A stretch of DNA of 64,000 bases from Octopus sinensis (GCF_006345805.1 NC_043012.1:18228001-18292000); one strand, 5' to 3'; positions 1 to 64,000 are shown, counted from the first letter of the stretch. The notes: generated by a model not told the origin, from the sequence alone. Numbers and translations: made by a program.

Positions 1-713
1 ACATCCGAGCATACGGTCACGTCTGTGTGTGTGATCGTTTGTAAATACAATCAGGCGTATATAGTGGCAGATAAATAAAGATAACTTAGATGAGAGAAGA
101 TTAACAGTAGTAGAGAGAGAGAGAGAGCGGTAGATGGCGGGCGGTGATTATTAATACTGTAAGACAATCAGTTGAAATAAGTGAAAGACAAAGCTCCATA
201 TTGTATTGATTAACTACTCTTGAAATATATATATTGCGTTGAAAGTTAGTGAAAGGCTTGCTAGATAAGGAGATATTTTAACTTAAATTATGTATCTCGG
301 TCGTTAAGCAGAGAACCTCGTCCATAAACTTATCCGAAGTATATTTATCATGTTAACATGAAATTCCCCAAGGTCAGCGTTGAAATATATCGCTAATATT
401 AACGAATGACTTATTCCCTGCAGGTTTTCATCCTTTTACGCCTGATATTTCCTTCATTATGAGAATTTCAGATTACTAATAGGGTTATTTTATTTCATTT
501 TTTTATTATTTTTATTTTGCTGTATACTGTGTATTAAATTCATAACGGATACTCAGTAGGACAAAAATTGTTCAATTACTGCATTAAACAAAAACAAATG
601 ATGCTGCCCAATGTCACGAAGAGTATCTATGGCCAAACTGCATGTATTTCAAATACTATACTTAAAGAAGAAACGAAGCATACACGTAAGCACGTGTGTG
701 TGCGTATGTATGT

Positions 714-780
714 ATGTATGTATGTATGTTATGTATGTATGTGTGTATGTATGTATGTATGTATGTATGTATGTATGTAT
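714..780. repeat. (TATG)n microsatellite
   Basis: Directly visible tetranucleotide run. It explains the MYVC-type ORFs at 568-829. Confidence 0.95.
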
Positions 781-920
781 AATCTATCTAACTAATATTT
801 TTGATATTACATTCTGCATCAAACGATAAATATTTTAAATTCAAATTTTCACATGGACATAGAGATACACAGTGACTAAACAGGCTTTGCTATCACATAT
901 TACATTAAAGATATCAATGC

Positions 921-927
921 CTGTCTG

Positions 928-1000
<73 letters not shown>

Positions 1001-1055
1001 TTATTTATCTATATATCTATCTATCTATTTATCTATCTACCTATCTTTCTGACTT

Positions 1056-1090
<35 letters not shown>

Positions 1091-1145
1091 TTTTCATTCT
1101 TTCTTTCTATCTATCTGTGTATTGGTCTGCCTTTCTTTCTTTCTT

Positions 1146-1203
<58 letters not shown>

Positions 1204-1204
1204 C

Positions 1205-1258
<54 letters not shown>

Positions 1259-1300
1259 TTACCTATCAATCCATCATCCATCTATCTGTCCATCCATCCA
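921..1300. repeat. Compound (TCTA)n/(TC)n/(TTTC)n microsatellite
   Basis: Directly visible. It explains the IYLS-type ORFs. Confidence 0.95.
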
Positions 1301-1559
1301 CGCTAAATATCATATTTCGAGCTTCTAAGCATCCTGCAGCTTCTCGTCTGTAATAGCCGCTGTTTTTTTTTCTTGGACAAGGCCAACAATTATCAGCGGA
1401 CGACAGTAGTCGATGTTATCGGTGCCTAACTCTTGCGTGGGTCTCAATTCTATTGACCTCAGATGGATTGATTGTAAAGCTTACGTCGCGGGATTCGAAG
1501 TCGGAGCGTAAAGATTCCCAGTCATTGGGACACAGTAGAAATATATATTTTGTATATAT

Positions 1560-3118
1560 CAACATCACAATCAAGGAACGGCCATAATAGGCCATTCACC
1601 CACTAGAAATAACAGCCAAAGCTTCAACCGCAAAATAACATTAATTCCGCAAACCAGGAGAAAATTAAAAAAACGTTTACCCTGTAATTTCTTATACGAT
1701 ACACCGTTTCATCTACTGTTTAATGGTAAACTAACCTGATTAAATTAAATCAAGCCAATCTTCCATAGGCCCTTAGATTCGTCAGTAAGAAATAGCCAGA
1801 TCGGAACAGATATTTTCACGAGGCACTTCTGTCCCTGCCTCGGTAATAAACAGTAAACCATTAAACAGTAGATGAAACGGTGCATCGTATAAGAAATTAC
1901 AGGGTAAACGTTTTTTTTAATTTTCTCCTGGTTTGCGGAATTAATGTTATTTTGCGGTTGAAGCTTTGTCTGTTATTTCTAGTGGGTGAATGACCTATTA
2001 TGGCCGTTCCTTGATTGTGATGTTGAACTTATAAATGGTCTATGACTATTTAATTTTTTCCCACTAGGCCGCTGGTGACAAAAAAATTCTACAAAATTTT
2101 TTTGCCACCCGATATTGATTGATTAATTATGAATTTTCTGGTTGATTCCGTAATGGAATCGGCGGCTTATATTTATTTGCTGCCGATAAATTTGGCGCGA
2201 GTGCGATGATTTGAAAATTTTAGGTCAGATATTGCCGAGGCAGGGACAGAAGTGCCTCGTGAAAATATCTGTTCCGATCTGGCTATTTCTTACTGACGAA
2301 TCTAAGGGCCTATGGAAGATTGGCTTGATTTAATTTAATCAGGTTAGTTTACCATTAAACAGTAGATGAAACGGTGCATCGTATAAGAAATTACAGGGTA
2401 AACGTTTTTTTAAATTTTCTCCTGGTTTGCGGAATTAATGTTATTTTGCGGTTGAAGCTTTGTCTGTTATTTCTAGTGGGTGAATGGCCTATTATGGCCG
2501 TTCCTTGATTGTGATGTTGAACTTATAAATGGTCTATGACTATTTAATTTTTTCCCACTAGGCCGCTGGTGACAAAAAAATTCTACAAAATTTTTTTGGC
2601 ACCCTATATTGATTGATTAATTATGAATTTTCTGGTTGATTCCGTAATGGAATCGGCGGCTTATATTTATTTGCTGCCGATAAATTTGGCGCGAGTGCGA
2701 TGATTTGAAAATTTTAGGTCAGATATTGCCGAGGCAGGGACAGAAGTGCCTCGTGAAAATATCTGTTCCGATCTGGCTATTTCTTACTGACGAATCTAAG
2801 GGCCTATGGAAGATTGGCTTCATTTAATTTAATCAGGTTAGTTTACCATTAAACAGTAGATGAAACGGTGCATCGTATAAGAAATTACAGGGTAAACGTT
2901 TTTTTAAATTTTCTCCTGGTTTGCGGAATTAATGTTATTTTGCGGTTGAAGCTTTGGCTGTTATTTCTAGTGGGTGAATGGCCTATTATGGCCGTTCCTT
3001 GATTGTGATGTTGAACTTATAAATGGTCTATGACTATTTAATTTTTTCCCACTAGGCCGCTGGTGACAAAAAAATTCTACAAAATTTTTTTGCCACCCTA
3101 TATTGATTGATTAATTAT
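1560..3118 (+). mobile_element. TSD-flanked concatemeric insertion: inverted partial unit plus 2.55 tandem copies of a 494-bp unit
   Basis: ACCATTAAACAGTAGATG recurs at 1857, 2351 and 2845 (period 494). 1559-1848 is the reverse complement of about 2230-2520. TATTTTGTATATAT lies at 1546-1559 and 3116-3129, exactly at both boundaries. Confidence 0.85.
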
Positions 3119-3225
3119 TTTGTATATATATAAACTAATTCAGTAGATGCTTACAAGAAGAGAAAAGAGATAATAGAATAGAAAAATGGATCAAAATTTA
3201 ATATATGTTCTTACTGATTTTTACT

Positions 3226-3298
3226 CTTTTGAGAGAGAGAGAGAGAGAGATAAAGAGAGAGAGAGAGAGAAAGAGCGGGAGAGAAAGAGAGAGAGAAG

Positions 3299-3345
<47 letters not shown>
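3226..3345. repeat. (GA)n microsatellite
   Basis: Directly visible. Confidence 0.95.
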
Positions 3346-3347
<2 letters not shown>

Positions 3348-6344
3348 GGGTAATATGTCAATCATGTATATCTTCTTAAGCAAATTCCAGCTGAATTGCT
3401 GTGGACAAGTAGCGGACATGTTCAACTTCAGACTTCCCAAAGATAACTTCCTTGGTAAACCAAAAATGAGATACAAAGTCATACTCAAGACAACCATGAT
3501 CATGTGTATCTTGGGGTGTTTATTTGTGATGATCCTATTCGAGATCGCTCACTGTAACGCAGTGCTATCTGTTCTGACCTTGAGCACTCAGAATCAGATA
3601 TGAACAAAGAAGCAAGTGAGTGGATGACAGCACGGTAGGCTTACGCTGCTAATCCGTGTGTGCCGTTGTAACTGCTGATTTCCTTACACAATTATCCTAA
3701 TAAGTCGACTCAGGGTCTATAAAGAGTCAAGCTGCTACTCAGGTCCTGTTCAGAGAATTGAAGCACGAACCTAATAAACGATTCTGGCTGAACGGGTTGT
3801 CAAGATCAACAAAAGTTCAAAATATGTTGCAGGCATAGCACACCAAGCAAAGTGATTAACGGTATTTCGTCCGCCTTTACAATATGACTTCAAATTCCAC
3901 CGGTGTGGTCAATGTAATCAACTAACCCGATCCCTCGAGAATACTGGCCCTGTATCGGAATTTGAAAAGAATATAAGGAAGTGGAGATGGATTTAATAGT
4001 AGAAGCAAGGTATGGAAACTAGTTTATCTCAATTACAGTTTCTACCAGTCTTCGTTGATAAAATAAATATATGCACTGTTGCAGTCTTTACAGCATTTAA
4101 CAGGTGTATTTTACCATTGAACAGTGGCCGTTAGAGGTGTTTAAAGGTTTTACAACACATCATGAGAAGAATAGACAAATTTACTTTGTTTCAAAGATTC
4201 TTCGCATTTGTCATCCCGAATAGAGGAATAGGCAAATATATTCATCATTACTGCGCTTACAGTATTTAAACTGTGCATTTTGCTGTGGTTTAAATTCTCT
4301 TGGAAGTGCTTAACAGTTTTTTTAAGGTAGTTAATGTATCGGCTGCGCTTTACAGCTTTTGTTGTATAAACTTGTTAAAATTTCAACTGTTGATCTGTAA
4401 TGTCGAATTCAATTCTGGATTTTGTATTTTAAGTGCTACGGGAATACAAATGCAGACTGAAGTGCTTCAAAGATTTTCTTGGTGACGAAAGAGTATAAGT
4501 CTTTTCACGTTCATTTAGCTAGAAGAATATAGAAATTCACAGAAAATAGAAGATTTTGAATATGTAAGGTGATAATTTTAGCTCGATATCCTGAGGTGTG
4601 TAAGAATTTTTGTATTGAAAGAAAGTGATTTAGTTTGTGTGTTCCTGTTGTCAGAAAGAAAATATACTCTCAGAAAATTATAGATCTTGAAGGTTTGAAG
4701 ATTATTATTAAAAGACAATTTCTGTTGGCCTCTCTGAAACTGCGAAGAATACATCTAGTTACTCTAGGTGAACTCCCAACCATTAGTGCATCAGACAAAG
4801 TGTTTAATGTCATTTTTAGGCTCCTTTTGTTGCGAGTCCAGTTGCCACGAGTTCGACTTTATCTTTCATTCTTTCGGGTCCAATGAAATAAAAAGTACAG
4901 AAATTCTACGATTGATATAAACGACTTAATCTCTGATATCAACATTTCTGGCCTTGTACTAAATTAGAAAGAAATATTTTTGTCTTCTTTGACTATGTTG
5001 ATGCTTCTAGTGTTGTCTTTGTTGTAATGATTATTTATTTTGTTTTTATGTTGTTATCATTGAGAAATGATTAGTTTATTCTCAAACGCAAGTACTGCTA
5101 TAAGTGCAATCAGAGAAGAGTTAAGACTGTTGCGTACAGACAAAAAGAAATGACCGCAGGAAGTTTTAACTGCAGACTATTAAGATGAAAATTATATAAA
5201 GACACGTACTTAATGAGTTTGTTTTATTTTTTAATTTAGCAGAATTCATGAGTTTATGAGTTCGTATGCCTTAGGGGAGATAAGAAATATGTCATTATGA
5301 TATTGACCCTTCATCTACGAGAATAAATATTATTGCTAATGTTTGAAAAGTTCTTTTACTTCCTCGGTACGAATACATCTGTTTGCTCCACTACCTGCAC
5401 ACGACTATATATCTGAGATTTCGAATTTCAACGTATAATTTTTGTCAATCCCGACTTCCATAATTCTCCTTCAATCTTAAAAGATACGTTTTGAATGTTT
5501 TATATATGTTTTATACCAACAATAGATTTATCGAATACAAAGTGCAAAATATGATAAGTGATAAAAGGTAGGTATGTATTTATGTATTAATGTGTTTACG
5601 TCTCTTTTTATCTCAGTATCTCTCTCACCGGCTGCCTATGTTTCTATGTACCTATATTTCTATTAGCAATTTATTCTGAAAAACATCATAAGTGTTCCAT
5701 TTCTTGATTTTGAGCAATAAAGTAGACGACGTAAGTGCTAAATTACCAAAAAAAAAAAGAAGAAAAAAATACTGTATCTGATAAATAATAATATTATAGT
5801 GTGTACGTGTCTAGGTACCCAACTACCGAAATATCTACGTATGTATATTTCTATGTCTATTTTATGATGCGGAAAAAAAATAACTGTTTCTTTTCTCCAT
5901 TTTGTGAATTGCAAAGACAAAAATAAGTGCTAAAATTATGAAGAAAGAATTCTATTATCTGATGAATAATAGTATTATACTCTATACCTATGTATGTTGC
6001 TTGTAATATATCTATGTATCTAAATTTCCTTGGCTATTGTATCATACTAAATGAAGAAACAGATAAGAGTTTCGTTTGTTTATCTTGTACATTAAAGAAG
6101 TCAAAGGCAGTACAAACGTATTGCGAATCACGTGTAAACAATTCTGTTTATAAATTTAGTTTAAAACTGAAGCAAAAGCCAACATCGGAATCTCTTACTA
6201 AGAAAATCAATTAGATATTCAAAGATATGTGGTTTCATTACGTATTGCGTGACCTCTAATTAAAGACAGGTGACTGCTCTTTGTGTACGTGTGTATGTGC
6301 GACTTTCTATTGGTATTGGTTTCTCAATATCTGTATATATGTAA

Positions 6345-6730
6345 GGCGGCGAGCTGGCAGAAACGTTAGCACGCCGGACGAAATGCGTAGCCGGATTTCG
6401 TCTGCCGTTACGTTCTGAGTTCAAATTCCACCGAGGTCGACTTTGCCTTTCATCCTTTCGGGGTTGATTAAATAAGTTCCAGTTACGCACTGGGGTCGAT
6501 ATAATCGACTTAATGCGTTTGTCCGTCCTTGTTTGTCTTCTCTGTGTTTAGCCCCTTGTGGGTAGTAAAGAAATGGGTCTTTCGCCTGCCGCTACGTTCT
6601 GAGTTCAAATTCCGCCGACGTCGACTTTGCCTTTCTTCCTTTCGGGGTCGATAAGTTAAGTACCAGGTGCGCACTGGGGTCGATCTAATTCCCCCAAATT
6701 TTGTGACTTGTGCCTAGAGTAGTAAAGAGT
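6345..6730 (+). mobile_element. tRNA-derived SINE family A (octopus OK-like): full copy 6345-6578 plus 5'-truncated tandem copy 6581-6730
   Basis: Head GGCGGCGAGCTGGCAGAAACGTTAGC with B-box-like GAGTTCAAATTCC. Near-identical copies at 18399 and 20775. The family name is from recall. Confidence 0.85.
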
Positions 6731-7267
6731 ATATATATATATGTGCGTAGGGAATGGAGCGTGGGGCAATAATTTTGTGTTCCCGTTAATATACGTTTAC
6801 GTGTTTAGATATTAGGAATATATTTGAAATAAATTATATTGAATAACATCACTTTTAATGTCGGAAATCGAACACTTTTATACAAAAAGTTATTGAAATA
6901 CAATTAATATGTATAAGAAATTAATAAATGGATTCTGATTCCATAAGGATATTTATATTATTAATATCAAGTAGCAATTTTAATGACGTATTCAGCGTAG
7001 GAACACTAGTCGCCATCCCACCTTGCAAGGTCTTCGAAAATGATGCGAAAAATGCGAAATCATTTAAGATTCTTCTGTTTAACGAGTTTATATATCCCAA
7101 AGGGAAAACTACTACGAGAAGGGAACTCACCTTCTTATGAAAGATCATAAATAGCATATTCTAGGTTAAAACCTGCAAAATTTGCAATCGAATCTACAGT
7201 GCGATTGGATGAAAGGCAAGATGGGTATACCTTGGATATTATCATACATATATGCATCCATCCATCC

Positions 7268-7268
7268 G

Positions 7269-7354
<86 letters not shown>

Positions 7355-7363
7355 AATCTATCA

Positions 7364-7445
<82 letters not shown>

Positions 7446-7470
7446 ATATAAATATATATATATATATATA
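7268..7470. repeat. (TCTA)n followed by (TA)n microsatellite
   Basis: Directly visible. Confidence 0.95.
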
Positions 7471-8293
7471 GGGAGAGAGATAGATAGAAATATAGATAGA
7501 TAGATATGTATGTATTGATATTTATACACACACACAAGTCAAACACTTGTCTATTGAATGCTGTTCAGGTTTCAAAGGATAATGGAAGCTATAAAATGTG
7601 GCTTTTGATAAACTCACCAACATATTACAATGTTGTTAATGAATATATTCCGCGCTTAAAACTGACCTTGAAAATGTAGTTTATTTCAATTATCTGCGAC
7701 AGTTTGGATTTTAGATACTCAACCAGCAAGGACCTTATGCAAGTCCCCAACCCATTTGCTACAAATGATGAGAAAATCCTATAAAAATTGCACACGTCTA
7801 TCAAACAAAGGAAGCCTTTTATAAATAATGCTTTTGGCTTTCGTATATTCTTTCTGCGAAAGAAACATGATGGTCACGGATCGATTTTCCTTTCTTTTGG
7901 ATTTGCCTGATTTTCACAGACTCGAACAAAAATAACCAACAACATATGAAACGATTATAATGGGAATATAACACGCTGTTATTTGAACTCACGAAATACT
8001 CTAAAATAAATAGACCAACATTATACTTTCTATATGTCTACAAAGATACGTTCACTGTTATGATTCAATGACATGAGACTAAACCTCATGAGAAATAATA
8101 CTCTGCCATTATAGGGTGACGGTCAATTACAGAGCATATTTTCATCAGATGCCACTTCTATTTAATAGCTACGGGGTAATGAAGCAAAAGAAATGGTAAG
8201 CATTACCTAGAAACACAATAAATCACTTGCAGTGGGTAATAGTTATGAATGAAACTATCACCATTCCCAAAATCTATTTATCTATCACTCATC

Positions 8294-8342
<49 letters not shown>

Positions 8343-8664
8343 CTCTTCCCCACGTATTCACACATATATGTATATATGTTACTTTAATATAATTATCAAA
8401 GAGAATATGAGAATAGATACAGAATATTTACTGACAGAGAAAGCTACACAATAATAAAACTAGAGTCATTATTCTAAAATTCGCTTTGACTGTTGCTCTA
8501 AATTTCGACAGACGCTAATTTTGCAATAGCTGTCTATATGCATGTGAGTGAGTGTATATACATATATTTAATTATATATGCCTGTATATATATATATACA
8601 TATAAACAAAGAGAGAGAGAGGGGAGGGAGAGGTAGAGAGAGAGAAACAGATAGATAGATAGAT

Positions 8665-8727
<63 letters not shown>

Positions 8728-8977
8728 GAGAGATAACTACATACATAGATCGAGCGATGGCCAGTGTGAGTTTAGAAGTCATATTTTGAATGATGACTAA
8801 ATTCCTGTGGTTGAGGGAGAAGATATGTTCCGTTGAATGGGTCCAAAGATACCCGTCATAATTACTGAATCCGTGAACCATAGGAGTTAACCAAAAGTTT
8901 TGCCATTTCTAAGATCTATATCTATATCTATATAAATATCTGACTACATATCTATTTCTGTCCAACTAAATATTTCA

Positions 8978-9095
8978 TGCATGTATGTATGTATGTATGT
9001 ATGTATGTATGTATGTATGTATGTATGTATGTATGTATGTATGTATGTATGTATGTATGTATGTATGCATGTATGTATGCTTGTAGGTATGTATG
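8978..9095. repeat. (TATG)n microsatellite
   Basis: Directly visible. Confidence 0.95.
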
Positions 9096-9513
9096 TTTCT
9101 GCCTGAGAGTGTTTACGTGTTTGTAAGTGTGTGCTTTCCTATGGAAAACGATGAGTGAATACTAAATTTTATACTGGAATCCTTCTAAGAAGCTGATACA
9201 TTAGTGTCTATATTAATCGTGAACTGAATTATGTATAAATAAATAGTCTGTGTATAATTCGGTACAGGACATTTCAGTGGAGATCATTACATGCATGAAA
9301 ATTGTTATATTAAAAATCTATAACTTGACTTATCTGAGGATTCTTTTGCTATCATTTCTTTTAGAGCATAACGGCAGATATCTGTCTGAATTATCTTTCG
9401 TATCTATTAGAGTCATAATTTATATAGGTTTGTCTAACTCGATTTTAGAAGGACATGTAGAAACTACAAAATAATGAACAACATATACTATGTAAATTAA
9501 ATTTTTTTAACAT

Positions 9514-9722
9514 GCGAGATGGCAGAATTGTAAGTATGCCGGGCGAAATGCTTCGCAGCATTTCGTCCTCCTTCACCATCTGGCTTCAAGTTCCACTAAG
9601 GTCGATTTTGCCTTTCATCCTTCTGGGTCGATAAGATAAGGACCAGTTGAAAAATGGGGTCCATGTAATCGAATCATCCACTTCCCTTGAAACTACTGAC
9701 CTTATTTCAAAATTTGAAACCA
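9514..9722 (+). mobile_element. Degenerate SINE family A copy
   Basis: Aligns by eye to 6345-6578: GATGGCAGAA...GGGCGAAATGCTT...GGTCGATTTTGCCTTTCATCC. Confidence 0.7.
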
Positions 9723-10624
9723 ATAGTTCTGTACATGTGTTAGAAGGCTAACACAATTCTAAACTTCGACTTTAGCATATAACGTTCCGATTTTCTGTAC
9801 TTTTCCTTAAAGCAATGTTTCTTCTTACTTTGCCTCTTGTTTATAATCCTTCACTTAATCCTTGTCATATTCCTCTAATACCTTTCATTTAATTCCGCTT
9901 TTCCCTCTGTTTTCTGCAACAATTTCTATTTGCGTATAAATACAAAAACAAACCACTAGTTTATTGCTTAAATATACCTGACATGCCATGAAAACAGCGA
10001 AGTATGTCTGCAATATGTGAGATACCGTTCGTTTTAAAACAAATATAGCATACACTTCAAATATATGAAGGTCTTTCATGATTTGATGTTAGCTGTATCT
10101 GTATATATACGTTTCATATATATAAATGCATAGACCATAATAGAGGAAATTTATATAAAAAACACACAAATATATGAATCAATTTATAAAATAGAAAGTA
10201 GAATTTTGGTAAACGTATAGCACTCTCTAGCCTCGTATTGTTTCATTGTTTTATGATGTGCCACCATTTATTTAAAACAGTTCACTTAGCCATAATGATT
10301 GCTTTGTTTGTGTTAGCGATTGTACCATGTCAGTTTTAATGATGTTTTAAAGCTATCTCTGCATCATCAATAATGCTAGCTGGTATATTTGTATGCTGTT
10401 TGTTCACTTTTATATTAAGATTTTATAGTTTTCACACACATACACACACAAGCACACGCCACACACACATACGGACACACAAGTACAGACGTACATAAAT
10501 ATGCGCAGATATAGAGGTATATGCATGTCGATATAACCATGTATATAATCATATATGTATGCAAATATATCTTAATACGTGTATATATACACGTGTATAT
10601 ATATATATATATATAATATATATA

Positions 10625-10667
<43 letters not shown>

Positions 10668-11886
10668 CACGCGTACATACATAAATAGATACATACAAAA
10701 TATATATGTGCATATACTCAAATGCACATACACGCATCTATGCAATCATATGCGTATATACATGCATACGTACATGCATACATACATATATACATACATA
10801 TATACATAATGCATACATATATCTATATACATGCACACATATACATATACACATATATATGTACACACGCACACCAACAGTACGTACATTGATATATGTA
10901 TGTGTTCATGTATGTGCATGTGTGTGCATCTGTGTGTGTATCTGTTTGTGTGTGTACACACATGAACAATGCGTTGCGATACGATGCAGACTTTTCTGTC
11001 TAGTGCCCTCCACTGAAGTAATTTTTTTTATCTTCTATTTAATATGCTACAATTTATTTAAGACCGCTTGCATATTCAAGTTGATTATTTATGTTTACGA
11101 TATTGCCATGTCATTTTTAATGAGATTTGAAACGTACATGACTGTATTAGGCAACCTAAATCTCATATATATTTTCTGTTCTGAATTATATTTATAATGG
11201 GTTTTATATGTTCTTACCTATAACGACAGAAAAATATATACAGCGTGATCTTCAGGTTCTGCTATTATCTTTTGAGAAATGGGTGTAAGGATGAGGTCAG
11301 CATCTCATTTTTTTTTGTTTTTTGGTATTTTTACCACGCATTAAAAGAGTTCCACTATTACATCAAGAGTTTCATTATTGATGTAATATTCAATGTAAGA
11401 TAAAGCATTTTCTGATGTTTTTTTTTATTGTAGATGCACATTGCAAGTATCAGAAAGTGTACTCGTAGTTTGACCTGAAAATCATCAATCATATTCTCAT
11501 TGTTTACCTCTACAATTTTTATCCTTCCATTATTGGTTACAAGTAATCAGCGTTTGGATGATTTGTTTTCAAAATGTTATAAGAAAGACATTATGGAGCA
11601 TCTACCTGAGGTTTGATATTTATGATTTTGTAGATTATGCTATAGCTATTTCTTATTCAAATGGTGACAACATTAACATCTAGTAAATGTCTCCTGACTT
11701 AGCATGCTTTTCTCTATTGGAAATTTAAGCATCTCTGTAGCAACAAATTTATTACTTTTAGTTTAAGGCAAATAAAGATTTATGGCTTCGTTTATTAAAA
11801 ATATTATTATTCTAATATAATCTGACGATTAGACTGGGTATTGCAGTCGCCTTGGACACACACAGACACAGACACAGACACACACA

Positions 11887-11962
<76 letters not shown>

Positions 11963-12765
11963 ATACACAGATATGAAATATATTTATATATGCTCTTGCT
12001 CTGTCTCTGCATATATATCTTAAGAAACGTGGCAATTGAAAATTCTGGAAATATTATTGTAAGCTTTCTCACTGTGGAAAATTGTCGGATATCAGGTCGT
12101 ATAACCCTCTCACACCCAGCTCACACTGCCGAAGAAAAACAAATTGAAATTAGTACGTGTGCGACTGGAACACACACCAGTTATTTTCACGATGAGGGTG
12201 CTGAACGATTACATCAAAATACCCGCCTTTTTATTCTGTAAAATTTAGTAACTATTACCTCATAGCTGTAAGTGAGTAAACATATGCGTATTCTGCGTAA
12301 GTTAGTAAATGGAGATGAGTGAAGAATTGAAAAATGTAATTATAACCCTTCACTGTGTATCGACGATAGAAAATAGGTGAATAAGTTGTAATCGGTCGAC
12401 ACACTTAACGCGAATATAAGAGGCGTGGATTCGATCCCGACACAAACAAATGGCCATCATTTCCGTCGAAGGTGTATATGTCCTAATATTAAACAGTAAG
12501 GTAAGAAATCAGTTGGTAAATCACTCCACTGATACATGAAGATTATCTTCTGTAAATTCTATGCATGATCAAAGAAACCATAATGAAAGAAGCTGTCACT
12601 GTTTGATCGATTCATATTGATCAAAGCCTGCAAAGTATATATCAGTTTGAACTGTATCATACAGCGTATGTGGTAAAATGTGTATTATATACAAGCTTAT
12701 GTGCATTACATACAAGCATGTAGGTATGCATGTTTATATGCATATATATATACATATACATAGAG

Positions 12766-12834
<69 letters not shown>

Positions 12835-14028
12835 TGTAGATATAGATATATGTATGTATGTATATACATGTGTGTGTGAGTGAGTACCTGTGCTTGCATG
12901 TTTCTGTGTGTCTGTACAATAGCTAATAAGCCAAAAGTTTGTAGGTACTCCATAACTTCTTGATCTGCATGCTATCTTCGGATAAATTTTATATTCAATC
13001 ATTTAAAATATTTTCATTAACACGGACTACTTTAAGAGAATATTGCATATGACTTTCTGTATCTACATATTCCATTTTATGTTGCACAATACGTCAAAGA
13101 TTCAAATTTTCATTTAGTACTCCTGTAGCCATGATGGCGATTTTAGACATGATATTTTTAATATTATATTCATTGACTATTTTCCTTTCATTTCAATACT
13201 TTTTAAATGAATTTGTTTCTTTTACTTCATTCTGTCATTTATTCTAGTATTTCGTAATTCGTTTCACACTAGAAATCTTTTCACGCGCTGTTTCAAAAGG
13301 CCGTTGACCATTTTCATCCAATGGGAATCTAAATGTTTTTTAAGCTTTTGAAATGATTTCAGTTGGTCTTCATCAAAGAGGGGCATAGAGGTTCATTTAC
13401 AGAGACATAATTTTTAACATTTCCTCTTTAAAACATACAAGTAACACCAACTTTTCATCTTATATTTAGTATAATTTCCTAGAATTTATAAACCCATACG
13501 TTTATCTGAACCCAAGGGCTAACTAAATACTTAGAGTCTTTGATTAATTACGAAGGGGTCACAAAATTATCACTTGGCACTTAGAAAGTAAGTCATTACA
13601 TCTGGCTCAAGCACGAGTGGGGCGGCAAGAATGGGCACTGAGGTCGATACAAACATCTGACCCAAAATTGCAGCATTTGACTCAACAAATCTGGTGTTTT
13701 ATGAGTGCTTTGTCGTTTATAGCGGTGGGGGATCGAAGGTAGCTGTGAATTGACGGCAGAAGCGATCGAAACACTTAAAAGTCAGTTTCACCACCTGGTG
13801 AGATATCAACTCCCGTATTAAGACACAACGTACAGCAGCAACCGCAGCACCATATTCTTTGGAAGAAAGCAAGCGAATGTATACGAAAACAAGGACGAAA
13901 AGAAGAAAACGGCGAAATGGTACGCAATTATAAATAATATATATATAAATATATATAAATAAATATTTATACACACATATATATATATATATACATACAT
14001 ACCTATACACATATATATAAATATATAG

Positions 14029-14065
<37 letters not shown>

Positions 14066-14084
14066 CATACATATATACATTAAT

Positions 14085-14120
<36 letters not shown>

Positions 14121-14139
14121 GTATATGTGTGTGTGTGTG

Positions 14140-14365
14140 TCTTTTGTGTGTGTATTTGCCTGTGTTGTTCCCCTCTTCACCGCTCGGCAACCGGTGTTGA
14201 TTTGTTTACGTCTCCGTCAACAATCTTTTGTGCAAAAGAGACTGACAGATTAAGCACCAGGCTTTAAGAAGTGCTGGGCTCGATTCTTTCGACTAAAAGT
14301 TTTTCAAAACTTTGTTCCAGTATGGCCGCACTGAAATGACTACAGCAATTAAAATCAAATGATAA
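14140..14365 (+). mobile_element. SINE family B, 3' half, degenerate
   Basis: Matches the reverse complement of 34338-34540 (CGCTCGGCAACCGGTGTTG...AGTATGGCCGCAC). Confidence 0.65.
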
Positions 14366-15966
14366 AAGCCTAATCCGCCAGCGTACCGTTTTCTTTCTTT
14401 AATAGTATTTGGATATGTGTGTATTATACGGCTACCATCTCTAACACCTCGTCTAACCTTTTATAATATAATTTATTGATTTGGTTCAGTACAACTGACT
14501 AATTGTATATTATTTTATCAAAACACTTGTATATATCTCCAACACACTATATTTCCCAGCAAAGTATAAAGATCACATATTGAGTTGTACAAAGGAGAAA
14601 TTCGTAGCGATTATGGCAGCCAATTATTTTGGACAATTCAAAGATTTTTTTTTTAAAATTATGAACTAGAAAAATTTATGAATTTTAATGAATCGTTGTT
14701 ATCAAAAGAAGACGCCTGTTGTTTACTATGTGTTTCTTTTGTTTCTTGATGTTTGAGAATTTACTTCTGTTGAATTCGTGTCTGGTATATGTGGATATTT
14801 CCTAATAATACTAACATATTCACAAAAGATTTATCAATGCTATTTGCGACGATAATCAGGAACACCCTATAGGGCCTGTGTATGATTAGACAAACACTAT
14901 AATAAATTACAACGTAACATTGCTTGAGAAAAAAAAATCTGCGTAACAGAGAGGTAAACTTCTCAGCATTTGACCACTAAACCCGTGTGACAAGAAAAAA
15001 AAAACTGACTTAAATATTTATTACTTTACATCTGAAGATTGTTTGTCTAAAGTCATCGAATAATTTCGTGTTGATACTAATCTGTGTATTTTGTGTTAAC
15101 GGAACAGTAGTTTATGGCACGAAAGTTACAACTTTATAGAGATTATTTAGTGCTAGAGAGATGTGGTCTGGCAACAACGAAAAACAATATCAAAGAAATG
15201 TGAACTCCCGAGGATACAACTAGTGTCTATTTGGAAAACAAGATCTGGTTGCATTTAAATCTTCAGAATTCTTGTCTAAACTTTTGAAAAATTTCTCTTA
15301 ATTTTGTTTATTAATTTATTTGCTTCTGTACCTATGATATAACTTCAAATAAGATTTGTGGCTGTAGAGATACTTTAGAGTATGTGCATGCTTTCTATAC
15401 GACAAAAAGTCGAAGTGTCTTGTAAAGTGACGCAAATTTATGATCGACGTGACTAACTACATAAGATGAAAATCTACTAGCAGGATGTAGCCTGTCCTAA
15501 TATCAAATTACCACTTTTAATTTACTTTCAATATATCACCACGGAAGACGTGCTTTCAATCTTCTATTGATGTCAGTTAATTATCTCATTGCTGTAAGCA
15601 ACCTGCTGAGAAAACTGCTTAAATAGGCGAGGTTTCTTCAGTTACTACTTGACAACACTGGATGCTCGTCAAGAAAACAATCAGTTTCTCGAATGTGTTT
15701 GTAGGAGTGTAGATAACGTTCTTAAATATTTGTTACATTTTCACGATCATATCTTCTGAGATCTTATTAGTGATTATTTCTTTTAGTTCTTCTCATCCTC
15801 CAACTACGTTGGTCACTTACATCCATAATTAAATCAGCTTTCGTTGCCAAACAGAAAAAGAGAGGTGTTTGTATATACGCAGGAAAGCGCAAATAATCGG
15901 ACAATCCTTGCACATGTACGCACAAACCTGTAAGTACGTATGTATGTATGTATGTATGTATGTATG

Positions 15967-15998
<32 letters not shown>

Positions 15999-16196
15999 AA
16001 CACACATACATACACACAAACATATATATAAGCGTGGACAGGCAGACGCACACAGACACATATATAATATATGCGTTTGTGTGTGAGTTAGAATGTGTGT
16101 AGGATGTCGTATGTGAACTATTGTAAATGAGATTTTATAAAACTTGAACGATATCGTTATACATAAAGACATGCACAAAATCTCTCACATCACTCC

Positions 16197-16235
<39 letters not shown>

Positions 16236-17055
16236 GATGCATACATGCATACACAAATGCACATGCATTCACAAACGCATACACACTTACACACATAGAC
16301 ACACACATATACAAACTCACTCTCACACACACACACACGTATATATTCATACATACACAAACCTACGTATGAGTGTACGTGTGGCCGTGTATATATGCGT
16401 GAATAGAAATCTGTTTACGTCTAAATATCTGCATTGCACCGGAATTTCGCATGCGAGTTTCGGAAATTGTTTGAATATGTATTTCGTATTTATTTCGCTA
16501 TTTAAATGTAAATGCCATGTTTATCTTAACCATCCTTCCCTATTATATCCTCTCTTCCTTCCCCGAATGTATCTCTTGTCCAAATCCTGTTATGTTTTTC
16601 CTCTTTTTTTGTTCCCTTTTCTTTACAGATATTTACTTGCACTTCAGTACACAATTAATAAAGGACAACATAATAAATGTTCAAAGGCAACAGACCAATA
16701 TACATTTCGGAGCCTTGTGATGTTCTAATTTTTTCTTTTCATTTTTTTTTTTACTCATGTTATCATTAGAAAATCTAATTCAGTCTCAGAAAAAGCTATT
16801 TGAACATAGATTAGTCGAACATTATGATTTCATACGCCTCCGAAACGTATCCTCATCTTTTTTTTTAAAAATAGAAAGTACATTGGACCTTGATTGAACA
16901 ATGTAACACCGAAAATCAATTGTTTAGAACGTAATTAATCAGGAATGTGGCATTCAGTTACAGTAAATACATGTTGTGTATATATATATATGTGTGTGCG
17001 TATATGTGTGTGTGTGTTTCTGTGTGCGTATATGTATATACATACATATATATAT

Positions 17056-17120
<65 letters not shown>

Positions 17121-17365
17121 ATATGTATGTACATATATGCGTGTGTATGTAAGAGTGTGTGTGTGGCATATACAGGCATACAATATTTCTGATTAGGGCA
17201 ATGTTTCGTTCGATAATTAATCATCCCTGAATAAAAGAAACATGAATTAATTTTGAGCGATTGTTCGTAACTAAAGGTTTGTTTGTATTAGTGAAAAGTG
17301 TTGCCGCAAGGCAATGTTATTAAAACCTGCTGTGAGCATTTCTATATTTCACTGTTTTTATTTAG

Positions 17366-17695
17366 TATATGGCTCAGTGGTTAGAGCGTCGAGCTTACGA
17401 TCGTGAGGTTGTGAGCTCGAATCCCGGACCGGGCTGCGTGTTGTGTTCTTGAGCAAGGCACTTTATTTCACGTTGCTCCAGTTCACTCAACTGTAGAAAT
17501 GAGTTGCGACGTCACAGGTGCCAAGCTGTATTGGCCTTTGTCTTTCCCTTGGATAACACTGGTGGCGTGGAGAGGGGAGGCCGGTATGCATGGGCGACTG
17601 CTGGTCTTCCATAAACAACCTTGCCCGGACTTGTGTCTAGGAGGGTAACTTTCTAGGTGCAATCCCATGGTCATTCATGACCGAAGGGGGTCTTT
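17366..17695 (+). mobile_element. tRNA-derived SINE family D with V-domain-like central block
   Basis: A box TGGCTCAGTGG and B box GCTCGAATCC. Central GTGTTCTTGAGCAAGGCACTTTA resembles the conserved SINE central domains of the V-SINE type. Confidence 0.75.
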
Positions 17696-18398
17696 TACTG
17701 CGTCTTGCCAAATTTTGTGTACCTTAATTTCCTATGATTTTGACTGCTTATGATTCGCACGATACATATTTTAAAAAATACGAAACTATTATGTGAGTTA
17801 AAATTTTGGAAGGAATTCTTAAAAGTGGAGAATATGAAGGAGCAGTCTTATAAATCTCTTAAATCTTAAATCTTAAATCTTAAGTCTTAAATCTTTATAT
17901 AGTGTAAGTTAAAAACGCCTTTATCGACATGAATCTGATACTTTATCAAACATTGCATTGGCGGAACAGTTTTTTGTGTCTTTTGAAAAATACACAACGA
18001 AATTTGGAGAATATTTCAAAACTACAGAAAATTGGAAAGTCCACATAAAAAAGAATATTTAAAGTTTCGCCATCAATGAGTTGCTGTGTTGTTGATACTC
18101 CGCAGTGATTAAAAGTAAGTATACGATTGGTAGGATTTGAGGTGACAGCGCAGAGATCGGCAACAGGTATGTGTGTGTGATGCACGAACATCATTATTTG
18201 TCTTTGTTTTTAATTTTTGCTTTAAAGAATATATATATACAGACAACGATAAATAGATGCATATATGTATGTATATATGTATGTATGTGCTTCTGTATGG
18301 TAAGCACGATTCTCAATCCTTACCTGAACGCTAAATAAATCCAATTTTATCTCGGTGATTCGTCTCAGCAGTAACCTTCAAACGGTATTTGTTGCTAT

Positions 18399-18634
18399 AG
18401 CGAGCGGCGAGCTGGCAGAAACGTTAAAGACGCCGGGCGAAATGCTTAGCAGTATTTCGTCTGCCGCTACGTTCTGAGTTCAAATTCCACCGAGGTCGAC
18501 TTTTCCTTTCATCCTTTCGGGGTCGATTAAATAAGTACCAGTTACGCAATGGGGTCGATCTAATCGACTTGATCCGTTTGTCTCTCCTTGTTTGTCCCCT
18601 CTGTGTTTAGCCCCTTGTGGGTAGTAAAAAAATA
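18399..18634 (+). mobile_element. SINE family A, full length, with 15-bp TSD
   Basis: GGTATTTGTTGCTAT at 18384-18398 and 18635-18649 flanks the copy. Confidence 0.9.
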
Positions 18635-20774
18635 GGTATTTGTTGCTATGCATCGATGAGAAAAATATAATCTGAACTTACCAGGTTTTCAAATGTGGCT
18701 TTCGGTTAATCAAGAGAAAAGCATGCCAATGACCCTTTCCAGTGCTTCAGGGTCTGGAGGCGGGGATGGATGGCGATCAAATGTAAAGACGGTGTCTTCA
18801 ACCTTAAGGTCTGGTCCGTAATCCTGAAATAAAATGAACTTAGATACATATAGCTAATATCACCGAGTTGAAATGCGCGACGGAGTGAGTCATTCACTCC
18901 TGCTGAATGAACTTTCGATAAAATATGTTGCAAAACTACTACAAGACATACCACCTAATACTCTGAAGATACCACCAATCCGATGCCCTCAGAAAAACGA
19001 AAAGCTAGGTCGTGCTCGGAATTTTAGAAGCTGAAAACTATAGTGGAATATGTTTCGTTTGGCGTGTTAACGAATCTGTTATTCCACGATATTCTACATT
19101 GCTGGGAACAAATTTGTCCTTCATACATATCTAATCAGTAAAACGAAAGGTAAGTGTTTTGATCGAATTTCTGTCCAACAGTTGTTGCAACAATCAAGCC
19201 TGCTACTTTTATGATACAAGCTCTATCCATACCAATTACAAAACTAGCAATGCTATACTCCTTTATTTCATTTTGTTTTAGTTTTCTTTTCCTTGTAGTT
19301 TTGAGATGTTACAATGCAGCCCATCTGGGTTAACGGACGTTGAAGTATACTTTATTGAAAAGTGAATACATTGAAGAAAATTCTTCTCATGCCTACTTAG
19401 ACTGGGCACGATGACCGAAGAGCCACATATCCCAGTATTCAAGGCTGAATTGACACTTTGCTCCTTCTTTATGCGTTTCGAAGCTTACAATAAATGGAGT
19501 CAACATTCTACAAAGTAGTTGTGTGATCTTTGAGCTTTACAATATTATTCATCATGAAATTTTGAAAAGATTCTCTTCGAAAAAGCAATTGCCTCGTTGT
19601 TTGTAGAAGAACAAAAGCAACCGGTATCAATCGATGAAATAAACAGCATTAATTATTTGATTAAACCATGATTTTCTTTTTATTCTTATGCATATTAGGT
19701 ATAAATAACTATATAAATATTCACATTTCAATCCTCCTGCTCATAACAACACCACACCCGCCCCACCTCCACCACCATCACTAATACCACCACCACCAAC
19801 AACACCACCACCACCACCAACACCACCACAACTACCACTACTACTAGTATATGAGTACCCTTCCTATCGATAATTTTTAAAATACAGAAATCTTAAAGAT
19901 TTAAAAAGCAAATAGCACACTGTCTCACACACACATATACACACATACACACACACATATAAAAAACAAACAGGAATGTTTTCTCAACATTTATTCAAAA
20001 TGATTGAATTGCTAAGTGCAAGAATTTTGTAAAATTATATAATTTAATACAAATATATCTCCATTTTTAGAAATATAATATTTTTACTTGAATTATTTCT
20101 GTTCATGAATTGTAATGTATTCAGCAATGTTGAATAAAATCGTAGTAATGTTAGACTAAAAATATAGAAGTCTGTTCCTTACGAACTATACAAATATTTG
20201 TGAATATAGTTTCATTTTCACCTTTATAGGATATTCCCAGAAGAAAGCGAAATCAATTGAAAAATAGATTAACAGGAAATACATTTATATCTTTGTTTTC
20301 GTCTGAGATGTAGTTGGTTATACAATTACAATGAGACCACGCTGTCACGTGTGTTCACAAACACATTAGCTATCTTTTCTGTTTCGCCTCTCACTTCCAA
20401 TCTGTTTCTCAAGCTATCACTCGCACGCACATAAGCGACCGGTTCATCACCACTATACGCTCAAATACACATAAGCTAAAGCACATTTAAACAGACAACG
20501 CACACATAAACATGCGTACACGTACCTCCATGTGATAATCACGCATACAGACAATAATGTTTGTCTGTGTGTACACACTACCAGCAATCATTGGCCGGAT
20601 GTAACGTAAATACAGTCTTACGAATTTAATATATTTTGGACAAATAACCTAAAAACGGTACATAAGATATTTTGAGTTGGTCCTGTGATGCCGATTCAGT
20701 CATAACTGTTTCATCTCTGCAAATCTGAAGAAGGTTCAATTTAAGCTTCCTGAAGATGTACGAAATAAAAATAA

Positions 20775-21186
20775 GCGGCAGAAATGTTAGCACGCAGCAC
20801 GAAATGCTTAGTGGTGTTTCGTCTGCCGCTACGTTCTGAGTTCAAATTCCGCCGGAGCTCGACTTTGCCTTTCATCCTTTCGGGGTCAATTAAATAAGTA
20901 CCAGTTACGCACTGGGATCGATATAACCGACATAATCAGTCTGTCTGTCCTTGTTTGCCCTCTCTGTATTTAGCCCCTTGTGGGTAGTAAAGAAATATGC
21001 ATTTCGTCTGTCTTTAAGTTCTGAGTTCAAATTCCGCCGACGTCGACTTTGCATTTCATCTTTTCGAGGTCAATTAAATAAGTACCAGTTACACAGTGGG
21101 GTCGATGTGATCGACTTTATCACTTTGTCTGTCCTTGTTTTTCCCCTCTATATTTAGCCCCTTGTGGGCAATAAAGAAATAAGAAA
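20775..21186 (+). mobile_element. Two tandem SINE family A copies (20775-21000, 21001-21186)
   Basis: The family A body appears twice, each ending in CCCCTTGTGGG(T/C)A..AAAGAAAT. Confidence 0.85.
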
Positions 21187-21674
21187 TTGAAATAAAATCT
21201 TTACATTACATTTTCTTGTTTTCTCAAAATGTACAAGTTTGCCTCAGCAGTTTCTCCCTGATTCGTCCTGACAATCGGATGTTGGCATACACCGCTAATC
21301 TCAATGTACTTCTAATTATTTCTTGATGGCAACTTTCAATTCCATCTTGGGCTTTTAACCAATTCATTTAACTAAATCAGCTTCCCATCGTCGTGCAGGC
21401 TTTTCGAGTGGCCCGTTCTGATGTCTTGAATACCGCTCGGCAACGACAGGTATTCGCTTTCGACATGTCCGTCTCTGTGGAACTTGTGCTTCCGGTACTA
21501 CGCTTTCACGCCGTTCAATCTGCTCCGTTCTTTCATTACCTCATCTAGGCAATTACTCTAAATGCAATTTTTTTGATTTTCTTTCTAGCAGCAAACCTCT
21601 TGAAATCTCTCAATAGACTCACTCGAAACAGCAACAACAACACCAACAGCCACCACCACGACAGTGAAAATAAC

Positions 21675-21830
21675 AGTAATGGTTTCAAATTTTGGCACAA
21701 GGTCAGCGATTTCGAGGAAAGGAGTAAGTCGATTACATTCAGCCCAGCACACAACTGGTACTTATTTTATCCACCCCGAAAGGATAAAAGCAGAACTGAC
21801 GGCAAAGCGGTGGAATTTGAACGCAGAGCA
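21675..21830 (-). mobile_element. SINE family A fragment
   Basis: The reverse complement contains GTTCAAATTCCACCGC...TTCGGGGTGGATAAAATAAGTACCAGTT...CCTTGTGCCAAAATTTGAAACC. Confidence 0.7.
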
Positions 21831-22270
21831 TGAACAGGTGCTGGGCTAGCAAAATTGTTAGCACTCCAAGTAAAAGAGGCTGACTGCTACTCAGCTCATA
21901 TACCAGGAAATCCAGAATTGGAATAAATTTTAAAAACAAATGACCATGGGGACTGTCCATATCCTACGTTCAAATACTGTCTATATAATCCCCCCAATAT
22001 TTTAATCTGTAAATAGTGTGAAAATACTTTTAAATGTACATAACAGCAAATACCTTTTTTTGCTATCTTAACATCTGACAATCATCTTATAATCAAATTA
22101 CTTTTAAAACAAACTTTTAATTTACTTATGTTCTGACAGACATTCTCTAGAGCAATACTCTGTGCAAAACCAAATATATAACACCAACTTGAACTTCTAA
22201 ATTGTGGTCTCTTGGTGACTCTGGGTAAGACTTGGGGTCAAGTTCTACACATACAAGGCAAAAGCCAAAC

Positions 22271-22273
<3 letters not shown>

Positions 22274-22336
<63 letters not shown>

Positions 22337-22351
22337 CAACAACAACAACAA

Positions 22352-22386
<35 letters not shown>

Positions 22387-22431
22387 TACTACTACTACTA
22401 CTACTACTACTACTAATAATAATAATAATAA
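22274..22431. repeat. Compound trinucleotide microsatellite (TAA)n(CAA)n(TAC)n(TAA)n
   Basis: Directly visible. Confidence 0.95.
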
Positions 22432-23340
22432 TCTGAATTGTTGGTGTTTTCATTTGGTCTACCATGAGATATATTTGTCCTAATTTGACTAATTTCAACG
22501 TCAGTTTACCCATTGCAGCCTATATGTGGGTGTGTGTTTGTGTGTGCTTGCGTGTATTTGTGTGTTTTTTGTGCGTATATGTGTTTGTGTGTGAGTATGT
22601 GTGCAGGGAGATTTATTTATTGATATACATGCATATATTTACCCATATAACTGTGATGAGGTATATAATAGTGTTATTGTGTATATGTGGATAGTTGATC
22701 AAACCGTTGATAAATAAATATATGCGACACTGATTGGCTGTATATCCTTAGCTCGTATGTATCTACATGCAGCGGAAATAGAAATTTTGTGAATAGTAGA
22801 ACATCATAAAGCTGACCGTGACAATTAGAATATCCATCAGAGTTATGTAACGTGTAATTTGACTTGAAGAAATCAGCTTTCAATGACTCTATATTAACTG
22901 AAATGCGGATTACAAACTTACAAGAATATCGCCATCATTCCATAATATATAATGTCATGGAATTGTGTATGTTGTTTGGTGATATAGGTGAATATCCAGG
23001 AGATATAAATTATCAGATACCAAAGCTTTTTTCGATTGCATTTCAAATTACATTTGTTTTCGATAATATACGTAACATGCAATCGCCAAGGCAGATTCAG
23101 CCAAATAATAGTGATGCATATACGTAGAGTTAATAAGTTAGAAATATATAATCTTACAATCAAGAATCCATCGACTAACGGACTAAAATACACACCGAGA
23201 AACAAACACATACACACACACACGTCTATACGTACGTGCGCGCGGAAAGTATATACATACATATGTATATACATACATGTATATATATATATATATATGT
23301 ATATATTTACAAAAGAATGCATGTATATATATGTATTTCT

Positions 23341-23495
23341 TTATTGCCCACAGTGGGCAAACATAGCGGGGACAAACAAGGACAGACTAACGCATCAAGT
23401 CGACTGTATCGACCCCAGTGCGTAACTGGTACTTAATTCATCGACCCCGAAATGTTGAAAGACAAAGTCGACCTCGGCGGAATTTGAACTCGGCA
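23341..23495 (-). mobile_element. SINE family A fragment
   Basis: Reverse complement of the family A body (ATCGACCCCAGTGCGTAACTGGTAC...GTCGACCTCGGCGGAATTTGAACTC). Confidence 0.8.
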
Positions 23496-23710
23496 GAAAA
23501 ATACCGCCGTCCTATGCATGTATTATATTAACGTCCCTACCTCTTTCTCCCTCTCTCTCACTCTGTCTCTGTTTATCTATCTGTCTGTCTCTATCAATAT
23601 AGCAATGTATATACAGAGACAGGGAGAGAAGGAGAGGGAAAGAGAAGAGGTGAGACGGAGAGAATCAGCGTGGGTTATGGAAGTGTTTTAATATATATAT
23701 ATATATTTAT

Positions 23711-23799
<89 letters not shown>

Positions 23800-24398
23800 T
23801 AGGTATGATCACTTGTATAAGCAAAATATGTACATCTCAGAAATCAATATTAGGATTAGTTTGCGAAGTGTTTATATATATATATATATATATTCAGAGA
23901 GAGAGAGAGAGAAAGAGAAATAACAGATAGAAACATAGATAAATTGTTAGATAGAAAGACAGGCAAATACATAGATATTGAAGACAGAACATATACCCCT
24001 GTAAATATATGTGTTATATCGTGTGTTCATGTCACAATTTCTTTCCTTAAAATAGAAATGCGTGACCTATTGCATGCGTAGTGTTTGGAAGATCAGAAAT
24101 AGAATTGTCAAGCAGAATTACTCACGTTTCTGCCCTGTAATGCCTAACAATCACGAAAGGAAATGGTATTTCAGTTCAACAGAAAAATAGAAGTTATCAA
24201 TGTGTACAATATATAAAATTAGGTTTACTTCATGCTCCTCCCATTGCAAAATCTAACAGGAAACATAGATGCGTTACTGTTTAAAGTTGGATATACAGAA
24301 AGCTTAGATTCCTATTTCCTTTGATGTTTGTCCAGATTCCTTTTTTTTATGAACCTATAATCTAAACAAGCTGGATTCCGCTGTAAATAGCACATTCA

Positions 24399-24461
<63 letters not shown>

Positions 24462-24475
24462 ATATTTATATGTAT

Positions 24476-24539
<64 letters not shown>

Positions 24540-24867
24540 CTACTTTTGCCTCAGGTCAATTTATAACAATTTATATTTTATATCACACAAAAGCACATTT
24601 TCATGTGTTGTGAGTGTCTTATGGCTCAAAGTAAAATTACTGAATTGTATTTTGTTTCATGTTATATATTTATTGACTTTTAAAAGTATTCATATTAAGT
24701 TTGGAACGACTGCAGCGCAAGTGCTGGAAAATTGCGTTAAACATTCGTTGCCGAAGTAACATTTTCAAATTTATATTGGTAACGGCATCACTGCACTTTA
24801 AACAATATGTCATCTGTGAAACGTACCCCTTTTAAATTTCATTAACGGGGAGAAAAATATCATTATT

Positions 24868-25372
24868 GAGTGTGGGAGCAGCGTATGCAATTCAAAAGTG
24901 AAACTTAGGTAAAATATATGAAGCCCAGCATATACATTATGACTGCACGTCTCATAAAGGTACACAAGGCACATAAATCACAGCCATGTGTGCAACATGG
25001 CGATATCATTCGAAGATAAACAGCACATGATCTCACAAATGGGGCCCAGTTAGAATTTTATTCAAGTCGTGCTTAAGGGTTCTTTAAGGATGTTGAACGA
25101 AACTCCTATGTTTCCAGAGATGAATTATTCAAACCCCAAATCATACCTCTGAAAACATGGCTATGATGCTCCCCTACTATTTCTGCTCGTGATCAGAGAT
25201 GCACATATCTACAACCGGCAAGGGAATTCTCAACTGGTTAAGGTCAAACAACAGACAAATAAATCTTATTGGGCAGAATATTTGCTGTCAAAACAAACCA
25301 TGTACATGATAACACTTCGAATCAGTAAAGATCAAGAGCTATGGGGGACAATGACTGGTACTGCACCAGGGC

Positions 25373-25374
<2 letters not shown>
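24868..25374 (-). mobile_element. About 500-bp non-coding repeat bounded by TAA tracts
   Basis: 24868-24990 is homologous to 27145-27264. It is bounded by a short TCATTATT and by the (TTA)n array at 25375-25418. No tRNA head or ORF is recognisable. Confidence 0.6.
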
Positions 25375-25418
<44 letters not shown>

Positions 25419-25421
<3 letters not shown>

Positions 25422-26971
25422 TAGTTTTATTTTTATAGCGTGCTTTCACTTCACTACCGAGCGCAGCTCTGTGTGCCTTGGGTATGTGCTGTGATTTGTT
25501 GTGATGCTCTGATGGTTATTGTATGGAAAGTGTTCTGCGTAGGATGTGTGCAGTGCCTAGTAGTGCAATTTTCTGTATGTTATATGTGTTTGTAAGTCCT
25601 GGTTTTTTTGTTATGTATTTGTCTGAATATTTTTTTATCATGCCTAATGCACCTACTATGATAGGAATTGTTTCTGTTTTCAGATTCCACATTCTAGTTA
25701 CCTCTATTTCCAGGTCTTTGTATTTTGAGAGTTTCTCCATTTCTTTAGAGACACGTTGTCATCTGCCGGTATTGATACATCAATTAGAAAGCATTTTTTT
25801 CTTCATGATCTCTGACAACTATATCTGGTCTGTTGGCCTTAATTTCTCTATCTGTGTGTATCGGCATATCCCAGAGTATGGTTGCTTTCTCGTTTTCTGT
25901 GACCTTTTCTGGTGTGTGCTTATACCATCTTTTTTCTGTTGTTATTCCATAATGTTGGCATAGCTTCCAATGTATGTAGGTCCCAACTCTGTCATGTCTG
26001 TGAATATATTCCTTCTTAGCCAGGACTGGGCAGCTAGAGATAATATGATTTATTGTTTCTTGTCCATCACCACATATTCTGCAGTTACTTGTAATATTTC
26101 TTTTCATTACATGTTTTTGGTAATTTCTGGTGGGGAGGCTTTGGTCTTGTGCTGCAATTAAAAATCCCTCTGTTTCTGCTTTGAGTCCTGAGCTTCTCAA
26201 CCATTGCTGGGATTTTTCTTTGTCTATTTCTTTTGCGTTTAGTTTAGTCCAGTATTTACCATGAAGGGGCTTTTCTTGCCATCGTTTTATCATGGTTCGT
26301 TGCTGTTCTATTTTTAGTTTGGATTTCATTTGTTTTATAGCTTTTGTTGTTTCTTCATCTTTTTCTTCTTTTTCTTCATGTTTATTAGGTGGTATGATTT
26401 CTTGTTTGTATTTGTCAGCTTCCTTAAATACTGAGAACAGTTTTTTGTTTTGCTCGTGTTTTGCCGCTATCTGGATCAGTTTTCCTTCCTTCTGAAGTAG
26501 ATATTTTTGCAGTGATATGGTGGTTATTTTATAGCAGTTTTCCAGCTGTATAAGGCCTCTACCACCTTCTATACGTTGTATATATAGTCTTTCTATGTCA
26601 GATTTTGGGTGATGCATCCTAGATCCTGTCATTATTTTTCTTGTTTTCCTATCTATTTTGGTCAGTTCATTTCGTGTCCAGTTAAGGATATTGTAGCTGT
26701 AACTTATAACTGGGACAGCTAAAGTGTTGATACCTATTATCTTGTTTTTAGCATTGAGCTCTGTTTTTAGTATTGATCTAACTCGTCTATAATATTCTTT
26801 TTTTATTTTCTCTTTCATTTGTGTGTGTTGTTTCGTATCTAGTTCATGGATTCCTAAGTATTTGTAAGTTTGGCTTTGGTCTAATTCTTTTATTTCATTG
26901 GTTTTATCTAGTGTGATGTTGTTACTCTTAACTAGTTTCCCTCTTTTCATGGTTACTTTGGCGCATTTTTC

Positions 26972-26972
<1 letters not shown>
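25419..26972 (-). mobile_element. 5'-truncated R4/Dong-clade non-LTR retrotransposon (RT thumb, CCHC knuckle, RLE domain) in (TAA)n arrays
   Basis: ORF 26950-25784 has YKYLG, GGRGL, CRICGDGQETINHIISSC, RHDRV and NRPDIVV. After two single-base homopolymer slips it continues as LIDVSIPADD..EKLSKYKDLEIEV..PIIVGALG..ILRRTL (25740-25516). TAA/TTA arrays lie on both sides. Confidence 0.92.
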
Positions 26973-27065
<93 letters not shown>

Positions 27066-27073
27066 CATTATCA

Positions 27074-27114
<41 letters not shown>

Positions 27115-27144
27115 GTTATTATTATTATTATTGTTGTTGTTGTT

Positions 27145-27263
27145 GAGAGAACAGTGCATGTCATCAAAGTGACACGGGGGTAAAATACACGTAGCGCAAC
27201 GTAGCCATCGTGACTACCCGTCTGACAAGGGTAGATGAGGCACGTGCATCACAACTATATGTG

Positions 27264-27264
<1 letters not shown>
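27145..27264 (-). mobile_element. 5'-truncated copy of the 24868-25374 non-coding element, inside TAA arrays
   Basis: CAAAGTGACACGGGGGTAAAATACACGTAGC...TGACTACCCGTCTGACAAGGGTA aligns to 24895-24990. It is flanked by (TTA/TTG)n and (TTA)n. Confidence 0.7.
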
Positions 27265-27306
<42 letters not shown>

Positions 27307-27312
27307 TTATTA

Positions 27313-27464
<152 letters not shown>

Positions 27465-27480
27465 GATTATTATTATCATT

Positions 27481-27609
27481 CAGTAGTTTTATTTTTATAG
27501 CGTGCTTTCACTTCACTACCGAGCGCAGCTCTGTGTGCCTTGGGTATGTGCTGTGATTTGTTGTGATGCCCTGATGGTTATTGTATGGAAAGTGTTCTGC
27601 GTAGGATGT

Positions 27610-27611
<2 letters not shown>
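27481..27611 (-). mobile_element. 131-bp 3'-terminal fragment of the same Dong-like LINE
   Basis: Essentially identical to 25419-25549 (one visible substitution). (TTA)n on both sides. Confidence 0.95.
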
Positions 27612-27648
<37 letters not shown>

Positions 27649-27658
27649 TATTATTATT

Positions 27659-27720
27659 ACTAGCATTACGGCCGCCAGTCGCGGTAGACACGCTTGACCT
27701 TGCCGCCTTGTTTTATTTCC
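27659..27720 (-). mobile_element. Possible Helitron 3' terminus
   Basis: The minus strand reads CCGCGACTGGCGG (hairpin)-CCGTAATG-CTAG followed by T. No 5' end was found. Confidence 0.35.
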
Positions 27721-30700
27721 GAAAATCGTCAGTTTTCTCCGGAAAATAGCGGTGCTTTCCTGTAATTTTCAACCAGGGTGGACAATAAGGGATCCATTTT
27801 CTGCTGGTGAGTTCCTGTTTTATTAAAACTCCCTCTGTTTCTTGGGGGACATATCGAATTTATTCCATATGTTATTCTACGTGGAAGAATTTAGAATAAT
27901 TGCTCAATGGCAGCAACAAATAGTTTCGAGCGAGTTTCAGTCGTGAATGAGAGAGGGGAAAGACAGAGAATTGTCTTGCTACAAAAATGAGAGGGGGTGA
28001 CAGTTCTTCGCCTGTTGAGGCAAAACAAGATGACCATCCCAATCACAAGCAACAGCCAGGCTTACACCACTGACTGCCATCATCCCCTCTGCCGCTACCT
28101 CTACGAACAGCAACAAAAACAGCAAGAACAGTAGCATCAACAACAACAGCAATAGCAGCGGCAACGATAACAACAGTAAAATCTTTGCCGGGAGAGGAAA
28201 GTATGCAGCACAGGTACGGTATAAATTATTTCCCCTCGTTAGCAAGTAGCTTGTCTACTTCGGTCGACGATATGAGCATCACCACAAAGAATAGCGCCGT
28301 TTTGGTTCCGAGTAACACTAACTACAGGAACAGCATCATTAGCAGAAACGATGTAGGCAACACCAACAATTACAGAAACGATATAAACAACTCATTGGCA
28401 GGAGTAACAAGATTACAGGAGCAAATCTCCCTTGGACGGTAAACATGCCTACCTGAGTGAAGTAGAAAAACTCCTCAACATAGGAGATAGGAAAACCAAG
28501 ATTGCTATCCCAAGTTTGATGGAGAAGACGACCAGAACGACGATCATACACAGATGTATGTCGCTAAAGAGAGGAAAAATATCTATGCGTCACACATCCA
28601 AGTAGAAAAATGCTTGAAGTACATTTGGACTGATTGATTTCCTCACACGAGGAAATGCGGAAGTGAGGTTCCTCACAGAGGCACTGGCCCCAAAACACTC
28701 AATGGTCCAGTGCAAACACGAGGATATTCTTCCGGTTCAAAATATAAATGAAAAGATTGCAGGAAAACAGAAATCCAAACTATAAGCAGGAAAATCCTAC
28801 GTCAAGTACCTCAACTATAACAGAAATGTACAGCTTCGACCTTCTTATGGTGATCCTCGGTGATGTATACTCATCCGTCAGAAATAGCGCAATATGTATT
28901 AATATAGATTATAGAAGTAAATATTTATGAGAGGTTTGAAAACTCAATATATTGAACATAAGTGATGCATAGCTCTGATATTGCAACTAGCGAACTCGCT
29001 AGTTAGGAAAAATCTCTATAAGGTATGAAAGCAGTATTTATTCTGAGAATTAGTGTTTAACTGGCAGAATCAAGGATGGAGAAGGTAGGGGTGAAACACG
29101 TTGGGCATAGTGCTTCGAAGCATTTTTTTCCGGATTCATGTTTCAGAGTCGATGAAGTAAATATTTGTTTGAATTCTGGGGTCAGTGCAATCGACTCCCC
29201 TACGCACAAAATTTCTCGGTCTTGTGCCAAACTTTTGAAGCCATTATATATGTATGTGTGTGTGTTGGGTTGGGGTGTATATACCCGTATGTGCGTGTAC
29301 ACGCGCGCGTTTGAGTGAGCAAGGGTGTTTGTGTTTGTTCTGCAAAAGCGATCGATAGCCTAAGTACAAGGCTTTAAATAAATTAGTAAGGTCGATTTAT
29401 TCGATTAATCCCTTCAGGATTGTGCACAACATGATGATAGTTCAATGACTGGAACAAAGGAAAGGCCGAAGAGAAAATATGTTTTGTTACCCGTCTTTCT
29501 ACGCAATGGGCGATTGCTTATTAAGATAACGCTGGCATCCAATGACGCTTTACAAACTTCGTATTTCTCTACGGAGAAGAAGCAACATGTATCTATAATC
29601 TTTTCTACTCTAGGCACAAGGCCCGAAATTTTTGGGGAGGAGGTCAGTCGATTAGAGCCCCCTCCCCGTACACAACAGGTATTTAATTGATGGAGCCCGA
29701 AAGGATGAAATGAACATGTATCTATATTCATGACGAATATTATAAACTATGTTTTAAAATATCTAAGCATATCTAATTGTCAAACAGACATAATCTGTTA
29801 GGTTTTACTAATTAACATTTACAATATATTTGGAATTTTAACTTGAATCTAAGCAAATCACATTACTAACTTCCAAAATCCTGTGGAAATATTTAAACAA
29901 CTAAAACGTAAATTTGGTTAATATAAAATATAAAAGGAATACTTAAGACTCTCTGTTTTAGATTAATTGCGTCTAAACACACTTCACAATACCACGGAAC
30001 GAGAGCAATTCAAAATGCAGAAAATACACATCAAGTTATTAGTGGAACTGAAGCGTAAAATCCCAAATAATTCAAAAAATTAAACAAACCATAATTTATT
30101 AATCATACCAAACTATTTTTAATCACCAGTTTCTCTCTGTCCTCATTGCTTCTCATTATCTAGCAAGGGACATTAAATGATATCTTCAGAAAAACACATT
30201 TCTTTCACTGAAACTCACTGTTGCGTTATGGATTGATAAGCGTCTTAATTGATCAATAGTTTTTGACCGTGTGTTACTATAGTCACTAATTAAGTTCCCA
30301 CTGACTTTGAAAGTTAGACCTAAATGGAACAACAAGTTTCTTAAATGTATACATTTATTAGTTAATAAATGATGAATCTCAGGGTGGCAAATGTCACTGA
30401 ACTTCAGTGACATTCTGGTTCAATCTTTACAATCTAGTATCTCCCAATAAAAAAACTTTTAAATGTATTCCAAATTAACGATTGAGACGACACTGAATAC
30501 CATGAAATGCATTATTCTTATTGTTGTGATATAAGACAAAGCAGGTTCTGTGCTTGTTAATTCATTATGTAAGGCTGTGTAAGAAGTATCAATGGGTTCT
30601 CTAATTGTAATATATTTTAATGTGCAAAGAAACCATATTACATTAGTGCTGATAGTAGGTATTAATAATAGTTAGAGCTCAGTTCTTAATTAAGAACTGA

Positions 30701-30891
30701 AGAATGAAAACGTACAATTCCACGATTATTCCATGATTGGGAAATGTATCTTGGGTAGTGTAGTAGTAAACAGCTAGTATAATTTCCAATCTCACTTCAA
30801 CAATTACTGAATTAAATATGTTCCACTTTACTATATATGTAAATACACATCACTATATATATCTGATATATATATATATATATGTGTGTGT

Positions 30892-31182
30892 GGAGGCGCA
30901 CTGGCCTAGTGGTTAGAGCAGCGGACTCGCGGTTTCGATTCCCAGACCGGGCGTTGTGAGTGTTTATTGAGCGAAAACACCTAAAAGCTCCACGACGCTC
31001 CGGCAGGGGGTGGTGATCCCTGCTGTACTCTTTCACCACTCTTTCTCCCACTCTTTCTTCTGTTGGCCTGCTCGCTTAGCCAGCGGGGTGGTGTCATTCG
31101 AAGGCTAAAACAATGCGAATGCATTGTGACCAGCGATGTGTAACAACAGCTGATGGTCTGGTCGGTCACGTGATCACGTGAT
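30892..31182 (+). mobile_element. tRNA-derived SINE family C
   Basis: A box TGGCCTAGTGG and B box GGTTTCGATTCC. Colinear with 56340-56641. Ends in TCACGTGATCACGTGA then (TA)n. Confidence 0.85.
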
Positions 31183-31200
31183 ATTTATATTATATATATA

Positions 31201-31380
31201 TATATATATATAAATGGCAAATTCTGTCTGTGCGTCTGACTGTTACCATCTTGCTGCCCAAACCAGGGAAACACTCTTCACCAAACCTTGTATACATGTT
31301 GAACTAACATGCAGTTCAATTATAGTCTAACTGGATTTCAATAAAAGTCGATAAGCGACCAACTACGGGGGGCACACACT
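31201..31380 (+). mobile_element. Possible 5' part of a non-autonomous Helitron-like element
   Basis: TATATAAATGGCAAATTCTGTCTGTGCGTCTG resembles the 5' end architecture of the element at 40803-41087. Confidence 0.3.
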
Positions 31381-31560
31381 TACATATACATATACAGAAA
31401 AATGTATGCATATGTATTTATGTACGCTTAAATGAAAGATAATATGTGTGAAAGAAAGAGAGATCGAGTAGAGTGTCACTTACACATATATGCAAACAAT
31501 ACGTAAATGACAACACACAGTTTTCTTACACACACGCACACACACAGACACTCGCACACA

Positions 31561-31742
31561 CTTGCCGAACCGCTAAGTAACGGGGACATAAACACACCAG
31601 CATCGGTTGTCAAGCAATGCTAGGGGGACAAACACAGACACACAAGCACACACACGTGTATATATACATACATATATACGACGGGCTTCTTTCAGTTTCC
31701 GTCTACCAAATCGACTCACAAGGCTTTGGTCGGCCCGAGGCT
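31561..31742 (-). mobile_element. SINE family B internal fragment
   Basis: Matches 34480-34640 (GCCGAACCGCTAAG...TTTCCGTCTACCAAAT...GGTCGGCCCG). Confidence 0.85.
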
Positions 31743-31839
31743 TACTGTTCGTTTTTCGACATCAGTGGCAGACGCCATTAGAAAAACTTATATATGTTTG
31801 CAAATCAGCCTTCACTTTCATCGCGACCTGGTGGTTACC

Positions 31840-31880
31840 GCCCGTTGACGAGGGACAACAATCCCGAAACTAGTTCGAGC
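31840..31880 (+). ncRNA. Degenerate minimal type-I hammerhead ribozyme motif
   Basis: GCCCG-TTGACGA-GGGAcaacaaTCCC-GAAAC-TA-GTT-CGAGC. Stem II and palindromic stem III (ACTAGT) are intact. It has a C3U change and one stem I mismatch. Confidence 0.6.
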
Positions 31881-32124
31881 GTATCACTCAGGCTTGCGAG
31901 GAAGGCATGGCCTCCCTTTGCAAATACTCCAAGGACACAGATATTGTGTCTAAAGCCAGCTAGAGACGAACATCTCTTGGGGCTATAAAGCTACAGTAAC
32001 ACCCCCTCCCCAATGTGGTTAGCCATGATAAGATGGCTTCTATACTTTACATTATCGAGCGATTACTGTTTCAATCTCATTCTGAGATTTAATTATGCCT
32101 ATATATATATATATATATTTTATA

Positions 32125-33442
32125 CGGGGTGTCCCAATAAGATGTATTCACTCTTTGACACACGATTGCTAATGTATTGTATTTTCTTATTTCAAACACA
32201 ACGAACCCTTCACAATTGCAAATGCACAACCAAGCTTTGAGGGAAAAATATATTAAATTGCTACTGGAAGCACTAAAATGTCACTGAAGTGCAAACGCAA
32301 CTTAACAGACAGTTTCACAAGACACCACTAATACGACGCACTATTGCTTGCATCAGAGATACATTTGAAGCGTACGGAACTGTTAAGAAAGTTCTGGAAG
32401 GCTACGAACATCCACCAGTCCCAATAGACACCCCCAATTAATGGAAACGCTTTCCCGATCCCCAAAGAAATCCGTAAGACAATTGAGTCGTGAGATAGGA
32501 ATCCCCAAATCGAGAGTTCATCGGATATTGAAACGAGCTCATTGGAAAAGTTACGTTCCAACTTCAATTTAAGCTCTCAATGAAGATGATCCTGATTTCA
32601 ATTTTGCAAATGGTATCTGAACTAATTCGCAGAGGATGCAACGTTTCCTGAGAGAAACCTTATGAAGCGATGGGACCACTTTCAAGTTAAATGGTTCAGT
32701 CAACCAACAAAATTGTACACACTGGACCCGTGAAAATCCACATTTTACTAAGGAGCACCATCTGAACTTACTAGGCGTAACAGTATGGTATGGGATGTCA
32801 ACATTGGGTATCGTTGGGCCAATTTCTTTTTTTACCAAACTGTCAGTGGCCCAGTTTACTGAAACTTACTGGTGGAAAATGTCGGTCCACGAATTGAAGA
32901 GATGTTTGGGGGCGAGGAGATTTACTTCCAGCAAGATGGAGCTCCTCCTCACTACCATCGGGATGTACGGGCTTACCTCGATGCAACAAATCCAAACAAA
33001 TAGATTGAGAGAAGAGGTAGCCTTGAATTTCCTGCACGTTCCCTAGACCTCACGGCAATGGGGTTTTTTTTATGAGGACATCTCAAAGATAAAGTTTACG
33101 CTGTAAAACCTGTGACAATTGATGATTTGAAAAATGAAATTCGAATACAATGCCTTGCAATTCCAAATGCAATGTTTGACAATGTTGTCGAATCCATTGT
33201 TGGACGTTAGCTTTGTTTGGAAAATAAAGAAAAGCAGTTTGAACATTTGCGAACTCGCAGGAAGGAGAGAGAACATTAAATAATTCTAAATGACAATAAA
33301 TAATCGTTTCTACACGAATATATTTTCCTGAATTTAATTTAGATATTTAGGATTGTATGTATATCAATAACCATCTGCTTGAACACAAAATACATTAGTG
33401 CTGGGAAGTCAAAGATTGAGTACATGTTTTGGGGGAACCCTG
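32125..33442 (+). mobile_element. Full-length decayed Tc1/mariner element, DD41D (rosa-like)
   Basis: TIRs 32125-32159 and 33408-33442 with TA on both sides. Transposase motifs WSDGTTFKLNGSVNQQN, FQQDGAPPHY and FPARSLDLTAM[G]FFL*GHLKDKVY. There are 41 residues between the second D and the third catalytic position (now G). It carries stops and frameshifts. Confidence 0.92.
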
Positions 33443-34337
33443 TATATATAAATCTGTCGAAGCAAAATATAATGACTTTAAAAAATCAAGCTGTGTATAT
33501 TTACACTCAGCACGTTCATGAAAACTTAATTCTGAGATGTCATTCGTTGTCACGAAAGAGTTTATTTCATTTAATAAAGGCCGTTTAGTGTGGTTATAAT
33601 TGGATAATTCCAGATTGACAAGCCCCTACATACACTACCAATTCACTGTGTACATATACAAATTGTATATATATATATATGTGTGTGTGTGTGTATACAT
33701 ATGTATGCATATATATGTATACATGTATGCATACATATATGTGTGCATGTGTGTATGTGTATGTGTGTGCGTGTGTGTGTGTGTGTGTGTGTTGTGACAA
33801 TTATGTTATTTGGAGTTTTCAACTATCTCATAGATATTTACTTCTATAATCTATCTTAATATATATTAGCTTATATATTCTGCCATATTCTATCGCATAA
33901 ACGACATATATTATCATACAAATTCTCAATCTTAAAATAAAAAATTAAAACGAAGAAATGTATTAATATTCTTTTCCCATTAGTATATTACATACAGACG
34001 AATCAAGCTACGTGTTTAATTTTCTTTATACAAACCAAACTTTTCTTTATTCATCACGAATTACACATCACCTGCATTTTTAATGTCTTATTGTATTAAA
34101 TTACTATTGACTATCATCACTGAAATACTATAATTATTGTACTTTAAAACATCTTTCTTTGATTAAATAAAAATAAATTCTCTAATTTAATAAAACGAAA
34201 ATAATTTTCTCTACATTTTGTAACTTTAGAACTATGACTCTTCCTCATATATTATTACTGCTGTCTACTCATAAGAATGTCCCTGTCACTACAGGGTAAT
34301 ATAGATTTCATCTCTGAAATCTATCACAAGTATAAAT

Positions 34338-34737
34338 ATTCTTACTCTTTTACTCTTTTTACTTGTTTCAGTCATTTGACTGCGGCCATGCTGGAGCACC
34401 GCCTTTAGTCGAGCAAATCGACCCCGGGACTTATTCTTTGTAAGCCCAGTACTTATTATATCGGTCTCTTTTGCCGAACCGCTAAGGGACGGGGACGTAA
34501 ACACACCAGCATCGGTTGTCAAGCAATGCTAGGGGAACAAACACAGGGGAACACACACTTATATATATATACATATATACGACAGGCTTCTTTCAGTTTC
34601 CGTCTACCAAATCCACTCACAAGGCATTGGTCGGCCCGGGGCTATAGCAGAAGACACTTGCCCAAGATGCCACGCAGTGGGACTGAACCCGGAACCATGT
34701 GGTTGGTTAGCAAGCTACTTACCAAACAGCCACTCCT
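34338..34737 (-). mobile_element. SINE family B, full length
   Basis: The minus strand has head AGGAGTGGCTGTTTGGTAAG...GGTTCAGTCCC, a central TTGGGCAAGTGTCTTC block, an internal TA/TG tract and a (TAAAAGAG)n tail. Confidence 0.9.
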
Positions 34738-34829
34738 AATTTCTATGAGAATATCTCGCTCCACGTTATCTACGCTTTTGGGTAATCTAAACAAGCATTC
34801 ATTCAAATGTCCATACTAAATGGTATAAA

Positions 34830-35600
34830 AGAGTTCTCGCACTAGTTATATTTAATAGGAAATAACTTATTCACTTCTGTTTTGACCTCATCTCCTACTA
34901 AATGGGCACCTTGCACACCAATACACCGGTCGCAGCGTGCCTTCCAATTTTGGAATCCGGCCTGGAAGTCGATTTTCTTAAGCGAGTCAGCCCTTTCTGC
35001 GATTCACTCTAGATCTCGACAATGGTGCCACAACGGCCACCTTTGAGCTGCATTTTCATCTTGTGGATGAGATTGAAGTCCACAGGTGCTAAATCTGGCG
35101 AAGAGGACGGGTGTGGAAGCAATACTCACGATTGAGGATAACTCGATGATAGGCTGTATTTTCCTCGTAAAGACTTCAATTCTTCGCGCTCTACAGATCC
35201 ATTCGCTTTCGCCAAATGTTCTCCCACAAATGCTTCAACATATCGCAGTAGAACTCTCGACTGACGGTCTGGCCATGGGGGGACGAATTTTCGATGTCTA
35301 AATTCACATTTTCGGAGGTGACCTTCGTGTTAGGCATTCCAGATCACTCATCATCTTCCGTTTCTGAAGCTCCCGTGCTACTCGAAACCTTGCGTACAAA
35401 TCAATGCATCGTCTCCGTAAGCTTGCCAAAGCATGCTCTTTGTTCCTGTCCATGACAAAATCACAGACTACCACATAGACGAAATCACAAAAGCACAAAT
35501 TTCACAAATTGTGAAGTATACACAGCAATGTCACTCGGCAACGCCCTCATGAAGGTCACTGCTAGTTCACTGCGCATGCAAACAAAGTAACATAAAGTTG
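34830..35600 (-). mobile_element. Internally deleted mariner (DD34D-type) transposase remnant
   Basis: Minus-strand translation gives AYGDDAL, FVPHGQTVSREFYCDML and LPHPSSSPDLAPVDFNLIHKMKMQLKG..FQNWKARCDRCIGVQG, matching the mariner YSPDLAP(x)D C-terminus. TIRs were not resolved. Confidence 0.75.
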
Positions 35601-35877
35601 TTGTATGAACGGTATTAATCAAAAGATTAAAGGACATAATCATACTCCCATCTCACACTCACATACACACTAGCACACGCATATTTATATTACCTGCGTT
35701 ACAAAAAGCAGACAACAATGGTTAAGAGAGTAATCAATACCAGACAAACATTATAGCAAAGGAATGTTAACCGTAAATATGTTAAAAGGAAATAAATTAG
35801 CTAGTGTGACAAGTAACGAGTTCGTGAATACTATTTCTAGCCTACGGGTGTGTGTGCATATGTATGTATGTATGTAT

Positions 35878-36127
35878 GTCATTCAGTTTGTTTTAAGATT
35901 CCTTGCCAATAGAGAAAGAACCGGTTTCTAACCTAGATCCAAGACTCCTTCATTGGAATTTCAACATCAACAAGAGGGTATTTTGTATGTATGTATGTAT
36001 GTATGTATGTATGTATGTATGTCATTCAGTTTGTTTTAAGATTCCTTGCCAATAGAGAAAGAACCGGTTTCTAACCTAGATCCAAGACTCCTTCATTGGA
36101 ATTTCAACATCAACAAGAGGGTATTTT
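35878..36127 (-). mobile_element. Two 107-bp 3' ends of the RLE LINE at 37048, each embedded in (TATG)n (35878-35984, 36021-36127)
   Basis: Both match 37048-37160 (TTCAGTT..CAAGATT..AATAGAGAAAGA..TTCTAACCTAGATCCAAG..CCTTCATTGGAATTT). Confidence 0.9.
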
Positions 36128-36148
36128 GTATGTGTGTATGTATGTATG

Positions 36149-36165
<17 letters not shown>

Positions 36166-36179
<14 letters not shown>

Positions 36180-36534
36180 CTATGTATCTATTTATCTATG
36201 TATCTATGTACGTACGTATGCATGCATTTATGTATATATGTAAGTATGTATGTATGTATTCTCATGCAAATAGCTGAATATATAGACTTTATCATATATA
36301 TTTAAATGATAAACTGGAAAGTTTTACAGTTCCAGCGATAGATTGGATCTATAGTCTTCGAATTAGATTTCTTCTCTCTGGTTTTGAGAAGCCTAATTCC
36401 GCAAGATTGGTATTTACGCAGCGTGTTACATAACCCAGGGCCCGAAGAATTACAGCTATATAGCTGATGCATGCATTTATGTATGTATGCACGTATGCAT
36501 GAGTGTGTGCGTATGTATATATGTATATATGTAC

Positions 36535-36565
<31 letters not shown>

Positions 36566-36984
36566 TGTATGTATGTATGTATGTATGTATGTATTATGTA
36601 TGTATGTATGTAGTATGTATGTATGTATGTATCTATGTATCTATTTATCTATGTATCTATGTACGTACGTATGCATGCATTTATGTATATATGTAAGTAT
36701 GTATGTATGTATTCTCATGCAAATAGCTGAATATATAGACATTATCATATATATTTAAATGATAAACTGGAAAGTTTTACAGTTCCAGCGATAGATTGGA
36801 TCTATAGTCTTCGAATTAGATTTCTTCTCTCTGGTTTTGAGAAGCCTAATTCCGCAAGATTGGTATTTACGCAGCGTGTTACATAACCCAGGGCCCGAAG
36901 AATTACAGCTATATAGCTGATGCATGCATTTATGTATGTATGCACGTATGCATGAGTGTGTGCGTATGTATATATGTATATATG

Positions 36985-37018
<34 letters not shown>

Positions 37019-37047
37019 TGTATGTATGTATGTATGTATGTATGTAT
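36166..37047 (-). mobile_element. 453-bp tandem duplication, each unit carrying an RLE-LINE C-terminal/3' fragment (36259-36468, 36712-36921) in (TATG)n
   Basis: The period is 453 bp (TTCTCATGC at 36259 and 36712). Minus translation AVILRALGYVTRCVNTNLAELGFSKPERRNLIRRL*IQSIAGTVK. Homologous to 37350-37405. Confidence 0.8.
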
Positions 37048-38315
37048 GTCAATATTCAGTTTTATTTCAAGATTGCTTGCAAATAGAGAAAGAGCCAGTT
37101 TCTAACCTAGATCCAAGGCTCCTTCATTGGAATTTGAACAACATTAACAGGACATTTCCTGTGTATGTATACGTGAAGATTTGTGTGCTTTGTTTTGTGT
37201 TTGTATGCTGAACGCTGCGTAGAGTTGCGTATCTAGTCATGTTCATGTCAATTTCATTGATAAACTTCTGTAATTTTTTTTTTTGATAGACTTCATCCGC
37301 AGTCTTCGAATCAACTTTCCCCTTTCTGTTTTGCAAATGCCCAATTTCTGAAGATTGGTATTTAGGCAGTGTTTTACATATCTCAGTGCCCCAATAATTA
37401 CAATACTTGAATATGTATTCTGGATAGAGTAACTGCAAATTTATCAATAGTTCGGCGTAGGTATTTTCTTTTTCGCTGATCTTCAGGTGGGCAGCTGATT
37501 TCCACAACTGTACACAATTTCTCTTTTCTACCACAAATCATTATGTCAACTCTATTGTGTTTACTATTATTTATTATTGAGGTTTTCACTTGCACATTCC
37601 ACCAGTACGCCTTTTTATTAAGATGCTATGGCTTCCACCATACTGTGAGTTCTTTTTTCTTTGTCCTCGGGGTTATCCTTCTGACGGAATTTCGTTACAA
37701 AATATCCTAGCTACATTATGTCTCATCGGTAGATAATACTGTGAAGACATTTTCGGACAACTGCTTACGATGTGGGTCTGCAATTGCTAGCCAATCTGGT
37801 ATGCTATTATTCCCATTGAGAGCTTACTGGTACAGGTTGATAACATATGGACGGTAGAAGGCTAGCTTCTTGTACCAGTATCCAACAATCAAATCTCTTG
37901 CAAGTACTTTTACATCTTGAAGTTTCTAGATTGAGAGTCATAAGTGTATCAGCATCAATGCTATTTGCCTTGTGTGTGACGCAAAGACAATAACTTCTTC
38001 GAATTTCTTCCAGCCACAGACACCTTGTTTAAACTCCATTTACTCGCTCTAAATTTTCCTCCAGAAATATTCTATGTCTTCTCGTGAAGACATAGAATAT
38101 TGCTTCTCCTCTCATGGCACTGTGCACTGCAACCTGTTTCCGCAAAATTTTTTGTGTTTATTGTTTTCTTCTCGCTTATTGTTTCTGATGACACAGTTTC
38201 TCATTGACAGCTTTTAGACCCTGTTTCAGAATCGTCAGTTTGCAATTGAGCGTCCAGTTTATACTATCTCCAAACACCACTTCACTATCCTTCTTCACTT
38301 TTTGGTATTGAGACG
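37048..38315 (-). mobile_element. RLE-type (R4/Dong-like) LINE with the RT core deleted; 3' end abuts (CATA)n
   Basis: Minus translation DLIVGYWYKKL..PDWLA (pre-RT) joins directly to HIVSSCP..RHNVA, then YWWNVQVKT..KHNRVDIM..VVEISCP..KISEKENTYAELL..IVIIGAL. The 3' end is AATAAAACTGAATATTGA(CATA)n. Confidence 0.85.
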
Positions 38316-38391
38316 TATAGTGATATACGTACATATGTTAGTAAGTAGATAGGTAGATATGTAAGTATATATAAATATATATACTTATACG

Positions 38392-38425
<34 letters not shown>

Positions 38426-38673
38426 ATATATATACAATCACACACAGACACACACCACACATATATAAATATATATATATATATATATACAATCACACAC
38501 ACACACACATACACACACATGCATATGTATATACATACATATATATATATATATATATAGATATATATATATATATATATAATACATACGTAGGATGTCT
38601 TTCAATTTCCGTCTACAAAATCCACTCACAATGCTCTGCTCGGCCTGAGGCTATAGTACAACTACACCTGCAC

Positions 38674-38830
<157 letters not shown>

Positions 38831-39758
38831 TGTATGTCTCTCTGTCTACCTATCTATCTATATTTATTCATACATGTGTTTGTGTGTGTGTTCGTGTGTG
38901 CGTGTTCGAAAACCTCATTCTGGAAGAAAACTTTTAACCACACATAACCTGTGCAGCGGGTATTTCACTTTCTTTACTGCTGAGTTAGCAGAAATATTTT
39001 TTTGTATTCGAAGTAAAGTGTCTCTAGTTACATTCGTTTGTCTAGGGCAAGATTCTGTTACATTCGTCTGATGGTACCTCTCCACTCTATAATCACACAC
39101 AGATGATACCTGTATCGGGTACGCAGCACTCCTGCTAACACATCCTCGTTTTTTTCTCTACCACACATCAATATTAATTGCTTTTATATTTGTTTGTATG
39201 AGAGAGGGTGAGAGAGAATGACTTTGAACACAGAATGTTTTCGTGAAAAAATGTTTACGTTAATAGCGAGGAATGGAAATTTAAAACAAATAATATATAT
39301 TCACAAAAGCCTGATATAAATAAACAGAGAAAGCAGAACAGAAAACGAAAATATCTGAAAAGGTGAGAATTAAACAATATGTCTAGAATTTTTAGGAAAT
39401 GTGTATAAAAAGATAATATGTACTGTGTAGTTTCACGTAGGTGTATGTGCTTGTCTTAGTTACACAGTGTATGTTTAAAATATTCAATTCTAAAGGAGAT
39501 ATGGAGTGTATGGGAATCCGGCATTGTGAATGTATTTTAACGTAATATAGATAATTGTAAGAAGATGGGTTTTGCATGAGATATATTGAAATTTGGAGGA
39601 AAAGAAATGAAAATAGAATGGAAATAGGAAGAGCAGTGAGGTGAAAGAAGGAAGAAAGTAAAGATGAGGGCAAAAGAATGAGAGAAAGAGTTATGAATAA
39701 TGTGTATATGAGAGTATTTATGCACATATGTATGTGAATAAACGTATCAATTTATCTA

Positions 39759-39796
<38 letters not shown>

Positions 39797-39797
<1 letters not shown>

Positions 39798-39928
39798 TTT
39801 ATTTTAAGCAGCAGAAAATTGTTGAATTGTTGAATTTTCTGCTGCTTAAAAATAAAGCATATTACTCTACCACTGGTATTTGAGTACTCTTTTTTCCACC
39901 TTGTTTCACATTTATGTGTTTACCCGGT
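39797..39928. mobile_element. Centre-deleted copy of the palindromic hammerhead element at 44782, in (TA)n
   Basis: It has the same outer arms and the same right tail (ATTACTCTACCACTGGTATTTGAGTACTC...), but lacks the central part of about 105 bp. Confidence 0.9.
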
Positions 39929-39952
39929 ATATATATTATATATATATATATT

Positions 39953-39985
<33 letters not shown>

Positions 39986-40081
39986 GTATATATGCATACA
40001 AACGTACACACACATATATCTATCTATCTATCTATCATCCTATCTATCTATCTATCTATTTATCTATCTATAATACATATT

Positions 40082-40120
<39 letters not shown>

Positions 40121-40802
40121 TAATAATATATATATATATACATACATACATACATTACATAACATACATACATACATACATACATGCATTACACATACAT
40201 TCATGCGTATAGAGGAACGTATGGAATAAAACAGAATAAGAGCTGAACGAATTCGACAAATAGATTGGGTACAGTTATGGGAAAAACTTGAATAAAAAAT
40301 AAAACCAGGGATATAAATAAAACATTAGAGTTAATAGAAAAAAAGTTATAATATATAGTGAATAAAGTGGAAAATAGGGAGGGAGAAACTACTTACAATA
40401 AGATGTATTTTATTGTATAATGTAATGCTTGAAACCGGAAAGTCATTGTATATTGTATACATTTATAACTTTATAATTTATATATGAGACTTGTAGTTGT
40501 TTGGTAAGTGATATTATCTGAATCTGTGTGTTGAAACAGAAACAATACCGCCGGAGTAGATTCATCGTATCCATTTCAGAAGCACATTAACTTTTATATT
40601 CGCTTTTCTTTTCTATCTGAATAGTACAATGTATTATGAAATGCCAAAAGTTTTTGTCAGTCTTCTACGATTTGGTCAGCCACACACTTCTATCGTTGCT
40701 TCGAACGCAAACTATTATCGCTAAAATTATATATACTTTGGCGATTTCCTTACCTTTCAGTTTTCATAAATCTCCTTTCAAATTTCTCTCTCTTATATTT
40801 CA

Positions 40803-41087
40803 CTAGCAGTATCGTCCGGCGTTGCTCGGGTTTGTAAGGGAAATAACTATATAAGCATTTTTAGAGTGTTATAGCCAAAAAATAGCAAAAAAATGCACTA
40901 AAATGGAAAAATAAATGATGATAATTTTTTTTTTAAATCGTAGACTCATCGTAGACGCGCGCTAATACCCAGAAGGGCTCGATATGAATCACGACTATAA
41001 GATACCCGGTTTTGGTTAAACTGTGGGAGTAGTTAGGAATTTAAATCGTAGGAGACAGACACACAACTTCACATGTATATATAAAGA
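40803..41087 (-). mobile_element. Non-autonomous Helitron-like element
   Basis: The minus strand starts TC(TTTATATA) with a GTGTGTCTGTCT tract. It ends with hairpin CCCGAGCAACGCCGGACG about 8 nt before CTAG, followed by T. Confidence 0.7.
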
Positions 41088-41198
41088 GTTTTTACCTTCA
41101 GTTTAAACGTCGCATGATGATATAATTCTCGATATGATATTGGAATATTTAGTCTTTGTTCCTACATTTAGATCCGGAGTTTTTGGTGAACTGTGCTA

Positions 41199-41290
<92 letters not shown>

Positions 41291-42653
41291 AAAATAGAAA
41301 TGTTTTCTGTTAATATTTTCTCTTTAATAATTAAAAGTTTGTGAGTTTATAAGTTTATAAAAATGTTGTGTGCTTTTAACGCCAGTATCGGACGTTAAGT
41401 CAAAGCAAGGTTCCACAGATTAACGTGTTTTTAGGCAATCAGGCGAACTTCTTCCATACTCACATGAGATTTTATGGAGTTCTTGATTTTTGAGATTGAA
41501 ACCTCTTCTGAAGAAGATCGAAATGGCTTCCAGGTGATTGTTTTAGAGGTGGAGATAATCTAAAAGACTCTCTAATGCATCTGATTTTTCTTTATATAAT
41601 ATATCATATTTATCTTTATTCAAATGCATTCTATAAGCTGCACTAGTCATTTCTAATGACCGTTTTCAATTCCCGCGCGCGCACACGAAGACACAAGTTC
41701 TCTCAGGAGACTCGCTCCTCTTTTTCAGCACCGCAATCACATCGAAATAATCTGTTCACATTATTATTCTCATTTAGTCTCTCTATAATGTTAAATTGTT
41801 CCCAAATCCGATTTTTGCCGTGTTGTGCATAAATAGATATTAACATACAGACTTTCGAAGGATTTATTTGTTTTGTAGTAAAACGGTTTAAGTGCAGTCT
41901 TATTAAGTCTAAATTCACAAAACTCTTGCTAAATGCCTGGAAACATGTAGCGATTCGGCCCTGGGTAGAATTGAGTATGAGGACTAATCTTAGTGAAAGA
42001 TTGTTGCTAATTGAAAGGGAGGAGACGCTGCTGAAATGATACGATGGAGATGAACAGTGGCAAAGCCAGATAATAGAAATTATTTTTAAAAATCCGTAAT
42101 TGAACCAAGTATTGTGGATATTCTGGTAAATAAACTATTAACTTGACACCAGCAATATGAAAAGTTTAGCAGACCGCTTTCATGTGAAATCTGAAATATT
42201 TGTATAACGTTTTCTAAGTGGTTACTTCTAATTAAATTATTTAAAATCATACAAATTGAATAATATATAAGACCTCCCTTTACAAATTATCGAAATAAAA
42301 TGTATTAATATAACAGAGCAGAATAAAATTAGAGATTTACTAAAGATATTACTTCGAATTTTGTGACAATGTATATTCCAAAGATAAGCTCAATTTCCGA
42401 AGTATTATTTAAGATATTCTGCATACTCCTCTAAAATTAATAAGATTTCATCCGCTTACAATATATTCTAATCCCTAGTAAAGCTTTTCCTCGACTTTAA
42501 CAAGAATAATACGATTTGTTACAGTAACTCTGTCATTTCCTAGCTTCCTAGTCGCTCAATCCTTTATGGAAACTAAGCGTTATTTTTGCCTTATATACAT
42601 ACATACCAGCATACGAATGTTTGTATGTGTGTGTATATGAGTGCGAAAGCACA

Positions 42654-42744
<91 letters not shown>

Positions 42745-43339
42745 ATATGTATGTATGTATAATGTGAATATATATAAATTTATATTAATAAGGATAAGAT
42801 CGTGATTTAAAATACCGATCATATCAAGTGGCCAGGATGGGAATAAATACGATATATGTAATATGTATTATTAAAATTACACTTATGGGTATCTAAAAGA
42901 TACCTCCATGCTAGAGAGAGTAGTCAAAACTTGACTCTAAAACCACATCAAGTATTCATGCATGGCACGATCATACTGCATTACTTCTGGCTATCATTAT
43001 TGATTTTTTGACTTTAATCACCTTACATTTAAATATATATATATATATATATTATATATATAAATAAACCATAGCTGCACCACATCGTGAAATATATTTG
43101 TCACGTAAATGTGATGCAAATTGGATGTTAATGCAGCTTGCAGCCCAGGAAGACACATCCTCCATCTGGCTATTGACACACTTTCTTTGCCTTATGAGTA
43201 TTTGCAAAGCGAAGTCATCCATCCCATCTTCAGCCTGACGTGCTGCACACGGACCTGGCTTTGTTGGTATTGATACGTCATGAACGTGTGACAGTCACCG
43301 GTTGTCGATGTGGAGTGCTTTCCCAATGCAAATATATAC

Positions 43340-43379
<40 letters not shown>

Positions 43380-43394
43380 TATATATATATAATA

Positions 43395-43900
43395 TATAAG
43401 GTTAATCCAAACGGGAAAACAGAAAAAACAACACGTGGAACAATTAAAGTATTATTATTAGGCGCTCAGGAAAAATGGAAGAAGGAGGGTATGACGTTTC
43501 GAGCGGAGCTCTTCGTCGGAAACATAAGAGAAGGAAGAAAGAAAGATCCCGATGTGGGCGAACGGAGGGAGAAAAAAAAAACGCGACTGGTTTTTACGAA
43601 GTAAACATGCTGAAAGGCCGGAAGTTTTGGATAACAGGGGCTGGTTTTTAAAGACAAAAGAGCGGAGAAAGGAAGGTTGGTAACAACTCGATGAATAGGA
43701 AGAATAATGTGTATGTATGTGTGAGTGTGTACGTGTGCGTGTGTGTATGTGTGTGTGAGGCGAGATAAAAAAATATATGTATATGTTAGTGCGTGCGTCT
43801 GTATGTAAGTGTGTGTACGTAGGGCGAAAGGTAGTTGACATAGAAGTCTCAAGTGAGTGGTCAGTGGTAAAAGGAGGAAGGAGGGAATGCGTGGGGGCGT
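43395..43900 (-). mobile_element. Penelope-like element 3' remnant with a hammerhead-like motif at 43489-43525
   Basis: Minus strand has weak GIY-YIG-C-terminal-like peptides (FTTDHSLETSM; RSFVFKNQPLLSKT), followed by TGTTT-CCGACGA-A-GAGCtccGCTC-GAAAC-GTC-ATAC. Confidence 0.5.
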
Positions 43901-44167
43901 ATGTAACGTGCCAGTGTGTGTGTTGAGTGGTAGTGTGTGTGTGTCCAGTGTGCGTAGTTGTATGTATGGCAAGTAAATTTGAAGTGTGTGTAAGTGTAAT
44001 GTATATGCAAATGTATGTGAGTGCGTGGGAGTGGGTGTATGTATGTGTGTGCGTGTGTGTACAAAAGGGGGGGTATTAAGGAAACAAACTGCAACTGAGG
44101 GAAAGATGGAAAAGTTCTCCCGCGGTGGCAGGCGTAGGAGAAACCCAAGAAAGACGCCGGCCCCAGA

Positions 44168-44636
44168 TACGTTATATAATTAGGATTCAGTAAAATAATT
44201 TACTTTACCACACACCGAACTTTTCGGCTGTCAAAAAATTTTAGCTATTTCCTCTACTATAAGAAAAGTCTCCCGGACAATGTATACTCAAAAATAATTC
44301 ACGCAGGTATAGAGGGAAAAATAACGAAAGATCACACGTGCATCGATTACTTGAGAACGCCGTTTCTGGATTAGTTGGATATAGAGATCAACATTTCCGT
44401 CATTTCCGTCATCAGCCCCAGATTTCTTTAGGTTTGAATTTGAGAGCACTAAAAATCGAACATACCCGTCTGATATGAGTAATCCCAGACAAACCATCTT
44501 CGACCGGCAGTACTAACGATTTCAAAAAGTACGAATGATGCTTTGTATCATCCCTCGTCCACCCACGACTGCAATTTCTAAACGTTCGATGTGTGGTAAA
44601 GTAAATTATTTTACTGAACCCTAATTATATAACGTA
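44168..44636. mobile_element. MITE with 53-bp TIRs
   Basis: 44168-44220 and 44584-44636 are inverted repeats with 2 mismatches. The outermost TA is consistent with a Tc1/mariner-type TSD. The interior is non-coding. Confidence 0.85.
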
Positions 44637-44736
44637 ATGTTTTTAATATACCGTAAATGGTCTTTTTACATACTGAACACTACTTGGTAAAATTATTAAT
44701 CAATAATTAATTGATTTTACCCTTTTTATTATTGAC

Positions 44737-44782
<46 letters not shown>

Positions 44783-44814
44783 TTTATTTTAAGCAGCAGA
44801 AAATTCAACAAAAT

Positions 44815-44852
44815 CTGTTACTCTGAGTTTCTCGTTGCCGTTCATCAGACAG
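44815..44852 (-). ncRNA. Minimal type-I hammerhead ribozyme (mirror copy)
   Basis: Exact reverse complement of 44872-44909. Confidence 0.85.
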
Positions 44853-44871
44853 TAGTTTTTGCTAGCAAAAA

Positions 44872-44909
44872 CTGTCTGATGAACGGCAACGAGAAACTCA
44901 GAGTAACAG
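44872..44909 (+). ncRNA. Minimal type-I hammerhead ribozyme
   Basis: CTGT-CTGATGA-aCGgcaaCGa-GAAA-CTCaGAG-TA-ACAG. Canonical core, 4-bp stem I, palindromic stem III and a GUA cleavage triplet. Confidence 0.85.
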
Positions 44910-45021
44910 ATTTTGTTGAATTTTCTGCTGCTTAAAATAAAGCTTATTACTCTTACCACTGGTATTTGAGTACTCTTTTTTCCACCTTGTTTCACATTTA
45001 TGTCTTTACTCCAGTATATAT

Positions 45022-45078
<57 letters not shown>

Positions 45079-45127
45079 AATATGAAAAAGAATGGAGTCG
45101 AACGAAGATTTTAACAAAATTCCTTTA

Positions 45128-45210
45128 CTCCCGACACATGTTTCGAAGACGGCTTTCTTTTAATTCCGAAGGAATAAATGGTGCATTATGCCATCTTCTC
45201 ATCAGGAAAG
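45128..45210 (-). ncRNA. Type-I hammerhead ribozyme with extended stem II
   Basis: Minus strand CTTTC-CTGATGA-GAAGATGGC..loop..GCCGTCTTC-GAAAC-ATGT-GTC-GGGAG. 9-bp stem II, palindromic ACATGT and a GUC triplet. Confidence 0.8.
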
Positions 45211-46317
45211 ATAAGGAACCTCTTTCAGCCACAAGACGAACACAAATTTTGTTTTCTGACGTGAATTTACTACCCAGGTATCGGTTAACCTAATTTTCCA
45301 TGCTAGGATAATCCATTCACTTACTTAAATATATATATATATGTATATATATATGTATATATGTATATATATATATATTTGTATATATCTGTGTGTGTGT
45401 GCCTGTGTGTTTGTCACCCCTCCATTGCTTGACAACCTATGCTGGTGTGGTTATGTTCCTGTAAACCTAGCCGTATGGCAAATAACGACGAGAAAATAAA
45501 TACGAGACTTTCAAAAATGTGTATAGGAGTCGATTTATTCGACCGAATATACTTCAAGGTGGTGTTCGAGCATGGCCGCAATCTGGTGACTGAAACAAGT
45601 AAAGGAGATACACACATACATACATAGATACATACACACACAAAAATAGTATCTATAGATTTTTCTAAGCCCCACGTTCCGTTCCAGGAATATAAACACA
45701 CACGTTAAGTGAGATACACGTAAGAACACACATACACATAAGAACACACGCACGAGCACACAAGCACACATACCCGCGCAATCGCGCTCGCACGAACCCA
45801 TGCATATATATTCCCAAATTTCGTCTGCTACAGATACATTTCTGTGTTATTTAGCACTATACCCCTAGACGAGGTCCTTTATCAAGAGAAATACTCTCGT
45901 TTTATGGCGTTCTGCTGTATATCCATGGAAGTAAATTTGGTAAACGGATACTGAATGAAGTCCGTCCTATATATGTCTGTATATATGTATATGTGTTTCT
46001 GTATCTGTGTGTGTGCGTGTGCGCGAGCGTGAGGGTGTATCTTTTTGCTTGTATTTGTCCCCCACCATTGCTTGACTACCGATGGTGGTGGGCTTACGTC
46101 CTCGTAACTTAGCGGTTCGGCAAAATATAGAGTAAGTACCAGGCGCAAAAGGAAAAGTACTGGGATTGATACTTTCCACTAAATGTTCAATGAGGTGCTC
46201 CGGTATGGCCGCACTGAAATGACTGAGACAACTACAAGAATATATATATATATGTGTGTATATATTTATATGTATGTATATTATGTATGTTTGGATATAT
46301 ATATTCTATATATTATA

Positions 46318-46360
<43 letters not shown>

Positions 46361-46428
46361 CATACATATATACATATATATATATAAACACATATATATA
46401 CATATATATACATATATATATATATATA

Positions 46429-46496
<68 letters not shown>

Positions 46497-46553
46497 ATAT
46501 ATAGGAATAAATGAAAGAATGGAGTCGAACGAAGATTTTACAAAATTCCTTTA

Positions 46554-46632
46554 CTCCCGACACATGTTTCGAAGACGGCTTTGTTTTAATCCGAAGAATA
46601 AATGGTGCATTGCCCTCTTCTCATCAGGAAAG
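46554..46632 (-). ncRNA. Duplicate of the 45128-45210 hammerhead
   Basis: Same core. Stem II has one G.G mismatch. Confidence 0.75.
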
Positions 46633-47727
46633 ATAGGAGCCTCTTTCACGCCACAAGACGAACACAAATTTTGTTTTCTGACGTGAATTACTACCAGGTA
46701 TCGGTTAACCTAATTTTCCATGCTAGGATAATCCATTCACTTACTTAAATATATATATATATGTATATATATATGTATATATGTAATATATATATATATT
46801 TGTATATATCTGTGTGTGTGTGCCTGTGTGTTTGTCACCCCTCCATTGCTTGACAACCTATGCTGGTGTGGTTATGTTCCTGTAAACCTAGCCGTATGGC
46901 AAATAACGACGAGAAAATAAATACGAGACTTTCAAAAATGTGTATAGGAGTCGATTTATTCGACCGAATATACTTCAAGGTGGTGTTCGAGCATGGCCGC
47001 AATCTGGTGACTGAAACAAGTAAAGGAGATACACACATACATAGATAACACACACACCAAAAAAGTCTCTAGATTTTTCTAAGCCCCACGTTCCGTTCCA
47101 GGAATATAAACACACACGTTAAGTGAGATACACGTAAGAACACACATACACATAAAACACACGCACGAGCACACAAGCACACATACCCCGCGCAATCGCG
47201 CTCCGCACGAACCCATGCATATATATTCCCAAATTTCGTCTGCTACAGATACATTTCTGTGTTATTTAGCACTATACCCCCCTAGACGAGGTCCTTTATC
47301 AAGAGAAATACTCTCGTTTTATGGCGTTCTGCTGTATATCCATGGAAGTAAATTTGGTAACGGATACTGAATGAATCCGTCCTATATATGCCTGTATATA
47401 TGTATATGTGGTTCTGTATCTGTGTGTGTGGCGTGTGCGCGAGCGTGAAGGGTGTATCTTTTTGCTTGTATTTGTCCCCCCCATTGCTTGACTACCGATG
47501 GTGGTGGGCTTACGTCCTCGTAACTTAGCGGTTCGGCAAAATAGATTAAGTACCAGGCGCAAAAGGAAAGTACTGGGATTGATACTTTCCACTAAATGTT
47601 CAATGAGGTGCTCCGGTATGGCCGCACTGAAATGACTGAGACAACTACAAGAATTATATATATATGTGTGTATATATTTATATTGTATGTATTTATATGT
47701 ATGTTGGATATATATATTATAATATAT

Positions 47728-47773
<46 letters not shown>

Positions 47774-47837
47774 CATACATATATACACATATATATATAT
47801 ACACATATATATACATATATATACATATATATTATAC

Positions 47838-47907
<70 letters not shown>

Positions 47908-47939
47908 CTATATATGTTCTATATAATATATATATATAC

Positions 47940-47975
<36 letters not shown>

Positions 47976-48407
47976 CGAGAGAAATTTTCGCTAGACCTAA
48001 AGAAGTCTGAAAATCTCTTGTGCTATTTATGGTAATTCAAATGATGTAAACAATATATTAGTTATCGCTGTTTAATTTTACTTACGGCCTGTTCTCTTTT
48101 TATTTTTCCTGAATGGAATACAAAATGTTGTTTTGAATCAAATTATGGCTTTATAATTTTAAGAAGTAAATTACACATATTAGATAATATAATACATACT
48201 GTTGTAACTTGAAATCCACTTGGATATGACGGTCGAATACGTATCCATAGAATCGAACCCCTCCTTTTAACATTCCCACCAGTTATCCACCTTCCCATGC
48301 CTGTCTCTCTGTCTATTTGTCTGTCTATCTGTCTGTCCGTCTGTCTGTCTGTCTGTCTCTATGTATGTATGTATGTATGTATGTATGTTGTATGTATGTA
48401 TGTATGT

Positions 48408-48520
48408 ATTCAGTTTATTTCAAGATTTCTTGCTAAAAGAGAACAAACCAGTTTTTAACCTAGATACATGGTTCCTTCATTGGAATTTCAGCATCAACAA
48501 CAGGATATTTTTTTTGTATG
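48408..48520 (-). mobile_element. Third short 3' end of the (CATA)n-associated RLE LINE
   Basis: Matches 37050-37160, follows (TATG)n at 48361-48407, and ends at TTTGTATGTAT. Confidence 0.85.
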
Positions 48521-48665
48521 TATATAAGTAATAGAATGTGCAAAACTTTCGCCGGACTCAATGATACTTTGTAGTATCGTACACGAGATGGAAGCTCAGA
48601 GATGTATGTGTGTATGTATGTATGTATATATCTATGTATGAACGTATGCATGCACATATAAAGGC

Positions 48666-49030
48666 ATTCTTTTATTCTTCTATTCTTTTACTTGTTTCTG
48701 TCATTTGCCTGTTGTCGAATAAATAGGCCCCCGCTTATTCTTTGTTAAACCTAGTACTAATTCTATCGGTCTCTTGTGCCGATAGAATAAGTTACGGGGA
48801 CGTAAGCACACCAACAACGGTTGTCAAACGATGGTTGTGGAACAGACTCACAAACACATACTAACACACATATATATAAGACGGGCTTCTTTCAGTTTCC
48901 CTCTACCAGATCCACTCACAAGGCTTTGGTTGGCTCGAGGCTATAGTAGAAGAAACTCGTCGAATGTTCCACGTAGTGGGACTGAACCCGGAACAATGTG
49001 GTTGGTAAGCAAGCTATTTACCACACAGCA
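48666..49030 (-). mobile_element. SINE family B, near full length
   Basis: Colinear with 34338-34737. Confidence 0.85.
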
Positions 49031-49574
49031 ATTCTGTATTTTATTAAACTATACACACGCTCCTATATATATGTGTATGTGTATGATTACTTGTATGCTA
49101 ATATTATTTAACCTTATTGGCTGTTTGGTTTTATTTGTTCAACTTGCCATTTGTACTGTGGCTAAAATAATCATTTACTGGTCTCCACACGAGGAGGTGA
49201 ACAACAAAAGAGTAATCGGACATGACTTTTAGTTAAACGGGTTTTGTGCTTGCTACAATCGTCTAACACATTTTGATTAGCTGTGAAACAAGTGAGATCT
49301 TGATTTATTATTCCATTCCTAACACAGTTGGAATTTGCTGCATATTTGGACAATTTTATTGCTAAACCATGGGTTGTATAGTGACGGTCATCTTACTGAA
49401 GCTTACACTTATTCCCACATGGGAAGAATTCTATAACATACAACATTTATTAAACTTTCTTTATTTTTTGTCACCTATACTAGCTGTGTGTATGCTCAAA
49501 GATTACCAACTTTCAGTACTAGCTTCATTCGGATCGAACTACCATTTAATTTAATTATATATATATATTTATAT

Positions 49575-50561
49575 CATGGCTCTTACAGACATGCTATCAG
49601 TTAAAAAGACAGCAGCATTTAGTAGCTATGCTGACGACACAAAAATAGTGCAAACTCTCAAAGACAATACGAATCTACTACAGAATGACCTAAATGCCAT
49701 CTCTAAATGGGCTGAAGACAACAATATGCAAATTAATGCACGCAAATTACAAGCAGCTAATTGGTCCTCAGAAATCCCAACAACAATAGTTTGGACCAAA
49801 ATGAGCGGTACTCCTAGCATCACATATGGTAGTGATCTTGGGATTGATATGATTAACAACGCCTCGTTTCACATGCATATCACCAATATGGTGGCAGTGT
49901 GCAAGGGAATGGTCGGATGGATTCTTAGAACATTTAGAACGAGGGATCAGGAAACTATTCTGATCCTATGCCGTCTGGAGTACTGCTCTCAACCGTGGTT
50001 ACACTGTAGGATTAATAGAAGAGCTACACGATAATAGCGATACTACACGAGGAAGATTGCATCAAAGAAACAATTGAACTACTCGGAGAGGCTGAAATAC
50101 CTAGGACTGTAATCTCTGGAGCAAAGACGGGAGAAGTATGCAGTGGCATACGTGTGGAAGATACTGGAGGGGCTGGCACAAAACTTTGGAGTTAAGAGTT
50201 ATACCAGACCTCGGAGTGGACGTCACTGTACTGTTGCAAAATCGGAGCTGCCTCATCTAAGGCGAGGACCATATACTGCAATAGCTTGCGATTCAAGAGC
50301 CCACATATATTTAACTCATTGCCAAAATATCTGAGAGATCTCCATGGAGTAGGAGTAGATGTTATCAAGAAACAACTTGACCTCTTGCTATCCAAGATCC
50401 CAGATGAACCGATATCAGGGCAGGAAAGTGAAAGCGGGCAGCGGTATCGAATTCCCTCCTTCACCAAAGTCTCATAGAATTAGCCAATTAAAAGGTGATT
50501 ACATTGGCGATGCCCCAGCATGGCTGCATCCTCAGGGATGAAATATATAAAAGAATAAAGG
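49575..50561 (+). mobile_element. 5'-truncated, decayed CR1/L2-type LINE (RT C-terminal half plus 3' UTR)
   Basis: YADDTK, LQNDLNAISKWAEDNNMQIN, DLGI, GWILRTFRTRD, RLEYCSQPW, YVWKILEGL and IFNSLPKYLR..LDLLLSKIPDEP, interrupted by stops and frameshifts. Confidence 0.9.
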
Positions 50562-50574
50562 AATGTATATATAT

Positions 50575-50648
<74 letters not shown>

Positions 50649-53025
50649 GGAGAGCGCGGGAGAGAGGAGAAAGAGAGTGCAAACAAAGCGGAAGATAACT
50701 CAGCTGATACATTGAACGTAGTATTGGCAGACATATTCCTGAAAAAAAATTACAATTAAGCTACAGAAACGTGTGATTGGTTTGTCTGTGTATCTCAATG
50801 CTTGATTCTGACAGACGTAGCAGTTGTTATTTTAATAAATTTTTATGACAGTATATGTAGATATAGTCTGATATCATTAGTGCTAACCTGTAGAGTTTTC
50901 ATGCTGTAGCAGTCTTTCTGACGAAGCTAGTTTTGCTGTTGACTTTTTTTTTCTTTGCTTACTGGAAATTTGTAAGCATTTTGCTTTTGATGTCAATAGC
51001 AAGACTGCATTCATAGACGTTTTAGATTTATCAATGCAAACAGGCAATTCTGTTCTAATAGAAGCTACTGAGGTTATTTGTAGACGATGCGTGCTTAGCA
51101 TGTGATTCTTAAAAGTTCAAAACCGTGTTAACAGTATGTCTGTGTCCGTGTGAATGGAAGAGACAGCGTATGTGACTAACGCCGAACATGAAAAACGTAG
51201 GTGTGACAAGTTGCAAACTGTTACTAACAGCAGTCTTCGTGACAACTAATGTTGTAAACAACGAATATGTCGCCCTCAAATTTGCGAAACGAAATATTTA
51301 CACATAAGATTCTAAAAATACACGATATAATAAATATAAATGTTCAATCTTGCTCATATTTAAATTCTCTGGCGAATCTGCGAGGTAATTATTATTCTTC
51401 ACTGAGGACATTTGATTGCGATTAGGATATTGCAAAAATATTTTAATGCTCATATATTTTCACCTTTTTTCGCAATTCATTATAAAATTATTAATTATTC
51501 TGAATCATTGATAAAAGTAAGTTAAGTGAACAACACTATTTAATTAGTATTAATAATTATTATTAAAAGCTGTTTATGACGTTATCTTGATGCGTTATGC
51601 TAACGATATTTTAAAACAATAGAAAACCAAAATGTGTAGTTTAGGAAAATATTCCTTATTTAAGGCTGTTTGATAACCTCACACAATTTTGAATAAAATT
51701 TATGAAGTTTCATGTTTCTGATGTATACATATTATCTTATTGAAATGAATGCTCTTATGATCCTCACAAGAAAAAAGAAAAGAAAAGCAACGTAGTTATT
51801 CCTAAACCAAATTATTTATCTACGCACGGAGAGGGCCGTCGTCGAGGGCTGTCAGATAATACAAACTGCGCAGATTAGCAGTGCTTTTGACATGTTGCTG
51901 TTACTTCAATGATTTAATATTTTAGTTGGCCTTCTGAAAATTCAGAAAATCGGGGGATTTGTTTTTGAAAAGCAACTTTGAGATCGAAAAGTTAAAAGAA
52001 CAAATGAAACTAGTGATAAAAACCATGATTTATTAAGTTGTAGTGTTTCAGCCTTTTATCTGTTAAACCATTAAGATTAGAATTGGTTTGCAATATACCA
52101 CTAGTTCAGTTTGTATTAGGAAGATGAAATATTCATCTCCAAACTGTAAACGCCTTATCAGAAAAACTAATATATGTTTTGGATTACTATATATAAAATA
52201 CTATTGTAAGAATCGAAACAAAATAATACAAAAGAAATTAAAAAATAATGCTGACAATGGCTCAGGCTTTATTCTTTTCAGGTTATTCGATTATAAACTA
52301 ATGCCATATAATTTTCATGAGGAAATACTGAATCATTGTAATACGTGTAGTTCCAAATACTAGGAATGGCGAAAGTAATCTAATATTGACAACTCAGAAT
52401 TGAAACCTTTTCTACAATGAACTTGCGCATTTCTTTCTCCATCCTTATCTAATTCGCTTTTTCTCTCCTCTCTCTCTCTCTCTCCTGCACCGTTTTCTAT
52501 CCGTCTCTCCCTCTCCCCATCTTTCCCTTTTACTCTCTCTCTCTCCTTTGTTGCTCACACTTGAACATCTTCCATCTTTATTTTCCTCATGCGGCCATCT
52601 TTCTCTGCTAGCACGGACGTTCAAAAGAACAGACGTATTTTTCTCTCTCTCTTCTATCTTTTCTTTTTCCAAAACAACATATTTCTCCCAGCGTTGACTA
52701 TTTCCCCCTCGTTCTGGTCTAACGACCCTCCATGTTTGTTTTCGTTCGGTTTCCTTGTATGTATCCACTGTCATGTTTTTGTTCCCAACTTTGACTTCCA
52801 TAAATCCTCAATTTTATTTCAGAGCAACTTTCTCTGAATACTCATATTGTCGTTGAATGCTCGAAATGAGGAGTAGATAGACGGATGACAACTGATGAAG
52901 GGTTCTTTCTCTGCGTTTATCTGTCCTGTTTTCCATTTTGTTTTTTGTTGTTTATCCACCCTATGTTATTTAAGCCGTTCGGGACATCCTGTACATATAT
53001 GTATATACATACATACATACATACA

Positions 53026-53118
<93 letters not shown>

Positions 53119-53460
53119 GGTACCGTCTAAGGAATAAGAATGTCCGTTATCACTACCGGTATAAATTACCCATGTTCACCCTGGGCATGGTTATGCTAGG
53201 ACACTATGCTCATAGGATACAAGTAATAACAGAACAAACAAAAGTCTATCAGGAATCAAATTTAAAGTAAGCAGAAAATGGTAAATCTTTTGATCATCAT
53301 ACAAATTGACCAGCTCATATCGAGGCCCTGTTGTTTCCTCTTCCCTCTTCCCTTCCTTTAATTTATGTATTTGCATTCACTCTGATGAAGCACGATGTAG
53401 CAGATCAGATTTGCTAAAAAAATGACGAATATTATTCTCATAAATTTCTTTGGAGGCACC

Positions 53461-53487
53461 GACTGACAATGGTAACCGAAACGTTTC
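53461..53487 (+). ncRNA. Highly degenerate hammerhead-like motif
   Basis: GA-CTGACAA-tGGtaaCC-GAAAC-GTT-TC. It has a G8A core change and very short stems. Confidence 0.3.
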
Positions 53488-53756
53488 TAAGCAATGTCCT
53501 GTTTTGTATTAAAATATAATTAACCGATGCTGGTCAAATTGTATGCTGATAAAAAGTTTTCTCCATCATCTGCTGATTTTATATTGTATTTATTATCATC
53601 CTCATCATCATCATCGTCATCGTCATCGTCGTCGTTGTTGTTGTTGTTGTTGTTGTTATTATTATTATTACACACATATATATATATATAAATATATGTT
53701 TATTTATCCATGTATATGTATACACACGCACACACACACACATATATATGTGTGTG

Positions 53757-53789
<33 letters not shown>

Positions 53790-53807
<18 letters not shown>

Positions 53808-53918
53808 CCATATATAATGCACACACACACGCACATATATATGTATATCTATTTATCAATCTAAATATCTGTCTATTTATCTATGTATCTATCCCTCTCT
53901 CTCTCTGTATATATATAT

Positions 53919-53967
<49 letters not shown>

Positions 53968-54063
53968 CCATATATAATGCACACACACACGCACATATAT
54001 ATGTATATCTATTTATCAATCTAAATATCTGTCTATTTATCTATGTATCTATCCCTCTCTCTC

Positions 54064-54090
<27 letters not shown>
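53790..54090. repeat. 160-bp tandem duplication of low-complexity sequence
   Basis: CCATATATAATGCACACAC...TCTAAATATCTGTC occurs at 53808 and 53968. Confidence 0.85.
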
Positions 54091-54094
<4 letters not shown>

Positions 54095-55349
54095 GTTTTA
54101 TATATTCATATGTACATTTGCATATATCTGTTTCTGTATATATATATATGTACGCGATACCTGTGTCGATACGTATTTGAAAAGAGGTGATTTGCGTGAG
54201 ATCAGGCACCTGTTTCTAGCAGGTAAAAGGATTGCGTTAAACCTTTCAAATTGGATCATGTTTTGAATAAATATATAGAAAAATAATTTGGGTGCGTTCT
54301 GTTTTCTTTATTTCAAATTATGTTTTTATGCTCTAAATTTCACTTTTTATTAACACTGCTTATGACATCTTTAACTTTATCTATATTTAATATTGTTCAG
54401 AATTCCTCCAGTGTTATTACATTTTCTGCTGAAGTTGGTTTAATAATTGGACAGTAGTCGGGCAGTGGTGCTGGAAGTATTTACAGCGTGCGAATTGACT
54501 CCATAACTATTTTTTTGCAGAATATGGTATTTCCTGAATTGAGTTACGTACGCATAAACAAACCAACACCGCTTGTCAAATCTGCATAGCGACTCTCTCA
54601 CATACAATGCACATGCACACACAGCTCAACACCACATACACACAAACACACACACAAAAGTAACGGGTGTCCGCGACGCGTCCGTCGACCAAATTTACTC
54701 ACAATGCATTGGTCAGTTCAGAGCTATATTTAAAAGCAATACGCAAACTGCTACGCTGTGGGACTGAACCCCCCTCCCTATCAAACTGCAAACTAAAATT
54801 CTTAATCACACAGGTGTGCTCTAGCAGATTAACATTAAACATTTTTTCTAATAAATTCTAAGCTAATCCCTTCCTTCAAATCGGTATCCAGTATAATGAA
54901 ATTTTAGTTAGCCCTTGGGTTCTTAAGATGGTTTGTCGTTATATCTGTTATTCTTTTCCCGTATTTTTCTTCCTTGTGTCGACAGTCCGCTTTTATTTTC
55001 TGAAATCCCAGGATCTATAAATACAGCTTTGCATTCTAGTTGATTTACTTTTTTGTAGGAAAGCTTTGGCACAATTGTTTAATCTCAAATATTTTGATGT
55101 TGTTGCTGTTTACATTTACAACTTCTTTCGTTTTCTCAGCGGAGTTATTTACTATAATTATGCGTAATTCCCCGAGAGCGAATCCTTGAGAATGTGTTAA
55201 TAATGTCGAGGAGGATTAGTGATTTGCTTCGAGAGATTTATGCATGAATTAGAAGCTTGAAAAAAGACGTCTCCTGAGTAATTCTTCCTCATTTGGGTAT
55301 AGGAATGCTTAAATTCCATATCTTCGTATTCCTGCTTTATATTTACACA

Positions 55350-55506
55350 CACACAAATATATATATATATACATGTATATATATGTATATGTGCATATAT
55401 ACATATATACATATATATATGTATATATATATATATACATACATATATATAAATATATACATAAATATATATATATATAATATATATATATACATACATA
55501 CATACA

Positions 55507-55542
<36 letters not shown>

Positions 55543-55598
55543 TATATATTATATATATATATAATATATATAATATATATATATATATGTATATGTAT

Positions 55599-55650
<52 letters not shown>

Positions 55651-55748
55651 ATATATATATAATATATATATATATAATATATATATATATTATATATATA
55701 TATACATACATACATACTACATACATACATATATATAATATATATATA

Positions 55749-55788
<40 letters not shown>

Positions 55789-55795
55789 ATATATG
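55350..55795. repeat. Long degenerate (TA)n/(TACA)n array
   Basis: Directly visible. Confidence 0.9.
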
Positions 55796-56339
55796 AAGAC
55801 ACACACACACTTGGCATAGCATTGTTGCTAATTTATTGAAAGCAAATTTGATGCACGAGTTTTCTAATACCTAAAAGGGTGTTTTTCTCAAGAAGTTTTT
55901 TTCAATAATCAATCTATCCTGTATTTTTCCTCCTTCATTTTGTCAACTACTGCTCGGATTAACAATAGCTGAATTTACATCCATGCTGCTCATTCAAACA
56001 TGCGTCACTTTTTCTGAAAATATTTTGTAGGCAAGCGACCAACGTGCTAATCTGTGAATATGTAAGGGTTATACATACCCACACGCTTTTATACATGTGC
56101 ATGCACACGTACATATGTGCGGATATCAACACCCGCTAACGCTCACAATCTCAAGCTCATATATGTATACATATGTGTGTGTAATTATGTATTCTTATAT
56201 ATGTATTTAAATATATATCTATATCTATATCTATATATATATAATTGCGTGCGTGGCCTTGTGGAGAAGAAGCTCGCAACGCAGTTTGTGTTTCCAGGTT
56301 CAATCTCACTCTACGATATCCTAGGGAGGGGTTTTTTAA

Positions 56340-56632
56340 GGAGGCGCAATGGCCCAGTGGTAGGGCAGCGGACTCGCGGTCGTAGGATCGCGGTTTCGAT
56401 TCCCAGACAGGGCGTTGTGAGTGTTTATTGAGCGAAAACACCTAAAAGCTACACGAAGCTCCGGCAGGGGGGGATCCCTGCTGTACTCTTTCACCACTCT
56501 TTCTCCCACTCTTTCTTCTGTTGGCCTGCTCGCTTAGCCAGCGGGGTGGCGTCACGCGAAGGCTAAAACAATGCGAACGCATTGTGACCAGCGATGTGTA
56601 ACTACATCTGCTGGACGGGTCGGTCACGTGAT

Positions 56633-56641
<9 letters not shown>
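56340..56641 (+). mobile_element. SINE family C, full length
   Basis: Complete tRNA-like head GGAGGCGCAATGGCCCAGTGG...GGTTTCGATTCCC. Colinear with 30892-31182. Confidence 0.88.
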
Positions 56642-56669
<28 letters not shown>

Positions 56670-59093
56670 TTATTAAAATGTAGCTGTGTGTATGTATATG
56701 TACGCGTGTGTGCGTGTGCCTGCGTGCTTAGAAACAGGACATTGGTGGATACTCATTGGATACATGCTTTTTTTTTGTTTTTGAAGCAGTGGCTTTGTTT
56801 TTCCACGCTATGTAATACGTTATTGGGCGCTTTTTTTTTCTCTAACACTTTTAAGTTGTTCCTACAGCATCGCTGATACGAGTCTAAATATATTAACCAG
56901 AAATGGATCATTTTATTAATTTCGGAAGTAATCATTATCTTACTGATGAACACGTCAGTCCTTCATTTCGTTTTGTTCTATACTTTGGCTCCATATCATC
57001 TTCCATTACATTAGATCTATTTCGTTATTCAGTTCATCTTCTAATGCAGCCTTGTATATTTTTATTGTGGTCTGCATTCAGTTGTTTAGTACTTTAGTAT
57101 TTGCTTAATACCAAAACCCTTTGAAGAAAAACCGACTTTTTTCAAGCTATCACAGTCATTTTTCATTTAATTTTACTTTCAATTTACATATATGCCCCTC
57201 CACCATTTACCATACACATATATACATTTCTATGTATATATATGCATATGTAATATGCATATATATATATATAATATATATATATATATATTATATATAT
57301 ATATATATATATATGTATATACTTATATGTATATAAATACATGTACACATACATTACATACACACATATATATGTGTGTCTGTGTTGTTTCCTTTCGATC
57401 CCGTATAGCCCCCCTCCTTTCCATTTCTATGCGAATATTGGATTTTCTTTTCGGTCTTTTTTTTCTTCTCGATTTTATGTTCTGTTTCCTTTCCACATAA
57501 TTTCTTATGATGGTTTGTGACTTATTATGTAAGGGTCGAGCCTGTTTTCTTTCAATGCAGCCATAAATCCTGAGTAAATTAGATTCCTCAGTACATCAAC
57601 GTTCGTATGTGTTTATTTGGAAGCACATTTCTCAATAAACCTGCTTGTACTTAGCTAATATTTGTTTATTCTCTGCTTGGTAACGCATTTCATTTGTTCC
57701 CTGGCAATTGGTTTGCTGTGGTCAGTATTCATATTGTATATTACTATTATTTTTCTCGATTGTTTCGTTTTATCCTCTTGCACTGTGTTATATTCGATAT
57801 TTGCTGCTTTGTATTATCAAAAATATGCTCTTGTCGATGTGTATTCAGACTCGTCTGTCATATTTGATCTCTATTATTTATCGTATCATCACTTTATGTT
57901 TGCTTTCATTATATTTACACGTCTTCTCACAACTTTGGATTCTTTCGTCTTTTTTACCTTATTTTATTTGCGATGGTAAGACATCAATATTTAAAAAAAA
58001 TATATATCATTTTTTGTTTATTATTTTTATCCAAGTATCCTTTGTACATGTTTCATTAAAAGTATTGTTACGATTCTACGTACGTTTCCTCATCTATATT
58101 AGTTTTTCCTCCAGATCGCAAACAACACTTTAATGGTACTAGAGAACAAGATACATATAGAATAGCTGTCAATACGTGTTAAAATTTTATATACAAATCA
58201 AAATCATGCGTGTCACTCATAGAATAATGGATTATACTCACATTGTATGTCACCCATTAATCGTGTATCGATAATTACATCGTCGAATATGCATTTTAGT
58301 AATTGAAAACCTGCTTCGTTTAGTTTTGCTTTAATGTTAACCGTATTCCCTACTCTAAACAATCACAAACTTCGTCACGCAGTTGCCGTCTGCACAAATT
58401 TACAATTCGTAATAAACAGTACTACTATAAAATGAATAAAGAAGATTGGAGCGGATTTTATTCGGTTTTAAATAGTTACAGTGATTTCCCCATTGTGATT
58501 TTATCAGTTGAACACACAATCACAGATAATGCCACCTGCCAAATCTTTACAACTCTGAAATATGCCCTTAACAAATGTTAAAAGTGCGGTACAATTCTTT
58601 AACTTGAAATTCACGTTTGTACTGGCTTTGTGACTTGCGCTGGAATAGCACAAGATTCATGATTTGATTACACTACATCATCAAGAGGCTGGTGTTAGTT
58701 TTACATGTCGAAGTCTGCCTGTGTATTTAATCAAAGAGAAGGACAGTACTTATGAATCTATATTCTCCCAGATCTTTCGAAACAGGTGAGGGGGAGGAAG
58801 GAAATTACTCTCAAAACTCTCAAAATTGAAATTACTCTCAAAAGTAGTGATGCTAAAATGTTCCCTAAAAGTAGATAATCCATATGGTGGGATTGAACAG
58901 GTTGACGAGTGATACATTTCATAGTGTGCGCTTTTTTCAATCTCTTTCCCTCCGTTTATATGTTATACTCTGCTTCTTTACACACACGCACGCACACACA
59001 CTCACACATACAAGCACACACAGAGTACACACATACATAGACACACACATACATACATGCATAAATACATACATACATACATATATATATACA

Positions 59094-59168
<75 letters not shown>

Positions 59169-59432
59169 GTGAGTGTAACTTTGCATTTGTTCTCCACCAC
59201 ATCTTGACCATCACTGTTGTTTTCTCCGTGTGTTCCGGTGAGCGAGCACGTCAGCAAAGAACATGAAAACGATAGATTAAATACCGATCAGTTAAACACA
59301 GAATCACAGATCAGAATGTGAATTTGTGTCAATATGCTTGACTAAATACTTCAAGGAGATGCTTCGTCCTAGCTGCAGTCTAATGGCTGAAAACTGTGTG
59401 ACAATAAAAGATTTTATATATATATATATATA

Positions 59433-59813
59433 TGAATTTTTTGCGTAGTAAGATAAAAAACCAAGGCTGTATAGATATTAGAGCATTTATAGATAGAAGA
59501 TTTTACAGATGTTTCTAGGATATTAATAAATAATATCCCTTCATCGGAGACGGTTTGAGAGGAAAAATTAAGTCATAAAAATCTACGAAAAATTAAGTCT
59601 AGACCAACGTTATTCGTTACATTTACAGTTCCGTTCTGAATTAAGAAATTGCGTCATAAAAATTCATGAAAAATTAAGTCTCCTCTCACACCGTCTCCGA
59701 TGAAGGGATATTATAAATTAATATCCTAGAAACAGCTGTAAGACCTTCTATCTATAAATGCTTTAATATATATACAGCCTTGGTTTTTTTATCTTATTAC
59801 GCAAAAAATTCTT
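59433..59813. mobile_element. Fold-back element with about 130-bp inverted arms, each with a hammerhead-like motif, in (TA)n
   Basis: Arms at 59433-59562 and 59681-59813. The spacer holds a direct repeat of GTCATAAAAAT..A.GAAAAATTAAGTCT. Confidence 0.85.
59693..59744 (+). ncRNA. Hammerhead-like motif with CCGATGA core
   Basis: GTCT-CCGATGA-agGGATATTAtaaatTAATATCCta-GAAAC-AGCT-GTA-AGAC. All three stems are intact. The mirror copy at 59500-59551 (-) has stem I and stem III mutations. Confidence 0.7.
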
Positions 59814-61167
59814 ATATATACACACGCAGACCTAGAACCAACGTTGAACCCTTTATTCGCTATATTACCTAATCTAAAACTTAACTATGATCTATCTATA
59901 GCACTTATTCAGCACTACCTGAAACCTTTGGGTGTCAATGACACCATTATCTCGAATATATATATATATATATTATTTTGTTATTATATATATATATATA
60001 TAAAATTGAGTTTGGTGGGATATGTTATCCGTGCGGATATAGTATTAGATCTCAATTAAATTCCACTTAATGGCTAGCCACATTGATCTGTGTCTAACGT
60101 CTGTGACTACTTTCAGTTGTTAGTCGTTCCGTGAATACTTCCGATGCGTATTTCCAACTTCTTTCGCTGTAAAAATTGTCTGGAATGTATATTGATATTA
60201 ATAATAATGAAGAATATGGAAAATTGTACATTTAGAAGATATATTTTATAGTTATATACAACATATACAGCCTCTACTCACTGTTTGAAATGCAACTTTG
60301 AAATATTGTCGGTGTAGCAGAAACACGTGTAGGTTTTTATGATATGCTGTATATAACCATAAAAGAAAATTGTGAATGCACAAGTCCCAATACTCTTTAT
60401 TATTACTAATATCATATAAATATATGTGTGTGTACGTTCATGTGCGTGCCTGTGTGTGTATTTATGTGTGACCTGTTTGTGCGTGCATATACAGACTAAT
60501 AATTTGGCTAAGTTTCATAATTGTTATTTGAGTATTTGTAGCTCCCCAGTGGTTAATATAATAACAATAATACTAATAATTGCTATTATTGCTATTATTT
60601 TATTATTAGTAGAACAAGGAGCGGTAATGGTATCAGTAGATTTATGATACTGTTTGGGTATTTATTTGTCATACGGGAATACGGTTATAAATCTTAAACT
60701 TTAGCAACGAGCTACAAGTCGCCATTTTGAATATCTGTAAATATGCACATGCGCACTTGTGCTAGTAACGCATAGCAAATATATAGAAAAATTAATATTC
60801 GTATTGGGTTATATGCATTTAATCATTATCGATTGTACGGAAATGATGACTATACGGCTTGGTATTTTCTTCTTTGCATTCGTATAAACATTGTTTCCGA
60901 TTATATTTGTCGTTTAAAAAGTTCATTCACGGTTCTTTTCACTGTCAGATGTTTTTTCATTTTCTCGTTTGCCACTTTTGAATACAGAGATATTTATTCC
61001 TTCTTTTTATATCTTCTATGTCTGTTTATATTGTTTCTTCTTTTTCTCTTTCTTCGTATTTCTCCTACCATTGCCATCTCTCTTCTTCTCATCCGTTTTC
61101 GTTTCCTCATGCCCTACTCTTCAACATTCTCCTTTTCCTCCCATCACGATCACATCTACTATAACAA

Positions 61168-61203
61168 CAAAACTACTACTGCTGCTGCTGCTGCTACTAC
61201 TAC

Positions 61204-61266
<63 letters not shown>
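61168..61266. repeat. (TAC)n/(TGC)n microsatellite
   Basis: Directly visible. Confidence 0.95.
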
Positions 61267-64000
61267 GTTTCATTTTTCTTTACCATCAACTTTTTTTCTT
61301 GTTTTAATCCATATTATTATGTGACGTTGACTTCGGAAAATTGTATAAAAAATATGGAAAGATAACTTACAAGCATCCTAATAATATTTACACATCCTTT
61401 TATTATCATAATCCGGAACGTGCTTTAGCCTATTTTTGCCGTTATTTCCGAATGTCCTGAAAAAGATTGGGGTATTTGTTATTCTTTGTCGCTAATCCCT
61501 GAATGGCCTTACACAGATTGGTGTATACCAACATTAATGGAATGTTTTACACACGCCTTAGCTAAAAGAATTCTAATTCAGTTTCTAGACCAATGTTATT
61601 CGTTGTATTTTCAGTTCACTTCTGAATCAAATTTAAAGTCCTTCGCTGGTTCTATGTTGAGGTTTGGTGCATATATTCTAGCCATTCTTCTCGTGTACTA
61701 ATAATATCTACATTATTTTGAAGTTTGTAATTCTCATTGTATATTGCTATATTTCTCATGTATCCCACAGCGTGTGACGATTTATATACATCTGGCAGAG
61801 ATAATTGAAAAAGTATTCAAATTTAGTGGACAGTCATATATCATATGTCGAACAGTTTTGCTACTGTATGGCGTCTCCGTGTATATTTATCAGATGTAAT
61901 ATAGAATATGGGGCTTATTATTTCTTGCAATAGACGGTTAATTTTTCATACACGGAGGAATTGTAAATATCAGTTCCAATATATTCATCATCATCAATAT
62001 CACCGTCATCGTCCTCATCATCATCGCCATCGTCGTCATCGTCATCGTCATCAGCAACAACATTAAACGTGTTTTATTTATGCGCAACAAATTAGATTTT
62101 GGGAGAATATTCCTAACATCGGGGCTATAACAAGTAATCTGAAATAACAGGAATCTTCCTATCTATCCTAGCTCTCCCTATCTTTCAATGATGTTAATGA
62201 TTGGCCAGCTTCTAAGTGAATAACTTCAATACCGAGAATCAGACGCATTTTCGTAACTAATATTGCGCACTTATCTATACCACATTCCATCCTTATATCT
62301 TTGTTGAAGAGTCATACAATCTATATTAAGAAATCTATCTCTTTTCTTTTACTATCGCTAAACTAATACCCTGCATTTGCTTTTCTTAATAATGAAGTAG
62401 GTGGGTGGGGGATTAAGCATAACACAAATATAAAACAGGTTAGCGAGTTTCACTGGAGAATTCCTCACTTTATGAAAATTTTCCCTCATGCTGTCTCACC
62501 TGATTAGAGGTCTACATTTCACCTTTTCATGCTGTATCTAATGAACACTTTTCTGTTGTCTGCAATACTGAATATTCTCAAACATTCATTTATCCATGTG
62601 TGTAGGATCTTGTCCTAGGCTTTTTTATAATCTATATATGCTAGTGTTAAACGTTTCATTAAAAATTTCACTTCCGTTAGACTGCAGCCTTTCTGTTCTT
62701 TTGACAGTAACTTCCAGTTGTCGAGGTGCTCATAAATGCCTTGTGAGAGCATTCCTGTTAATAGTTGCCCCAACAATTGTAAGCAAATGGTTGGTCAATA
62801 ATTACTAGCGTGCACTACCGTCTACTAATCAGGCAATGATATCGGTGGACTTTGCACTTTAGCAATCTCAATAGGATAAATATCAGGAAAGAGTGACGGC
62901 ATTCTCGAGAGATTATGGGTGTCGACATGAACGAAGTAACTAGTCTGTTGCGTAGGGGTTTCCAGTCCAGGTCTATCATAGATAATTTCTAGACGTGTCT
63001 TACTAAGCAGAGATACGGAGGATAAGCAAAATTTGATGGATATTGTAGATTTTGACTAAGATAACGTTTTAACAACGCGTGAGGGTTCTGATGTACTCGT
63101 ACTGTTCAAAACTCTCAAAGGCCAGAACTATACTAACAATGTACAGTGTTTTGAGAAATCGTTCCCGACATTATGTGGAAGGCTTTAAAAATTTATTATA
63201 AGGAATTATTTTGGAAGGTCCGGACAAATTTTTGAAAATAGACTGATTGAAGACTAGGATAAGTGAGCGTTAATATTTACGTGTATTGTCATTATCATAT
63301 CGGATTGATGATATTAAAAATATGCTTTACAAAGTCCCGTAGCCTGTATTCCGTGTGGAAGAAGGAATACTTGCTCAATGATTTCAGATTTCCAACGTTT
63401 GGATGCAATAGTCAACTGCATCCCCAAGACTCGCTGCTCTACACCTGGATGACTGCCTCAGTTGTCTTGGATTAAGTGGCGGGGGAGTGCTGTTTCGTAA
63501 ATGCCTAAACGTAAAAGTAGATACTCTTTTCGCTGACGCAGTGTGTAGATTATTTGTTTTGTTCGTAATCGGCAATGATGGTGACGCTAGAAATTTCAGA
63601 CCGATGGTTTTCTACGGCACGAATCAGACAGCCAGGTCTCTTTAGATGTTTAAATAGCTTCTTTGGAAAATCTAGCTCACTGGTTCTTGTATGTGATTAG
63701 AAGACGTTGAACGTACACAAATATGGTGAGGAAATAGTCGATTGGGGGAGTGGGGACAGAAGTCTTGCAAAAGTTGTCAGGCGCCTCAAGCTCTCAATAA
63801 AGAACCCCTCCCCAATTTCCTTAATGTGAAAGTGTACACTTGGTCAAATCACAGTGGTTATCCTGTTCATAATTACAGTTTTCCTCAGGTTAACAGATAG
63901 GAATAATTTTCATTGTCTATGTTATCAGTACTTGACCTTTACAATCAACTCAGAAAATACAAATCGGTAAAGTCTTCGCTACTGTAAAGTGAACGAACCT

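What the first reader, a model, noticed from the sequence alone, without database searches (positions are those of the whole stretch)
1546..3129. Concatemeric 494-nt unit retro-inserted as one event (14-bp TSD, 5' inversion)
Seen: 2.55 head-to-tail copies of a 494-bp unit (1857-3118), preceded by an inverted partial copy (1559-1848). The 14-mer TATTTTGTATATAT sits exactly at both outer boundaries, and the 3' end falls in a short ATTGATTGATT tail. Known: a variable-length TSD with 5' inversion is the signature of target-primed reverse transcription with twin priming, and PLEs also produce tandem and inverted terminal copies. Inference: the template was a multimeric or circular RNA, as for retrozymes, yet there is no ORF, tRNA head or canonical hammerhead. 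It could be an undescribed non-autonomous, circle-templated retroelement.
Basis: partly seen in the sequence, partly recalled or inferred. Interest (0 to 1): 0.8.

Follow-up and report, generated by a model that had tools for sequence, protein, structure and literature searches.

The report
Tandem hammerhead retrozyme insertion with TSD

Summary
There are 2.55 head-to-tail copies of a 494-bp unit at 1857-3118 (99% identical) and an inverted partial copy at 1560-1848 (98%). The 14-mer TATTTTGTATATAT sits at both outer edges and nowhere else in the 64 kb.

Every unit encodes a complete type I hammerhead on the + strand:
- helix I is 8 bp;
- the core is CUGACGA...GAA;
- helix II is 5 bp plus a 58-nt hairpin insert;
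- helix III is ACGG-UGCA-UCGU;
- the cleavage site is GUA.

Rfam misses it because of the long helix II. Shuffled windows give 0.023 such motifs per 64 kb.

The element therefore fits the published metazoan non-LTR retrozymes: tandem, AT-rich, non-coding, highly self-paired units with a type I hammerhead and a TSD longer than 4 bp. Its shape (partial tandem, inverted 5'-truncated copy, extension at one end, TA-rich target) is the documented signature of Penelope-like element (PLE) integration.

I could not reach other genomic copies, a PLE partner or RNA data. Verdict: new member of a known kind, of moderate interest.

The parts
1546..1559 (.). Left copy of the 14-bp target-site duplication TATTTTGTATATAT
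   Evidence: It is exact, and the only two exact copies in the window sit at the two element edges.
1560..1848 (-). Inverted, 5'-truncated partial copy (0.59 unit). It is the reverse complement of unit phase 374..494+1..170. Its outer end is unit position 169/170.
   Evidence: (I1-I5). It is 98% identical to the direct copies.
1687..1793 (-). Complete type I hammerhead inside the inverted arm. The core starts at 1785 and cleavage would fall after 1695 on the minus strand.
   Evidence: descriptor scan: helix I 8 bp, helix II 5 bp, helix III 4 bp.
1849..1856 (.). Filler of about 8 nt at the inverted/direct junction. AAACAGTA repeats the unit sequence lying 6 nt downstream, at 1863-1870.
   Evidence: junction string CTCGGTAATAAACAGTAAACCATTAAACAGTAGATG. 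Reading it as a templated or microhomology join is inference.
1857..3118 (+). Direct array of 2.55 units of 494 bp: 1857-2350, 2351-2844 and 2845-3115/3118. It ends at unit position 271-274.
   Evidence: (D2).
2285..2391 (+). Type I hammerhead A. Helix I 5' strand 2285-2292 (AUUUCUUA). Core 2293-2299 (CUGACGA). Helix II 2300-2367 (AUCUA..58 nt..UAGAU). GAA 2368-2370. Helix III 2371-2382 (ACGG-UGCA-UCGU). A17 at 2383, with cleavage after it. Helix I 3' strand 2384-2391 (UAAGAAAU).
   Evidence: The three-way fold is -31.7 kcal/mol against an MFE of -33.8.
2779..2885 (+). Type I hammerhead B, the same motif one period downstream, with cleavage after A2877.
2384..2877 (+). Predicted self-cleaved 494-nt monomer, the only full unit flanked by two complete hammerheads at this locus. 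It is the candidate circRNA.
   Evidence: Derived. Fold z = -3.77. Circular MFE is -134.9 kcal/mol with 66% paired, against -103.0 for the opposite polarity. Expression and circularisation are not shown.
3062..3097 (+). Perfect 36-nt A/U-rich hairpin GGUGACA..UGCCACC, also at 2074-2109 and 2568-2603. It lies 18-21 nt upstream of the 3' terminus of the insertion.
   Evidence: structure picked up as a sub-threshold miRNA-like hairpin. Any role is inferred.
3103..3109 (+). UUGAUUG motif 6-9 nt upstream of the right terminus. The only other UUGAUUG of the unit (1568-1574 on the minus strand in the inverted arm) lies 8-9 nt from the left terminus.
   Evidence: The chance that two random unit positions share such a 7-mer at a similar offset is about 0.009.
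3116..3129 (.). Right copy of the 14-bp target-site duplication

Best explanation
The element is one insertion of a metazoan non-LTR retrozyme, a non-coding, non-autonomous retroelement whose 494-nt unit carries a type I hammerhead ribozyme.

Proposed life cycle (steps 1, 2 and 4 are inferred; for step 3 only its footprint is seen):
1. A tandem source locus is transcribed on the + strand.
2. The hammerheads cut after GUA, releasing 494-nt monomers that host ligase can circularise.
3. A reverse transcriptase/endonuclease from an autonomous element, most likely a Penelope-like element, cuts an AT-rich target with a stagger of about 14 bp. Both exposed 3'-OH ends prime cDNA synthesis at internal sites of an uncleaved multimer or a circle. 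Each site lies 6-9 nt 3' of a UUGAUUG. The bottom-strand cDNA ran 2.55 units and became the direct array. The top-strand cDNA ran 0.59 unit and became the inverted arm.
4. The two cDNAs were joined through a short templated filler, and gap repair created the TSD.

Shown by sequence: the repeat architecture, the TSD, the complete hammerhead motif in every unit, the absence of coding capacity and the strand-specific RNA foldability.
For: Architecture and TSD.

Hammerhead:
- All core nucleotides are present: C3-A9 as CUGACGA, G12-A14, A15.1-U16.1 and H17 = A. The three helices are 8, 5 and 4 bp in all three complete copies.
- The same descriptor gives 0.023 hits per shuffled 64-kb window, and 0 in 300 shuffles at the observed helix lengths.
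- MFE folding recovers helices I and II unaided. The full three-way fold costs only 2.1 kcal/mol more than the MFE.
- The helix III loop UGCA is palindromic, as is typical of metazoan type I hammerheads (PMC4209133).

Unit properties:
- No open frame exceeds 49 aa, and GC is 36.6%.
- The RNA is highly self-paired. Linear z = -3.77. The circular + polarity folds at -134.9 kcal/mol against -103.0 for the - polarity.
- These match the published definition: tandem units of 150-450 bp, GC below 45-50%, no LTR/PBS/PPT, TSD longer than 4 bp, self-paired circRNA (PMC7229834).
- Hammerhead satellites of about 500 bp are known, such as pDo500 at 463-505 bp (PMC2837043).

PLE link:
- Partial tandems, an adjacent inverted 5'-truncated copy, an extension at one end only and (TA)n/AT-rich targets are listed PLE hallmarks (PMC8557442).
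- A purified PLE protein cleaves and extends both DNA strands and starts reverse transcription at internal RNA sites (PMC11167929).
- The target here is ATATATATTTTGTATATATATA.
- Both termini are internal to the ribozyme-defined monomer, and the direct arm crosses two cleavage sites. The template was therefore uncleaved or re-ligated RNA.
Against: - Only this one locus could be examined. There is no second copy in the window. Nothing turned up in the protein database, in exact-ORF look-ups or in metagenome and viral contigs. Family copy number and mobility rest on the TSD alone.
- No PLE RT or GIY-YIG was found among window ORFs of 60 aa or more that passed a sequence-complexity filter. Only LINE RT fragments were found.
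- Rfam hammerhead models do not hit the element.
- Position 10.1-11.1 is A-U rather than the usual G-C, and helix II carries a 58-nt insert. Catalytic activity is therefore unproven.
- The 'extension' between the two termini is about 104 nt, against the 30-40 bp PLE tail.
- Units differ at about 1%. One variant is shared by copy 3 and the inverted arm. That cannot separate a circle from a linear multimer as template.
Confidence: 0.75

Rival explanations
1. The retrozyme RNA is the same, but a LINE (non-LTR retrotransposon) mobilised it through classical TPRT with twin priming, not a PLE.
For: A TSD of 11-14 bp with a 5' inversion is the classic L1 twin-priming footprint (established knowledge). 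LINE RT fragments lie in the window at 25787-27022(-) and 49555-50031(+), and no PLE was seen there. PMC7229834 leaves LINEs open as possible mobilisers.
Against: There is no poly(A) or appended microsatellite tail, because the 3' end is internal unit sequence. The inferred nick sites are not T-rich L1-type sites. Type I hammerhead, tandem copies and an inverted 5' copy together are PLE hallmarks. A 2026 preprint places vertebrate retrozymes as sisters of PLE pLTRs.
Confidence: 0.12
2. The array arose at the DNA level. Either a satellite or eccDNA fragment, amplified by rolling circle, was captured at a double-strand break, or replication-based rearrangement produced a local duplication and inversion. 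No RNA intermediate is involved.
For: Tandem repeats and fold-back inversions can arise from replication errors. No RNA data are available.
Against: An exact 14-bp duplication of unique target sequence sits precisely at both edges, which indicates a staggered cut and fill-in, not break capture. There is a functional-looking strand-specific ribozyme, and RNA folding is asymmetric between strands. Both termini lie next to the same 7-mer.
Confidence: 0.06
3. The copy number or the inverted arm is an assembly artefact of a repeat collapsed or mis-joined in the assembly.
For: PLE-type tandem/inverted structures are known to trouble assemblies (PMC8557442). Independent-assembly look-ups of ORFs spanning the junctions found nothing.
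Against: The units carry private substitutions, which argues against a simple read pile-up artefact. The junction has a specific filler. The TSD closes the structure cleanly.
Confidence: 0.04
4. The hammerhead-like motif is a dead or fortuitous relic, and the repeat is an ordinary tandem repeat with no ribozyme-based life cycle.
For: There is no Rfam hit. Position 10.1-11.1 is A-U and helix II is unusually long. Activity is untested.
Against: The motif is expected 0.023 times per window by chance, yet it is present and intact in all three complete copies. Rfam also misses the second, fully canonical G10.1-C11.1 hammerhead pair in the same window, so the Rfam negative carries little weight. Paired changes at 10.1/11.1 occur in natural cricket hammerheads.
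Confidence: 0.03

Closest known systems
Metazoan non-LTR retrozymes (Cervera and de la Pena 2020, PMC7229834)
   Same: Tandem head-to-tail non-coding units. A type I hammerhead in each unit. Low GC (36.6%). No LTR, PBS or PPT. TSD longer than 4 bp. Highly self-paired unit RNA. The proposed target-primed tandem cDNA synthesis from circular or oligomeric RNA.
   Different: The 494-nt unit is at or above the upper end of the usual 150-450 nt range. Helix II carries a 58-nt hairpin insert, and 10.1-11.1 is A-U. Helix III can form 4 bp, so it may work as a monomer. CircRNA expression and a co-resident PLE are not shown here.
Penelope-like element (PLE) insertion architecture (Craig et al. 2021, PMC8557442; Frangieh et al. 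2024, PMC11167929)
   Same: 5' truncation. A partial tandem. An inverted 5'-truncated copy abutting the 5' end. Extra sequence at one end only. An AT-rich or (TA)n-like target. Both DNA strands apparently used as primers. Internal initiation of reverse transcription.
   Different: There is no RT or GIY-YIG ORF, so the element is non-autonomous. The one-sided extension is about 104 nt rather than 30-40 bp. The initiation sites lie next to UUGAUUG rather than in an AC-rich stem-loop.
pDo500 hammerhead satellite of Dolichopoda cave crickets (PMC2837043)
   Same: A unit of about 500 bp (463-505 bp) with a type I hammerhead that processes multimeric transcripts. Natural variation at 10.1/11.1 is tolerated when pairing is kept.
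   Different: pDo500 has a compact 49-nt hammerhead and forms long satellite arrays. Here the hammerhead is 107 nt and sits in a short dispersed-type insertion with a TSD. Sequence relatedness to pDo500 was not tested, because no pDo500 sequence was available.
LINE-1 twin priming (5' inversion)
   Same: The geometry TSD / inverted 5' segment / direct 3' segment / TSD, with a microhomology or filler junction.
   Different: There is no poly(A). The template is a repeated or circular ribozyme RNA, and the target is not TTTT/AA-like.
Plant LTR retrozymes (PMC4918200)
   Same: Non-autonomous, hammerhead-processed circRNA intermediates.
   Different: The plant elements have type III hammerheads inside LTRs, PBS and PPT, 4-bp TSDs, high GC and Gypsy-dependent mobilisation. 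None of these features is present here.

Membership tests
Metazoan non-LTR retrozyme | Type I hammerhead with the conserved catalytic core in each tandem repeat | tested here: met
   The motif CUGACGA / GAA / A15.1-U16.1 / GUA, with helices of 8, 5 and 4 bp, occurs at 2285-2391, 2779-2885 and 1793-1687(-). Shuffles expect 0.023. Deviations are an A10.1-U11.1 pair and a 68-nt helix II. There is no Rfam hit.
Metazoan non-LTR retrozyme | Short head-to-tail tandem units (about 150-450 bp, from dimers to multimers) | tested here: met
   period 494, 2.6 copies, 99% identity. This is slightly above the typical size, but pDo500 at 463-505 bp is a precedent.
Metazoan non-LTR retrozyme | Low GC (below 45-50%), non-coding, no LTR/PBS/PPT | tested here: met
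   GC 36.6% and a longest open frame of 49 aa. No tRNA-like head. No terminal direct repeats other than the units themselves.
Metazoan non-LTR retrozyme | TSD longer than 4 bp when present | tested here: met
   a 14-bp exact duplication, or 11-14 bp once junction microhomology is allowed for.
Metazoan non-LTR retrozyme | Highly self-paired unit RNA | tested here: met
   z = -3.77; circular MFE -134.9 kcal/mol, 66% paired, and 32 kcal/mol more stable than the opposite polarity.
Metazoan non-LTR retrozyme | Self-cleavage and accumulation as circRNA | not testable with these tools
   No transcriptome data or bench assay is available. Only the motif and its foldability are shown.
Metazoan non-LTR retrozyme | Multiple dispersed genomic copies with co-resident PLEs | not testable with these tools
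   No eukaryotic genome collection can be searched by DNA. All look-ups were empty. There is no PLE domain in the window.
PLE-type integration product | Partial tandem plus an adjacent inverted 5'-truncated copy | tested here: met
   set against the description in PMC8557442.
PLE-type integration product | AT-rich or (TA)n target with a variable-length TSD | tested here: met
   the empty site reads ...GAAATATATATTTTGTATATATATAAAC... A single locus cannot show length variability.
PLE-type integration product | One-sided 'tail' defined by two internal RT start sites | tested here: inconclusive
   The termini sit at unit positions 169/170 and 271-274, each 6-9 nt 3' of UUGAUUG (p about 0.009). 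The interval is about 104 nt, not 30-40 bp. The two terminal regions show no wider similarity. More copies are needed.
PLE (autonomous) | RT plus GIY-YIG endonuclease ORF | tested here: not met
   no ORF in the unit. The element is not itself a PLE and is at most a non-autonomous dependant.
LINE/SINE-type retroposon | Poly(A) or appended simple-repeat 3' tail; tRNA/7SL/5S head for SINEs | tested here: not met
   the terminal ATTGATTGATT is internal unit sequence; no tRNA, 7SL or 5S.
DNA transposon / Helitron | Terminal inverted repeats at both ends, or 5'-TC...CTRR-3' ends without a TSD | tested here: not met
   the ends are CAACATCAC... and ...GATTGATTAAT, which are not mutually inverted. A TSD of 14 bp is present.

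The most novel reading that the evidence does not exclude
This locus may be a cleanly resolved snapshot of a retrozyme integrated by dual-strand target priming. Under that reading, both staggered DNA ends started reverse transcription at two distinct UUGAUUG-proximal sites of a circular or oligomeric ribozyme RNA. It would define a sequence-specific initiation signal and a roughly 100-nt 'tail' for a retrozyme/PLE pair. It would also do so in a hammerhead variant (A10.1-U11.1, 58-nt helix II insert) that current covariance models overlook, which implies that such retrozymes are under-counted in invertebrate genomes.
Probability: 0.3. Interest if true: 0.5.

Novelty: new member of a known kind. 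Interest (0 to 1): 0.35.

Why it matters
The finding turns a supposedly undescribed circle-templated retroelement into a recognisable animal retrozyme. It has three modest points of value:
- It shows that Rfam-based screens miss type I hammerheads with a long helix II. Two families in one 64-kb window went undetected.
- The intact TSD, the inverted arm and the two termini next to the same 7-mer give single-locus, sequence-level support for PLE-style dual-strand priming with internal initiation on retrozyme RNA. That model currently rests on co-occurrence, phylogeny and one in-vitro system.
- The locus has exactly two complete hammerheads flanking one unit, so it is a ready-made construct for testing self-cleavage and circRNA formation.

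Tried and rejected
- Rfam cmscan over the region at E<=10 and over the whole window at gathering threshold found no ribozyme. I rejected this as evidence of absence, because the same tool also missed the canonical hammerheads at 45.1 and 46.6 kb.
- The tRNA scan found none.
- Coding capacity: no frame exceeds 49 aa.
- Search for relatives, all empty: exact-product look-ups of unit ORFs and of junction-spanning ORFs; a protein search with five concatenated unit peptides; two metagenome scans and one viral-contig scan with hammerhead-spanning patterns.
- Search for a PLE in the window: Pfam on about 130 open frames of 60 aa or more that passed a sequence-complexity filter, joined into pseudo-proteins, found only LINE zf-RVT and RVT_1.
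- Organism identification failed. The best relative of the window's LINE is a Logan contig from SRR7158634 (94% aa, 92.8% nt). A second is a contig of GCA_024449705.1. Neither accession is named in the paper library.
- I tested whether the two terminal regions are paralogous modules. Global alignment scored no better than shuffles, so only the 7-mer is shared.
- Substitutions among units cannot separate a circle from a linear multimer as template. There is only one informative site.

Full report
**1. Observation**

The repeat structure is real and lies at the stated coordinates.
- Tandem Repeats Finder gives a 494-bp period, 2.6 copies and 99% matches at 1857-3118.
- BLAST of one unit against the window recovers 1857-2350 (98.99%), 2351-2844 and 2845-3118 (99.27%). 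It also recovers a reverse-complement partial copy at 1559-1848 that covers unit phase 374..494+1..170 (I1-I5).
- The 14-mer TATTTTGTATATAT is exact at 1546-1559 and 3116-3129. It occurs exactly nowhere else in the 64 kb.
- No other copy of the unit is in the window.

Two details need correcting.
- The 'ATTGATTGATT tail' is ordinary internal unit sequence, present in all three copies.
- Each junction carries 1-3 nt of microhomology, so the duplication is 11-14 bp.

The window is eukaryotic: 34% GC, dense microsatellites and LINE fragments.

**2. The missed hammerhead**

Rfam found no ribozyme. A direct motif scan did, and a stricter descriptor scan of the whole window confirmed it. On the + strand every unit has:
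- AUUUCUUA, the helix I 5' strand;
- CUGACGA, core positions C3-A9;
- AUCUA, a 58-nt hairpin, then UAGAU, together forming helix II;
- GAA, core positions G12-A14;
- ACGG-UGCA-UCGU, helix III, with A15.1-U16.1 and C15.2-G16.2;
- A17, with cleavage after GUA;
- UAAGAAAU, the helix I 3' strand and a perfect 8-bp complement.

Complete copies lie at 2285-2391 and 2779-2885, and on the minus strand in the inverted arm at 1793-1687. Markov-shuffled windows yield 0.023 descriptor hits per 64 kb. None of 300 shuffles reached the observed helix lengths.

Unconstrained folding of 2270-2400 recovers helices I and II. Enforcing the full three-way junction costs only 2.1 kcal/mol (-31.7 against -33.8). The palindromic UGCA loop of helix III is the usual metazoan feature that also permits dimeric hammerheads (PMC4209133).

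There are two deviations from the textbook motif: A10.1-U11.1 instead of G-C, and the very long helix II. Paired changes at 10.1/11.1 are documented in natural cricket hammerheads (PMC2837043). The long helix II explains the Rfam miss. The same window holds a second, fully canonical hammerhead pair with a 50-54-nt helix II, and Rfam misses that too.

**3. Properties of the unit**

- No open frame exceeds 49 aa in any of six frames of the concatenated unit, and GC is 36.6%.
- No tRNA-like or other known RNA gene is present.
- The ribozyme-defined monomer (2384-2877) folds with z = -3.77 against shuffles.
- As a circle, the + polarity reaches -134.9 kcal/mol with 66% of bases paired, against -103.0 for the complement. 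This asymmetry points to selection at the RNA level on the hammerhead-bearing strand.
- At this locus exactly one full unit is flanked by two complete hammerheads, so a read-through transcript could release one 494-nt RNA.

**4. Anatomy of the insertion**

From left to right the element reads: TSD, inverted arm (0.59 unit), filler of about 8 nt, direct arm (2.55 units), TSD.
- The direct arm runs uninterrupted across the cleavage sites at 2383 and 2877. It also crosses the cleavage-equivalent position 1889 in the truncated first copy.
- The inverted arm likewise contains an uncut hammerhead.
- Neither terminus coincides with a cleavage site.

The template was therefore an uncleaved oligomer or a re-ligated circle, and cDNA synthesis began at internal positions.

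The outer end of the inverted arm is unit position 169/170. The outer end of the direct arm is 271-274. Each lies 6-9 nt 3' of UUGAUUG, and these are the only two UUGAUUG in the unit. For random pairs of unit positions such a coincidence occurs about 0.9% of the time. Beyond the 7-mer, the two terminal regions are not similar.

The filler AAACAGTA(A) at 1849-1856 repeats the sequence 6 nt further on. I read this as a templated or microhomology join of two cDNA ends, which is inference.

The reconstructed empty site is TA-rich...GAAATATATATTTTGTATATATATAAAC....

Units differ at about 1%, mostly by private changes. One variant is shared by copy 3 and the inverted arm. That is too little to tell a circle from a heterogeneous multimer.

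**5. Comparison with what is known**

Cervera and de la Pena (PMC7229834) defined metazoan non-LTR retrozymes as follows:
- type I hammerheads within short tandem repeats (150-450 bp, dimers to multimers);
- GC below 45-50%;
- no LTR, PBS or PPT;
- TSDs longer than 4 bp when present;
- highly self-paired circRNAs.

They also proposed that a DNA-target-primed circRNA is copied into tandem cDNAs, with PLEs as the likely mobilisers. A 2026 preprint finds vertebrate retrozymes to be sisters of PLE pLTRs.

Craig et al. (PMC8557442) list the standard PLE insertion features: 5' truncation, partial tandems, an inverted 5'-truncated copy abutting the 5' end, an extension at one end only, and a preference for (TA)n targets.

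Frangieh et al. (PMC11167929) show that a purified PLE protein cleaves and extends both DNA strands. It starts reverse transcription at two internal RNA sites whose interval equals the 'tail', and it prefers AT-rich DNA.

Every sequence-level criterion that can be tested here is met. Expression, circularity, copy number and a resident PLE could not be tested.

**6. Mechanism and confidence**

The most likely reading is a retrozyme insertion made by PLE-type dual-strand target-primed reverse transcription of oligomeric or circular hammerhead RNA. Confidence is about 0.75 for 'retrozyme insertion' and somewhat lower, about 0.6, for 'PLE-mobilised'.

Rivals:
- LINE twin priming of the same RNA, 0.12. 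There is no poly(A) or appended tail, and the nick sites are not L1-like. LINEs are, however, present in the window and a PLE is not.
- A DNA-level origin, 0.06. It is contradicted by the exact TSD and by the strand-specific RNA features.
- An assembly artefact, 0.04. It is untestable here, but the units carry private substitutions.
- A fortuitous or dead motif, 0.03.

**7. Limits**

I could not reach any other copy of the unit. Exact-product look-ups, a protein search with unit peptides, and metagenome and viral pattern scans were all empty.

No PLE domain was found among the window ORFs that I scanned. Only LINE zf-RVT and RVT_1 fragments turned up.

The organism remains unidentified. The window's LINE is 92.8% identical at the nucleotide level to a Logan contig from SRR7158634.

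**8. Verdict**

The mechanistic intuition is largely right, but the claim of novelty rests on a missed hammerhead. This is a new family-level member of a described class, so interest is moderate. The residual value lies in the well-resolved integration footprint and in the demonstration that long-helix-II hammerheads escape standard screens.

Noticed in passing
window 45122-45216 (-) and 46548-46637 (-), within 45015-47915: There is a second, unrelated and fully canonical type I hammerhead family. It has core CUGAUGA, a G10.1-C11.1 pair, a 9-bp helix II stem with a 50-54-nt helix II in total, helix III GAAAC-AUGU-GUC, and helix I CUUUC/GGGAG plus CCUU/AAGG. It occurs twice, 1422 bp apart, inside a two-copy tandem duplication of about 1.42 kb (95.3% identity) that is bounded and separated by (TA)n tracts. 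It could be a 1.4-kb dimeric retrozyme in a (TA)n target, or a hammerhead fragment carried along by a segmental duplication.
   Followed up: partly
window 2285-2391 and 45122-45216: Rfam 15 cmscan reports neither hammerhead family, even at E<=10. The long helix II inserts appear to defeat the Hammerhead_1 model, so Rfam-negative tandem repeats may still be retrozymes.
   Followed up: yes
window 44777-44947: A near-perfect hairpin has 77-nt arms, 97% complementarity and a 17-nt loop. It scores 40-43 bits on several miRNA models on both strands, below their thresholds. It looks like a MITE-like or foldback element.
   Followed up: no
window 25787-27022 (-) and 49555-50031 (+): These are LINE remnants. 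One is a 388-aa open frame with a zf-RVT domain whose relatives lie in cnidarians, shrimps and fish at about 50% identity. It is 94% aa and 92.8% nt identical to a 990-nt Logan contig from SRR7158634. The other is a 152-aa RVT_1 fragment with YADD.
   Followed up: partly
window 6424-6591, 18483-18677, 20744-20935, 21604-21846, 23179-23433: A dispersed short repeat, SINE-like, is seen as recurring pseudo-peptides (...CVTGTYLIDPERMKGKV...) on both strands. A 184-bp x2 tandem at 20817-21181 overlaps one copy.
   Followed up: no
window 32666-33043 (+): An open frame of 126 aa (…NGSVNQQNCTHWTRENPHF…GVTVWYGMS…) resembles, from memory, a mariner/Tc1-type transposase remnant. Pfam gave no hit at E<=0.001.
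   Followed up: partly
window 3140-3148: The right flank contains CAGTAGATG, identical to the unit's helix II/core segment (for example 2360-2368). The left flank has ACAGTAGA at about 1531-1538. A shared 9-mer between the unit and an 80-nt flank is expected about 0.3 times by chance, so this is probably coincidence.
   Followed up: partly
whole window, for example 924-1298, 3231-3344, 27022-27480, 36127-37049, 46240-46503, 55357-55794: Microsatellite density is exceptional: (TCTA)n, (GA)n, (TA)n, (ATGT)n and (TTA)n. There are also several 140-450-bp two-copy tandems. CpG observed/expected is 0.90.
   Followed up: no
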